DNA from: Dictyostelium discoideum | Taxonomy: Eukaryota | DNA: 64,000 nucleotides | Assembly (NCBI GenBank): GCA_000004695.1 | Contig: CM000151.3 | Location: 1,760,001-1,824,000 of the forward strand | Direction of reading: 5' to 3' | In this document: positions 1 to 64,000 of the stretch, in pieces | Layout of the letters: each line of letters starts with the position of its first letter | Numbering within the stretch: the first letter of the stretch is position 1 | Position numbers and translations under genes: made by a program | The notes under the pieces: model-generated | Database searches by the model: none | Told to the model about the DNA's origin: nothing | The model's input: the letters and a program-made list of their open reading frames with translations, nothing else

Positions 1-149
1 ACATGATGCTATCTCTTTACTTAATTTTGGGTGAGCATTACCATGTAAAATTACTAATCTATTATTACTCATGTTCTTTTATTATAAATATATTTATATA
101 TATATATATATATAAATATATAATTATAACAAATTTAATTTATGTTAAA

Positions 150-266
150 ATGTATGTCTATGTATGTATGTATGTGTATATATGTATGTGTATGTATGTG
201 TATGTATGTGTATGTATGTATGTGTATGTATGTATGTATGTGTATGTATGTAGGTATGTATGAATG
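150..266. repeat. (TGTA/TGTG)n tetranucleotide microsatellite
   Basis: Direct reading: tandem tgta/tgtg units over about 115 bp. The supplied ORF 3..263 is an artefact of this repeat. Confidence 0.8.
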
Positions 267-305
267 TTATGTTGTGTGTGTGTTTTGGTGAAATGCAATT
301 TTAAG

Positions 306-338
<33 letters not shown>

Positions 339-556
339 AATTGAAATTAATTTTAATTTTTTTTTATCCTGGATGGGTTGGAAATACAATTATTTAAATA
401 AAAAAAATTAATATCAAATTATTGAAATATTTAAAACATATATATTACACAAACTTTTTTTTATTCATTTATTTTATTAATTATTAATTAATTATTAGTT
501 AAATATATATATATATATATTTAATTATTAATTAATTTTTTAAATATTTTAAATAA

Positions 557-1008
557 TTAAATTTTTTTAATATTTCGTGCAGGTGAAACTGTAAAAGAAG
601 GATTTGGTGATAAATTATGATTTTTTAAAAGTTTTCTAAATGCAGTTTGAACTTGTTCACATTTTTCTTTACTTCTACAAAATATTCTAATTCTTTCTTC
701 TTGGAATTGATTTGGAATTAAATGACTAGTCTCTTCTTTTTTAATAGTAAAACTTTGTGTTGAATCATAACGAGTATAAAATCTAGTTGATTGAACTGGA
801 TCCTTATCTTTGAATGCATAATTTAATTTCAAATTTTGTACAATAATATCACTCTCTAATATACCATTACCCACCTTTGCTATATCTTCTGCTAAACTAT
901 CAGCTGACCATCTTATTTTATCTGTTGATACAATAATTTCATCAACAAATTTATAAAGATTTCTATTTCTAATATTTTTAATAATTTTTCTTGATTTTTC
1001 CAATTCCT

Positions 1009-1040
<32 letters not shown>

Positions 1041-2209
1041 TTATTAATTAATAAAAAAAGAATTTTGATTTTATAAATATAAATATAAATAAATATGAAT
1101 GTATATATATTTACAGGTTCTTTTGAAGTTTCAATACGTCTTAATAAACTATCTGATAAATTTATAAATTCTTTTGGATCTTCTAATTGATCAGAAATCT
1201 TTAAGAATTGATCAGCTTCTGTGAAAGCATCGGCAATCATGAATTCTATTGACTTGCCAACTTTATGAGTGTAAACCAATTTATGTAAACTATAACGAGT
1301 GTGGAATAGTTCGTAGAGGTTATAGATCTCTTTACTTAGGAAACAAATTTGATCATCAATGACTTTGCTAAATTCCATAAGACGTTGAAAATCACAAACT
1401 GTTGATCTACCCAAATAGTAGGAATCACGTGATAGGTAATCAAATTTATCAACGTCAACACTATTTCTATTATTTGCAACTATATCGTATATGAATGCTC
1501 TTTCCTTTGGTCTATGTTTACCTTGAATTAAACTACTGATGAATTTGATATCATCGCTATCATACTCGTCCAAACCATGATCATCAATGATCCAATTCAA
1601 CATCTTGATTGACATATCTTCATGATGAAATCGTTTACTACCACCCAACTGATCAACCCATGATTCAAATGCATGACTGAATGGACCATGACCAAGGTCA
1701 TGACACAAACCTGCTATTCTTACAAATTTCTGCTCGCGTTCTGTTATTTCCAATTCAGGTTGTGTCACTTTAATTCTATCTATATACTTACCTGCTAAAT
1801 GACTAACACCAATGGAATGTTCGAATCTTGAATGTGATGCACAGGGGAATACAAAACTTGTGGTACCCACTTGTTTTAAATCTCTTAATCTTTGAAATTG
1901 TTCTGTATCTATAAAATCCATTATATAATCTGGTACTTCCATATGACCATGAATAACATCATTTATAATTTTTGATGATTTTCTACTACTATAATCAGTA
2001 TCATTATCATATTCATTGCTCTGTCTAACTTTATTAATTCCAAGACCTTTGAAATTACCCATTAAACCACGTCCCATTTCATAATCGATCAATCTTGGTG
2101 ATCTTGGTGATTCATGATATCCTCTTATAAATTCTGATGGATCATAATCTGATTCTTCACCTTCTGTACCTGATACATCTTCATTAACATATTTGAAAGT
2201 ATTATTCAT
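557..2209 (-). CDS. HD-domain deoxynucleoside triphosphate triphosphohydrolase (SAMHD1-like), 2 exons: 2209..1115 and 1006..557
   Basis: Translation carries the HD signature (HSIGVSHLAGKYI ... LCHDLGHGPFSHAFE) typical of SAMHD1/dGTPase-family phosphohydrolases. The two supplied minus-strand ORFs (1007..2209, 557..1003) are joined by a 108-bp AT-rich intron with donor GTAAAT (G at 1114) and acceptor AG at 1008..1007. The junction ...SKEP|ELEKSRK is in frame. Start has an AAAAATG context. Joined product is about 514 aa. Confidence 0.85.
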
Positions 2210-2309
2210 TTTTTAATTTGTTACTTTCAATTTCTTTTTTTTTTTTTTTTTCTATTATTTTTTTTTTATTTTTTTTTGCTATGAAAAAAAATTAAAAAAA
2301 AAAAGAAAA

Positions 2310-2367
<58 letters not shown>

Positions 2368-2369
2368 GG

Positions 2370-3157
2370 GTTCCCAAAAAAAAAAAGGTTAAATTTTCCA
2401 GAAACCCCTTTAAAAAAAAAAATAAAAAATTTTTTTTTGGTAAAAATTAAAAAAACTTTTTTTTTTTTTTTTAAAAAATTCCTTTTTTAAAAAAAATTTT
2501 TTTAATTTTTTTTAACCTTTCCAATTAATTTTAAAATAAAATTTTTACCTTTTTTTTTAACGGGTTTCCCAAAAATTTTTAACCTTAATTTAAAAATTTT
2601 AATTTTTTAATTTTAATTTTTTAATTTTAATTTTTTAAAAAAATTNNNGGGGGNNAANAAAAAAAAAAAATTTTAATTTTAATTTAAAAATTTTAATTTT
2701 AATTTTTAAAAAAAATTTAANGGGGNTTGGGGCNGGGGGTTAAAAAAAAAATTAAAAAAAAATTCCTGGAATTTGNATTTTTTGGAAAAAAAAAAAAATT
2801 TAAGGTCCTTTTTNCNNTTCCATTTTTTTCCAGGGTTTTTAAAAAAATTTGGAATTTTGGTTTTGGAAACGGAAAATTTCCCAAAACCACCCCCCTTTTT
2901 TTTTTAAAGAATGGGGAAAATTAAAACCTCCGGGTTTATTTTTCCAAATTGGGAAAATTTTTTTTTTTTTTAAAAAAAAAACAAATTTGTAAAAAAAATA
3001 TTAAAAAGGAAATAAAAAGGGTAAATAAAAAAAATCCNTCCCCTTAACCCCTTTTTTTTTTAAAAAATATTTCTTAAAATTAAAAAAAATTTTTTAATTA
3101 GATTTTTTTAAAAATTAAAATTTCCCATTTCCGGTGTTTTTCAAATCCCCAAAATTT

Positions 3158-3197
<40 letters not shown>

Positions 3198-3420
3198 ATT
3201 AAAAACCCCCTTAAATATTTTTCCTTGGGATTTCAATTTTTTAAAAAAAAGATAATTTTAAAAAAACAAATTTGTTTCGAAATTGGAAATTTTTGGGTTA
3301 GTTTTGAAAAAAATGAAAATAAAATTCCCGGGGCTAAAAATTTTGGGGGGGGCGGGAAATTAAAAAATGGGCCATTTCTAAAAATAGTTTTTTTTTTTTT
3401 TTTTTAAGAAATTTTGGAAA
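2370..3420. other. Low-quality or unreliable assembled sequence (ambiguous bases and aberrant G/C runs) inside a 4.4 kb gene-free AT tract
   Basis: N characters are visible at 2646-2658, 2721-2734, 2776, 2814-2817 and 3038. Runs such as ggggnttggggcngggggtt, ccacccccc and ggggggggcggg are atypical for this genome and look like degraded base calls. The ORFs at 2727..2924 and 3156..3407 are not credible. Confidence 0.6.
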
Positions 3421-3625
3421 TTTTTTATTGTTTTTTTTTTTTTTAAAATAAAGAAAATCTATTTTTTTTTTGGGTTTAAATTTTTTATTTTAAATTTTTT
3501 TTTTTAAAAAAAGTATTTTAAAAAAATTATTTTTATTATTTCAACCCCACCAAAAAAAAAAAAAAAATGAATTTTGCCCTAAATATAGATTATTTAGGCA
3601 ACCCTGAACCAATTTTTTTTTCTTT

Positions 3626-3656
<31 letters not shown>

Positions 3657-3764
3657 TCTTTTTAATTTTTTTTCTCTTGGCCTATATTTTAATATAAAAA
3701 TAAAAGAAAAAAAAATAAAATAATAAATTTGGTATCCTTTTAAAATACAGGGGAAAAAAAAAAA

Positions 3765-3799
<35 letters not shown>

Positions 3800-4628
3800 T
3801 TTTTTTCCTAAAAAGGAAATTTGATTATAAATTTAGAAAATACTGAATGTGTTTTAAAAAATTCCACTTTTTTTTCATTTTAATGGGTTCTGTGGAAAAA
3901 AAATATAAATATCTTGATTTTAAAAAAAAAAAAAAAAAAAATGAAAATTTTTAAAAAAAAAAAAAAAAATAAAAAGAAAGTTCTATATTTAGGGACAAAG
4001 TATCTAAATAATTGAGATTGTTTTGTGCACTGTTAGAAATCAATCAAAAAAATTTTAATTTTAAATTATTTTTTTTTTTTTTTTTTTTTATTTTATTTTT
4101 TTTTTCATTTAAAAAATTAAAACAAAATAATTTATAATTTTTTTAATTAAATTTGAACAACCATATGGCGTCTCAATGTAAATATCCCTAATAATAATAC
4201 ATTAATTAAAAATATATTTTGCATTATTTTTATTTTTTTTCTCTTTTCATTTTATTATTTTATTTTATTTTTTTTTTTTAAAAATATTATATTTTTTTTT
4301 TTTTAAGAAAAACACAACACACACGAACGATAAGTTTTTCAGCTTTATTTTTATTTTTATTTTTTTTTTTATTTTTTAATGTGGGTGTGCTAAATTAAAT
4401 TTCAATAATTTAATCAAACCCATGAATAGAATTAATTTTATATTCTCTCCTGTGCAAAATATTTTTTAACCCCATATGTTAAGTTTTTTATTAAAAATTA
4501 ACAATAAAAAAAAATCACATAATACTAAAAAAAAAACTGTATTTGTGAATTCGTGTATGTGTGGTAATGTGTGTTTATTCTTTGCAAATTAAACCAATAA
4601 TGTATATATTATTTTTTTTTAAAAAAAA

Positions 4629-4666
<38 letters not shown>

Positions 4667-4726
4667 AAAAACAAAAAAAAAATATTCATAAGCAAATGAT
4701 GAAAATTTAAACACTAACTATTTCAA

Positions 4727-4757
<31 letters not shown>

Positions 4758-5606
4758 AAAAAGCTATAGTCATTTTTATCTTCATTTATTATATTCATCT
4801 ATCATTGGTCAATTAATTTGATAAAGGTAAAAAATTTTTTTTTCATTTTTTTTATTTTTTTTTTTTATTTTTTTTTTTTTTTGAGATTCCCAAAAAAAAA
4901 AAAAAGAAAAAAAAACAATTATTTTGGAAAATAAAAAAAAAAAAAAAAAAAAAAAACCATTGCTTTAATTTTAATTAATTTTTTATTTTAAAATTTTATT
5001 TTAAAGTAATGGGACAATAAAATGGTAAAAAATAAACATATGAAAATAAAAAAAATAAAAAAAAAAAAACAACTTTTTTTTTTTTTTTTTTTTTGGGGGG
5101 AGAAAGATGACCACAACCTTTGCAGTTTTTTTTAACTCTATTTTATTTGTTGTTGTTGTTGGGATAGCTTCATTAAATTAATTCACTTACCCCAATAATG
5201 CTGGTTTTTTTTTTTTTTTTTTTCTTGGATAATTATTTATTTTTTTTTTTTTTTTTTTTTCTAAACACTTTTTTAACCAGCAAAAAAAAAAAAAAATAAC
5301 ATAAAAACCAAAAAATAAATTAATTAATAATAATTAAATATATTGTAAATAAATAAGGTCCTTAAAAAAAAAAACAAAAATAAAAATAAAATAAAATAAA
5401 AAAATAAAAAAAAAAATAAAAAATAAAAAAAAAACAAAAAAAAAAAAAATATTATTTTTCAAGACCAAGCCGGCAAATTCGTGTGATCTTTTCAGCAAAT
5501 ATTTTTTTTTTTTTTTTTTTATTTTTTTTTTAATTTTTTTTTTTTTTTCATCAAACTTTTTATTTTAAACAATTTTAATTTAATCAGTTATATATAAAAT
5601 TTCTAA

Positions 5607-5642
<36 letters not shown>

Positions 5643-5838
5643 ATTTTTTTTTTATTTTTTTTTTTTTTTATTCTGTTTATTTTTCAAATAAAGAATTCAG
5701 GATTAATAGAAACCATAAATCCCCCAACAAACACCGCATTTCTCCAAATATCAAACACCACCATTCCACAAATATTTTTTTTAACACAATCACTATACGT
5801 TCAAATTTTATTTTAAAATTAGTTTTTTAAAATTTTGG

Positions 5839-5885
<47 letters not shown>

Positions 5886-6155
5886 CAATTAATCAAATTT
5901 TATTCTTCGGTCAATTCCTTTTTCATACTTTTTTTTTTTTTTAAAAAAAAAAAAAATTTCTGATCTATTCAATTTTTTTTTCCTCACTCTTCATCAAATT
6001 CAATTGTGATATCATGATATCCATTACAAAAACAAAGTAATTTTTTTTTTTTATTTTTTTTATATTTTTTTTTTAATAATTTTTTAGGATTATTAAAAAA
6101 AAAAAATATCTTTTTCAAATAAAATAGCAAAAAGATAATTATTTTTTTTTTTTTT

Positions 6156-6194
<39 letters not shown>

Positions 6195-6480
6195 CATCAC
6201 ACATAACTATTATTCCAATAATCAAAAAAAAAAAAAAAATTATATATATAGATACAAAATAAAATTTTGTTTTTAAATTACATCACACACACCCAATAAA
6301 TTAATCACTAAAAATTATCAATCAAATAATTCTTTATCAAATTAATTGTTTTTTTTTTTTTATTTTTTTTTTTTTATTTTTTTTATGCGCTATCCAATTT
6401 TTCCAAAATCTCAAATTACTATTTTCCCAAATTTTCCATATTTTTTTTTTTTTTTTTTCAAAAAAAAAAAAAAAAATAAT

Positions 6481-6588
<108 letters not shown>

Positions 6589-6679
6589 TTTATTCTCATT
6601 ATTTTAATTATTTGTTTTTTTTTTTGTTTTTTTTTTTTTTTTTTTATATAAAAAAATAGATTAATAATAAATAAACAAC

Positions 6680-10133
<3,454 letters not shown>

Positions 10134-10139
10134 GTTGAA

Positions 10140-10200
10140 CAACAAAATATAAAAATATAAAAATATAAAAATATAAAAATATAAAAATATAAAAATATAA
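10140..10200. repeat. (ATAAAAATAT)n 10-bp tandem repeat immediately after the stop codon at 10133
   Basis: Direct reading: aaatataaaaatataaaaatataaaaat..., about 6 units. Confidence 0.8.
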
Positions 10201-10351
10201 AATATAAAATTAAAAAAAAATAAAAAGGATCGTAATTCAAAAATTAAACAAGAAAAAAAAATTTCCATTAATTCTATATTTGGGTTTTGGTTTTTTGGTT
10301 TTTTTTTTTTTTTTTTTTTTAAAATTTTTTTTTTTACAACAATTTTTTTTT

Positions 10352-10535
10352 TTATTTCATATTTTTTAATAAATGATTTATTCTATAGTTTTGTTTTTCC
10401 ATATCTTGTTTAAGTTTTTCATTTTCTTTTAATAAAGCTTCATAGGTTGATAATGGTACAGACTCTGATAATGAAGATGTTGGAACGATAGTTTGTTTCT
10501 TCTTATCTGTGAATTAAGTGATAATTAGTAAAAGT

Positions 10536-10571
<36 letters not shown>

Positions 10572-10679
10572 CTAAACATATAACATACTTAAAATAGATT
10601 GTTCTAATTGTGAAATTCTTTTAGTGAGTTGTTCAATTATTTCATCTGCTTCATTAGCTCTTTTTTCGAATGTTTCCAT
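10352..10679 (-). CDS. Small coiled-coil protein (about 81 aa; possibly short-coiled-coil/SCOC-like), 2 exons: 10679..10589 and 10506..10352
   Basis: Not in the ORF track. Found by eye on the minus strand: ATG at 10679 in AAAAAATGG context; exon 1 METFEKRANEADEIIEQLTKRISQLEQSIL ends at a GTATGT donor (10588..10583); 80-bp intron containing a long T-run; acceptor cacAG at 10508..10507; exon 2 ...NKKKQTIVPTSSLSESVPLSTYEALLKENEKLKQDMEKQNYRINHLLKNMK, stop TAA at 10354..10352. Phase is consistent (1 nt + 2 nt). Heptad-like charged residues suggest a coiled coil. The SCOC similarity is from memory only. Confidence 0.55.
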
Positions 10680-11607
10680 TTTTTTGTTTCGTTTTTAATT
10701 TACAATAATAATAATAAAAAAAAAAAAAAAAAAAAAAAACTTTTTAGAAAATTTTTTTTTATTTTTTTTTTTTTATTTTTTTTTATTTTTATGTCTCAAT
10801 TATTTCATTGGGTACAATCGAAAATAAAAAAATTAAAAAAATTAAAAAAATAAGAAATAAAAACCGAATTAATTAATTTCAAATCATCAAATATAAAATC
10901 TAAAGATATAAAAAAAAAAAAAAATGGAAAATGGAAAATGGAAAACGGAAATAAAAATAAAATAAAAAAATAAAAAAATAAAAAAATAAATATAAAATAA
11001 AAAAATAAAATAAAAAAAATAAAAAAATAAAAAAATAAATGAATAATAAAAAAAAAAAAAAAAACTTCATTTCAAAATATTTCTTTTTTTTTTTTTTCAG
11101 AATATCTTAATTCTTTTTATTTAATAGATTATTCATGCGCGACAATCATTTTTCCCAAGCAAGATATTTTAAACCCTAAAATTTACTTGTAAAAAAAAAA
11201 AAAAAAAAAATGTGAAGAAAAAATCATTTTGCCGAATTTATAGTGGGTTTCTTTCATTGAATTTGGTTACCAACAAATATCTTTTTTTCTTTTTTCACAC
11301 AAAAAAAAAATTTCCAATATCATTTTAGGTCTATTTTTTCCAAACCACATTTTTTTTTGAAAATATCTTTTGCAAATCTGGATCGGTTTTTTTCTCTCTC
11401 AATAATTCAGTGCGGTTTATGATATTTTCGAATTTATTCTTTTTTAAAAAATTAATTTTTTTAAAAAAAAAATATAATTTTATTTTTTTGAAACCAACCA
11501 AAAAAAAAAAAAAAAAAAAAAAAGCTAAAATAAAATAAAATAAAACAAAACAAAATAAAATAAAATAAAACAAAATAAATTAAAATAAAAAAATCAATAA
11601 ACAATTG

Positions 11608-11669
<62 letters not shown>

Positions 11670-11697
11670 TACTTATTTTTAAAACAAAAAAACAGAA

Positions 11698-14600
11698 ATG
11701 GATGATTTTAAAAATCTATTGATTTTTTTAATTTTTTTGTTTTTTAGATTAAATAATGGACAAATAACACCCTTAACTCCAACAAATTCAATTACCATTA
11801 CTCCTTTAAATGATTTTAGATTTTCACAATTCCCAATAATTTCAAGTTTAGGAGAGTGTTCAACCATTACTGGCAAATTTTTGGTTGTTGATGATAATGC
11901 CAATAATGAGATAACCAAAATTTCAATAATTCAAGATAAAATTGGTTCTCAATCATTAACAAAAGAAGGAAATCATTATTTATTTTCATTTTGGCTTTCT
12001 TTAAATTTCACTGTTTCACCACTCCAAATGAATATCACAATATCTTCAAATTCAACCTCTGATGTAGTTTATAGTTACACGCAATCTTGTGTTGGTATGA
12101 ATTAAATAGGATTTTTTTCAATATTTATATTCTATTTTTAATTTTAAAATTCCCAATTTTTTGTGCAATTTATTAATATTTTTTTATTATTTTTTTTTTT
12201 AAAACAGATCCCATTCTTGATTTATTAGAATTGGAAAATCCAATAACTATTTTAGCAGAAAGTGTTTTTATAACAAAGTTTAAATTAAAAAATTATTCAA
12301 ATGGTTCAACATTATTAGTATTTAATAATGGTTTTGGCTCTTTTACTGCATTAGATGATGGTACCTATTTAATTGTATGGGATGGAAAATATGTTTCAAG
12401 TAAAACAAACCTGTATGATGATTGGAGTTTTGATATTTTATTTTATAAAAAAAATAAAACATTCACAGTTCCATCATATTTTAGTTTTGGTAAGTGGTAT
12501 AAAAAAAAAAAAAAAAAAAAAAAAAAATACTGATAATAACAAATTTAAATATAATTACAGATAAACAACTATATGCCCCAACATATAATAAAACATATTA
12601 TCCTAATGATATTATGGATATTGGTTCAAATTATACAGAATTTGGACAGGACTATCCTCCAGTTTTAACAAATAATGTAAAAACTAATATTCCACATCCA
12701 TTTTCAGGTGTATCAGATTTAAGTTATTTTTATTTGCAAAAACCTTTAAAAGGCAAGATAGGTAATATGACATATTTAAATTTACTCCTTTGCTCAACTA
12801 AATATAATTCCGGTGATCCATTGAATTTTGTTTATTATGATCAATACCAAAATCAAACTTCTAAAACTCCATTTGTCACAAAGATATACAGTAAGTCTGT
12901 TAATAATAATAATAATAATAATAACAACAACAATAATAATAATAATAATTTTTTATGATAATATTAATTATTATTTTTTTTTTTTATTATTATTTTTATT
13001 ATTATTATGAAAATAGAATTCAATGTTCAAAACTTGGGTAACATAATGCTTTCAAATACAACATCAAAATCACCAATAATTGAATTATTTACAGTATCAT
13101 TTAAAAATGTAGTTGATTATAAATTTACAATTTATCAATATACTTATGACTATAAAAAATTTTTTAAGACTTGGCCGTATGGTTTCATCAAAGGTTTGTT
13201 TTTTTTTCTTTTTTTTTTAATTTATTTTCTGATTTTAAAATTATATTTTTTGAAATTAATTAATTTCTTTTTTTTATTTTTTTTATTATTATTATTATAG
13301 GTTCAAATTCGGATTACACACACAAAACTTCAATTCAATCAAATATGAAAAGATTATCATCTTACATAACAACAAATTACACTATTCAAACATTTTCTCA
13401 GTCTGATGGAGCTACAATTGCTGTACCAAAAAGCACAATACCAGGTTTAAAAGCTCCAACCGTTGTATCATATAGATTTTATGAAACATATACAGGGTTT
13501 TTTATTTTATCGGTTGATTTTTTGTCAGAAAATGGTCTTGAAAACGCTTATTCTTCTTCTTTAGACATAAACCCGGGGCTATTAAATTTAGTTAGTGGAT
13601 CAATTTATAATGGTACTTTGGATTTTATTTTTGCAATTAATGAAAGTCCAAAAGTTACTCTAAACGATATTTATGATAATACTTTTTTTTTAAATGAATT
13701 TGACCTCTTATCAATTAACCCACTTTCTCAATTTAAATATCCACATCAGCTTTATTATAGTAAGTTTTTTTTTTTTCTTTTTTTTTTCCAAAACAAAAAA
13801 AAAAATAATTAATATTAACCATATATCTTTTTTTTTTATTTTTTTATTTTTTTTATTTCTTTTTATTTTTAGATTTTAATATTTCAAATTTTTATAATAT
13901 TAGTTTTTCAGCCAATAATTTAAACCTTGAAAAAGATAATTACATTACAGTGTATTTATGTAATAAAGATCTACCAACTGATACCACTTTTATTTTTTAT
14001 AATGTCGACGATTCAAGTTATACAGCACCACAACTTATTTCAAAAACCCCATCAACGTCATTGATTTATAATTCAACATTGGGTTGTTTCACTTCAAGAT
14101 TAATTATTCAAAAGAATTCTATTTTCTTTGAAGTTTTAGGAATATTTTATTCAGGTCAATTATCATTTTTTTATTCTTCTATGTTACCAAAATCTTCAAG
14201 GTTATTTATTAAAAAATCAGGTAAGAAAATAATTATTTTATTTTATTTTGTTTTTTATTTTATTTTATTTTTTAATTATTATTTACTAATAATATTTTTT
14301 TTAATTTAGAACTTGATGCTCAAGGTCCAATTTTTAGTTTTATTAAAAAGATTAATGATAAAGTTGATGTTAGTTCAAATTCCGTAATTGTTGGTTGGAA
14401 TTTTACAATCTCTGATGAAGGTAATGGATTTAGCCATGGTTATATAAAGATAATGGGATCAGTAGATAGTTCAACATATCATTACAACTTTACTATTGAT
14501 GATATTGTAGAAGGTGATAAGTTTAATGGTATATACCAATTTGTAATTAGTGTTTCAACACCTTGTGTTTCTCAAGAATATTCAATAACCAATGTAGAAT

Positions 14601-16343
14601 TATATGACACTAATAATGTTATTTCAATTTTTGAATTATATACATCAAAAACTTTTTCTGCATATTATTCCAATCCTTTCATTAATTTCTATCAAAGTGG
14701 TATTGATATTACCAAAGTATCATTCACTTGTACACCATCAATATTAGATACAACCGATCCGATATTAAAATCATTCACAGTTTCAAAAGATTCAATTGAT
14801 GTTGGTTCAAATGATAGATCAATAATTTTTAATTTTGAAATTGAAACAAATTCAACAGGTACAGGTTTAAAAATTGATCAACTTCCAATTGTTTATATTC
14901 TTTCCAAAAAAATGAAACTACTTGAATGCAAATCAACTTTATTATCAAACAATGTCACAAATTATATTTATAAATGCCAGATTGAATTACCAGTTTCTTT
15001 TGGACACCCATATCCAATTTCTTATTCACTCTATGGAATTGTTAATAATGGTGGTAATTTCAATGGTTTTACAACAGAGGATTTGAAACTTAATGGTTTT
15101 CCATATTATTCGAATACAACATTTTCTACAGATATACCAGTGGTTATGTCAAATCATGTTATTTATTCAGATATTGGAGGTGACTTATTTTTACGAGGCA
15201 GAGGTTTTTCAAATTCAAAAAATGTGGAAATCACCTATAGTCAAGTTGGATTAACATCTCAAAATTTAGTTCCTACAATTATTAGTCATTCTATAATTAA
15301 AGTAACTGGTATTAAGCCAACATCAGAATCAATATTGGTTAAAGTTGAAACTGAAAATTATTTTTCCAATTCATATACAGTTTATCCAATATTTTTTAAT
15401 GAAACAATTCCAGAACCACCAGAGACACCAACTCCAACACAAACACAAACACAAACACAAACACCAACACCAACACAAATACCAACAGCATCACCATTAC
15501 CTACAAATCCACCACAAGAATGCAAGGGCTCATGCGGAGGCATTAATAAAGGATATTGTTCACCAACTGGATGTATTTGTTATTCACCATGGGTTGGAGA
15601 AACATGCTCATCTCAAGTTATTATTGTACCACCACCAAAACCAGATACAGGTTTCCCAACCACACAATTCCCAGATAGTATTAATTCAAACTCTAATAGT
15701 AGTGCAAGTGATAGTGGAAACACATCAGAAGAAAATAATAGACCAATTACATTTAATTCACTAATTTCAATTGTATCATTAAGAGAAATCGATTATAAAG
15801 GTGAAGTTGTTGTTGAACATAAATTTGAAAAATGGTACTTTACACCAATTACAGAATTAAAAAGTCAATATATTACAACCATTAATAATAATAATACAAA
15901 TGTTACTGCCACTTTAGAATGGTTTAATAAAAGTACAACCATTCAATTTGCAAATGAGAATTTAGAAATGAATCCATCAACTATTAAATACTCTATAGAA
16001 ATATCCCAGTATAATTTTAAACAAAATTTAAACAATCTTCAATTAATAATGTTTGCTTCATTTGATGCTTCAGATCCACCAAAAGATATTTGTTCTTCAA
16101 AACAATTTGGTAATACATCGACTGGTGATAATTCAAATTATATAAAGATTCAAATTGATAATCATTCACTATATGGTAGATTCATAAAAAGAGCAATAAT
16201 CGATGATAAAGTTTACTCAATTGAAAATCAATTATTAGATTCTTCTTTAAATTCAATTTCAAATTCATCTTCTGTACAATCATATATTGGTATTACTATA
16301 CCATTTTATAAGAATTATGTAGTTGTTGATCCTGGTATGTAAA

Positions 16344-16414
<71 letters not shown>

Positions 16415-16676
16415 ACTTATATTAATTATTTAATTATTTTAAAATATAATAGATTTTAGTGTTTTAGTTGATAGTAATTCAGTAAGTTCTTCTTCTACTA
16501 ATTCCATGTGTAATTCTTCTTCATCTGGTCTATCAAAATCCCAATTGATCGGAATTATTATTGGTTCATCTTGTTTTGCTATTGCAATTGTCGTTGGTCT
16601 TATTTACCTTGCAAGAAAACGTCATGTACAAAAATTATTTCTTGAAAAATATTCAAGCAGAATGAAGAGTAAATAA
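11698..16676 (+). CDS. Secreted/type-I membrane glycoprotein, 1413 aa, 8 exons: signal peptide, repeated beta-rich extracellular modules (IPT/TIG-like), Thr/Pro linker, EGF-like Cys module, C-terminal TM helix
   Basis: Exons by hand: 11698-12094, 12208-12489, 12561-12890, 13017-13193, 13301-13759, 13873-14220, 14310-16334, 16453-16676. Donors GTATGA/GTAAGT/GTTTGT/GTAAGA/GTATGT, acceptors AG. Every intron is phase 1 and every junction keeps the supplied ORF pieces in frame (12231.., 12614.., 13007.., 13345.., 13950.., 14453..). N-terminus MDDFKNLLIFLIFLFFRLNNG is a signal peptide. ECKGSCGGINKGYCSPTGCICYSPWVGETCSS is EGF-like. The last exon encodes LIGIIIGSSCFAIAIVVGLIYLARKRH (TM anchor) and a short cytoplasmic tail. 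Many N-glycosylation sequons. The architecture resembles Dictyostelium IPT/TIG-EGF adhesion families such as tgr/lagC, but the family assignment is inference. Confidence 0.8.
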
Positions 16677-16790
16677 ATAAATAAAGAAATAAACAAATAA
16701 ACAAATAAACAAATAAACAAATAAACAAATAAACAAATAAACAAATAAACAAATAAAAAAATAAAAAAATAAATAAATAAACAATGTATT
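16674..16790. repeat. (AAATAAACAA)n 10-bp tandem repeat directly after the stop codon
   Basis: Direct reading: about 10 units of aaataaacaa. Confidence 0.85.
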
Positions 16791-17161
16791 ATAATTTTAA
16801 AAGGCAATTTGTTTTATTATCGGATTTTGTTTCTTTTTTTTTTTTAAAGGTTTAAAATGCACCCCAATGGAGTTTTAATTATTTTTTTAAATATAGAAAT
16901 TAAAAAATGCAAAAATCTGAGATATATCCTTTGACAAAGATTTTCAAAAAATTTTCTACCAAAAAAAACAAGGAAAAATTAGTCAGTAATCATAACTTCA
17001 CTTTGTTTTTACCAAATTGGTGGTGAGGCATGTGATAATTTTATATAATTATTGATGTAAGATTTTTTTAAAATTAATTTTTTATATCTTTTTTTGTTTT
17101 TAACTCTCATCCTTTTTCGATCTATTTTTTTCTATTAATGATGGTAAATCTTAATATTTAA

Positions 17162-18747
<1,586 letters not shown>

Positions 18748-18861
18748 ATTTGTGGGTAAATTTTAAAAATAAAAAAAAAAAAAAGAAATTTTTGTGAAAA
18801 AAAAAAAAAAAAAAAAAAAAAAATTAGATTATTAATTTTTATTTTTTTATTTTATTTCAAC

Positions 18862-19983
18862 TTATTCCAAAAGTCGAAGTTTTGAAAGGAAACCCAAGAT
18901 TTCTTCAAAATCATTTAAAATATCCCATTTTTTTTTTACATTATGAATTTCTAATTTAATTTCCAGATATTTTAATGATTTATTTTGTTTTAAAAAGTTT
19001 GAAATGAATTGAATTTCTTGACCATTAAAAATAATACTTGAAAATTTATTTGTATAAAAAAGTGGGGGATCATCGGCTACTACTATTAAACGTTTAATAT
19101 TTGAATTTTCATTACAATGTTGAAGAAATGGTAACAATGAATAAATTTCACAATATAATGATGAGATTGTTGGTATCTTTATTAATGGTGATAATGTTTT
19201 AGATGATGATGATTCCTCGATTTCAATAGTTGGTATTTTAATATACTTGGTTTGAATTTCATCAAATTTTCTAAATTTAAAGCCAGATAAACCCAATGTC
19301 GTTAATGTTTCATTTCCAATTAATGATTCTAATAAATTTGATGAGTCATCTAAAATAAAATCATCTCGGATTGGACAAAAAATTAATAATTCTTTTAATA
19401 TTTTATTTTTTGATAAATTACATTCTTTTAAAAGATTACTAACTAATTCTTCCTTTTTCTCTTTTACTAATTCCATTAATAAATTATTATCGTCATTTGA
19501 TTCATTACAATTTAATAGTTTTTTAATAAAATCAATACCATCATAATTATCATATTCAATTTCATCTTTAAAATTTGGTAATCTTAAATAAAGTGATTTT
19601 AAATTTGTTGATGTTTCATTTGTTTTTTTTATTGCATTTTTAAAAAATAAAGATGGAGTTTGATGATAACCAAATTTAATTTCCTCTATTGTTTCACAAT
19701 TTAATATTTGATTTAAATTTTGAATATGTAATGGAACAGGACCAATTTTTGTTGTTATATAAATACTCTTTGGTTTATATCTATTTAAAAATTCAAATGA
19801 ATATTCAAAAAGTAAATAATTATCTCTGAAACCATAATCATAATATTCATGAGTTGATGAGCATGGATATATTTCTTGATCCCAAAATAATTTAATTTTG
19901 TTAAATTTAAAAAAACCATCACATGTTGGATTCTTACTATATGTATCTGCCAAAACTCTATTAGTGATTATAACATTTTTTAA

Positions 19984-20054
<71 letters not shown>

Positions 20055-20523
20055 CATTATCATTAATTAATATTATTAAATGATTCTTTAAAATATCGAA
20101 TTGATTAAGATTAATACTATTAAATTCACGGTTAAATGTGCAATATAAATTTTCGATTTCTTTGTATTGAATTAATTTATAGTTATATTCGCCTTCATGT
20201 TGATGATTTTTTGTAATACTATTATGATGGTTTTTATTTTGTAGAAATGAAAGTGTTTGAATATTTCTTTTTTTTAAAACTGGTTCTACAATTTCATTTT
20301 TGGTATTTTGATCATTATGAATGAAAGAAATGAAACTATTGATGTTGGGAAAGAATTTTATTAATTGTTGTTGGTAAGTTATTATTTGTTGAACATATTT
20401 AAATATTGATTTATTTATTAAACTAATCTCTAATATTATTTTAAATGGTCTATTATATAATAAATATGGAAGTACATCAATAAAAACTAAACTATTTAAT
20501 TTAATTGTATTAACATTTTTTAA

Positions 20524-20607
<84 letters not shown>

Positions 20608-20622
20608 TTTATTGTTATTCAT
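18862..20622 (-). CDS. Lineage-specific 586-aa protein with N-terminal poly-N, a weak F-box-like motif and an internal duplication of the poly-N-KKLKNV segment
   Basis: Single uninterrupted minus-strand ORF with AAATG start context. LNSLVFIDVLPYLLYNRPFKIILEISLINKSIFKYVQQI resembles the F-box second half (...SK.W/F...). The segments at 20520-20590 and 19975-20060 are near-identical (aat)n+KKLKNV units, i.e. an internal tandem duplication. No recognisable enzymatic domain. Confidence 0.75.
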
Positions 20623-20652
20623 TTAAAAAAAAAAAAAAAAATAGAAAACTTG

Positions 20653-20683
<31 letters not shown>

Positions 20684-21048
20684 AAAATAAAAAAAAAAAA
20701 AATAGAAATAAAAAAAAAATAAAAAATAAAAAAAAAAATAAAAAAAATAAAAAAACCAAATAAGGACGAAAGGATTGAAATATAAAAAAGTAAAAAATGA
20801 AACTTACCAAAATTTTGAATTGGTTGTCAAAAAAAAAAAAAAAATATTATTTTTTATTTTTTTTTAACTTTCATGCAATCTAGATAAAAAAAATTTTTAT
20901 TTATTTTTATTTATTTTGAATTAAATAGATTACAAATTAATTAATCCCATCAAATCTTTAAAAAAAAAAATGGTTTAAAAAAACTTGGGTTGGTTAATTA
21001 TTATTTGAAAATTTTAAAACCCAAATTAAAAAAAAAAAATGGGATTCA

Positions 21049-21058
<10 letters not shown>

Positions 21059-21110
<52 letters not shown>
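21059..21110 (+). promoter_or_regulatory. 52-nt oligo(dT) tract about 80 bp upstream of the actin start codon
   Basis: Direct reading of an uninterrupted T52. From memory, oligo(dT) stretches are functional elements of Dictyostelium actin promoters (e.g. actin 15). Confidence 0.4.
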
Positions 21111-21181
21111 CAGATTGCATAAAAAGATTTTTTTTTTTTTTTTTTTCTTATTTCTTAAAACAAATAAATTAAATTAAATAA

Positions 21182-22321
<1,140 letters not shown>

Positions 22322-23065
22322 ATCATGATGAAAGTGCTTCACATAAAAATAATAATAATAATATAACAATAATAATATTTAAATGTATAATAAAATTTAA
22401 TTACTTTTTTTTTAATGGTTGTTGATCTTTATCCGACCTTAAAAAAAAAAAAATAAAACCAATAGCTATTGTTTTTTTTTTTAATTGTTTTTTTATTTTT
22501 TATTATTACTTTAATTATCATTTTTTAAATTACAAAAAAAATTAAAAATCCAGATATTAAGGTATTTGCACTAGTGCTTTAACGTTAAAATTTGAAAAAA
22601 AAAAAAAATTAATAATTTTACCCTTTATGGGTAAACGATTCTCACATATAATACAATCTCCATGAAAAGGATATCTCCAAATCAACTTCATCCAAATTAT
22701 TTAGAATTTGAATTTATAATTGTTCTGTTATGAATGATTTAAAATCAAATGACCAACAGTTGAATGATATTACAAATCAAATAAATAATTTTCAATCAAA
22801 AATGTAAATAAAAATACGCACATGCATCAAATTATTCAGATCTCAAAAAATAAAAATAAAAAAACATATAACTAAATTAATTAGAATTTGTTTTAAAAAA
22901 AATATTTATTTTGAGAAATGAAAAATTCCTTATTTTAATTTTTTTATTTTTTCATTTTTTTTTTTTTAAAAAAATGGTTGTGCCAAAAAAAAAAAAAAAA
23001 AACTCTGTGGGTGGACTAAAATAAAAAAACCACCACATTTTTTTTTTTCAGATAAAGAAATAATT

Positions 23066-24688
23066 ATGGACAGTGAAGAACACATAAATAAAAAACTAAA
23101 GATAGATGATATCAAAGAAGAAAACAATAATAATAAAAAATTACAAAATTATATTTGTAAAAATATTGTAGAATTATTAATTAATTATTTATTAAAAAGT
23201 AAAAAAAAGAGATCAAATTCAAATAATAATAGTTTTGAAAGATTTGAAAAAAAACAATTCATATTATATTTGGATGAAATTATTACTCTTTCTTTAGTAT
23301 CAAAAAAATGGTTTAAAATAATATCAGATTTTATTTCAAATGGTATAATTGAACAGAAAATAATTGATTATTGGTTCAGTGATGAGGGAGATGATGCAAC
23401 AACACTACACAGAGGCGAAGATGCAACAACACTACACAGAGGCGAAGATGCAATGAAATCAAATAAATATTATTCATTAATAAAAATAGATGCAACCACA
23501 ATTGATGATTTTTTCAGTTCTAAATATTATTATATTGAAAACTTTCAAGGAGCTAAATTTAATCCAGTAACAACAACCGATGATGAACCAAAGAAATTCA
23601 TTAATAATAATAATAAGACCTTTAAAAGGATTAAAAACGATGATGAACCAAATAAATTCATTAATAATAATAATAAGACCTTTAAAAGGATTGAAAACGA
23701 TGAAATAAAAATATTATTGCAAATAACAGATAGACTTAATGAGAGTGTAAAAGTTGATTTACTTTATCAATCAATCGATGAAGAGTATTTAATACCAATT
23801 GAAAAAAATGATAATATTATTGTGGAAAATTTAAAATTGGAAGGAGTTGATACGGAATATTCCTCAACATTATCAAATATTTTTAATTTTCAACCAAAAC
23901 ATATAAAATATAATCCAAATGGTGTTTATTGTCAAGATTCATATTTCCATATGGATTATTTAGAATTATTCAATCCAGATAATTTGGAAATTTCTGCTTC
24001 TCCCACTTTGCCACTATCAACCAATAGAACCGAATCTATTAAAATTAATACAACAGATCATGTTGAACCATTTCATTTACATAATTTAGAATCATTTCCA
24101 AATTTAAACTCATAATCAATTCCAATGTTACTTCATGATTTGTTCATTTGTGCCAATAAAGAGGATGCAAATGTATCAGAGAATGGATGTAATTATCATA
24201 ATGATGGATTAACGAAAACTTCAAATATAAAACAAGATTGGGATAAAATGATTTATTCATTAATAAATTGTAAATCATTAAATAATTTAAGTATTTTAAA
24301 TTTTTGTTCATATGGTTTTGATTGTATTGAAAAAATTAATAATTTGATTACTAATGATGATGATGATGAACCACTCTCAAATGGACTACAAAAATTATTA
24401 TCTTGTAAAAATTTTCAATATTTAAAATTAATAGGATTTGATTTTATTAAAGATATTAATAAAGTATTTTCATCATTGGTAAACAGTAATAATGGTTCTT
24501 CAATTAAAACATTAATATTAGAATGTTCTCTACATAAAAAATCATTTGAATATTGTCATGAACTTTCAAATTGTTTATTATCCAATATTTATAATTTAAA
24601 TTTAACATATCTAAAAATTAATTTTGTATTTTCAAATGATGAACATGGTTTAAAAATTTTATCATTTATTTTTGATACTTTAATTCAA

Positions 24689-24719
<31 letters not shown>

Positions 24720-25018
24720 GACAACAATTAAAAGAAAGAAATGAAGAATATGGAAATATCTTTACATTTAATGATAGTAGATTACATCATATTGAATTCA
24801 GTATGTATCTTGAACACTTTGATACTGTTTTTGGTAAAATTAAATCTTTATCAAATGATCAATCAAAAATACCAAATTCATATCCAATTGTAAAAGAAAT
24901 TCATATGTGCATTTTGATGACAGATAAAAAAGAAAAGGTTTTATTAAAAAAAAGAATACAAGACGAATATTATATGTCAAATTTAAATGATCATAGAACT
25001 ATAATCAATATTTTGTAA
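23066..25018 (+). pseudogene. F-box-like paralog A of the 26396..28252 gene, interrupted by an in-frame TAA at 24116-24118 and carrying two internal in-frame tandem duplications (27 bp and 60 bp)
   Basis: ORFs 23066..24115 and 24125..25018 are in the same frame. They are separated only by a TAA where paralog B has TTA (...NLNS*SIPMLLHDLF vs ...NLNSLSIPMLLHDLF). Duplicated units: gatgcaacaacactacacagaggcgaa x2 at about 23391-23444, and a 60-bp unit (DDEP.KFINNNNKTFKRI.N) x2 at about 23575-23700. Both are single copy in paralog B. This could be a true pseudogene/allele or a base-call error. Confidence 0.45.
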
Positions 25019-25179
25019 ATATCCAAAAAAAAAAAAAAAAAAAAAAAAACCATATCCAATTTTCCAATATTATAATATTTAATAATAAAATTAAAATAAC
25101 AATTATTTTTTATTATTTTTTTTGTTTGTTTTTTTTATTTTTTTTAATTACTTTAATTATCATTTTTTAAATTACTAAT

Positions 25180-25214
25180 TGACTTTTAACACAAAAAATA
25201 AAAAAATTTTTCAC
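25180..25214 (+). repeat. Left terminal inverted repeat of the piggyBac-like relic
   Basis: See mobile_element 25180..26216. Confidence 0.6.
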
Positions 25215-26181
25215 ATTTTTTTACACCTTAAAAAATTAAAAAAAAAATTAATAAAAATTCAGATATTTATTTTCGAAAACAAATATTAAAATGAAAGTGT
25301 GTATTTTTTTTTTTCTATTATTTTTATTGAACATTTAACCATTCTATAAATAAAATGACAAAAAAATCAGAAAAAATAAACAAAGAAAGTAATGTTCAAA
25401 AACAATAATTACAAAGGCCCAAATTGATCAAAAAATGATGGATCACAATAGATATTCAGCAGTACATAATGTTTTGGATATGAAAAGTCATAGATTTGAA
25501 GAATATTGTGAATTGTTTATGAACAGTGCATTGAAATATATTAATATTGGTAACGTTCTGAATTGTGATGAAACAATATACGCATATTATGGGAGAGATG
25601 CTACTAAAGATCATATATTGATAAATAATGATAGTAGACCCCATTCAGTCGGAATTGAAGCATATAGTCTAACAACCAAATTGAATATTAGTAATTGTCC
25701 ATATGTAATTAGTTATGGTCCAAGAACAATAGAAAACTGTAAATCTCCTTTCAATTCATTAAAAACCCTTTTTGGATAATTTACATTCAAAATATAATTG
25801 GGAGGATTCAAGGAATAACTTAATCGTATGTTGCGATAGTGCCTTTGCATTAGTAAATAATAAAGAATGTTTAGATAAATTGAAATGTCGTATTTTATCC
25901 TCAACAAGGAAGAGTGGCGTGACTATTCCTCAAGAAATTAAAAGATTCGTCAAACCTTTATTAACCATACATAAAACATTCCTTTTTTATGATGAAAGCA
26001 CAGGACTATTGTACGAGTATACCAAAAATACCGATGGTCATATCAATTGCATTGCAACAAATCTATATTCAAGATTCAAACCCATATGTGGAAATTAATA
26101 ATAATCTAAATATAGAACAATTTGCAACTATTGGAAATTTATTTCGTTTTTCAAAAAAAGAATTAGAACTAATTTTTGTTG

Positions 26182-26216
26182 GTGAAAATTTTTTTTATTT
26201 TTTGTGTTAAAAGTCA
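26182..26216 (-). repeat. Right terminal inverted repeat of the piggyBac-like relic
   Basis: See mobile_element 25180..26216; one A/T difference from the left copy. Confidence 0.6.
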
Positions 26217-26395
26217 GCGAAAAAAATTATAAACCCAGATTTTTAAATTAATTTTTATTTACAAAAAAAAAATTTTTTTTGAAAATTGCACCTCTTTATT
26301 GAAAAAAAAAAAAAAAATAATTGATATTTTTTTTTTTTTTTTTTTTTATGTTGGTAAAATAAAAAAACCACCTTTTTTCAGATAAAGAAATAACT

Positions 26396-28252
26396 ATGGA
26401 CAGTGAAGAACACATAAATAAAAAACTAAAGATAGATGATATGAAAGAAGAATACAATATTAATAATAATAATAAAAAATTACAAAATTATATTTGTAAA
26501 AATATTGTAGAATTATTAATTAATTATTTATTAAAAAGTAAAAAAAAGAGATCAAATTCAAATAACAATAGTTTTGCAAGATTTGAAAAAAAACAATTCA
26601 TATTATATTTGGATGAAATTATTACTCTTTCTTTAGTATCAAAAAAATGGTTTAAAATAATATCAGATTTTATTTCAAATGGTATAATTGAACAGAAAAT
26701 AATTGATTATTGGTTCAGTGATGAGGGTGATGATGTAATAATACTACACAGAGGCGAAGATACAATGAAATCAAATGAATATTCATTAATAAAAATAGAT
26801 GCAACCACAATTGATGATTTTTTCAGTTCTAAATATTATTATATTGAAAGCTTTAAAGGAACTAAATTTAATCCAGTAAAAACAACTGATGATGAACCAA
26901 TTAAATTCATTAATAATAATAAAACCTTTAAAAGGATTGAAAACAATGAAATAAAAATATTATTGCAAATAACAGATAAACTTAATGAGAGTGTAAAAGT
27001 TGATTTATTTCGTCAATCAATTGATGAAGATTTATTAATACCAATTAAAGAAAATGATAATATTATTGTGGAAAATTTAGAATTGGAAGGAATTAATATG
27101 GAATATTCATTATCAAACATTTTTAATTTTCAACCAAAACATATAAAATATGATCCAAATGGTCCTTATTGTCAAGATTCATATTACCATATGGATTATT
27201 CACAATTATTCAATCCAAATAATTTGGAAATTTCTACTCCTCCCACTTTGCCACTATCAACCAATAGAACCGAATCTATTAAAATTGATATATCAGATCA
27301 TGTTGAACCATCTCATTTACATAATTTAGAAGAATCATTTCCAAATTTAAACTCATTATCAATTCCAATGTTACTTCATGATTTATTCATTTGTGCCAAT
27401 GATAAGATTGCAAATCTATCAGAGAATGGATGTGATTATCATTATGGTGAATTAGAGAAAACTTCAAATATAAAACAAGATTGGGATAAAATGATTTATT
27501 CATTAACAAATTGTAAATCATTAAATAATTTAAGTATTTCAAATTTTTGTTCATATGGTTTTGATTGTATTGAAAATAATAATAATAATTTTATTACCAA
27601 TGATGAACCACTCTCAAATGGACTACAAAAATTATTATCTTGTAAAAATATTCAATATTTAAAATTAATAGGATTTGATTTTATTAAAGATATTAATAAA
27701 GTATTTTCATCATTGGTAAACAATTGTAATAATGGTTCTTCAATTAAAACACTAATATTACAATGTGATTGTTCTCACTATAAAAAATCATTTGAATATT
27801 GTCATGAAATTTCAAATTGTTTATTATCCAATATTTATAATTTAAATTTAACATATCTAAAAATTAATTTTGTATTTTCTAATGATGAACATGGTTTAAA
27901 AATTTTATCATTTATTTTTGATACTTTAATTCAAAAACAACAACAACAACAACGACAACAATTAAAAGAAAGAAATGATGAAAATGAAAACATCTTTACA
28001 TTTAATGATAGTAGATTAAATCATATTGAATTCAGCTTGCATCTTAAACACTTTGATACCATTTTTGGTAAAATTAAATCTTTATCAAATGATCAATCAA
28101 AAATACCAAATTCATATCCAATTGTAAAAGAAATTCATATGTGCATTTCGATGACAGATAAAAAAGAAAAAGTTTTATTAAAAAAAAGAATACAAGACGA
28201 ATATTATATGTCAAATTTAAATGATCATAGAACTATAATCAATATTTTGTAA
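26396..28252 (+). CDS. F-box-like lineage-specific protein, 618 aa (intact paralog B)
   Basis: Single ORF whose 5' leader (ttttttcagataaagaaataa[t/c]tATGgacagtgaagaacac) and 3' flank are conserved with the copy at 23066. ...QFILYLDEIITLSLVSKKWFKIISDF matches the F-box C-terminal half (LSLVSKKWFKII). No other known domain recognised. Confidence 0.8.
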   Translation: MDSEEHINKKLKIDDMKEEYNINNNNKKLQNYICKNIVELLINYLLKSKKKRSNSNNNSFARFEKKQFILYLDEIITLSLVSKKWFKIISDFISNGIIEQKIIDYWFSDEGDDVIILHRGEDTMKSNEYSLIKIDATTIDDFFSSKYYYIESFKGTKFNPVKTTDDEPIKFINNNKTFKRIENNEIKILLQITDKLNESVKVDLFRQSIDEDLLIPIKENDNIIVENLELEGINMEYSLSNIFNFQPKHIKYDPNGPYCQDSYYHMDYSQLFNPNNLEISTPPTLPLSTNRTESIKIDISDHVEPSHLHNLEESFPNLNSLSIPMLLHDLFICANDKIANLSENGCDYHYGELEKTSNIKQDWDKMIYSLTNCKSLNNLSISNFCSYGFDCIENNNNNFITNDEPLSNGLQKLLSCKNIQYLKLIGFDFIKDINKVFSSLVNNCNNGSSIKTLILQCDCSHYKKSFEYCHEISNCLLSNIYNLNLTYLKINFVFSNDEHGLKILSFIFDTLIQKQQQQQRQQLKERNDENENIFTFNDSRLNHIEFSLHLKHFDTIFGKIKSLSNDQSKIPNSYPIVKEIHMCISMTDKKEKVLLKKRIQDEYYMSNLNDHRTIINIL

Positions 28253-28258
28253 ATATCC

Positions 28259-28289
<31 letters not shown>

Positions 28290-28556
28290 ACATATCAAAT
28301 TTTCCAATAATAAAATAACAATTGTTTTTTATATATATAAACTACATTAAATCTTTTTTTTTTTTTTTATTATTATTTTTTCTTATAAATATTTCTTTTT
28401 TTTTTTTTTTTCTTTCTTTTTTTTTATGTTTTTTTTTTTTTTTTTTTTTTTATCCTTGTTCGTTTTGTAAGTATTTCTAAAAAAAAAAAAAAAAATCTAA
28501 ATGAAGTCGATTGTGTTTTTTTTTTTATTTTTTCATTTAGATTTAAAATTGTAATA

Positions 28557-28832
28557 TTAATGATTAATAGATTTTACATCATTTAATAGATAATTTAAGA
28601 TATCACTTAATGATAAAATTCCTTCAACCTTTTTACTAGAATCAATACAAACTAAACGATGAACTCTTTTCTTTATACATCTTTCAATTACATCACCCAA
28701 TTTATCAAATCTAGTGCAAGTATAAATTTGTTCAGGTCTTTGCCACAGTTTTGTAAATGTTGATAAAACTTGATGAACTGGTAAATTTAAATCTGATGGT
28801 GATAATATACCTTGTTTTGACATTAACTAAAA

Positions 28833-28908
<76 letters not shown>

Positions 28909-30562
28909 TATAATGGTTAATAAAAGATCTTTTATTTTTTTTTTTTTTTTAAAAAAATATATTAAACTCACAGTAACATCACTCTTTGAATAAACATCAA
29001 CAATTTTTGAAGTTTCACTATCAATAATTGGTACAGCAGATATTTTTTTTTCTGATAATAATTCTAAAACTTCAACCAATGGTGTATGAGTCATAACTGT
29101 TACAACGGTAGCAAATGTACCAATTCCTAATGATCCAATAGGTATTGATAATAATTTTTCTGGTAATTGTGGGAACTATTATTATTATTATTGGTATTAA
29201 ATTATTATTATTATTGTTATTGTTGATACCAATAGGTTAATATATTGATACATACAAATATAGATATTAATATATAAAGAAATATTTATACTAGTATCTT
29301 ACACTTTTCATCATAAATGCTAAAATTCTTGAATGAGTTAAAATATGTAAAATTGAATTTGTATCTTTTTTATCTACAACTGGTAATCTGTGAATTTTAT
29401 AACAAAGTAATAATGAAGCTGCATCGTATAGGTTAGTTTCAGGTTCAGTTGAAATCAATGAGGAAGGACGTTCAACAGAGATTTCTCTCCAAAAAGTCTC
29501 GATTCTATGTATACCCATATCTTGAAATATATTATTTGATTTTGGTTTTTTATAATAGTAAAGTAAGATATCTATGAAATCCGACACAGTGATCATACCT
29601 GTGAAATCATGTTGTTCCGAATTCCAAAGTGGTGCTGATTTAATGCCATTCTCTTCCAATGCATAGAATGCCGATTTCACTGCCAACTTTGTATCCAATA
29701 CCACAACCTTACCACTAATTGGTATAACATCATAACATGTATGTCCTTTTAAAAAGTTTACAAATACCTGTTTACCCTCTTCAATGTATTTCTCAGTTTC
29801 ACTATCAATTTTCTTAATACCAGATTTTAAATTTAAATTCTCTAAACCTTCTGATACTGTTGATATTGAACTATGGTTAATATAATTATTATTACTATTA
29901 CTATTATTATTATTATTTGAAGATAAAGATGATAATGATGGTGTTGTAGTTGTGGATGTGGATGTAGTTGTAGTTGTTGTTGATTTTGATGGTGAAGATG
30001 AAATTGTTTGCTTTAATGGGTTTTCATTATTATTATTATTAGTATTAGTACTACTCTTATTGTCAGTTGAAGGTAAACTTGTAATATCTTTAAAGAACAT
30101 ATTATTATTATTTAAAATCTGATTATCACCATTTGGAGGTGATTGTGATTCTTTATTGCCTTTTTCACCATCAACAGCTAATGGATCTACAGTTAATACA
30201 CCATCTTGACTAGATGATATAAATGAAGGAGATGGTTGTTCTATAGAATTTGGTGGTAATCTAATATCAAATCCATTAGATGTTGATAATATTCTTTCAT
30301 TATTATTATTACTATTATTCATTGTTGTTGTATTTGTATTTGTTGTTGTTGTTGTATTTGTTGGTGTATTATTATTAGTAGTATTATTATTATATTCACT
30401 TAATTCTCCACCACCAACTCCTTCAGATTGTTCTATTGGTAATTGATTTAAAGATGCTTGTCTTAGTTTTTCAGTTTTAATTTTAATTTCTTGGGTTTCT
30501 TTTTTCTCTATATTTTCAATTATTGAAGTGAATTCTTCATCTTCATCCCCAGGATACCACAT
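28557..30562 (-). CDS. prkag: 5'-AMP-activated protein kinase gamma subunit (four CBS motifs), 577 aa, 3 exons: 30562..29303, 29175..28972, 28826..28557
   Basis: Exon 1 (ORF 29291..30562) contains FLKGHTCYDVIPISGKVVVLDTKLAVKSAFYALEENGIKSAPLWNSEQHDFTGMITVSDFIDILLYYY...IHRLPVVD, strongly similar to AMPK-gamma CBS pairs. Donor GTAAGA at 29302, intron 127 bp, acceptor AG 29177..29176. Exon 2 is FPQLPEKLLSIPIGSLGIGTFATVVTVMTHTPLVEVLELLSEKKISAVPIIDSETSKIVDVYSKSDVT with donor GTGAGT at 28971. The 145-bp intron contains an (ATT)n tract. Exon 3 (ORF 28557..28823) continues LMSKQG...RVHRLVCIDSSKKVEGILSLSDILNYL. All junctions are phase 0. The 577-aa length matches my memory of Dictyostelium prkag. Confidence 0.9.
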
Positions 30563-30712
30563 TAAAAAAAAATTTTATTTATTTACTAAGTTAATATTAA
30601 TTTTAATTTATTTACAAAAAAAAAAAAAAAAAAAAAAGTGTTTTATATTAATTATTTTTTTATGTATATCGTATATATAAATATATTTATAAATTCTATA
30701 TATTTATCTAAT

Positions 30713-30747
<35 letters not shown>

Positions 30748-31093
30748 TTTCTAATATCTAAAAAGGGTGTGAATTATTTTTATTATTATTATTACTAAAT
30801 TATGTACAAAAGAATGAAAAAAAGATAAGCTTTGTGTGTGAAGAAAACAAAAAAAAAAAAAAAATTAAAAAAAAAAAAAATTGAAATTAAAAAAAAAAAA
30901 AAAAAAAAAAAATAAAATAAAATAAAAAAAAAAAAAAAAAAAACAATTAAAATTGATATTTATTTTTTCATTCTTTGAGATTTACTTACTTATTTACTTT
31001 ATTTTATTTTTTTTAAAAGTTGCCTTTGATAAATTATTAAATAAGTGTTGTTTAAAAAATGATGTGACCATTTTTTTTTTTTATTTTTTGAGA

Positions 31094-31125
<32 letters not shown>

Positions 31126-31479
31126 CGCCTAAAATCCAACTTTTTTAAAATTTACCAGGAAAATATTTTTTTAATTTTGGAATTTAACCAGATATCATTG
31201 CTAAAATTAACTCTTTGATTTTTCTTGAGATATTTTTTTTTGTTTTTTTTTTTTAATTTGGATTTAAAAAAAAAAGGGATATTTTCCATAAAAAAGAGTA
31301 AAAATAAAAATAAAAAAAAAGATAAATAGTTTTTCAAAATAAAGAGAGAGAATAATTTACATTTATTTTTATTTTTTTTTATTTTTTTTTATTCTTTTTT
31401 TTTTTTTTTATTTGTTTTATTTTTTTTTGAGAAATATTAATGGTGAAAGAATGATGTGATGTGTATTATTGTTTATTAT

Positions 31480-31489
31480 TTATTTATTA

Positions 31490-31584
<95 letters not shown>

Positions 31585-31600
31585 TAATTATTATTACTAT
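31480..31600. repeat. (ATT)n microsatellite, about 40 units, non-coding
   Basis: Direct reading; the ORFs at 31461..31663 are artefacts of it. Confidence 0.9.
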
Positions 31601-31639
31601 AGCTTTATTTATTTATTATTACTATGGTTTTTTATTTAT

Positions 31640-34521
<2,882 letters not shown>

Positions 34522-35175
34522 TTTTTATTTTTTTATTTTTTTGTTTTTTTTTTATTTTTTTTATGAAGTAATTTATATGATGATTTATGTGCGTGATTTA
34601 TTTGTTATGTATAAAATTGATATTGGGGAAAATAAATAAATAAATAAATAAATAATATTATAATAATGTGATATTTTTGTGGTTTATTTTTTAAAGAAAA
34701 AAAAAATTTTATTTTTTATTTAAAATATAAATATATTTAGTTTTTTTTTATTTTATTTTTTATTTTTTTTATTTTTTAATTGTGTGTATGTGTGTTTGTG
34801 TTTGTGTGATTATATGGCAGTTTATAAAATTTTGATTTTTTAGTTTTGGGGTAAAAAAAAAAAAAAAAAATTTATTGTGTATTACATATATATAAAAAAA
34901 AAAAAAAAATAATAAAAAAAAAAAATAAAAAAAAAGAAAGAAATGGAATGTGTGTGTTGTTTTGTTTGGGTCAATCAAAAAAAAAAAAATTGATTGAAAA
35001 AAAATAAAAAATTAAAAAAAATAAATTTTTAATAAAAAAAAAAAAAAACGAATTTTTTGGTTTAACTTTTTATTTTTTTATTATTTTTTTTTTTTTTTTT
35101 TTTTTAATCAAATTTTATATTTGTTTGTCTTTAATTAATTAATTGTTTTTTATTTTTTAAAAAAATTTTTTGGTC

Positions 35176-35206
<31 letters not shown>

Positions 35207-35589
35207 GTTGTTATTTTTATTTATTGATTTAAATATATATTTTTTTTATTATTGTTTATTGTTTTTTTTTTTTTTTACTGTTTAATGTTTTTTTTTTTTT
35301 TTTTGGGGTTTTTAAAATTTATTTTTGCATGCTCCAACTCATAAAAAAAAAATCTTTTTTAAAAAATTAATTTCGAAAATTTACAATCTCAATCACTTTT
35401 TATTTTGAATATTATTATTATTATTTTATTTTTTTTTTTTTTTTTTTTAAATTTGAGATAATATTTATTATAATAAATAATTATTATTGTTTTTTTTGGA
35501 AAATAAAAAAATAAAAATAAAATAAAAAAATAAAAATAAAAAATAATAAAAAAATTAAAAAATAAAAATAAAAGTAATAAATAAATAAT

Positions 35590-35690
35590 TAAATAATTAA
35601 ATAATTAAATAATTAAATAATTAAATAATTAAATAATTAAAAAAATAATTAAATAATTAAATAATTAAATAATTAAATAAATAAATAAAT
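35590..35690. repeat. (TAAATAAT)n 8-bp tandem repeat
   Basis: Direct reading: aaataattaaataattaaataatt..., about 12 units. Confidence 0.8.
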
Positions 35691-36153
35691 AAATATATAA
35701 TTAAATAAATAAATAAAAAAAATTGGATAAAAAAATAAAAATATGTCTTAATAATCCAAAAAAAAAAAAAAAAAAAAAAAAAATATGTAACGAGTGAATT
35801 AACAATGATCACCTTAAAAAAAAAGAAAGGCATCATACTTAAAATACCAACACAAACCTCTTCTTAAAAATATATTTTATTTACAATATATATATATATA
35901 TACATATACTGCATATATAAATTTATTTATCCACTCACGCGCACACACACTCACATAAATCATTTCATTTCTATATAGACAATACATATCTATATCTGGA
36001 ATCCAATAAATAAAACATTAATTTTTTTTTTTTTAATTTTTTTTTTCTTTATTAAATTTTTTAATTTTAATTTTAATTTTTTTTTTAATTTTTTTTTTTT
36101 AATTTTTTTTATTAATTTATTAACAAACTTTGGATATTTAAAATATTTTTTTA

Positions 36154-36185
36154 TTATTTAAAATTATCATTACCGCCAATACCAA

Positions 36186-36279
<94 letters not shown>

Positions 36280-38254
36280 TTCGAAATCAATAATATTGGC
36301 ATTGTAATATAATTCTTTTTTCTTCTTTTTCTCTTCACTATTTTGATTTTGAGTATTATGATTTACAATTAAGACATCAACATTTGAATTTGAATTTGAA
36401 TTTGAATTAATTTTTTTCTTTAAAAATAAAAAACCAAATAAAATTGCAAATCCAAATGAGAGAAAGAATAAACACGCACCATAATAATAGAATTGAGTTT
36501 TAATATCTAAATTTAAAAATTGTTTACCAACAGCAGATTGAACCAATACTTGTATTGTTAATGCTACCATAATATTAAATGAAAATAATACACCAATTCT
36601 ACTTGATAATTTCTTTGCAATTTGAACATTTACAATTGGTGAAACAAATTCAAAACAACAATTATAAATTATAAAACTTAATGCACTAACAACTGTACTT
36701 CCACCAAATCCCATCAAAACCAATAATCCACCACCTAATAATCCAAATAAAACTAAAATAATACCTTGAATATTATTCTTTTTTTTTTAAAAAATAAATA
36801 AAAAATAAAAAATTAATAAAAGTGTTTAAATAAATTTTTCACATTATAAAAAAAAAAAAAAAAAAAAAAATGAAAAAAATCCAACGAAACACCCCACCCG
36901 GGTGGGGGTGAATTTATTTAAATTACTTACAATTTTATTACCCAATTTTGAAGGTATAATTGCAAAAAATGACGCAAAGAAATATGCACTTGCAGATATA
37001 TAACCATTCCAACTTTGTTCATCATTTACTTGTAAAAATAAATTTTGCCAATCTATATAAAATTTTATATATATAAATAATTAGTATAATAAATAAATAT
37101 TTTTAATATAATTTTACATAATAATATTTACAAGTTATAACTATTTGATGAATTGAAATTGCAATACCACTCCAAATATACCATCTAACAATATCAGCAT
37201 TTTTAAAAGTACCAAATAAATCACTAATCACTTCTTTTAGTGAAAATTTTTGATCAATTTTATAATTTGAGAAACCTAATGCTAATATTAATGCAAGAAT
37301 GTTCGTACCACATGCAATACTTAATAAATAAACCAATGGTAATCTTTGTTCAACCAATAATTGTCCTAAAAGACCTGACGATACAATACCAACTAAATAA
37401 CCTGCATTTACACGACATGCCATTTTTTGGTATTCACTCGTATCTAAACTAAAATAAATATATGCCAAGAATACTGTATAAGCACTATACGATAATCCTT
37501 CTGTAATTTGTTCTAATATCATCCATATTATATTATTTGTACTTAATAATACACCAATCGTTAATATTTTCGCAACCATTCCAATAATTATTATAACCTA
37601 ATATAGATTTGAAAGAAAAAAAAAAAAAAAAAAAAAGTTAGATTTATAAATCTATGAATATGTATCTATAAAATTAAAAAAGAAACATACTTTATAACCA
37701 ATAATTTCACCTAAAATTCCAAATATTAATAAAAATACAAAGTATGAGTAGGTCCAATATGGATAGATTTCTTGGTAAACCTATAATAAAAGTTGTTAAA
37801 AATACTATATAAATAAAATTTTAAAAAAAAAAAAAAAAAAAAAAAGTACACATACAATTGTTTGATTAATTCCTAAAACATTTGTAAAATAATCAACTAA
37901 ATATGGTTCTGAAGGGTCGAATGAAAATAAAAATGAGAATGAACAATATTTTAAAAATGGTTTGATTTCTTGAAAATAACTTTTAATTCTCGGTATTAAA
38001 TTATTATAAAAGTTAATTTTATTATTATTGTTGATAATATTATTATTATTATTATTTTTATTATTATTATTATCAATTTCTTTATATGGTTCATAGTTAT
38101 TTATACTAATATAATTTCTTTTATTATTATCATTTTCTAAGTTATCATTATTTTCATTTTCATTTTCATCTTCATCTTGATTTCTTATAAAATTTTGATT
38201 TCGATATTTATTATTTGGTAGCAATAATGTATTTTCTTTATCACTATCCTCCAT
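36154..38254 (-). CDS. SLC19-family (reduced folate carrier / thiamine transporter-like) membrane transporter, about 560 aa, 5 exons: 38254..37856, 37780..37691, 37597..37132, 37052..36931, 36777..36154
   Basis: Exon 1 (ORF 37805..38254) ends ...FLFSFDPSEPYLVDYFTNVLGINQTI; PSEP(F/Y)L is the SLC19 N-terminal signature. Donor GTATGT at 37855. Exon 2 (30 aa) VYQEIYPYWTYSYFVFLLIFGILGEIIGYK parallels ThTr1 EIFPVWTYSYLVLLLPVF..RYK. Exon 3 contains ORF 37103..37579; GTAAAT donor at 37131. Exon 4 is (Y)WQNLFLQVNDEQSWNGYISASAYFFASFFAIIPSKLGNKI; donor GTAAGT at 36930. Exon 5 is ORF 36154..36723, extended 5' to the acceptor at 36779..36778. Exon phases were checked by hand and stay in frame: 0, 0, 1, 0. 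Confidence 0.75.
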
Positions 38255-38645
38255 TTGCTTGATATTATTTTTATCTATATATTTGTTGTTTTTTAAAAAA
38301 AAAAATATTTAATAAAAAAAAAACAGATTAATATAAGGTGTTTTTTTTTTTTTAAAAAATTTTTTATTTTTTCTGAAACAGAAAGGGTTTGTGGTTTATT
38401 GTCAAAAGAGAGAATAAGAAAAAAAAAAAAAGAAAAAAAAAAAAAAAAAAAAAAAAATGCTTATTTTTTTTTTATTTTTTTTTTTATTTTTAGTGTAAAA
38501 TGATGATGTGCACATAGGTTTACATACATTATGTCTGGTATCAAAGAAAAAAAAAGAAAATAAGACACTAGACTATAACCATTGCAAAGGTGATGGGTTT
38601 CACCTTTGAGTCAATATTGTATAAGATTGTCAAGTCAATAAGGTG

Positions 38646-38687
<42 letters not shown>

Positions 38688-38822
38688 TCTTTGGCTCGGT
38701 CTTGCAATAAAAAACAAAAAATCGGCATTTTTCGGTTAAAATAAAAATTTTTTTTTTTTTTTATATTTTATTAATAGTTGGGCTGAACATAACATTTTTT
38801 AAAAAAAAAAAAATTATTACTC

Positions 38823-38990
<168 letters not shown>

Positions 38991-39832
38991 AAATCTTTTA
39001 GATTTTTAGTAATTGCACTTTAAATAAAGAGTTTGGTTTTAATATTATTACAATGCAAAAATTACAAAATTTCAACTTTACTAAAGAAATTTCTTTTTAA
39101 ATTTTTTAATCTATTTTAAAATAAATAAATAGTTAACTTTTTTTGTTTTTTGAATTCAAAATTTTTTTTTATTTTATAAAATAATAATATTACCCTTATT
39201 CAAAATGATTATTAATAATAATAATATTATTAATACAAAGGATTGTCTTTGTTGGAAAAATATTAAAAATTCATTGTGCTTTTTCTAATACTTATACAAA
39301 TAATTTTCAATTATTTTGGCAAAAAAATTATAAATAATATCAAAAGATGCCTCTAAATAAATAAATAAATAAAAAAAAAAAATAAAAAAAAAAATTGTTG
39401 ATTAGTTTTAAAAATAGAGTGAAAAATTTGAAAAGAAATTTCCAGTTTGATACCAGCAAAAAAAAAAAAAAAAAAATATCTGAAAAGTGAAGAAAATTTT
39501 CAAAGATTTTTTTTAAAAACAGTTCAATTTAAACGAAATTAAATAAAAATTAATTAAAAAAAAAAAAAATTAATTGAAACCATTCAACAATTCAAAAGTG
39601 GGTATTGTAGTGTTTTTTTTTGAAAAAAATCTTTGCATAATGAAACAGTTCCATAAGAAAAAAATATTAAAAAAGATTTTCCAGTGATTCTATTATTAAA
39701 ATTTTATTTTTTTATTTTTTTATTTTTTTTTGTTAATACCATTTTTTTTATCTATTAATTCTTTCCTTCTTTTTTTTTTTCTTTTTTTCTTTTCATTCAA
39801 GAAGAACAAAAAAAAAAAAAGAAGAAAAAAAA

Positions 39833-41293
39833 ATGACCAAATTATCTTCTGTTGGATTATTATCTTTAGTTGGAGTTTCTTTAGTTGCAGGAGATCACTA
39901 TTCATGTGATCAAATGAAAAAATTATCACATGAATATTTTCCAGAATCAGTTGCCGATAATATGATTTGTCTTTCCTTCCATTCTAGTGGATGGAATTCA
40001 ATTTCAAATACTAAAAATTCCATTGGTTTGTGGTATGTATGAATAAATAAATTAAATTAACCTGATAAAAAAAAAAGCATTAACTAACTTTTTTTATTTT
40101 TTTTTTATTTTATTTTAATTTAAATTTTATTTATATTATAATACTTTCATTTCTATTTTTATTTTTTTGTTTTTAATTTTTTTTTTTTTTTTTTATTTTT
40201 TTTTTAATCATTTTTTTTTAATCATTTTTTTTTAATCATTTTTTTTTAATCATTTTTTTTTAATCATTTTTTTTTTTTTTTTTTTTTTTTTTTATTTTTT
40301 TTTTTTTTTTTATTTTTATATGTAGGAATGTAAGAAAAGATTTCTGTCATTCATTATGTAGTTCAATATGTAAAAGTCCAAAGGATTTATATAAACCAGA
40401 AATTAATGCACAATGTTGCTGAAATGGTTTATACTGAATTTGGTTATAATCATTGGGATGCATGGAACAAAGGAAAATGTAATGGTTGGAACCAATGTGG
40501 TATTAGCACATCAGTTAATGGTGATGACAATGTTGGTGCCGCTATTACAGGTAGTGGAGGTGTAAGTGGCAGCGGTAGTGGTAGTGTTGTTGATGTTAAA
40601 GACAATGGCGATGTAAAAGCAGCTATCACAGGTAGTGGAGGCGTAAGTGGTGATAACGATGTAAAAGCAGCTATCACAGGTAGTGGAGGTGTAAGTGGTA
40701 GTGATGATGTTGTTAAAGCAGCTATTACAGGTAGTGGAGGTGTAAGCGGCAGTGGTAGAGGTAGTGTTGTTGATGTTAAAGACAATGGTGACGTAAATGC
40801 AGCTATCACAGGTAGTGGAGGTGTAAGTGGTAGTGGTTCAACCATTCCAGTCATGGCAGCTATTACAGGTACAGGTAGCAGTGGTAGTGGAACTACAATT
40901 CCAGTTAAATCAGAAGTTTTCTCAGCAACTGGTGATAGCACTATCCCAGTTTTAGAAGATGTTCAAGCAGCCATCACAGGTAGTGGAGGTGTAAGTGGTA
41001 GTGGTAGTGGTAGCGTTGTTGATGTTAAAGACAATGGTGATGTAAATGCAGCTATCACAGGTAGCGGGGGCGTAAGTGGTGATAATGACGTTCAAGCAGC
41101 TATCACAGGTACAGGTAGCAGTGGTAGTGGTTCAACCATTCCAGTCATGGCAGCTATTACAGGTACAGGTAGCAGTGGTAGCGGAACTACAATTCCAGTT
41201 AAATCTGAAATTTTCTCAGCAACTGGTGACAGTAATATCCCAGTTTTAGATGAAATTTACTCAGCAACTGGTGATAGTACAATTCCAGTTTAA
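39833..41293 (+). CDS. Secreted Cys-containing N-terminal region fused to a Gly/Ser-rich tandem-repeat protein (AAITGSGGVSG... units in two ~390-bp higher-order repeats); at least 2 exons, exon 1-2 junction unresolved
   Basis: Exon 1 (39833..about 40036) MTKLSSVGLLSLVGVSLVAG... is a signal peptide followed by Cys residues, and ends at a GTATGT/GTATGA donor at 40033-40042. The main ORF 40406..41293 is in the same genomic frame, is open back to 40334, and encodes KCNGWNQCG then repeats AAITGSGGVSGSGSGSVVDVKDNGDV / TIPVMAAITGTGSSGSGTTIPVKSE(V/I)FSATGDS. Candidate acceptors at 40325/40339 give either a Cys-rich 27-aa frame that stops at 40411 or a continuous frame. A 1-bp indel or an unconventional acceptor is possible. 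Antisense ORF 40450..40941 is an artefact. Confidence 0.55.
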
Positions 41294-42093
41294 ATCCTCA
41301 ATTTATTAATAAATAATTTAAAACCTGATTGTATAATAAAGTTTTAAATCATTTTTTAAAAAATTTCTTTTTATCTAATTATTATTATTATGTATTTTTA
41401 TAAAATGAATCCAAATTGTTTATTATTTATTTATTTAAATTATTTTTTTATTTTTTTATTTTTTTTTAACATTTAACATTTTAAATTCTAAATTAAATGC
41501 TAATTAGGTTACAAAACCAATATTATTATTAATTCTAATATTTTCAAATAATTTTAAAAAAAATAGTTGGTGATGATTTTCTAAAAGATAATTTATTACT
41601 TTATAAGAACTGTGAGTCCAAATTTGTTGATTTTTGTTAACCTTTCTTCAATTGAAAAATTTATTATTTGTTTTATTTTTGGAAATTATATGGGAATAAA
41701 TATAATCCAAAATATTTTCAATTTTCTAACAAAAGTTTGAATAATGTAAATATTTTAAAATATCCTTATAAACCAAATAGTTTCCATATTTTTAAAAAAA
41801 ATTTCAAGTAATTCTATATTTTTTTTAATCATTATTATTCATTATAGTTATTGTTAATGGTCCTGTTGTTGTAGTTGTTGGTACTGGCGTTGTTTTTGAT
41901 TTTTTTAATTTTTCATTTCATCTTTGATAATTTTAAATAAAAATTTAAAATATCTTTTTTTAAATTTTTTTAATAGGTTCTTTTATTGTGTTTTTTTAAT
42001 CAGTTTATTTTTTTTTTTTTTTTTTTTTTTTTTTGACTTTTTTTTTATTTTTTTTTGACTTTTTTTTTGTATACACTGAAGTAGTAAAGTAAA

Positions 42094-43126
42094 ATGTCTA
42101 TTGAACCAAAAACATTTCAATGTAAGAATTAAATAATATATTTATAAACTTTTTATTTATACCATCAGATTACTAATTATTTTTTTTTTTTTTTTTTCTT
42201 TAGATTATAAACATACATTTTCAATCTATTATGATGGATGGGAAATTCCTGATGATATTGAAAATTTAGCATTAGGAGAAGGTATTGATATTGATAATTT
42301 AATAATACCAGATACAGTCGAATGTTTATTATTAATGGATGGATTTGATAAAGAGATTAAAGAAGGATTTATATCAGACACAATTAATGAATTATTTATA
42401 TTAGATATAAAGCAACCATTATCAATTGGATCAATTGGTGAATCAATATTATGGTTAGAATTTGGAGATGGATATAATCATCCAATTACCAAAGGTATAA
42501 TTCCAAACTCTGTTGAATGTTTATATTTAAGAAATATTAAAAAAGAATTATCAAATGACTCAATACCAAATTCAATTGAAAAATTATATTTATATGATGG
42601 GTTTAATCAAAATCTATCATTTTTAACATCATCATCAACATCAACATCATCACTTAAAAATTTATATATTTATAATATTGGTAATAATATATTAAATATT
42701 GGATCAATACCAAATACAATTAAATTATTATATTTTGGTGATGGTTTTAATGAAACTATATTACCAAATTTGATACCACCAAATGTAAATACACTTTATT
42801 TACGTGATATTAAAAAAGCATTAATAAAAAACTCACTGTCACCAACTATAACATCACTTTATTTAAATGAAGGGTTTAATCAACCAATTACCACCGAAAT
42901 TTTATCATCATGTAAAAATTTAAAAAATTTATATATGTATGATATTAAACAACCTTTATTTTTAAATGATGATGATGATGATTTTAATTTATCAATTGAA
43001 TCAATTCATTTAATGCCTGGATTTAATCAAATTTTAAAAAATGGAAATTTATTAAAATTTGGATTTAAAAATTTATACATTTATGATATTAATCAACCAT
43101 TAATACCAAATGAATCAATAATACCA

Positions 43127-43186
<60 letters not shown>

Positions 43187-43549
43187 TATAATATTAATTT
43201 ATTGCATATTAGTGGTAATTATAAATTTAAATTAAGTAAAGGTATAATACCATCAAATAGTAATACTAAAATTTCAAATTTATATATTGGTAATTTAAAT
43301 GAACCATTAATACCAAACGAATCAATACCAAATAATGTTGAATCACTTCATTTTGGAAGTGGTTATCAATTTAAAATTACAAGTGATTTAATACCACCAA
43401 GTGTTTTAAATTTATATTTATATGATATAAATGAACCAATAACAAATGAATCAATTCCAAAAACTCTTAAAACTATTTATATTTCAAGTCAATATGAACA
43501 TCCAATTAATAATTTAATTTCTAAAAATTATGAAATTAAAAAAATTTAA
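42094..43549 (+). CDS. FNIP-repeat-containing protein (Dictyostelium-specific repeat family), about 447 aa, 2 exons: 42094..42121 and 42204..43549
   Basis: Exon 1 is MSIEPKTFQ with a GTAAGA donor at 42122. The 82-bp intron ends cttTAG at 42203. Exon 2 runs in frame into ORF 42335..43549. Repeated 22-aa units IPNSVE.LYL..GFNQ.I.. / IPNTIKLLYFGDGFNETILPNLIPPNVNTLYL are the FNIP repeat (Pfam PF05725) by established pattern. Also contains a coding (AAT)n poly-N tract. Confidence 0.85.
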
Positions 43550-44034
43550 ATAAAATAAATAAGACAAGGTTGTTTGTTTTGTTTGTTATTAATTTTTATA
43601 TTTCGACTATATGTATATTATATATATACAATCATAATAAATTTTTTTTTTTTTTTTTATTATTATTTGTTTTTTTTTTTTTTTTTTTTTTTTTTTTTGA
43701 ATTAAAAAAAAAATCTCCTATTAATAATAAGTTCTAAATATATATAAAAAAAAGAAGTGCGCTATGTGTACATTTGTGTATATTGTTTTGTTTTGTTTTT
43801 GGATATTTTTTTTTTTTTCTAAACAATTATTTCATTTTCACTTGCACCACATTTTTCAACTAAATTTTGTTTTGATTCTTTTTTAATTAATGTACCTTCA
43901 AAATGAATTATACCATCAGTTTCAATTTCTTTTGGTTCATTTTGATCATAAAGTGTATGACTAAAATAATAATTATAAATTAGTATTAGTATTATTAAAA
44001 ATTAATTAAAAATTAATATAAAATATATTTATAT

Positions 44035-45418
44035 TTACTTTTGATATTTATAAATCCATTGATCATTAACTTTTTTAAATAATCTTGGTTCCCATTCTAT
44101 ATTATTTTCTTTTCTATCTTTTACTCTTTTTCTTTGTTCATCTTCTAATTTATTCTTTTCAAATGTTGCATCTTTTTGATTTTTCTTTATGATTGCATGT
44201 GAAACTTTTTGCCATAATCTTTGAGATTCAAATTCTTCTTGTTCAGAGATTTGTCTCGTTATCATTTGAGTTTTAACTGCATCATTACAATCCCATAAAA
44301 TATCATTTGTAGATCCATTCTTTTTCTTTGATGATGATGACGACGATGATAAAGTGATTTCAACTTTTTTATCCCATTTTCCATTAAATGTATGAGTTGT
44401 TTCATTACCTTTTTTAATTTTACCACAAACTACATTATATTCACCACCAAACATTGGTTTTGCTTTAAAATCCATTTCAACTTTTATATTGGTTTGTTTA
44501 CATGATATCGTTGAATTGCCCACAATCTCTGTTAACAATGTACCAAATATAATACCTCTTGCCACCGCTGTAGGAAAGGTAATAACATATTCCTCTTGAA
44601 GTCCTAATAATGTTAATGTACTACTACCATCCACTATCACTGCCATTGAATTACCTAAAAATTTCGAACGTGGATTAATTGTACCAGTCATTGTATATCC
44701 ATCCTTTCTATTTGATAAATAAATACATGAAACTGGTGGATGATGTGAAATTTGTTCTGCAACCATTATACAATTACTATTTGTTTCTTTAAATTCCCAT
44801 CTAGTTCTAAAAATTTCACCTAACTAAAAATAAAAAAAAAAAATAAAAAAAAAAATAAAAATAAAAAAAAAAAGTATAAATTTATATAAGTATAAAAAAA
44901 AAGGGATGTATAAATATATATTTATATGTATATATACTACATACAATTGGATTATAAGGTTTTTGTAAACCTTTCTTTCTATAATGAAAAGCAGATAAAT
45001 ACCATTTTGTAATTAAATGCATTCTATCCATTGGTGACTCTAATTTTGATAAATTACATAAAATTTCACCATGAATCATATTATCTGTAAATTTCTCCAA
45101 TAATGATCTTGGTTCTAATATAAAGGTTGGTAATGGTACTCTTGATAAATCAACACCAATCTTTAATTCTGATAATAATGAAATCAATAAATTTCTTGGT
45201 TCTTCCTCTAAAACTTCTTCAATAGGTGGTGATGGTGGTGATGTTGATTGTTCCCCATTCATTAATTGTGATGAATCAGTTGGTGATGATGATATACTAT
45301 TATTATTACTACTATTATTACTACTATTATTATTATGATTATTATTATTTACAATATCTTGTGGTATTGTTGGTGCCACACCAATATTATTAGTTGTTGA
45401 ACTTGTACCAATTTCCAT
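44035..45418 (-). CDS. Oxysterol-binding protein (OSBP/ORP) family member, 420 aa, 2 exons: 45418..44945 and 44823..44035
   Basis: Exon 1 ends ...KPYNPI (OSBP motif KP(F/Y)NP(I/L)LGETF) at a GTATGT donor (44944..44939). The 121-bp intron ends with acceptor AG at 44825..44824. Exon 2 is LGEIFRTRWEF...MVAEQISHHPPVSCIYL..., containing the OSBP fingerprint EQ(V/I)SHHPP. The supplied ORFs 44882..45418 and 44035..44766 are the two exons. The size is typical of the short Dictyostelium osb genes. Confidence 0.9.
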
Positions 45419-46542
45419 TTTTTTTTTTTTTTTCTTGTTCTATATAGGTTTTTTTCTTTTTTTTTCTTTTTCTTTTTTTTTTTTACTATAACAACACTAA
45501 AGAGAGTTTTTGAAAAAAATGATGAGAATTTTTAAAAAATAAAGCAAAAACAATTGTATTGTGATGGATTTTACCGGAGTTATTGTTTTTTCTTTTTCTT
45601 TTTTTTTTTTTTTTTTTTCCTTATTCTATTTTTTTACTATTGTTATTTAAATTAAATATAAGTATATTGTATGTTTTATGTGTATTATTTTTAAATTAAT
45701 TTAATTGGAATAAAAGAATTAGTACAAAATCAAAATTAATTTTATTTTTTTATTTTTTTTATTTTTATAATATCTACATTAAGTAATGCAAACACACAAA
45801 CACACAAACACACACACATACACACACACGCACAACAAACGTAAATAATTAAAACTGATAGAAGCATTATAAAAAAATAATTAAAAATAAAAAAGTTGTT
45901 TTTTTTTTTTAATCAAAAAAAAATTGTGATATCACATAAAACGAAATTAAGTATAAAGATTGCATATAAAAAAAAATAAAATAATAATAATAAAAACAAT
46001 ATAAAAAAAAATTGTGTAGATATTTACCATATAAAGAGGTTATAATTAGATGAAGGGGAAGGAGTATTTAATTTTTTTTTTTTTTTGAGAATGTATAAAA
46101 AATAGATTATTTATTTATGTTATTATTGTTATTACTATATGATTGAAAAAAAAAAAAAAAAAAGAAAAATAAAAAAAAAACATAAAAAAATAAGGTCTAT
46201 TTAAAATTTGTGTTTAAATGGAATTAAAAAAAAATTTTTTTTTTTTTTTTTACTATGGTACCTTTTAACCACTTTTAGTTTTTTTTAAATTAAAATAATT
46301 AAAAAAAAAAAAGAAAAAGAAAAAATAACACCTAGATTTGGTGTGTGAGTGTGGGAGGGGTAATTGTTTGTCGATAAAGAGTTTAAAAATTATACATACA
46401 AAATTAAACACAGATAGTGACTTTATTTTATTTTTTTTTTTTATATTGAGTTTTATTATTTTAATTTTTTAGTTTTAATTAAAAAAAAATTTTTGTTTTT
46501 ATTGTTTTTATTAATATTTATTTTTAAATTTTTTTTTTAATT

Positions 46543-46544
<2 letters not shown>

Positions 46545-46612
<68 letters not shown>
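46545..46612. repeat. (ATTT)n microsatellite
   Basis: Direct reading, about 17 units. Confidence 0.85.
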
Positions 46613-46613
<1 letters not shown>

Positions 46614-46827
46614 TTATTTTTTTTTTTTAATTGTGTATTACTTAATTATTTTTAAAAAAAAAAAAAAAAAAAAAGTATTTCTTTAATTTTTATTTTATTT
46701 AAATTTGTTTTTTTTTTTTTTATTATTTATTTGAATGTATTTATCTTTTTTTTAAGTTTGTGGTTTTGATGAGTTAAAAAATTATTTTTTGGGTGTGAAA
46801 GTGATAAAAATAAAAAAAATAAAATTG

Positions 46828-46860
<33 letters not shown>

Positions 46861-46965
46861 AGTAACCGATTCGATCACTCATTTTTTTTTCTTTTTTTTT
46901 TTTTTATTTTTAAAAATATTTTTTTTTTTATTTTTTTTTTATTTTTATTTTTAATTTTTAGAATT

Positions 46966-48200
46966 TCAGTTTAAACCAAAAAAATAAAAACTAAAACAGT
47001 AAATTGTTGAATTTAAAACTTGACCAATAGCAAAACCAGCACAAATATCTTCAACAGTATGAGCACGAGTGTAAACTCTATAAGCAGCCATTGACATTAC
47101 CAAAAATCCTCTTTGAAATGGAGAGAGTGAACTGATTGAACTAATAACAATACTAGCAATAGCAGTATGACAAGATGGGAAAGAACTATGATTTGAAAAT
47201 TTATAGCAATATGGTCTTTTGAATGAAGAGAATGATGGTTTAATTAAGAATTCAATCACAAGGAATGGTATAATACATCTATAGAAATTAAAGTTGAAAA
47301 TGTTTAAAAACGAAGTTCCAATCAATAAAGTACACCATAATGTTGATACATCCAATACCGACAAAACAGTTTGTGCCAATCTATTCTCCAATAGCCAAAT
47401 TGGGATCAACCATTTGCTATGGCCGTTTAAACGTTTTCCGCTGAAATTCTCTTTTCTGCAAGTGATCAAGGAATCAATATGTGCAATGCCACCGATAATA
47501 TCGAGTATTCCAGATTGGTTTGGTTGTAGACATTGTATGATTACAATTACCAATGTTTGCACATACGCATACGATACGTAGAAGGCAATCCATTGGTCTT
47601 TGTCCATGTATCCTTCGTCTTTTATTCTTTTACCCAATCTCATCACCAAGTAAATCACTAAATAAAAGTAATATTTCACAGTTGGAAAATAAACAAAACA
47701 AACGAAAAAGAAAAACATTGTCAATAGATGATGTGCTGCAAAGAATAACTTTTGATCAACTTTATATCCCTTCCATGCTGATACCATTCCATTGAATACA
47801 ATTGTAAATATAAATAATCCATAATATTTATTAATTGGCCAATAATTTTCAACTCCATCACTATCACCATCCATCATCCATTTACCAACTATTATATATT
47901 GAATCATTGATATTATTACCATTAAAAATTCAATTATCAACCCATATTTCATACCAAGTGTTAAATATGGTGATATTGTTAATACTTCTACACTTTTTAA
48001 AACTTCTTCATTATTTTTATTATTATTTTTAATTTTTTCTTTTTGTTTTTGAATTATTTGTTGTTTATTAAAATTTATTTGTTCTTGTTGTTCTTGTTGT
48101 TGTTGCTGCTTTTGTTGTTGTAATTGTTTTTGTTTTTCTAAAATACATTCCTGTATTTCTACACATTCTAAAGTACTCTCTGAATAATTACTTTTGTTAT

Positions 48201-48204
<4 letters not shown>
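46966..48204 (-). CDS. PAP2-superfamily (type-2 phosphatidic acid phosphatase-like) integral membrane phosphatase with a Q/E-rich N-terminus, 412 aa
   Basis: ORF contains the tripartite PAP2 motifs KxxxxxxRP (KRPYCYK), SFPSGH-like (SFPSCH) and SRxxxxxHxxxD-like (TRAHTVEDICAGFAIG), plus multiple hydrophobic helices. Start in AAAAAATGG context. The alternative-frame plus-strand ORFs 47294..48032 are artefacts. Confidence 0.8.
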
Positions 48205-48236
<32 letters not shown>

Positions 48237-49074
48237 TGTTTTTTTTATATTATTTTTTTTTTTTTTTTTTTTTATTTATTTAAATATTCTTTTTTAGTAA
48301 TGGTAATTATTTAATTTTTTTTAAATTTTAATAGTTTTAGTTCTTATTATTTTTTTTAAATAAAATTTATTAGTAATTGTTATAAATTATTATAAATTAA
48401 TTATTACTTTTTTTTTTTTTTTTATTCACTTTTTTTTATTATTATTATTTTATATTTTATTATTTTCCTTTGCATATTTAGAAAAAATAAATAAAAAATA
48501 AAAAAAAAATAATAAAAAAGAGAGAAAAGATCAATTTTCTCTAAATTCATACTATCCTCACACAGAGATATGTGTCATTGTATTCTTTTTTTTTTATTTT
48601 TTTTCATTTTAAAAACATGTTTTGTGTGTGCGTGTGTGTGTAAAAAAAAATAAAAATTAAAAAATAAAAAATCTTTTAAAATTTAAACTTAAAATAGGAA
48701 AAGGAAGTATTCCTTTTCAAACAATTTTTTTCATTGCCCAATAAAGTAGCAACTCTAAATGTCCAAGCTTAAAATAAGTTTATTTTTTAATATTGGTTGA
48801 TATGTAATCCTATTTATAAATATATAAATATATATAAAAAAAATAAAAATAAAAATAAAAAAACATTATAAAAACAAATTATTTAATGTATGGTATTATT
48901 TTTTATGAGAGTGAGAGATGGGGTGTGTAGGGTGTAAAAATAGGATATTCTAAAAATCTAACTGTTTAATTGCATTTAAAAAATTACTAATTAGAAATAC
49001 TTTCATAGAAATTTATAATGCAATGGCAATTAAATAAACGAAATGATTGTGCAAATTTGGTAATTTTCAGGATT

Positions 49075-49117
<43 letters not shown>

Positions 49118-49246
49118 GTTTGAGGCGATCGTTTTTTTTTTAAGATTTTAATACCTAAATAAAAATATGTAACAATTAATACTGTGTCATAATAGTTACT
49201 TATTTGGTTAAAAAAAAATTTTATTTCTATATTTGTTTAATTTTTA

Positions 49247-49277
<31 letters not shown>

Positions 49278-49597
49278 AAAAGAAGAATTCCATATTTATG
49301 TTTTACTTTTGTGGCCAATTATTTATTTTAATGAATAGATTTTAAAAAAATATATATAAACAGCATAAATGTTAAAAAATCCCAATAATATTTAAAAAAT
49401 TAAAATCAAAGAATGGAGAATTCAATATAAAAAAAAAAATAAAAAAATTCTATTTATTTTGACAAACCAATTTAAAAATTATTTGAACCAATGTCATTTT
49501 TTTTTTTTTTTTTATTTTTATTTTTATTTTTTTTTTTTTTTTTTTTTTTTAAATGATAATAGAATACTATTACTATAACATTTTTTTTTTTTATTAT

Positions 49598-49690
49598 ATT
49601 AATTAATTAACTAATTAATTAATTAACCAATTAATTAATTAATTAACTAATTAATTAATTAACCAATTAATTAATTAATTAATTAATCAG
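49598..49690. repeat. (TTAATTAATTAACYAA)-type higher-order TTAA-rich tandem repeat
   Basis: Direct reading: ttaattaattaactaattaattaattaaccaa repeated about 3 times. Confidence 0.75.
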
Positions 49691-50135
49691 AAAATGTAAA
49701 AATAATTTTTCACAAATAACTATTAATTGTTTAAAACTCAATTTAGAAGAAATCTTTTAAACATATCGAGATTTCCATTAAAAAATAAATAATAAAATAT
49801 TAAAAATTAAAAATTGTAAATAAAAATAAAAATAAAAATTAGGAATCTTTTTTTTATAAAAAACTATTTTATTTTTTATTATTATTTTAATCAAACTTTT
49901 TTTTTTTTTTTTTTTATACATTATATTATTTTTTAAAATTTTTGTTGTTGTTTTTGGGTTAATTAAAAAAAAAAGCCTATTTAAATAATCATTTTAAAAT
50001 ATTAAAATTAGAAAATTATATTATTATTCAAAACAGAATTTTTTTATTTTTTTTTTAGTTGTTTAATTATTTTAAAAGTTTGTTCGAAACCACAATTTAA
50101 ACCATCCACAAAATTAGATAATTCCATTATGACTT

Positions 50136-50202
50136 CAACAGTTTACCCGTCCTGTCCCTGAAAAGCCTGGTAATGGGAAGACAATTCAATCAGGCAACTG
50201 TA
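50136..50202. ncRNA. Candidate small structured ncRNA (Class-I-like?) in a GC-rich island; strand undetermined
   Basis: 50095-50225 is far more GC-rich than the surrounding 3 kb AT desert. ACAGTT (50138-50143) and AACTGT (50196-50201) can form a terminal stem enclosing 52 nt, with an internal GCCTG/CAGGC pair. An upstream ATCCACAA (50104-50111) is one mismatch from the DUSE consensus [AT]CCCA[CT]AA, recalled from memory as lying about 60 nt upstream of Dictyostelium snRNA and Class I genes. There is no protein-coding signal. Confidence 0.25.
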
Positions 50203-51285
50203 AAGAGTTGCAACGGAAAAAAGCGAATTATATATAAAACTTTTTGTATTATAAAAATTTCTTTTTAATAGCATTTATTTTCAAATTAATTTGTGGGATT
50301 TTTTTTTTTTTGAAATTTTTTTTTTTTTTTTTTTTAATATTTTCACTTTTTGACTTTTTTTAAGAAAATAAACAATTACTAATTAAATTTTATTATCCAT
50401 TTCTTTTTTTTTTTTTTTATTTAAATATTAATTTTATTATAATTAATTTTATTATAATAATATTTAAATTTATAATAATATTGACATTTTTTATACTACA
50501 ATAATATTTTATTGAAATAATAATATTCAAAAAAAAAAATAATATGAAAGAATGAAAACAAAGAAATATTTGAATCAAAAATATTTTAATAATCATCAAG
50601 TATAAAAAGAATCAATTGTTTTTTAATTAATTCATCTCCTTATTTAGATTTTTTATAATAAAAAAAATAAAAAAAATAAAAAAAATAATAAAACCAATAA
50701 AAAAATAATAAAAAATAATTAAAAATAATTAAAAAAATAAAAAAATAAATAACAAAAAAAAAATTATAATAATAAAAATAAAAATACATTTTAATACAGA
50801 TTTTTTATTTTATATTTAATTTGAAAATTCGAATCGGGTCGATTTAATCCGAATTTCAATTAAAATGAAAAAATGTGTGGTAATGGAATTGAGCACACAT
50901 ACAAATAATTAAAAAATAAAAAATAATTATTTTTTTTTATTTTTTTTTTTGAATTTTTTTTTTTGAATTTTTTCATACCAATTGACTGGTCCGTGGGAAA
51001 TTCAAAAATATCAATAAATTTTTTTTCTTTTTTCTTTTTTTTATTTTTTTTTTTTTTTTGAATTTTTTCAACTCGACCTAACAAATAAAAAAAGGTAACA
51101 TTTCATTCATATAAATATTTGATTTTTTTTTTTTTTTTTATTCAAGTTATTATTTTAATAAATTAAATAAAAAAACAAATTAAAAAAAAATAAAAAATAA
51201 AAAAAACAAAAACTAATGTTTAAGTTTTAAAAAAAATAAAATTAAATAAAAAAAAAATAAAAATTTTTAATACCTATAAAGCAAA

Positions 51286-51693
51286 ATGCAAAATAAACCA
51301 TCATTCATTTTAAGAAACCCATCAGCTAATAAAGGTAAGATTAAAAAAAAGATAAAAATAAAAAACTATTTATAATAATGAAAGTAACAATAAACAATAA
51401 ACAATAAAAATTAAAAAAAAAAAAAAAAAAACGGATCAAAAAATTCCATTTTAAACAATTTGTGATCACATAAAATTTTTCATTTTTTAAAAAAAAAAAA
51501 TTAAAAATTAAAAAATAAAAAATAAAAAAAATTTTATAATGTTCCGAAAAAACACAAAAACACACACACAGTCATCAATTTAAATAAATATCATTCGGCA
51601 ATTTACAACCAAAAAAAAAAAAAAAAAAAAAAAAATTAAAAAATAAAAAATTGAAATTTACAACACCGAATTTATTAATTCAATCTCAAAATT

Positions 51694-51747
<54 letters not shown>

Positions 51748-53462
51748 TTTTCTTTTTTTTTATAGTTTTTTTTTTTTATTTCTTGTTACACCTATATAAT
51801 TTAATATTAATAATATCTTAAATTTTTCATTTTTTTTTTAAAAAAAAAAAATAAAAAAAAAAATAAAAAAATTTAGGTACTGGTTTTAATAATGAAGAAA
51901 GAGAAAAATTAGGATTAAAAGGTTTATTACCACCAAAGGTTGAATCATTACAAGAACAATCAGATAGAGCATTATCACAATTTACATCATTTAATACAAA
52001 CTTGGAAAGATATATTTTCTTAAATTGTTTACGTGATCGTAATGAAACTTTATTCTATTATTTATTAAGTAATAATTTAGAATTAATGATGCCAATCATT
52101 TATACACCAACCGTAGGTGAAGCATGTCAAAAGTTTGGTAATGAATTCCGTTTCGCCCAAGGTATGTATTTTGCATCCCAAGATAAAGGTAACATTCGTG
52201 CCATGATGGACAATTGGCCAGCCGAAGGTGTCGATATTATCGTTGTTTCCGATGGTTCACGTATTTTGGGTTTAGGTGATCTCGGTACCAACGGTATGGG
52301 TATCCCAGTTGGTAAGTTACAATTGTACGTCGCCGGTGCTGGTTTCTGTCCAACCCGTACACTCCCAGTCATTATCGATAGTGGTACAAACACCAAGAAA
52401 TACCTCGAAGATAAATATTATTTAGGTGAACGTCATCCACGTATCCCAGACTCTGAATATTACCCATTGGTTGATGAGTTCCTTGCCGCCGCCTTCAACA
52501 AATGGCCAAAGGTTATCGTCCAATTCGAAGATATCTCCAACGACCATTGCTTCAACCTCCTCGACGAATACCGTAACAAGTATTTATGTTTCAACGACGA
52601 TATTCAAGGTACTGGTAGTGTCATCTTGTCAGGTTTCATCAATGCCGTCCGTTCCGTTCAAAAACCAATCAAAGAACATCGTATGGTATTCTTGGGTGCT
52701 GGTTCCGCTGGTATTGGTGTTGCCGATTGCATTATGTCCCTCTTTGATGAAGCTGGCGTTAGCAAAGAAGAAGCCAGAAAGAGTTTCTGGTTCGTCGATT
52801 CTAAAGGTTTAATTACTACCACCCGTGGTGACGAATTAACCTCACAAAAGAAACAATACGCTCGTGAGGATTACACCTACCAATTGAAATCATTATTAGA
52901 GGTTGTCCGTGACGTTAAGCCAACCGCTATCATTGGTTTATCAGGTATCGGTGGTTCATTCTCTCAAGAAGTAATTGAAGAAATGGCCAAACACGTCGAG
53001 AAACCAATCGTTTTCGCTCTCTCAAATCCAACCACCAACGCTGAATGTACCGCAGAACAAGCTTACCAATGGACCGATGGTCGTTGTATCTTTGCCTCTG
53101 GTTCACCATTCAAACCAGTCGAATACAAAGGTAAAACCTTTGTTCCAGGTCAAGGTAACAATATGTACATCTTCCCAGGTCTTGGTTTAGCCGCTAGCGT
53201 TTGTGAAGCTAAACATGTCACTGATGCTATGATCATTACTGCCGCTAAAACTCTTGCCTCCTTTGTAGAAGACTCTGAAGTTCTCACTGGTAAAATCTAT
53301 CCAGGTCTCCAACATATTCGTGAAATCTCAACAAGAATCGCCGTTAAAGTCATTGAAAAAGCTTATGAAGAAGGTATGGCTCAATTACCACGTCCAGATA
53401 ATATTGAAGCTTTAGTCAAATCTCGTCAATATGTTCCATCTTATGATAAATCAAAAAATTGA
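51286..53462 (+). CDS. malA: NADP-dependent malic enzyme, 544 aa, 2 exons: 51286..51334 and 51877..53462
   Basis: Exon 1 is MQNKPSFILRNPSANK+G with a GTAAGA donor at 51335. A 542-bp intron ends tttAG at 51875-51876. Exon 2 is GTGFNNEEREKLGLKGLLPPKVESLQEQ... running into ORF 52002..53462. That ORF carries malic-enzyme motifs (YTPTVGEAC, VVSDGSRILGLGDLG..GMGIPVGKL, FNDDIQGTG, GAGSAGIG). The split codon G|GT is in phase. The 544-aa length matches my memory of Dictyostelium malA. Confidence 0.93.
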
Positions 53463-53521
53463 CTATCTTGCCCAATTTCACCAAATACAAATAGATTAAG
53501 TCCAAAGTTATAAACTTAAAT

Positions 53522-53555
<34 letters not shown>

Positions 53556-53559
53556 TTAT

Positions 53560-53599
<40 letters not shown>

Positions 53600-53691
53600 A
53601 TTTGTATGTAATTCATTTAAAAATTATTTTTGTTCTATTTTTATAAAAATTTTTAACTTAAAAAAAAAATTAAAAAAAAAATTAAATTAAA

Positions 53692-53726
<35 letters not shown>

Positions 53727-53859
53727 TTTCTTTCTTGGGGTGTATATATGTAGACAAGAAAAAAAAAAAAAAACAGTTCGGAGGCGATCACCTCGGAATT
53801 ATTTAAACTTATTTTTCATTTTTAAAAAATTTATAGGATATTTTTCATTCGTTGGGGAT

Positions 53860-53905
53860 TTCTTTAATTTTTGGGTGGCGTTCTTTAATTTTTGGGTGGC
53901 GTTTC
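53860..53905 (+). promoter_or_regulatory. Direct 22-bp tandem duplication carrying two G-rich TGGGTGGCG boxes (G-box/GBF-like?)
   Basis: ctttaatttttgggtggcgtt appears twice in tandem, about 420 bp upstream of the gene starting at 54324. TGGGTG fits the (T/G)G(T/G)G(T/G)G half-site pattern, recalled from memory for G-box binding factor. This is inference only. Confidence 0.25.
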
Positions 53906-54136
53906 CTTGGTTTTCGAAATTTTTTTAAAAAAAGAATTGATAAAAATGTGATTGGATTTTAATTTTCACAAAAAAAAAGATCAAAAAAAGATCTTCCCTA
54001 AAATTAAAGAATTTGAAAATAACAAGAAAAAAAATGTTTTTCGTATTTTAGAAAAAAAAAAAAGTATATAAATAAAACAAGTTTTTTTTCTTATTCTCTA
54101 AAAACAACTTTGGTTTATAAAGAAAAAAAAAAAAAA

Positions 54137-54300
<164 letters not shown>

Positions 54301-54323
54301 AAATAAATAAATAATAAAATAAA

Positions 54324-54535
54324 ATGAATATCGATAAGGCACGTGTTAAAACTTTAAAATCAAGTGGATGTTCTAATTCATTTGGTTCCTTTGAATCAAC
54401 ATACCCTGCAAATTTACATGGTACAATGGACGATTTTGAGGTAATTACTCATGAATAGTTATTTTTTAATAATAATAATAATCATAATAATAATAATAAT
54501 TTCTGTTTATTAAAAAATATTAATATTTTATTATT

Positions 54536-54582
<47 letters not shown>

Positions 54583-55406
54583 TAGTTCAAAACTACAATT
54601 AAAAATATTAATGCTAAATGTAATACTGTTTTAAGTAAAAAATATTATTTAGTCTTTTTAATTAGTTTGGTTGGTTTAATTTTAGTAATTGTTGGTTTTA
54701 CTAAAAGTGCAAATAGTGTGAATTCTGCAGGTGGATTTCGTATGGATGCTCCAAAACAAGATAATTTGAATGATTTCAGTATTGGTTTTAGTGATAATTT
54801 TAGTGAAGATTTTAATAATAATAATAATAATTACGATGACGATGATGATTCATCACCATCTAACTTTGTTGGTGGCTTCGTTTTTATTGCTCTTGGTTTT
54901 GCTTTAATGTTTTTGGGTTGTTGTATTTTTGGTATTTCATTTGCAGTTTTCAGAAATAAAGTAAGTTTTTTTTCTTTTATTATTATTTGTTTATAAATCT
55001 GTTAAATTATTTGTTTTATTTTAAAAATATTAATTTTTTTTTTTTTATATAAAAGGTTTTAAATAAAATTAGAGATGAATTAGTTGCAGTAAATAAACAT
55101 TTCAATGCAAGAGGAATTACATGGAATTTAGAATCAGAAGTTGTTAGAAAATATATCCCAAGACATGAATATAATGTCCATAGAAATAATCAAGCCTATA
55201 GAAACAGTATCAAATATGATCATGAACAAAGACCATACAGAGAAGAAACTGTCCACTTTATTGAAATTGTATTCCCAGCTAAACAAAATCAAATTTTTGT
55301 TCCAGTCCATTTTTCAAGCATGCCTAAAATTCAAATGAATGGTACCACATCCAATATGGACTCTGGTTTGGGTTTTTCAAGTAATGGAGGTAATACTTTC
55401 CATTAA
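54324..55406 (+). CDS. Small single-pass membrane protein, about 280 aa, 3 exons: 54324..54440, 54586..54960, 55056..55406; tandem paralog of the next gene
   Basis: Exon 1 MNIDKARVKTLKSSGCSNSFGSFESTYPANLHGTMDDFE with a GTAATT donor. Exon 2 FKTTIKNINAKCNTVLSKKYYLVFLISLVGLILVIVGF... (TM helix) ...FVFIALGFALMFLGCCIFGISFAVFRNK with a GTAAGT donor at 54961. Exon 3 VLNKIRDELVAVNKHFNARGITWNLE...RPYREETVHFIEIVFP...stop at 55404-55406. All introns are phase 0. Supported by parallel structure and conserved motifs (STYP..L.G, VLNKI..EL, KPYREE..FIEI) with the downstream paralog. Confidence 0.7.
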
Positions 55407-55621
55407 AATGAATTCAAATTTTTAAAAAAGCATTCAGAAATTAACAAAAAAAAAAAAAAAAAAAATGAACTAAATAAAAATTAAAATAAAAAATAAAAAT
55501 TAAAATAAAAGATAAAAAATAAATTTTTTTTTTGAGTTTTTAAATCATTTGATCTAAAATTTTTAACATTGATTATATTTTCATTTTAAATTTGATTATT
55601 TTTTTGGATTTTCAAAATATC

Positions 55622-55658
<37 letters not shown>

Positions 55659-55854
55659 GCTTTTATTTTTTTTAGAAAAAAAAAAAACCATTTATTTCAA
55701 AGAAATGATTTGGAGTTTTAATTGAATTTTAAGTGGGATTTTATTACCAAAGGTACCTTGGAACATTAATACCAAGAACACCAAACAGATTTTAAAAAAG
55801 GATCAGTTTGAAGAAATTTTTCTTTTTTTTTTCATAAATTTTTTTTTTTTTCAT

Positions 55855-55897
<43 letters not shown>

Positions 55898-55901
55898 CAC
55901 A

Positions 55902-56060
55902 ATGAATATATCAAGAGTAAATTCTACACCAAAAGGTTCAACATTTGAGCTAACATATCCTACACATTTAAATGGGTTAATACAACAATCTGAAGTTTGT
56001 ATTTTTTTATTATTTTAAATTATAAAAACTTTAAATTTTTTAATAAATAATTTTTATTAA

Positions 56061-56110
<50 letters not shown>

Positions 56111-56792
56111 AGTTTGAAATAATATTAAATAGAATAAATAAACTCAGTACACCATTATCATCAAAAAATAATTTATTTTTATTATTTTTATTTTTAGTTG
56201 GCATTATTTTAATTATAATTGGAGTTGTGAAAGGATTTTCAAAAGAAGGAAACCAGATTTTAGCTGGATTTGGTTTAATTACATCATTCTTTTCTTTATT
56301 TTTATTTTTAATAATATTTATAATTTCAAAAATTAATGTTTGTATAAAAATTTAAAATTTTAAAACTTTGATTTAGATTTTTTTTTATTTTTTATTTTAT
56401 TTTTTTATTATTTAATATTAATTTTTTATTTTTCTTATAATTTTAAAATTATCTATATATATAGGTTTTAAATAAAATAAAATATGAATTAGATTTAATT
56501 AATGAAAATTATAAATCAAAAAATATAAAATGGTCATTACGTCATGATTTGAACATTAACTTTATTAATGAAGAATTATATAAAAAAAAACTTGGAAAAA
56601 GTACATTTATGCATGGAATTAAATATGATAATAACAATAAACCATACAGAGAAGAGTATATTTATTTCATAGAAATAGAATCCCCTTCTAGATTTTTACA
56701 AAATTTAACTGTAAAAACTTTTTCATCAAATCAAAATCATTGTGATACAATTATTTCATTTCAGAATAATAATAATAGTGATAATAATAGTG

Positions 56793-56877
<85 letters not shown>

Positions 56878-56935
56878 TAATATCCAAGATGAGAAAGGGA
56901 TTTGTATTAATGTGGATGAATTAAAAAATTTTTAA
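55902..56935 (+). CDS. Paralog of the 54324 gene, about 262 aa, 3 exons: 55902..55994, 56113..56337, 56465..56935
   Basis: Exon 1 MNISRVNSTPKGSTFELTYPTHLNGLIQQSE with a GTTTGT donor. Exon 2 FEIILNRINKLSTPLSSKNNLFLLFLFLVGIILIIIGVVKGF...FIISKIN with a GTTTGT donor at 56338. Exon 3 VLNKIKYELDLINENYKSKNIKWSLRHD...KPYREEYIYFIEIESP... ending with a coding (AAT)n poly-N and stop at 56933-56935, which is ORF 56549..56935. All phase 0. Confidence 0.7.
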
Positions 56936-57674
56936 AATGAAAAAAAATAAAAAAAAAATAAAACAAAAATAAGCAAATTTGATGTGGTAAAAAATTTCAA
57001 AGAAATGTAATCAAGATTTTTAAAATTTAAAAATCTTAAAAAAAAAAATAAAAAAAAAAATAAAAATAAAAATAAAAATAAAAAAAAAATATTTTACAAT
57101 TTGAGATTTGTAAGTTTTCTTTTAAAAATATTCTTTTTTTTTTTTCACCTTTTTTTTTAAAAAAAAAAACTTAATTTAGAATTTTAAATTAGAACCTAAT
57201 TTTCCTAAAAAATAAAAAATAAAAAATAAAAAATAAAAATTAAAAAATAAAAAAAATTAATTTTTTATTTTTTTAATTTTTTTTTTTTTTTTGTTTATTT
57301 TTTTATTTTTTATTACGGGTGATAGCAATAAAAAAATTATTTTTTTAAATATTTAAAAATAACAATAAAAATAAAATAAAATAATTAAATTAAAAATAAA
57401 ATAAATAATAATTTTTTTTATTTTATATCTATTTTTTTATTGAAGCATAGCTGTAGTATTCAAACTTTATTATAAACTATGGTTCTTTTTCTTCAACCAG
57501 GCCAAAAAGTGTTGTAAAATAAAACAAAAACAAAAAAATAAATAAAAATCAAAATAAAAAAAAAAAAATCAAAATATATTTTTTTTTTTTTTATTAGAAT
57601 AAAAACAAAAAGAACAAAAAAAAAAAAAAAAGACTTTGTTTCTTTTTTTTTTTTAACAGATACAGTTGGAAAAA

Positions 57675-61055
<3,381 letters not shown>

Positions 61056-61203
61056 AAAAAAAAAAAAAAAAAAATCAAAAAAAAAAATCAAAACAAAACA
61101 AATCAAAAATATTAAAAAAAAAAAAATAATAAAAGATTAAAAAATTATTTATATAAAAAAATAATAATAATAAATTTTCAAATTTTTTATTAATTAATTA
61201 TAA

Positions 61204-61872
61204 TTAATTACAAAATACAGAATAATAATTATTTTCATTAATTAAAGTTGGAGAAGTTGAATTAATTTGTTGACAATTTGCAGAGGTATAAGATGGACCA
61301 CAACCCCAAATTGAACAGTAATAGGTGTATGGTTGATTTGAAGCACTACAATAGTATGATGATGGTCTTGAAGTTGATTTTTCAATTGCTTTAGTTGCAT
61401 TACTAAAATATTGAATATTGGTTACTTCATTTTCATTACATGAGTCAACATTATACATAAATGATTTAATGTAACTATTACTATTGATTAATGGTTGATT
61501 TGAAATTGAGACTTTATAAAAATATTGAACTGCTGGTAATGATGATTCGTCAAATGCAATATTTGTATTCTTTATACAATTACCAATTTTAACAGTTTGG
61601 GTTGTAGTTGCAGATCCTGAACAAACTGGTTCAATTACGTTTTCAACGGAATATTTAGCCCATTTAACTTGGTTTGATGATGATGTAAACATGTAGGTGT
61701 TGTTTCTGTCATAGGTGGTGCATGTGTCAAGTTGGATTGAGTAACCGATACCTTGTGAATTTCCACTACATTTACCATTTGAAAATGGTTGGAAATTGAC
61801 ATATTGAACTTGTGATTTTACAAATAAAATATTTATTATAAAAACAACTAATAATGTTATTAAAAATTTCAT
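61204..61872 (-). CDS. Secreted Cys-containing protein of unknown function, 222 aa
   Basis: Minus-strand ORF with AAAAAATG start. N-terminus MKFLITLLVVFIINILFVKSQ is a signal peptide. 14 Cys and several N-glycosylation sequons. No recognised domain. Confidence 0.7.
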   Translation of the reverse strand: MKFLITLLVVFIINILFVKSQVQYVNFQPFSNGKCSGNSQGIGYSIQLDTCTTYDRNNTYMFTSSSNQVKWAKYSVENVIEPVCSGSATTTQTVKIGNCIKNTNIAFDESSLPAVQYFYKVSISNQPLINSNSYIKSFMYNVDSCNENEVTNIQYFSNATKAIEKSTSRPSSYYCSASNQPYTYYCSIWGCGPSYTSANCQQINSTSPTLINENNYYSVFCN

Positions 61873-62375
61873 TTTTTTTATCTTTTATCTTTTATCTTTT
61901 ATCTTTATATTGTTGTAATGTAAAAAAAAAAAAAAAAATATGAAATTGTAAAAACGAAAAAAATTTTTTTTTTTTTTTTTTTTATTTTTTTTATTATATA
62001 TACATTTATAATTATCATATTTGTTTTAAACATATAAAGTGATTAAATAAATATTGGTGATAATGAAAATTTTAATTAAATAGTTTTTTTTTTTTTTTTC
62101 TTGACTTAAAATTTTAAGTTGAATCCGTCCTTTAAAGATTTAAAATTTTAAATTTTTTTTTTTAAACAAAACAATTTTTTATATTTTTATTTTTTTATTT
62201 ATTTTATAACAATAAAAAAGAAAAAAGAAAAAAAGAAAAAATTTGAATCTTATTTTTTAATTTAATTATCATATAAATTATAATATTAATAAAAAAAAAA
62301 AAAAAAAAAAAAAATAAATAAATAATAAACAAGAATTGTTTTTTATTTTAAAAAAAAGAATTTAAAAAAAAAAAA

Positions 62376-62588
62376 ATGAAGGATTATGAAATTGTATTCA
62401 CCGTTTTTAGTTCAATAATTTTTGCATTCCTTCTTTTCAGGTTATGCAAATTTTGTTGTGTTTTTTGCTGTGCATTATGTAATGTCCCAGATAATGTTTA
62501 CGGAAGAAAAAGACCAAGAGGTTCAATAGTTGTAGAAGAAAATGAAGATGATGGAAATGGAGAGAAGGAAGGTTTATTAAACGTTTAA
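62376..62588 (+). CDS. Candidate small Cys-rich single-TM protein (70 aa)
   Basis: ORF with AAAAAATGAAGG start context. Hydrophobic segment VFTVFSSIIFAFLLF followed by CKFCCVFCCALC (palmitoylation-like Cys cluster) and an acidic tail. Coding-like composition, but there is no homology support. Confidence 0.35.
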   Translation: MKDYEIVFTVFSSIIFAFLLFRLCKFCCVFCCALCNVPDNVYGRKRPRGSIVVEENEDDGNGEKEGLLNV

Positions 62589-62649
62589 TCGGTTTTCCCG
62601 TTGGTCTCCATTTATAAAAAATAAAATTAAACAAAATAAAAATCATCTA

Positions 62650-63489
62650 AAATAAATCAAAAATCTATTTTATTTAATGTTTTTCTTTCCTTTTTATTTT
62701 TAAAGGTTGTAAGGTTGGGGATTGTAGTAGTTTCTATTAATGAACCACATTTTAGTACAACTGTTATCGTGGTTGCTGTAATCATCTATGTATCTATTTA
62801 TTATACTTAACGTTAATACAACCGTATTGATTGTTTCTAGACTACCATTAATGAGAGAGACAGAGATTGAGGGAGAGAGAGAGATAGAGAGAGAGATAGA
62901 CTTACATTTTTCATCACACATGATATCTTTAATATGAGATTGAATTAAAGAGCAAGAGATAAAGCCATATCATTGTTATCAATGATAATTAAATATCAGA
63001 AATTTTATTGAATACGAAGGTAGGAACTTCATTATGATTTACGGTTTCATCATATAAAGCTAAATAATATTGAATGGTGGAAGGTTGTACTTGTTGTTTT
63101 GGTGGTTCTTTGAAGTTCTTATCTAACAATGAAGGAATAGTATTTATTGTTGTTATAACCAAGGGTAATTTTTTTTTGAATTGGATAACGCAATTATTAT
63201 TTGCTTCTCCTTGAGATGCTAGATCTCATTTTATTTATTTTTTTTTTTTACAGGGTCTTTTTGATTAAAACATCTTTTTTGTCCAAACTTTTTTCTAAAT
63301 CTTTTTTTATTTTATCGTCTGGTTCGTGATTGATGTTTATGACGTATTTGAATTGTTTTTTTTTTAATTGAGTTTTATCCACAATTTCGCTTATTTTTTG
63401 TAGGCATTTGTGTTGCTTAATATTTGTGGTGTTGTTTGTGATTTTCATTTTATTTTCTTTCTATCTTTTTTATTTTTCTGATTAACTTG

Positions 63490-63540
<51 letters not shown>

Positions 63541-64000
63541 TTTATAGAAAGTACTGAGTGAATTATTGTATTTTTTGAGATGTTTAGGAAGTTCTATTGC
63601 GGGTGTTGAGAATGATTTGTGACACCCCTTGTCCTGTTTTATCAATTGGTGCGTGGTGTGTTATTTTGTTTTTATATTGTTGATTTATTGAGTAAATTTT
63701 ATTTGTTTTTATATTTGTTTCAGTTAGAAGTGCTGCGTCCAGCTTGTTGTTGTCTAAAACGGTGTTTATTATGCTGGCAGATTGGATGGTGTTGGATCCT
63801 TGGATGTTCCAAACACCTATTCTTATTGTGTTTTTCTTTATAGTTTTATTTGGGGTAGATTTTTATCTACCTTTTGAAGTTTCTGGTTTATTTTGTCTTC
63901 TAACTGATCTTTACTTTGTTCGTTGTGTTGTTGGTCTTGTGTGTTTGTGGGGTTTTTTGATTTATTGATTTGTTTTAGAATTTCCTTGTTGAAGTTGTCT
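62650..64000. other. Compositionally distinct segment (GT-skewed on the plus strand, few A/T homopolymers, (GA)n-like tract at 62860-62905): possible transposable-element-derived or degenerate gene sequence
   Basis: Abrupt change from homopolymer-rich AT DNA to mixed-complexity sequence. The minus strand carries short non-initiated coding-like pieces (63448..63248 MKITNNTT...KKTL, and an unlisted frame 63230..62970 ...IPSLLDKNFKEPPKQQVQPSTIQYYLALYDETVNHNEVPTFVFNKISDI) that cannot be joined by GT-AG splicing. A 50-nt T-run lies at 63487-63537. The window ends inside this segment. Confidence 0.3.

Follow-up and report, generated by a model that had tools for sequence, protein, structure and literature searches.

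The window analysed here, 64,000 nucleotides of Dictyostelium discoideum contig CM000151.3, contains two tandem gene units on the forward strand. In copy A (23066..25018, +), a reading frame of 650 codons is broken by exactly one internal stop; copy B (26396..28252, +) is intact, with an open ORF of 618 codons. Pairwise alignment of 23017-25113 with 26355-28332 gave 95 % identity over about 2.0 kb, and all indels between A and B are in frame. The conserved 5' leader of A (23017..23065, +) matches 26355-26395, which precedes B. Within the leader, stretches of 18 and 21 nt are 100 % identical between the copies, and the A side carries an 8-nt insertion. The conserved 3' flank of A (25019..25113, +) corresponds to 28253-28332 after B and ends with AAAATAACAATT[A/G]TTTTTTAT, which forms the right boundary of the repeat unit. 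The original prediction of tandem, colinear units with conserved leaders and flanks was borne out by this alignment, and the proteins, for which about 85-90 % identity had been claimed, are identical at 544 of 610 positions (89 %). Another tandem pair lies upstream at 17.8-20.6 kb and is unrelated to the A/B family (BLASTP E = 0.17).

Both genes were already annotated, which the earlier reader had overlooked, together with a transposon remnant in the spacer. The AX4 annotation splits copy A into DDB_G0272490 (349 aa, the N-terminal half) and DDB_G0272488 (256 aa, the C-terminal half). Copy B is DDB_G0272540, with 603 aa from a downstream Met in AX4 and 618 aa in the ACTFIT annotation. Gene model ACTFIT_002571 (616 aa) contains a 102-nt 'intron' (24062..24163, +), which has GT...AG ends, is in frame and spans the stop. 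The possibility that ACTFIT_002571 is an intact A allele of another strain was rejected, as its DNA is identical to that of AX4 and the model splices past the stop. Three public annotations of copy A are in conflict, with two genes in AX4 versus one gene with an intron in the newer assembly. A literature search on the gene IDs found no paper that mentions them.

The premature stop of copy A is a TAA at codon 350 (24113..24115, +), where both B (27356-27358) and the outgroup BR have TTA (Leu), so that the TAA is the derived state. The original prediction was correct in that a TTA to TAA change truncates A, but the positions given for it, 24116-24118, are those of the next codon (TCA). The site corresponds to L321 of B, a position at which at least 90 % of family members have Leu, and lies within the most conserved block of the family, HVEP..L...N.L.NLhtLSIP.L.H. 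No second stop or frameshift is found in the 297 codons past the TAA, and an ATG lies three codons downstream. Neutral evolution could account for a single stop among the 42 substitutions of A (P(<=1 stop) = 0.2).

Two in-frame tandem duplications distinguish copy A, as originally predicted; their coordinates could be defined, and BR lacks both, which makes them derived in A. The 27-bp duplication (DATTLHRGE twice; 23393..23453, +) consists of identical copies at 23393-23419 and 23420-23446, followed by the 7-nt microhomology GATGCAA, and is reported by TRF over 23393-23446 as 2.3 copies at 100 %. The 60-bp duplication (23578..23697, +) is 96 % identical, with differences at 23593 and 23633, is bounded by CGATGA, and predates the 27-bp event. 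A slippage-type origin is supported by the 6-7-nt microhomologies at the duplication edges. The duplications resemble other coding duplications made by replication slippage in their perfect or near-perfect head-to-tail copies and direct microhomology edges. They differ in that the units of 27 and 60 bp are non-repetitive sequence rather than an expanded microsatellite, and both were tolerated in frame ahead of gene inactivation. Since the duplications are in frame, copy A is disabled solely by the point mutation. Of the proposal that slippage-type events underlie divergence and pseudogenisation of the paralogues, the part on divergence holds, while the disabling itself is not due to slippage.

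The unit had also been proposed to extend upstream of A, based on recurrence of a 3' flank motif at 22500-22540. A 28-nt motif does recur there, with exactly two occurrences in the window (22506-22533 and 25148-25175; 0 expected from shuffles), placed about 530 nt ahead of the A start and about 130 nt past the A stop, but it is absent downstream of B and is not a 3' flank motif common to both units. It is part of a short intergenic block (22475..22558, +) which is duplicated at 25116-25175 (92 % identity over 60 nt) and resumes at about 25240-25267. By its position, this 84-nt block marks the 5' boundary of both units, though only in the AX4 lineage. The proposed upstream extension is correct for the block but not for the remaining 458 nt up to the A leader, which have no counterpart upstream of B; global alignment of 22559-23016 with 25268-26354 gave only fragmentary chance matches. 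Neither block nor motif is present at the syntenic ACTFIR locus in a four-way alignment and an exact search. A BLAST match that seemed to place the motif in the ACTFIR remnant ran through T-rich sequence and was rejected after the negative exact search. That the motif belongs to a transposon terminus was also rejected, as it is absent beside the terminal inverted repeat (TIR) at locus L004.

Between A and B lies an internally deleted and frameshifted copy of a DNA transposon (25180..26216, strand not assigned). Its 35-nt TIRs (25180-25214 and 26182-26216) show 97 % complementarity and occur nowhere else in the window, and it retains ORF fragments at 25435-25779 and 25772-26098. A related copy with the same terminus and ORF occurs in D. 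cf. discoideum at a non-syntenic locus (92.6 % identity over 769 nt), and the element thus combines TIRs with copies at unrelated loci, as is characteristic of TIR DNA transposons. Inside the left TIR, 210 nt of the element have no match in the other copy. In its 35-nt TIRs, degenerate ORF and copy in a sister genome the element resembles the Dictyostelium TIR transposons DDT, Tdd and thug, but it has no match to a named Dictyostelium transposon family and is not assignable to one. No transposase domain was found among Pfam families at E <= 1, in the ORF fragments or their fusion, and no clear target-site duplication was found. The element is missing from the syntenic ACTFIR locus; it entered the spacer in the AX4 lineage only.

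The firmly supported domain of the encoded protein is a predicted C-terminal LRR solenoid of about 430 residues (about 190-618 in B). The structure model shows, with confidence in the LRR fold, a curved solenoid of RNI-like beta-strand/alpha-helix repeats, which follows the N-terminal motif as in FBXL-type architecture. None of 14 members matched a Pfam LRR family at E <= 1, and a PDB profile search with the family was empty. The N-terminus had been called F-box-like, and in B a weak resemblance is found at about residues 28-95. Native sequences stay below the Pfam F-box threshold (PF00646 / PF12937): the N-terminal half of A reached E = 0.06 against PF00646 (13.7 bits; cutoff 20.5), B gave no match, and family-wide 3 of 14 members matched, the best at E = 0.025. 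Comparison of the family N-terminus with seven Pfam-validated F-boxes by hhalign gave a probability of 81 % (E = 1.3e-5) over just 19 columns (helices 2-3). When an insertion of about 25 aa was artificially excised, PF00646 became the top match in all six sequences tested (HMM positions 4-38 of 43), and two members scored 22.3 bits, against the cutoff of 20.5. AlphaFold2 places helices at 31-46, 65-78 and 83-94, but with pLDDT below 50 across residues 1-181. The label F-box-like is therefore a weak one; the N-terminus resembles an F-box into which a loop of about 25 aa has been inserted, and a variable linker connects it to the LRR. The nearest known proteins are F-box/LRR (FBXL-type) SCF receptors such as Skp2, FBXL2/3/17, TIR1, COI1 and D3/MAX2. 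By analogy with these, the protein would likely act as a substrate receptor of an SCF (Skp1-cullin-F-box) ubiquitin ligase, whose N-terminus would dock Skp1 and whose LRR would bind the target.

The family is small, fast-evolving and lineage-restricted, being known only from group-4 Dictyostelium, and homologues with the conserved motif set reach D. purpureum. Two further word-indexed homology searches were unproductive for the family, and one of these did not recover DDB_G0272540 itself. Overall dN/dS is about 1 on all three lineages (A, B and BR). Nonsynonymous change is strongly non-uniform and synonymous change uniform; the N-terminal region is constrained, and omega is 1.6-2.1 in the linker and first LRR half, where the excess over 1 is not significant for the first LRR half (p = 0.12). 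Survival of an open ORF of more than 600 codons through the observed substitutions had P = 0.05 for B and P = 0.01 for BR. Copy A (35 nonsynonymous to 6 synonymous changes) shows no relaxed constraint compared with B (35 to 9; Fisher p = 0.57), which we take to mean that the lesion is too young to have left such a signal, and the stop is called recent mainly because the indels are in frame and the A and B rates equal. In the diverged strain (ACTFIR) the copy at the A position has been destroyed independently by two deletions, which shows the dispensability of this copy. The four sequences A, B, AR and BR lie at about equal distances from one another, compatible with a duplication either before or after the strains parted; a test for concerted evolution or gene conversion between A and B had few informative sites in its two fragments, 1 and 3 grouping by strain and 1 and 2 by position. 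Further strains were sought by exact look-up of neighbouring proteins: the 586-aa neighbour matched ACTFIT only, and the actin only non-syntenic loci. ACTFIW_001726 (P0004) was rejected as a divergent allele, as its locus (L002) is non-syntenic.

By its sequence, copy A would be a newly made non-processed pseudogene of the AX4/NC4 lineage, and other explanations have to be weighed against this. It is extremely unlikely that A is intact and that its TAA arose from a mistake in sequencing or assembly. Only one base separates the TAA from the codon of the paralogue, and the region is AT-rich, but the independently produced assembly GCA_054883475.1 has the same base and a 100 % identical copy A, while small indels set it apart from the window at other places, and the AX4 annotators accepted the stop. 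The two assemblies, with 0 mismatches over 6.5 kb, come from one strain lineage, and within that scope the check for a base-call error left the stop standing. Very unlikely, too, is a near-full-length A protein made by read-through or by splicing out 24062-24163 as in ACTFIT_002571. A GT...AG pair flanks this in-frame segment, and automated annotation used it, but gene predictors commonly invent introns to avoid stops. Intron donors in Dictyostelium have a GTAAGT-type consensus, and the donor here is GTTGAA. The GC content of the segment, 26 %, is coding-like compared with 16 % in intergenic sequence, and the segment is colinear with coding sequence in B and BR. Removing it would also cost the most conserved block of the family, and we judge the intron to be an annotation artefact.

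We also regard as unlikely, though with less of the improbability attached to a bypassed stop, that neither copy is functional and both are ORFs drifting in an AT-rich genome, with the stop of A as the first visible lesion. Values of dN/dS near 1 on the three branches, the lack of a Pfam domain and the silence of the literature would fit such drift, but the survival of the long ORFs in B and BR, the exclusively in-frame indels, the uneven nonsynonymous change, the motif set shared as far as D. purpureum and the confident LRR fold do not. Somewhat less improbable, but still doubtful, is that A works as a split gene, its 349-aa N-terminal protein without LRR binding Skp1 as a decoy or with dominant-negative effect, perhaps together with a C-terminal LRR protein from an internal Met (24125 or the DDB_G0272488 start). 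The two AX4 gene models, the lesion-free codons and nearby ATG after the TAA, and the evolution of A, which is no different from that of B, agree with this, but the absence of further lesions would be expected anyway with a recent stop. The coding homology runs on unbroken across the stop, with no promoter-like intergenic region between the halves, and deletion of the A-position copy in another strain argues for dispensability. In eukaryotes, ribosomes would not be expected to reinitiate after an ORF of 349 codons, which also speaks against a split gene.

We thus return to recent disabling of A, and consider the following scenario, a young tandem pair of an SCF-receptor-like family, probable as a whole. 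Tandem duplication would have produced A and B, with B staying intact and kept open by selection. Copy A would then have gained the 60-bp and later the 27-bp duplication by slippage between the microhomologies, and several other in-frame indels, while still behaving as a functional gene. A very recent T>A change would have turned the conserved Leu codon into the stop, with loss of the whole LRR domain, and in the diverged strain the A-position copy would have been lost separately, as expected for a tandem family in birth-and-death turnover. Copy A resembles duplicated pseudogenes of other tandem arrays in its nonsense lesion, its intact neighbour and the independent deletion elsewhere, and differs in being extremely young, with a single lesion, no visible rate acceleration, and its promoter-proximal leader and its flanks still conserved.

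The pair is an uncharacterised, fast-evolving social-amoeba gene in ordinary birth-and-death, not a new type of system, and there is nothing surprising in it to a specialist. In practical terms, copy A is better treated as a single, freshly disabled pseudogene, and the spacer gene ACTFIT_002572 as a transposon fragment. An orphan Dictyostelium family gains its first structural assignment, a predicted LRR solenoid preceded by what may be a split F-box. The locus offers a clean, dated case in which one copy of a tandem pair first underwent slippage duplications and then took on a nonsense mutation, while a second strain lost the copy at this position in parallel. More speculatively, and on present evidence rather improbably, the family could consist of Dictyostelium-specific SCF-type receptors with an arms-race signature, in which the linker and first LRR half diversify, the Skp1-docking end is conserved and copies are gained, disabled or deleted strain by strain, the AX4 stop being a segregating null allele. 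The locus would be of wider interest only if diversifying selection within an SCF-based defence or conflict system holds; if so, the arms race could target bacterial or viral effectors, selfish elements, or social conflict between strains.

Copies A (23066..25018) and B (26396..28252), both on the forward strand, lie in a region with a GC content of ~22 %, long homopolymer runs between the genes and CAA/AAT repeats. Translated from its ATG, copy A has 650 codons with a single internal stop, and copy B has a 618-codon frame that is open throughout. Two colinear, similar units, one carrying a nonsense codon, had been proposed, and the alignment bore this out: the A unit (23017-25113, with leader and 3' flank) and the B unit (26355-28332) are colinear with ~95 % DNA identity, and the proteins are identical at 544 of 610 positions (89 %). 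A homology search placed the window on chromosome 2 of D. discoideum AX4, where copy B is DDB_G0272540. Copy A is split in the AX4 annotation into two genes, DDB_G0272490 for its first half and DDB_G0272488 for its second. Both genes are already known from public annotation, in which the models of copy A are mutually inconsistent. The locus holds two young tandem copies from a fast-evolving orphan family of LRR (possibly F-box/LRR) genes, one of which has only recently become a pseudogene; the pair was correctly observed, yet is an ordinary feature.

The TTA to TAA change in copy A is real, but lies at 24113-24115 (codon 350) and not at 24116-24118, which is the next codon, TCA; copy B has TTA at 27356-27358. 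In the independent assembly GCA_054883475.1 (locus-tag prefix ACTFIT) copy A is 100 % identical, TAA included, which rules out a base-call error. Across the surrounding 6.5 kb this assembly differs from the window by no mismatches and three small gaps and is thus of the same strain lineage, so that the support for the TAA comes from one lineage. The ACTFIT_002571 gene model (616 aa) hides the stop by taking 24062-24163 as an intron. This segment was rejected as a true intron, since its donor is GTTGAA, its GC content (26 %) is coding-like compared to 16 % in intergenic DNA, and it codes for the part of the protein that is most conserved across the family; on these features of the sequence the intron was judged to be an annotation artefact.

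A third assembly, GCA_054859385.1 (ACTFIR), contains a syntenic locus ~10 % diverged from AX4, which was reached through a 146-aa fragment model. The gene order there is actin, two remnants of the A-position copy (AR), an intact 636-aa copy (BR) and a CBS-domain gene. The remnants match A 24139-24348 and A from 24764 up to and including the 3' flank; deletions have removed the 5' half and one internal piece. BR has neither tandem duplication and reads TTA where A has its stop, which makes the 27-bp duplication, the 60-bp duplication and the TAA all derived in A. Given the TAA in AX4 and the deletions in ACTFIR, the A-position copy was inactivated twice, independently. The distances among A, B, AR and BR are all about the same, and few sites are informative on conversion or on the order of duplication and strain split. 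The ACTFIR assembly is labelled D. discoideum, yet over the 20 kb of synteny (in a 20.5-kb locus) it differs from AX4 at ~10 % of nucleotides; this is a large distance within one species and suggests a cryptic lineage.

Both in-frame duplications of copy A were recovered by Tandem Repeats Finder, the 27-bp repeat at 23393-23453 (2.3 copies, 100 %) and the 60-bp repeat at 23578-23703 (2.1 copies, 96 %). The two identical 27-bp copies are followed by GATGCAA, the unit's own first 7 nt, and the 60-bp copies, which differ at two positions, have CGATGA at their bounds. Both duplications bear the signature of slippage between such short direct repeats, in agreement with the slippage-type origin suggested in the original prediction. 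The 60-bp event is the older of the two. A and B differ by 11 indels, each of a length divisible by three. Changes polarised with BR numbered 35 nonsynonymous and 6 synonymous in A, and 35 and 9 in B (Fisher p=0.57), and no rate acceleration was found in A either before or after the stop. With all indels in frame and no acceleration, these data indicate that copy A was behaving as if functional when it took on the in-frame changes, the stop being the latest of these events. Slippage would thus have produced first the 60-bp and then the 27-bp duplication, and the nonsense change at codon 350 would have come last.

The overall dN/dS of ~1 (0.98 for A versus B, and similar on the A, B and BR branches) could, taken by itself, suggest that A and B are merely drifting ORFs. 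However, ~7 % of random substitutions in such an AT-rich ORF make stops, and the probability of remaining open under drift is ~0.05 for B and ~0.01 for BR. Nonsynonymous density is moreover strongly uneven, being 0.030 over the first 110 codons and ~0.10 in the rest (p=7e-5), unlike the uniform synonymous density (p=0.78), and drift would account neither for the motif set conserved in the family out to D. purpureum nor for a C-terminal part with a confident fold in an AlphaFold2 model. Overall, the N-terminus is constrained, the linker and the first half of the LRR evolve fast (omega 1.6-2.1, not significantly >1, p=0.12), and the C-terminus is under moderate constraint.

Among 1.84 billion representatives scanned exhaustively with HMMER there were no more than 12 relatives, each from a group-4 Dictyostelium species; no member had a Pfam domain above threshold, and a profile search with the family matched no PDB sequences. 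The AlphaFold2 model of B, built on the family alignment, had a mean pLDDT of 64.7, with residues 1-181 below 50 and ~190-618 confident, in regular strand/helix alternation. High scores were obtained with F-box/LRR proteins solved with Skp1, namely FBXL17 (15.9), COI1 (14.4), FBXL2 (13.7), D3 (12.8), Skp2 (12.5), FBXL3 (12.1) and TIR1 (11.8). The N-terminal consensus, LPxYI..II..II.YLL, ~25 aa, then Y..EII.LSLVSKKWF..IS, resembles an F-box carrying a loop insertion. Against seven Pfam-validated F-boxes it gave 81 % profile-profile probability over just 19 columns (helices 2-3), and with the insertion artificially excised PF00646 was the top match in all six members tested, two above threshold. 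The earlier label 'F-box-like' agrees, weakly, with this resemblance in consensus and profile, but no unaltered protein scored above the Pfam threshold. That the protein is an LRR protein is established; that it is an F-box protein is plausible but unproven. By analogy with F-box/LRR proteins, it may serve as an SCF substrate receptor. Dictyostelium is reported to have several dozen candidate F-box proteins, with receptor domains too divergent for substrate prediction (PMC10539598). At L012 10001-15018 of D. cf. discoideum (GCA_054859235.1) two family members (626 and 505 aa) are separated by 1.6 kb and lie directly downstream of a DDE_Tnp_4 transposase gene, and a third, near-identical member lies a few genes off.

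The right unit edges, at ~25113 and 28332, have the terminal sequence AAAATAACAATT[A/G]TTTTTTAT (25093-25115 and 28314-28334). An imperfect form lies at 22452-22478, just upstream of the first unit, so that the element brackets the array. It may have been a substrate for the unequal exchange behind the duplication, but is AT-rich and could be a chance match. A 28-nt motif described earlier as belonging to the 3' flank occurs exactly twice, at 22506-22533 and past A at 25148-25175 (chance expectation none), but was absent after B. It belongs to an 84-nt block at 22475-22558 that recurs, in the AX4 lineage, at 25116-25175 and resumes at ~25240-25267. The suggested extension of the duplicated unit upstream of A holds for this block, but not for the next 458 nt up to the A leader (22559-23016), for which no counterpart was found upstream of B. 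The same segment is also missing at the ACTFIR locus, where a deletion covers it.

Between A and B lies a degenerate DNA-transposon copy (25180-26216, 1037 bp) that ends in 35-nt terminal inverted repeats and contains a frameshifted ORF; ACTFIT annotates it as protein-coding gene ACTFIT_002572. It has only two relatives, at the same ACTFIT locus and at a non-syntenic site in D. cf. discoideum, the latter having the same terminus at ~200 nt upstream of its ORF. Neither a Pfam match for the ORF nor an assignment to named Dictyostelium transposon families was found; the ORF looks piggyBac-like (CDETIYAYYGR ... CCDSAF), a mere impression. Both the element and the 28-nt motif were absent from the ACTFIR locus, and the absence of the element places its insertion in the AX4 lineage, after the duplication. 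Inward of the left inverted repeat, 210 nt (25212-25421) did not match the element copy of D. cf. discoideum (locus L004). They hold a second A-rich '...CCAGATATT' box, like that after the 28-nt motif upstream of A (22534-22558), and a third lies past the right inverted repeat (26220-26246), making three similar A-rich 'CCAGAT' boxes in all.

Just upstream of the actin gene, two minus-strand genes (17822-20622) are tandem paralogues of each other (53 % identity outside a poly-Asn tract, E=6e-23). They carry no Pfam domain, and no relationship to A/B was detected (E=0.17). Genes near 6.5-7.7 kb (6474-6588 and 7553-7692) share repeats of 110-135 nt, inverted and with 93-99 % identity, with genes at ~31.4-34.0 kb; they were noticed as secondary BLAST matches of L001 against the window.

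The A/B neighbourhood is prone to duplication, and tandem expansion beside mobile elements is recurrent in the family. It is improbable, though conceivable, that the family forms an arms-race set of SCF receptors whose gain and loss differ by strain.

Follow-up and report, generated by a model that had tools for sequence, protein, structure and literature searches.

Between two tandem paralogous genes in a 64-kb window of Dictyostelium discoideum DNA (the whole stretch analyzed; positions are counted from its first nucleotide) lies a segment of about 1 kb with inverted repeats at its ends. An initial annotation had read it as the relic of a piggyBac-like transposon. We asked what this segment is, from which element it derives, and how that element relates to piggyBac.

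A decayed element copy in the window

The inverted pair described in the initial annotation was confirmed: positions 25180 to 25214 match the reverse complement of positions 26182 to 26216 in 34 of 35 bp and enclose 1,037 bp, and an inverted-repeat search of the window returned the same arms (35 nt, 97% complementary, 967 nt between them). With up to 3 mismatches allowed, the 35-mer occurred at these two sites only in the 64-kb window, with 0.00 occurrences expected from 100 shuffles. The real terminal inverted repeat (TIR) extends outward by one more base at each end, to include a T at 25179 and a G at 26217. The left TIR of the window copy is whole, and of the right TIR only the outer part is left. 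The two reported open reading frames (ORFs) in adjacent frames, 25435..25779 (114 aa) and 25772..26098 (108 aa), are also present, and a third piece of reading frame extends the remnant as far as the right TIR. Table 1 lists the features of the segment with reference to intact copies of the element (L003, L004, and L005) and to the protein that they encode (P0123, a member of the SslA family), both described below.

Table 1. Features of the element copy in the window
Feature	Position	Strand	Basis
Left flanking TAA, position of the target-site duplication	25176..25178	.	TAA outside 8/10 left ends; single TAA in the empty site of L005
Left TIR, full 45 bp, TTGACTTTTAACACAAAAAATAAAAAAATTTTTCACATTTTTTTA	25179..25223	+	35-bp core in the window; 45-bp extent from intact copies
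5' untranslated/promoter region of the element	25224..25354	+	Collinear with positions ~46-180 of L003/L004, ~97% identity
Exon 1 remnant, MTKKSEKINKESN...IDQKM	25355..25437	+	Matches P0123 residues 1-28
Transposase core piece 1, SslA residues ~126-237	25435..25770	+	ORF; equivalence to P0123
Transposase core piece 2, SslA residues ~238-338	25772..26074	+	ORF; second catalytic Asp (CCDSAF)
Transposase piece 3, SNPYVEINNNLNIEQFATIGNLFRFSKKELELIFVGE, SslA residues ~340-377	26076..26189	+	Enters the right TIR; register identical to P0123 after restoring 2 bp
Deletion junction 2, microhomology GTGAAA	26182..26187	+	Element positions ~1530-2236 gone (versus L003/L004)
Right TIR, outer 36 bp	26182..26217	-	Inverted-repeat match; comparison with intact copies
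Right flank CGA, TAA expected	26218..26220	.	TAA here in 6/8 other right flanks

Over ~1,035 bp, the window copy shares 97.2 to 97.4% DNA identity with L003 and L004. It carries 2.6 to 2.8% substitutions, two deletions of 511 and 707 bp, both at microhomologies, and three frameshifts that are private to it among the copies compared, and it falls ~300 codons short of SslA. Upstream of the gene, it differs from L003/L004 by 7 bp in an A-run. The N terminus, which had been annotated as missing, is in fact represented by its first ~27 codons: the original start codon and the 13 N-terminal codons (MTKKSEKINKESN) are preserved from 25355, and a 1-bp deletion follows in the T-run at 25395-25396, as aligned to L003, L004, and L005. 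The exon 1 remnant ends at deletion junction 1, where a microhomology AAAAATG (25431-25437) marks the loss of element positions ~258-768. Piece 1 of the transposase core holds the first catalytic Asp (CDET) and a KPH..G motif and is closed by a +1 frameshift in a run of five T at 25769-25773, which has four T in other copies; piece 2 is closed by a 2-bp (AT) deletion at ~26075. At ELEL in piece 3, the three substitutions relative to the truncated copy L002 are all synonymous. The first two catalytic Asp residues are thus retained in the window copy, and the third, correctly annotated as missing, lies in the block lost at junction 2 together with the remainder of SslA residues ~378-575, the 3' untranslated region, and the innermost 9 bp of the right TIR. 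Relative to L002, we counted 23 synonymous and 17 nonsynonymous codon differences, and the gene was therefore formerly under selection. In its present state, the window copy is incapable of making a transposase, and no function is evident for this dead segment. Both of its termini are kept, however, and mobilization of the relic in trans might therefore still occur.

Full-length copies and an insertion polymorphism

The initial annotation had anticipated other copies and a full-length element, and both were found. In D. discoideum and D. cf. discoideum, ten further copies were located, all at loci unrelated to one another. These are (i) the full-length TIR-bounded copies L003 (2,262 bp), L004 (2,264 bp), L005, L006, L007, and L012 (2,257 to 2,259 bp), L013 (2,232 bp), and L014 (2,263 bp) and (ii) the truncated relics L002 and L015. 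The intact element has TIRs of 45 bp that begin with CTGAC and match each other at 45/45 positions in L005 and 43/45 in L004, and it contains one gene with one short intron that encodes a protein of 575 to 605 aa. The gene models inside the elements comprise only this SslA ORF or its fragments. At all 10 unrelated loci, homology between copies ends exactly at the 45-bp inverted repeats. L003 and L004 are 99.9% identical and lie on two different chromosomes, L005 to L007 are 99.9 to 100% identical across three loci, and one copy is nested in another transposase gene (P0143, DDE_Tnp_4). Intact copies number ~2 per D. discoideum genome, and copies overall amount to a handful per genome. The insertion at L005 is filled in one assembly, whereas the orthologous site is empty in three others (L008, L010, and L011), and these empty sites are pre-insertion alleles rather than excision products.

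The young D. cf. discoideum copies L005, L006, L007, and L012 share a nonsense codon located before the third Asp and were therefore not moved by their own product. The L014 allele, from the same species complex, does not have this nonsense codon. We also considered that the deleted form itself had transposed, with a right breakpoint common to the window copy and L002; this was rejected, as L002 tracks the full-length sequence for 4 to 5 bases further.

A role of the element in duplicating the flanking genes, either as a marker of the junction or as mediator, had been suggested, but it is not borne out. The spacer in which the copy lies is unique DNA, and no further copy borders the gene array. 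Identity between the paralogs is 94.9%, below the 97.3% that the relic shares with the live elements. The description of these paralogs as F-box-like is not supported by Pfam, in which the flanking paralog had neither an F-box nor any other match at an E value of ≤0.1. The 90% cluster of the flanking paralog contains D. discoideum entries only.

Target site

The initial annotation expected TTAA target-site duplications at other copies. Among the 8 copies for which both flanks are available, none had TTAA on both sides, and the flanks fit a 3-bp TAA instead. When the element is taken as Y-TGAC...GTCA-G, the flanks read TAA/TAA in five of the eight copies, depart from this by one mismatch in two, and read TAA/CGA in the window copy, whose duplication is degenerate and which is old. 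TTA was seen outside some ends. The chance probability of TAA at 6/8 right flanks is ~3e-7. At the L005 locus, the empty site reads TTTTTTTAATGT and the filled site reads TTTTTTTAA-[element]-CAATGT, with one TAA at the empty insertion point. The duplication at this single empty site is imperfect (TAA/CAA), although L005 is essentially identical to its sister copies. We fitted 4-bp (TTAA and GTAA), 3-bp TAA, and 2-bp AA duplication models to all flanks. The 3-bp TAA model fitted best, and the 2-bp AA model was also compatible with the one empty site. The flanking sequences thus point to a 3-bp TAA target-site duplication, i.e., a probable 3-bp stagger. We rejected the alternative in which the TTAA inside the TIR (TGACTT-TTAA-CAC) is the duplication and TGACTT a palindromic target, because TGACTT/AAGTCA does not vary among the ends of all copies, whereas the sequences outside do.

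The element gene is sslA

A word-indexed protein search with the window protein returned nothing beyond the same locus and a single further relic, which would have suggested an orphan. This was overturned by an exhaustive HMMER search, in which the profile of the window protein matched P0123 (575 aa) at an E value of 2.6e-146, as well as distant relatives. The cluster of P0123 includes SslA1 and SslA2 ("suppressor of smlA"); P0123 is 99 to 100% identical to P0136 and P0144, which both represent SslA1, and the products of L003 and L004 are likewise 99 to 100% identical to SslA1. The corresponding accessions in D. discoideum AX4 are SSLA1_DICDI, EAL65215.2, EAL68327.2, and GenBank AAM34288.2. 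SslA1/SslA2 and the window copy belong to the same gene family (97% DNA identity), the window corresponding to residues ~1-27 and ~126-377; unlike the window copy, SslA1/SslA2 are intact. As judged by these identities, the intact copies of the 2.26-kb element are sslA1/sslA2, until now developmental genes without a known function. sslA1 has been described as a developmentally essential gene that regulates the secretion or processing of counting factor, is restricted to D. discoideum, and has no molecular function assigned, and sslA1/sslA2 have been cited as a lineage-specific innovation in aggregate-size control (PMC4931340). Among the papers searched, those naming sslA1, sslA2, or "suppressor of smlA" contained no description of the gene as a transposase or as part of a mobile element.

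Relationship to piggyBac transposases

Direct comparisons of the window protein were uniformly negative. They included (i) hmmscan of the window ORFs against Pfam, in which no family matched at an E value of ≤10, PF13843 included; (ii) phmmer of the window protein against the Protein Data Bank (PDB), which returned noise only; (iii) BLASTP against the verified Trichoplusia ni piggyBac (E value of 1.3); (iv) hmmsearch run without filters, using a piggyBac profile built from 83 sequences (3.2 bits, with shuffles reaching up to 8.0); and (v) a two-sequence hhalign with piggyBac (1.6%, score of 22.8, with a column-shuffled maximum of 21.6). Full-length SslA also lacked a Pfam match. The initial annotation had proposed to give up the piggyBac idea if the ORFs failed to match PF13843; followed to the letter, this rule would have wrongly discarded it, because the homology emerges only via intermediates and family profiles.

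At the family level, the relationship was detected. The relatives P0126 and P0127 scored 27.1 and 38.7 bits, respectively, on PF13843 (DDE_Tnp_1_7; cutoff, 22.4). The sole significant match of the family profile in the PDB was piggyBac (6x67; E value of 2.4e-6), and hhalign between the family and an alignment of piggyBac sequences gave 97.6% and an E value of 4.3e-12 over 340 columns. The profile alignment pairs D171 with piggyBac D268, D260 with D346, and the D of "LVD" with D447. D171/E172, K194, H196, G199, and D260/S261 are invariant in the family, KPH..G aligns to piggyBac KPSKYG, and the D of Y..Y.lVD..D is found in all full-length members. The piggyBac motifs read from the window in the initial annotation recur as the same correspondences in a significant family alignment, but in the window sequence taken by itself they are indistinguishable from chance. 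A reading of the window "NIEQ" as the third-Asp motif "LDQ" of piggyBac was rejected; the true motif is YNLVDITDK, in the C-terminal part that was deleted. An AlphaFold2 model of P0123 (pLDDT of 69, pTM of 0.62, core of 75 to 92) had as best Foldseek matches piggyBac 6x67_C (E value of 1e-6, 505 columns) and piggyBat 9c0f_C (E value of 1.9e-5), followed by Tn5; P0123 is accordingly predicted to have an RNase-H-like core and an insertion domain as in 6x67. The distant relatives P0127 to P0134 are encoded on contigs of ~2 kb, the size of a single-gene element.

Because neither the window ORF nor full-length SslA has a direct Pfam match, the assignment to the superfamily depends on profiles, on intermediate sequences, and on a predicted structure. 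These sequence comparisons indicate that the family of the window ORF is homologous to piggyBac transposases but not canonical piggyBac. SslA belongs to a divergent, dictyostelid-centered branch of the superfamily. The initial view of a piggyBac-superfamily relic thus holds for an internally deleted, frameshifted, and nonautonomous copy with family-level homology, with the qualification that the element is noncanonical in its TAA flanks, its 45-bp TIRs, and the absence of a Cys-rich domain. The latter had been considered lost from this copy, but the whole family is without one: the profile alignment stops at piggyBac residue ~491, and the last ~50 residues of the family are not Cys rich and do not align to this domain.

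Comparison with known transposon systems

SslA and piggyBac have the same architecture, namely, an N-terminal helical region and an RNase-H-like DDD core that is split by an insertion domain, with the collinear motifs M.R.RF/Y, DE...G, KP..G, DN/S.F, and Y..Y..VD..D. Like the sslA element, piggyBac is a single-gene, TIR-bounded, cut-and-paste element of ~2.3 to 2.5 kb. Their sequence identity is, however, only ~13%; SslA has ~145 extra residues at the position of the insertion domain and lacks the C-terminal Cys-rich domain. The absence of this domain is not decisive, because some accepted piggyBac-derived proteins also lack it. The target of piggyBac is near-universally TTAA, whereas the flanks of the sslA element point to a 3-bp TAA, and the TIRs of piggyBac are 12 to 19 bp and start with CCC, in contrast to the 45-bp TIRs starting with CTGAC of the sslA element. 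A survey of the superfamily gives TTAA as a general feature and the same range of 12 to 19 bp for TIRs. TIR length is a descriptive trait of the superfamily and not a strictly defining one.

PIF/Harbinger elements generate a 3-bp TAA/TTA (TWA) target-site duplication, which the flanks of the sslA element also indicate (TAA/TAA in 5/8 copies, TTA at some ends). The sslA element differs from them in that it has one ORF only and lacks a second, Myb-like gene, and neither P0123 nor its relatives matched DDE_Tnp_4 in Pfam. The Harbinger-type DDE_Tnp_4 gene found in D. cf. discoideum (P0143) belongs to a separate element that received an sslA-element insertion. Among the class II elements with inverted ends of the same host (DDT-A/B/S, Tdd-4/5, and thug-S/T), thug-S, compared by description only, has an intron as in the sslA element. 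DDT elements are Tc1/mariner-like. SslA, with a handful of copies per genome, is neither of this type nor integrase-like, as the transposase of Tdd-4/5 is in the description given in PMC2836005. The domesticated piggyBac-derived proteins PGBD1-5 and ciliate PiggyMac/Tpb2 resemble SslA in being named after a host phenotype; they are immobile and without TIRs, whereas the sslA copies are TIR bounded, multicopy, and polymorphic for presence.

DISCUSSION

It is highly probable that the segment at 25179-26217 is a dead deletion derivative of an SslA-encoding, cut-and-paste piggyBac-superfamily transposon of ~2.26 kb from the D. discoideum species complex and that it inserted into the spacer and decayed in place. 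The reading sets out from what is observed directly, i.e., the TIRs, the copies, the deletions, the presence/absence polymorphism, and the family-level piggyBac homology, to which it adds a mechanism. SslA, a DDD transposase of 575 to 605 aa, would bind the 45-bp TIRs, excise the element, and integrate it at TAA with duplication of 3 bp; SslA itself probably catalyzes this movement. The window copy would have landed between the two tandem paralogous genes, and its decay is likely to have come later than its insertion, through two microhomology-mediated deletions (511 and 707 bp), the second of which would have taken the third catalytic Asp, and through the accumulation of three frameshifts and substitutions.

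We weighed three other explanations. The least improbable, although we consider it unlikely, is that the element is mobile but moved by another enzyme, for example a PIF/Harbinger transposase that recognizes its ends, with SslA as a passenger or a disused transposase. The 3-bp TAA/TTA duplication suggested by the flanks is a hallmark of PIF/Harbinger and not of piggyBac, a Harbinger-type DDE_Tnp_4 gene is present in D. cf. discoideum, and the amplified copies L005, L006, L007, and L012 share a nonsense codon and so were mobilized in trans. For the last point, however, the L014 allele without this codon is a sufficient source of enzyme, and the sole gene between the TIRs encodes a member of the piggyBac superfamily whose DDD triad is invariant and which was under purifying selection in the past. 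Furthermore, the TIRs resemble no Harbinger end in the loci examined, and distant relatives lie on contigs of single-gene-element size.

Less likely still is that sslA is a domesticated, piggyBac-derived host gene in the manner of PGBD5 or PiggyMac/Tpb2, the window segment being an ordinary duplication pseudogene and the repeats features of the gene flanks. The reported role of sslA1 as a developmentally essential regulator of counting factor, the low number of intact copies, and the lack of the Cys-rich domain, with which piggyBac binds its ends, would all suit a host gene. Such a gene does not account for homology that stops exactly at the 45-bp TIRs at 10 unrelated loci, for copies at different loci that are 99.9 to 100% identical, for the recurrent TAA on both flanks, for the copy nested within another transposase gene, or for the invariant catalytic triad; the L005 insertion, carried by one assembly and precisely missing from three others, largely refutes it. 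That the inverted repeat and ORFs arose by chance in AT-rich intergenic DNA can practically be dismissed: the region has 88% A+T and many low-complexity inverted matches, and the window ORF has no database family match, but a 35-mer of which none was expected is present twice, in exact inverted orientation, 10 other loci have the same ends and interior, and the ORF matches a 575-aa protein at an E value of 2.6e-146.

The decayed transposon copy also carries a lesson of method, in that hmmscan against Pfam gave a false negative and the relationship was exposed only by an exhaustive search through intermediates. According to a 2026 preprint on D. giganteum, there was no report of piggyBac in D. 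discoideum, and a 2017 survey of 157 piggyBac-like elements mentions no Dictyostelium and lists Entamoeba as the sole representative of the Amoebozoa. The enzyme family of piggyBac is widely used in genome engineering. We advance with reserve, as an idea somewhat short of an even prospect, that SslA1 and SslA2 are the transposases of a live piggyBac-superfamily transposon that switched from TTAA and a 4-bp stagger to TAA and a 3-bp stagger, with 45-bp ends and no Cys-rich end-binding domain, and that the smlA-suppressor phenotype results from disruption or activity of this transposase. If true, such an enzyme, duplicating a 3-bp TAA without the help of a Cys-rich domain, would serve as a natural experiment on what determines target choice and stagger in the piggyBac family. 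The reassignment of sslA1/sslA2 as the transposase of a mobile element bears on both the mutant phenotype and the "species-restricted" distribution of these genes.

The repeat-bounded segment and its coding remnant

The 35-nt terminal inverted repeats (TIRs) reported in the initial annotation were recovered by an inverted-repeat search of the window, with arms complementary at 34/35 positions (97%). With up to 3 mismatches, the 35-mer occurs at two sites in the 64-kb window, which are the two arms, and at none in shuffled sequences. The two ORFs in adjacent frames are likewise present (see the table below). A word-indexed protein search returned two relatives only, namely, the protein of the same locus in another Dictyostelium discoideum assembly (L001; 99.9% DNA identity) and P0002, encoded at L002, an unrelated locus in D. 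cf. discoideum. In the alignment of the window with L002, the frame-breaking indels are private to each copy, and undoing them yields a single continuous frame of 251 codons common to both. Over these codons there are 23 synonymous and 17 non-synonymous differences, which shows that purifying selection acted on the gene before each copy decayed. The neighbors of the L002 relic (L002:11056-14011) are one gene with a faint HTH_Tnp_Tc5 match and then two unannotated ORFs, so that this relic may lie within a cluster of other transposon remnants.

The proposed piggyBac affinity was then confronted with the window sequence itself. (i) Hmmscan searches of Pfam-A with the two ORFs, singly and as a joined translation, retrieved zero families even at an E value of ≤10, and hence no match to the piggyBac transposase family PF13843 (DDE_Tnp_1_7). 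(ii) Phmmer of the window ORF against all PDB sequences gave noise only. (iii) BLASTP of the frameshift-corrected ORF against Trichoplusia ni piggyBac, whose reference sequence was checked to be identical to PDB 6x67, had a best E value of 1.3, with mutually inconsistent fragments. (iv) In a filter-free search with an 83-sequence piggyBac profile, the corrected ORFs scored at most 3.2 bits and shuffled versions up to 8.0. (v) Hhalign of two corrected Dictyostelium sequences with this profile gave 1.6% probability and a score of 22.8, compared with a maximum of 21.6 for 40 column-shuffled controls; the alignment is collinear over 182 columns and pairs exactly the motifs listed initially. A resemblance seen only in the window is something to follow up, not evidence.

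Full-length copies contain sslA-type genes

An exhaustive HMMER search with a profile of the exact window translations and the relic proteins P0001 and P0002 matched P0123, a 575-aa D. discoideum protein, at an E value of 2.6e-146, the query covering residues 127-342. Distant relatives of 410-593 aa were found in Synstelium polycarpum, in Tieghemostelium lacteum, and on contigs of ~2 kb; P0125, a bacterial repeat protein, was discarded as a false positive. The 90% cluster of P0123 includes SslA1/SslA2 ("suppressor of smlA," D. discoideum AX4) and a dozen more D. discoideum and D. cf. discoideum members. Barring N-terminal gene-model differences, P0123 and P0137 share 99-100% identity with the SslA1 entries. 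In the fetched loci, the sslA-type genes sit inside the same inverted repeats as the window copy, and outside these repeats the loci are mutually unrelated in sequence. The search for further copies suggested at the outset was therefore rewarded with full-length, TIR-bounded elements at unrelated loci. Identity is 99.9% between L003 and L004, which lie on two chromosomes, and 99.9-100% among L005-L007, whose three loci have different neighbors. The repeat of the young copies is a perfect 45-mer that starts with CTGAC.

Several copies have peculiarities of their own. L003 and L004 differ by 2 bp in length, and the N-terminal ~110 codons of L003 are out of frame with the remainder, a change bridged in the annotation by an alternative splice (575 aa versus 605 aa); a frameshift may be present in one member of this "intact" pair. 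L005, L006, L007, and L012, 99.9-100% identical at different loci, have in common a TGT-to-TGA nonsense codon (KPPC*GPFW; L005:5403-5419, element position ~1587) upstream of the third catalytic Asp, where L003, L004, and L014 read TGT; a defective copy was apparently amplified in trans. At L014:3001-6373 (D. cf. discoideum, GCA_054859235.1, JBTAPI010000077.1), an sslA-type element interrupts a Harbinger-type transposase gene. The gene model here, P0143, is fused and matches PF13359 DDE_Tnp_4 (E value, 8e-19) and, weakly, HTH_Tnp_4 (residues 53-239). These matches suggest that the D. discoideum complex has a PIF/Harbinger element, here with a nested sslA-type insertion.

Coordinates of the window features and of the sslA-type elements
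Feature	Position	Length	Remark
Paralog 1	23066-25018		
Left repeat arm	25180-25214	35 nt	
Deletion junction 1	25431-25437		short direct repeat AAAAATG
ORF 1	25435..25779		+ strand; frame adjacent to ORF 2
Frameshift	25769-25773		extra T in window copy
ORF 2	25772..26098		+ strand; frame adjacent to ORF 1
Frameshift	~26075		AT lost in window copy
Deletion junction 2	26182-26187		short direct repeat GTGAAA
Right repeat arm	26182-26216	35 nt	
Paralog 2	26396-28252		
L003	9821-12082	2,262 bp	both repeats
L004	3818-6081	2,264 bp	both repeats
L005, L006, L007, L012		2,257-2,259 bp	both repeats
L013		2,232 bp	both repeats
L014	4111-6373	2,263 bp	both repeats
L002			truncated relic
L015 (D. cf. discoideum)	3046-4090		5'-truncated relic, element positions 1213-2262; right TIR kept; right flank TTA, not TAA

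Mobility and target site

An E2 ubiquitin-conjugating gene 187 bp from the L005 insertion was used to fetch the orthologous locus in three other assemblies. The 2,257-bp element is absent from all three, and the E2 gene there directly adjoins the next gene. In sslA gene orientation, the junction alignment opposes the empty site TTTTTTTAATGT to the filled site TTTTTTTAA-[CTGAC...GTCAG]-CAATGT. This presence/absence difference between assemblies proves that the element is mobile.

For the reading of flanks, the element ends were set as Y-TGAC...GTCA-G on the basis of the perfect 45/45 repeat and the empty site. The 3-bp flanks are TAA/TAA in L004, L006, L007, L012, and L013, TTA/TAA in L003, TAA/CAA in L005, and TAA/CGA in the old window copy. 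TAA occupies 4.7% of window positions and is the right flank of 6 of the 8 copies (chance probability, ~3e-7). In none of the copies with flanks read does TTAA, the target-site duplication expected of piggyBac, stand on both sides. A 3-bp duplication is well supported by the statistics but stops short of proof, as the putative duplication shows a mismatch at the one empty site. Each TIR also has an internal TTAA (TGACTT-TTAA-CAC; window 25186-25189 and 26207-26210), 7 bases from the TGAC end and conserved across all copies; it is notable for a piggyBac relative, though probably a coincidence of AT-rich DNA.

Relationship to the piggyBac superfamily

SslA itself scores below the PF13843 threshold in Pfam, whereas its distant relatives P0126 (27.1 bits) and P0127 (38.7 bits) exceed the curated value of 22.4. 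A profile of the 13-sequence family alignment had a sole significant match among 177,635 PDB sequences, the piggyBac transposase 6x67 (E value, 2.4e-6); the next matches, an unrelated phosphatase and piggyBat at the third-Asp motif, were non-significant (E values, 1.2-1.3). Profile-profile comparison with a 33-sequence piggyBac alignment gave 97.6% probability (E value, 4.3e-12; 340 columns) and spans piggyBac residues 127 to 491. It pairs D171, D260, and the Asp of YNLVDITD with the catalytic D268, D346, and D447 of piggyBac; D171/E172 and D260/S261 are invariant family-wide, and the third Asp is found in every full-length member. The AlphaFold2 model of P0123 (mean pLDDT, 69; pTM, 0.62; core, 75-92) has as its best PDB fold matches piggyBac 6x67 (E value, 1e-6; 505 columns) and piggyBat 9c0f (E value, 1.9e-5), followed by Tn5 transposases. 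Pfam relatives, PDB profile search, profile-profile alignment, and predicted fold agree in placing the SslA-family protein in the piggyBac superfamily. The core of the initial reading, a piggyBac-superfamily relic, is upheld by family evidence beyond what the window alone could establish.

We nevertheless refrain from calling the element a canonical piggyBac, because of its TAA flanks, its TIR length, the extra residues, and the lack of a Cys-rich counterpart. In a 2017 survey of 157 piggyBac-like elements, TTAA target sites and TIRs of 12-19 bp are the general rule, and Entamoeba invadens is the sole Amoebozoa entry. The SslA family has ~145 extra residues at the position of the piggyBac insertion domain, and, in contrast to piggyBac, the whole family is without a counterpart of the C-terminal Cys-rich domain, which was accordingly not lost from the window copy by deletion, as had been supposed.

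Anatomy and setting of the window copy

Over ~1,035 common bases, the window copy is 97.2-97.4% identical to L003/L004 and lacks element positions ~258-768 and ~1530-2236. Lost in the first deletion are the last part of exon 1, the intron, and SslA residues ~28-125, and in the second, residues ~378-575, the 3' untranslated region, and 9 bp at the inner side of the right repeat. The N terminus, described as missing, has in fact kept its original start codon and MTKKSEKINKESN at 25355, and it is residues ~28-125 that are gone; a 1-bp deletion follows at 25395-25396. The microhomology-mediated deletions of the L002 relic are unlike these, which indicates independent events. Although both termini are kept, the deletions and frameshifts leave the window copy unable to encode a transposase.

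The flanking paralogs are 94.9% identical, and the element had been suggested to mark or to have mediated their duplication. The non-coding sequence that they have in common is confined to ~45 bp before the ATG and ~65-120 bp after the stop codon, and the element lies in unique spacer DNA (~40-95 bp on the left, ~135 bp on the right). Unequal crossing-over between two copies would leave a further repeat copy, and none was found in the 64-kb window. The relic is also closer to live elements (97.3% identity) than the paralogs are to each other. A role in the duplication is therefore unsupported, and insertion into the existing spacer after duplication would be the simplest reading of these sequences. 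Nor does Pfam support the "F-box-like" label of the paralogs, as the 618-aa paralog has no match at an E value of ≤0.1; neither paralog has a Pfam domain. Paralog 1 has an in-frame TAA at 24113-24115, where paralog 2 reads TTA, and is thereby broken into two ORFs (349 and 297 aa); probably it either is a pseudogene or requires an unusual intron.

Significance of the family

In Glöckner et al. 2016 (PMC4931340), sslA1 figures as a developmentally essential gene of function "Unknown," conserved in D. discoideum only, and SslA1 is also presented as a regulator of counting factor secretion or processing. A 2026 D. giganteum preprint describes piggyBac as unreported in D. discoideum, and we found no link between sslA and a transposon in the literature searched. 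The element might already be catalogued under another name, for instance, as a known thug element; its low copy number (a handful) and its annotation as an ordinary gene speak against this.

The distant relatives P0127-P0134, six of 407-583 aa and two fragments of 153 and 240 aa, lie on Logan/ENA/NCBI contigs that, at ~2-3 kb, roughly match a complete element or transcript in size, and the P0130 cluster has 12 members, one of them seen on 20 contigs. With these relatives, the SslA-type branch of the superfamily extends beyond the dictyostelids sampled. What remains in the window is an ordinary transposon copy, now dead, and its interest lies in the family to which it led.

Follow-up and report, generated by a model that had tools for sequence, protein, structure and literature searches.

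A conserved, DUSE-associated locus on the minus strand of Dictyostelium discoideum chromosome 2 probably encodes a structured noncoding RNA of about 150 nt

Here we report that a GC-rich island in a 3-kb intergenic region of Dictyostelium discoideum is probably (with a probability of roughly 0.78) the body of a minus-strand, DUSE-dependent gene for a structured, so far unclassified noncoding RNA of ~150 nt. The evidence consists of a promoter motif with its spacing, conservation among relatives, a fold that favors one strand, compensatory changes in its helices and RNA-seq data showing that the locus is transcribed. The window analyzed comprised 64 kb of strain AX4 (chr2:1,760,001-1,824,000), and positions below refer to this window unless a chromosome is named. 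An initial annotation, made from the sequence of the window, had proposed a small structured noncoding RNA gene with a DUSE-type promoter at this place. Its core idea is supported by our analysis, but the strand, the promoter box, the size, the stem and the Class I affinity all had to be replaced. The GC-rich island it described was borne out, with a GC content of 0.39 at 50095-50225 vs 0.13 in the remainder of the intergenic region (48205-51286). The island is not the only mixed-complexity stretch there, as had been claimed: 48875-48974 (GC up to 0.37) and 50835-50894 (GC 0.33) are further islands, and several other intergenic blocks are also conserved (identity 0.7-0.84).

The promoter motif lies across the island from the box first proposed, and beyond 50095-50225. 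There, TCCCACAA (50298-50291, minus strand) matches the DUSE consensus [AT]CCCA[CT]AA exactly, and it is invariant as TCCCA[CT]AA across the six orthologous loci, in contrast to its unconserved flanks. The published distance from the DUSE to the transcription start site is ~60-63 nt, and a Class I classifier script takes 56-64 nt, counted from where the motif ends. Here, the DUSE is separated from the onset of conservation, which coincides with the predicted start site, by a spacer of 62 nt (50229-50290, GC 0.10) that falls within the 56-64 nt range. In the alignment, the length of this spacer is kept (53-63 nt across the six loci) and its sequence diverges; it carries TATA-like elements (TATAAT/TATATA) at -25 and -8 relative to the block. 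Exact DUSE 8-mers show no enrichment across the window (6 vs 11.3 expected), and another of them, at 29174, sits within coding sequence. No upstream DUSE was found for the block on the plus strand. The DUSE-like ATCCACAA that the initial annotation had placed upstream (50104-50111) is present with one mismatch, but such boxes occur at noise level (187 in the window vs 201.5 +/- 13 expected). It is not conserved as a promoter box, being replaced by ATCCGCAA, ACCTTCAA or ATCCCCAG in relatives, and it stands 26 nt from the stem it was meant to serve, vs the ~60 nt of DUSE spacing.

Downstream of the DUSE, the predicted RNA-coding block covers 148 nt of the minus strand (50081-50228), from AUUCGC to GGUUUCGAACA, and would yield a mature RNA of ~148-155 nt. 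Its four-way identity of 0.92-0.96 is the maximum of the 3-kb intergenic region. The 50-70 nt transcript originally anticipated thus gives way to a conserved unit of ~148-150 nt. Our orthologue set comprised six loci from five named taxa, and the arrangement of DUSE, spacer and a block of 147-151 nt is syntenic in D. discoideum, D. cf. discoideum, D. citrinum, D. dimigraforme and D. purpureum. The only open reading frame, a small one of 27 codons from an ATG at 50125 on the minus strand, is frameshifted at locus L001 (+1 nt) and at locus L003 (-1 nt), and therefore the block is not coding.

The D. purpureum copy was located through a search for GC-rich sequence preceded by a DUSE, and was aligned manually. 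It matches the D. discoideum locus in position and orientation, with the PAP2 orthologue ~1.9 kb downstream; conservation in this species, suggested as a check by the initial annotation, was thereby confirmed for both the DUSE and the block. The block length is maintained despite a largely different sequence, and AUUCGC, GGGACAG, RUAAAC and GGUUUCRAACA are retained in this order, a chain for which a rough, post hoc estimate gives a chance probability of ~2.5e-13. Model R2 scored the block at 183.8 bits on the minus strand of the window, a match that arises by construction because this sequence was among those used to build R2; with filters off, it did not detect the D. purpureum copy. No copy was found adjoining the malic enzyme gene in D. 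purpureum or T. lacteum, or adjoining PAP2 in P. violaceum, and none of the homologues found lies outside Group 4. A metagenome scan with the pattern GGGACAG..RTAAAC..GGTTTCRAACA returned 0 matches. BLAST and R2 revealed no paralogues in the 64-kb window or at other loci, the block being single-copy in the window.

In the consensus fold, the minus strand forms a 5' three-way junction followed by a long 3' hairpin. The RNA would begin with a single-stranded leader, AUUCGCUUUUU (50218-50228), whose AUUCGC is common to D. purpureum. Helix P1, which closes the 5' domain, pairs UCCGUU (50212-50217) with GACGGG (50146-50151; GACGGA in D. citrinum and D. dimigraforme), and in D. purpureum it reads UUCCAC/GUGGAA, with two doubly compensated pairs. 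Within this domain, hairpin SL1 (GCAACU-CUUUAC-AGUUGC, 50194-50211) has an invariant stem and a loop of CUUUAC, UUUUAC or UUCUAC, and contains a Class-I-like UUACAG. The SL2 arm (50152-50193) is built in the consensus from CUG/CAG, UUGAA/UUCAG and GUCU/AGGC below a variable apical loop. Its 3' side holds the invariant GGGACAG (50152-50158), also found in D. purpureum, where UUGAA/UUCAG is CUAAG/UUUAG, representing one double and two one-sided compatible changes.

The two domains are joined by the linker UAAACUG (50139-50145), of which (G)UAAAC is common to D. purpureum and the last 3 nt vary. The long irregular 3' hairpin that follows (50084-50138, 23 pairs in the consensus) has a basal stem GAAGUCA.../...UGGUUUC, a distal stem UUAUCU/GGAUGG and a U-rich apical loop, AAUUUUG. 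The one-mismatch box discussed above, read as UUGUGGAU on the minus strand, is part of this hairpin. Three of its pairs are changed on both sides, for example from U-A to C-G in D. citrinum, and comparison of the basal stem with GAAGCUU/AGGUUUC of D. purpureum gives one double and two one-sided compatible changes. The 3' tail (50074-50083) reads ACA-AAC and then TTTT; the ACA is kept at 6/6 loci, and a T4 run follows it by 1-3 nt in 4/6 species.

How far do base changes support this structure? Between D. discoideum and D. purpureum, helices P1, P3 and P5 show 4 double compensatory and 5 one-sided compatible changes, with 8 pairs unchanged and 2 edge pairs lost; 18/19 pairs hold, vs 5-11/19 when the partners are slid. 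Among the close species, 97.9% of cells are paired vs 35-48% with slid partners, a control that overstates the contrast, since these very sequences were used to derive the structure. In the five close species from which the structure was derived, most helices are invariant and covariation is modest; 3 pairs are changed on both sides, a number reached by 22 of 500 shuffles. The 5' domain of D. purpureum may be a rod instead of a three-way junction.

These observations bear on whether the block is instead conserved regulatory DNA, that is, an enhancer or promoter element of malA or the PAP2 gene next to which the DUSE and the fold are incidental. Conservation of the other intergenic blocks would fit such an element, as would the lack of DUSE enrichment in the window. 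We nevertheless regard it as quite improbable, given the compensatory change in paired columns, a length of 147-151 nt kept despite sequence turnover in D. purpureum, a canonically spaced DUSE in six taxa, the strand asymmetry of the fold and the transcription of the locus.

The strand had been left ambiguous by the initial annotation, which flagged the minus-strand motif CTTTACAG, and the minus strand is now the best-supported one. Its consensus fold has 47 pairs and -34.7 kcal/mol, vs 24 pairs and -15.5 kcal/mol for the plus strand; the corresponding single-sequence minimum free energies are -37.9 (z -1.76) and -21.2 kcal/mol (z +0.82). Exchanges between U-G and U-A pairs are neutral on the minus strand only and would produce A-C mismatches if the plus strand were the RNA. 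The terminal stem proposed earlier, ACAGTT (50138-50143) with AACTGT (50196-50201), does exist and encloses 52 nt, but it is at chance level and is not conserved. By our own arithmetic (~125^2/2 hexamer pairs / 4096), ~2 inverted repeats of 6 bp are expected by chance in ~130 nt. The ACAGTT arm becomes TTAGTT, TCAGTT or TCTGTT in orthologues with its partner arm invariant, the plus-strand fold is no better than shuffles (z +0.30, in addition to the whole-block value above), and the plus-strand consensus does not include this stem.

Transcription of the locus is independently documented by a published RNA-seq model, CUFF_4092_1 (DDB_G3972923), a 288-nt 'lncRNA' on the plus strand at 49920-50208 (chr2:1809920-1810208; PMC5295588). 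We anchored the coordinate offset with malA (chr2:1811286-1813462) and DDB_G0272500 (chr2:1806966-1808204). The library was strand-specific, and models were filtered at >=200 bp (Rosengarten et al. 2017, PMC5295588), a filter that would have dropped a minus-strand transcript of ~150 nt. The model shares its locus with the block and differs from it in strand, in length and in covering the block only partially; it was published without promoter, structure or conservation analysis. The overlap therefore indicates that the locus is transcribed, with the strand in dispute; the plus-strand placement of this model counts against a minus-strand gene.

One could thus propose that this plus-strand lncRNA is the functional product and that the conserved block is part of it, as the strand-specific assignment to '+' would imply. 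However, of the 288 nt of DDB_G3972923, 160 run past the block to 49920, and this stretch (49920-50079) is AT-rich and unconserved (identity 0.18-0.30). At the other end the model stops within the conserved block, leaving out the first 20 nt on the block's 5' side (50209-50228), which are conserved. The conserved DUSE points the opposite way, with none upstream on the plus strand, and the plus-strand fold has half the stability and half the pairs in the consensus, the A-C mismatches noted above and no advantage over shuffles. We therefore consider it unlikely that the lncRNA is the functional product. In the literature texts, neither the sequence nor the gene id DDB_G3972923 was found, and the locus is absent from the supplements of the Class I paper and from the examined supplementary files of an amoebozoan miRNA paper.

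If a minus-strand RNA is made, does it belong to a known family? DUSE-dependent small RNA genes of Dictyostelium were described by Hinas, Aspegren and Soderbom. The block resembles these genes (U1, U2, U4, U5, U6, Class I/II) in its intergenic location, GC-rich body and AT-rich surroundings, and in a promoter box that is conserved in D. purpureum. In contrast, its body matches none of these families in Rfam or with the Class I model. Rfam, searched over the window at gathering thresholds and over the island at E<=10 in D. discoideum and D. purpureum, gave no family match, the only hits being noise (RNAIII, DUF2815, K10_TLS, SpF39, MIR4208). The covariance searches suggested initially, against Rfam and Class I RNAs, both gave no family match at the island.

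Class I was the affinity originally suggested. Like the Class I RNAs (DdR-21 family; Kjellin et al. 2021, PMC7919456), the predicted RNA has a DUSE promoter, a loose UUACAG near its 5' part and, as far as was seen, a distribution confined to dictyostelids; the intergenic location and the minus-strand GUUGCAACUCUUUACAG, which loosely resembles GUUGA-CCUUACAGCAA, also point in this direction. Unlike it, Class I RNAs are 42-65 nt long, have paired 5' and 3' ends and an 11-nt motif, and lack a 55-nt 3' hairpin. The conserved unit here is 147-151 nt, and no helix of its consensus fold joins the 5' and 3' ends. The covariance model R1, based on 33 curated Class I RNAs of D. discoideum, found nothing at 50070-50300 on either strand with filters off (E<=10); its best score anywhere in the window was 14.4 bits, elsewhere, below the published Infernal cut-offs of 15 (classifier) and 25 (seeds). 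The likeness of CUUUACAG to the Class I motif CCUUACAGCAA extends to 7/11 positions, as does that of CUUUACAGUUG, which is formed by the SL1 loop and 3' strand, a variable hairpin loop that differs among close species and is absent in D. purpureum. A DUSE ~60 nt upstream is not diagnostic of Class I because it is common to other DUSE genes. Complete Class I genes are reported to be rarely conserved between species (PMC7919456), whereas the block is syntenically conserved. We therefore put the chance of a Class I (or Class II) RNA gene close to nil.

Sm-class snRNAs such as U1 and U11 combine a 5' leader, a helix-closed junction, a linker and a 3' hairpin in ~135-165 nt, and are driven by a Pol II snRNA-type promoter. 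The predicted RNA resembles them in architecture only, with a Pol II snRNA-type promoter being probable. It differs in that the linker UAAACUG contains no Sm site and no complementarity to splice sites or branch sites is recognizable. A single-stranded Sm site RAU4-6GR between stem-loops is absent; the sole AAUUUUG is the apical loop of the covarying 3' hairpin and is not kept in D. dimigraforme (UUAUUCUG), and TAATTTTGTGG was rejected both as an Sm site and as a Pol III terminator on account of its position in this loop. The spliceosomal Rfam models (U1, U2, U4, U5, U6, U11, U12, U4atac, U6atac) gave no match in D. discoideum or D. purpureum. We also noticed resemblances to segments of U4 (AUUGAA...UUCCCAAUACC) and of U3 box A' (UUUCAGGGA). 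They were discarded as chance, as these stretches are variable or missing in relatives and the Rfam U4 and U3 models do not match. A splice donor G/GUAAAC was likewise rejected, D. citrinum and D. dimigraforme having GAUAAAC.

Among snoRNA types, a box C/D assignment through CUGAUGA was dismissed: UGAUGA occurs in only 3/5 close-species orthologues and is not terminal, and the C-box-like site reads UGUUGA in the window, UAAUGA at locus L001 and CGACGA in D. purpureum. The H/ACA type has in its favor the ACA at the block end (kept in 6/6 species) and an RNA in two halves. No H box is conserved in position, ACAGGA in the D. discoideum group standing opposite ACAGAG in D. purpureum. A junction makes up the 5' half, no pseudouridylation pocket is seen in the predicted 3' hairpin, and the Rfam H/ACA models gave no match. 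Taken together, the RNA does not appear to belong to the described families, being neither a Class I/II RNA nor a spliceosomal snRNA, box C/D snoRNA or SRP RNA, and probably not an H/ACA snoRNA.

We know of no described vault RNA gene in Dictyostelium, and none was found in the literature searched. A Pol III product akin to vault RNA, Y RNA or a tRNA could in principle be read from the plus-strand TGTTCGAAACC (50081-50091), one mismatch from the B box GGTTCGANNCC, and from the TTTT that follows the block in 4/6 species. This B-box-like site is, however, antisense to the DUSE and hence on the wrong strand, and D. purpureum, with TTTGAAACC, has lost the essential C (GTTTGAAACC). There is no A box, ARAGORN finds no tRNA or tmRNA, and the Rfam vault, Y RNA and tRNA models do not match. 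T4-T6 runs that would terminate Pol III lie within the conserved body in every species, including a T6 that spans nt 7-12 of the RNA in D. discoideum. A Pol III gene of these types is thus very improbable, and the same runs make Pol II, acting in its snRNA mode, the more likely polymerase.

Our model for the minus-strand gene is that transcription starts near 50228 (AUUCGC...), ~60 nt downstream of the exact DUSE (50298-50291) that directs it, and that the product would be a structured RNA of ~150 nt ending near 50081-50074, these exact ends being predictions. From 5' to 3' it would comprise the leader, the P1-closed domain with SL1 and SL2, the junction GGGACAG, the UAAAC linker, the 3' hairpin and the ACA tail. 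Its function is most likely that of a scaffold for a stable RNP, in which the unpaired AUUCGC, GGGACAG, UAAAC and RAACA would be putative protein- or target-binding sites. We hypothesize, at somewhat less than even odds, that it is the founding member of an undescribed family of Group 4 dictyostelids: DUSE-driven, ~150 nt, snRNA-like, probably transcribed by Pol II and an RNP subunit. In a bolder version of this hypothesis, a known particle of Dictyostelium, for example the vault or telomerase, would have its missing RNA in this transcript.

Such an RNA may have been overlooked because the sole annotation of the locus is a 'lncRNA' on the wrong strand. If older de novo screens (Larsson et al. 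2008) already contained it, our finding is a correct re-identification. The case also illustrates an annotation risk, in that a 'lncRNA' model filtered at >=200 bp may mask the gene of a shorter, filtered-out small RNA, possibly on the opposite strand. Dictyostelium is genetically tractable, and the gene model is open to direct testing. The known DUSE-driven set of this organism is small and well studied, consisting of the snRNAs, the Class I/II RNAs and a few others; a single-copy, syntenic and structured RNA outside these families, probably an RNP scaffold, would extend it.

The window is extremely AT-rich, and the published chr2 coordinates of malA (chr2:1811286-1813462; supplementary file of the Class I paper, PMC7919456) and DDB_G0272500 (chr2:1806966-1808204; supplementary file of the lncRNA paper, PMC5295588) place it at AX4 chr2:1,760,001-1,824,000. 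The malic enzyme gene malA and DDB_G0272500, the D. discoideum AX4 gene for the PAP2-family protein in the window, diverge from a 3.08-kb intergenic region (48205-51286). The PAP2-family protein (46966-48204, minus strand) is 408-422 aa long across D. discoideum-group strains and species, and the six clusters of homologues found in total are all dictyostelid. The initial annotation had singled out a GC-rich island at 50095-50225 as the only mixed-complexity sequence in this region. The island is real, with a GC content of 0.39 versus 0.13 in the remaining intergenic region, although the stretches at 48875-48974 and 50835-50894 also qualify.

Using the flanking PAP2 protein, we located the syntenic loci in a second D. 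discoideum assembly (L001), D. cf. discoideum (L002), D. citrinum (L003) and D. dimigraforme (L004). Aligned with the window sequence, these four loci share an invariant TCCCA[CT]AA, followed by a spacer and then by a nearly invariant block running from ATT(T)CGC to GGTTTCG[AT]ACA (50228-50081, minus strand). Across the whole intergenic region, four-way identity peaks in the block, at 0.92-0.96. The invariant octamer is an exact DUSE, the promoter box of Dictyostelium small RNA genes (TCCCACAA, 50298-50291, minus strand); it lies on the far side of the island, outside the originally annotated interval, and no other exact match occurs on either strand of the intergenic region. Scanning all loci for GC-rich sequence downstream of a DUSE (GC cut-off 0.33) revealed a counterpart in D. 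purpureum (L005, plus strand, DUSE at 8107-8114), located upstream of the PAP2 orthologue in the same place and orientation as in D. discoideum. The two RNAs have in common 5' AUUCGC, GGGACAG, GUAAAC and 3' GGUUUCRAACA, while the rest of the block sequence mostly differs. No copy was found in the examined P. violaceum or T. lacteum loci, nor adjoining malA in D. purpureum, and the JGI metagenomes searched gave 0 matches.

The block measures 147-151 nt in all six loci, and the spacer, whose sequence is poorly conserved, keeps a length of 53-63 nt in 6/6. The published rule places the DUSE about 60-63 nt upstream of the transcript start, and the Class I classifier script allows 56-64 nt, counted from the end of the motif. 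Thus, transcription would be predicted to start at ~50228, the onset of conservation. The DUSE 8-mer without context is not predictive: the window holds 6 exact matches versus 11.3 expected, at or below chance. Among the others, the match at 29167-29174 (minus strand), the only one of these inspected, lies inside coding sequence and has no RNA-like body. The sequence downstream of those at 18750 and 22625 is AT-rich (GC 0.04 and 0.12), and the GC content downstream of those at 25587 and 44291 (0.28 and 0.27) falls short of the 0.33 cut-off.

On the minus strand, the block folds with a minimum free energy of -37.9 kcal/mol (z -1.76), compared with -21.2 kcal/mol (z +0.82) on the plus strand; for the five close sequences, the consensus structure comprises 47 pairs (-34.7 kcal/mol) versus 24 (-15.5 kcal/mol). 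A further plus-strand fold is likewise no better than that of shuffled sequence (z +0.30). The main model of the initial annotation ran on this opposite strand, with a 6-bp stem (ACAGTT at 50138-50143, AACTGT at 50196-50201) and a DUSE-like box, ATCCACAA (50104-50111). All three elements are present as quoted. Around 2 such inverted repeats are expected by chance per 130 nt, by arithmetic estimate, and one-mismatch DUSE matches number 187 in the window versus 201.5 expected; stem arm and box alike vary freely among the orthologues. Considering these chance-level counts, the shuffle-level fold and the free mutation, neither the stem nor the box carries a signal.

In our minus-strand fold model, a 5' leader (50228-50218) precedes helix P1 (50217-50212 with 50151-50146), which encloses the hairpins SL1 (50211-50194) and SL2 (50193-50152); in SL2, the invariant GGGACAG lies on the 3' side. 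A linker (50145-50139), a long 3' hairpin (50138-50084) and an ACA tail (50083-50081) follow. Among the close species, 97.9% of cells are paired versus 35-48% with slid partners, and three pairs changed on both sides, only modestly above shuffles (22/500 reach 3); both figures come from the sequences that also yielded the structure. D. purpureum tells more about the pairing. Between D. discoideum and D. purpureum, P1 changes from UUCCGU/ACGGG to UUCCAC/GUGGAA, helix P3 from UUGAA/UUCAG to CUAAG/UUUAG, and the base of the 3' hairpin from GAAGUCA/UGGUUUC to GAAGCUU/AGGUUUC. Together these helices contain 4 doubly compensated, 5 one-sided compatible and 8 unchanged pairs, with 2 edge pairs lost; pairing holds at 18/19 positions, compared with 5-11/19 in the slid control. 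U-G pairs frequently become U-A, a change that is neutral on the minus strand only. The predicted 5' domain of D. purpureum could form either a rod or a junction and appears to lack SL1, possibly a feature of the D. discoideum group only. The D. purpureum RNA carries an additional small hairpin, CGAAAUUACUUUCG (L005 8247-8260), after the UAAAC linker and before the 3' hairpin; this hairpin and the SL1 difference would be lineage-specific insertions at junctions.

In their lncRNA catalogue (PMC5295588), Rosengarten et al. list at this position CUFF_4092_1 (DDB_G3972923; chr2:1809920-1810208, '+', 288 nt, one exon), an RNA-seq model overlapping the block at 49920-50208; thus, the locus is transcribed. 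The published strand is opposite to that of the conserved DUSE and structure. The libraries were strand-specific, and models were kept at >=200 bp, so the cut-off would exclude a minus-strand model of 150 nt; it may have eliminated the true small-RNA model, leaving an antisense or read-through one. DDB_G3972923 takes in 160 nt of unconserved sequence and misses the first 20 nt of the block, which are conserved. We favor the minus strand because we give more weight to the comparative evidence, namely the DUSE orientation in six taxa, the strand-asymmetric pairing and the compensatory changes.

Upstream of malA, the blocks at 50825-50891 and 50957-51129 are conserved at 0.76-0.82 (examples are TTCGAATCGGGTCGATTTAATCCGAATTTC, with an inverted repeat, and AATTGACTGGTCCGTGGGAAATTC) and are plausibly promoter or 5'-UTR elements of that gene. 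Shorter blocks nearer the PAP2 gene start (48716-48765, 48506-48580 and 48324-48373; 0.68-0.80) probably belong to its promoter or 5' UTR. The GC island at 48875-48974 lies within a conserved block, 48845-49065 (four-way identity 0.70-0.84; e.g. GAGAGTGAGAGATGGGGTGTGTAGGGTG...), which may represent regulatory DNA or a further transcript. At 49596-49690, units of the type TAATTAATTAA(C/T)(C/T)AAT form an imperfect tandem array within a stretch unconserved across species (identity 0-0.18).

The RNA was initially likened to the Class I RNAs and sized at 50-70 nt, about a third of the ~150-nt block. A covariance model built from 33 curated D. discoideum Class I RNAs (supplement of PMC7919456) and run with filters off had no match at the island on either strand (window best 14.4 bits), and the block departs from the family definition in its length and in lacking the end-joining stem and the 11-nt motif. 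Rfam, at gathering thresholds and at E<=10, gave no match for the D. discoideum and D. purpureum sequences, and a tRNA scan found none; a B-box-like sequence is antisense and lost in D. purpureum. UGAUGA is not conserved, contrary to a box C/D reading. The terminal ACA is conserved, and no H box occurs at a conserved position in the six loci. The only ORF (27 codons, MELSNFVDGLNCGFEQTFKIIKQLKKK, 50045-50125, minus strand, starting inside the block) is frameshifted by a +1/-1 indel in L001 and L003. Sm-class snRNAs have a leader, a helix-closed junction, a linker and a 3' hairpin, and the predicted fold broadly resembles this layout. In contrast to these snRNAs, the block RNA has no Sm site: its U-run, which might be read as such a site or as a terminator, forms the apical loop of a hairpin that covaries.

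Neither the block sequence nor the DDB_G3972923 identifier appeared in the paper texts searched, and the block is absent from the supplementary files of the amoebozoan miRNA paper. The surveys of Aspegren 2004, Hinas 2006 and Larsson 2008 lay outside this search, so a prior report is possible.

The DUSE, canonical in sequence and in distance, is co-conserved with a structured body of fixed length at a transcribed locus. The comparative sequence evidence argues for a genuine and conserved small ncRNA gene driven by the DUSE, as first intuited for the island, probably encoded on the minus strand and fitting no family tested. Initiation near 50228 would yield a product of ~150 nt. The DUSE is reported to serve Pol II and Pol III alike; since T4-T6 runs occur inside the body in every species (T6 at positions 7-12 of the D. 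discoideum RNA), Pol II would be the likelier polymerase. We hypothesize that the RNA would act as an RNP scaffold, with its conserved unpaired motifs as putative binding sites.
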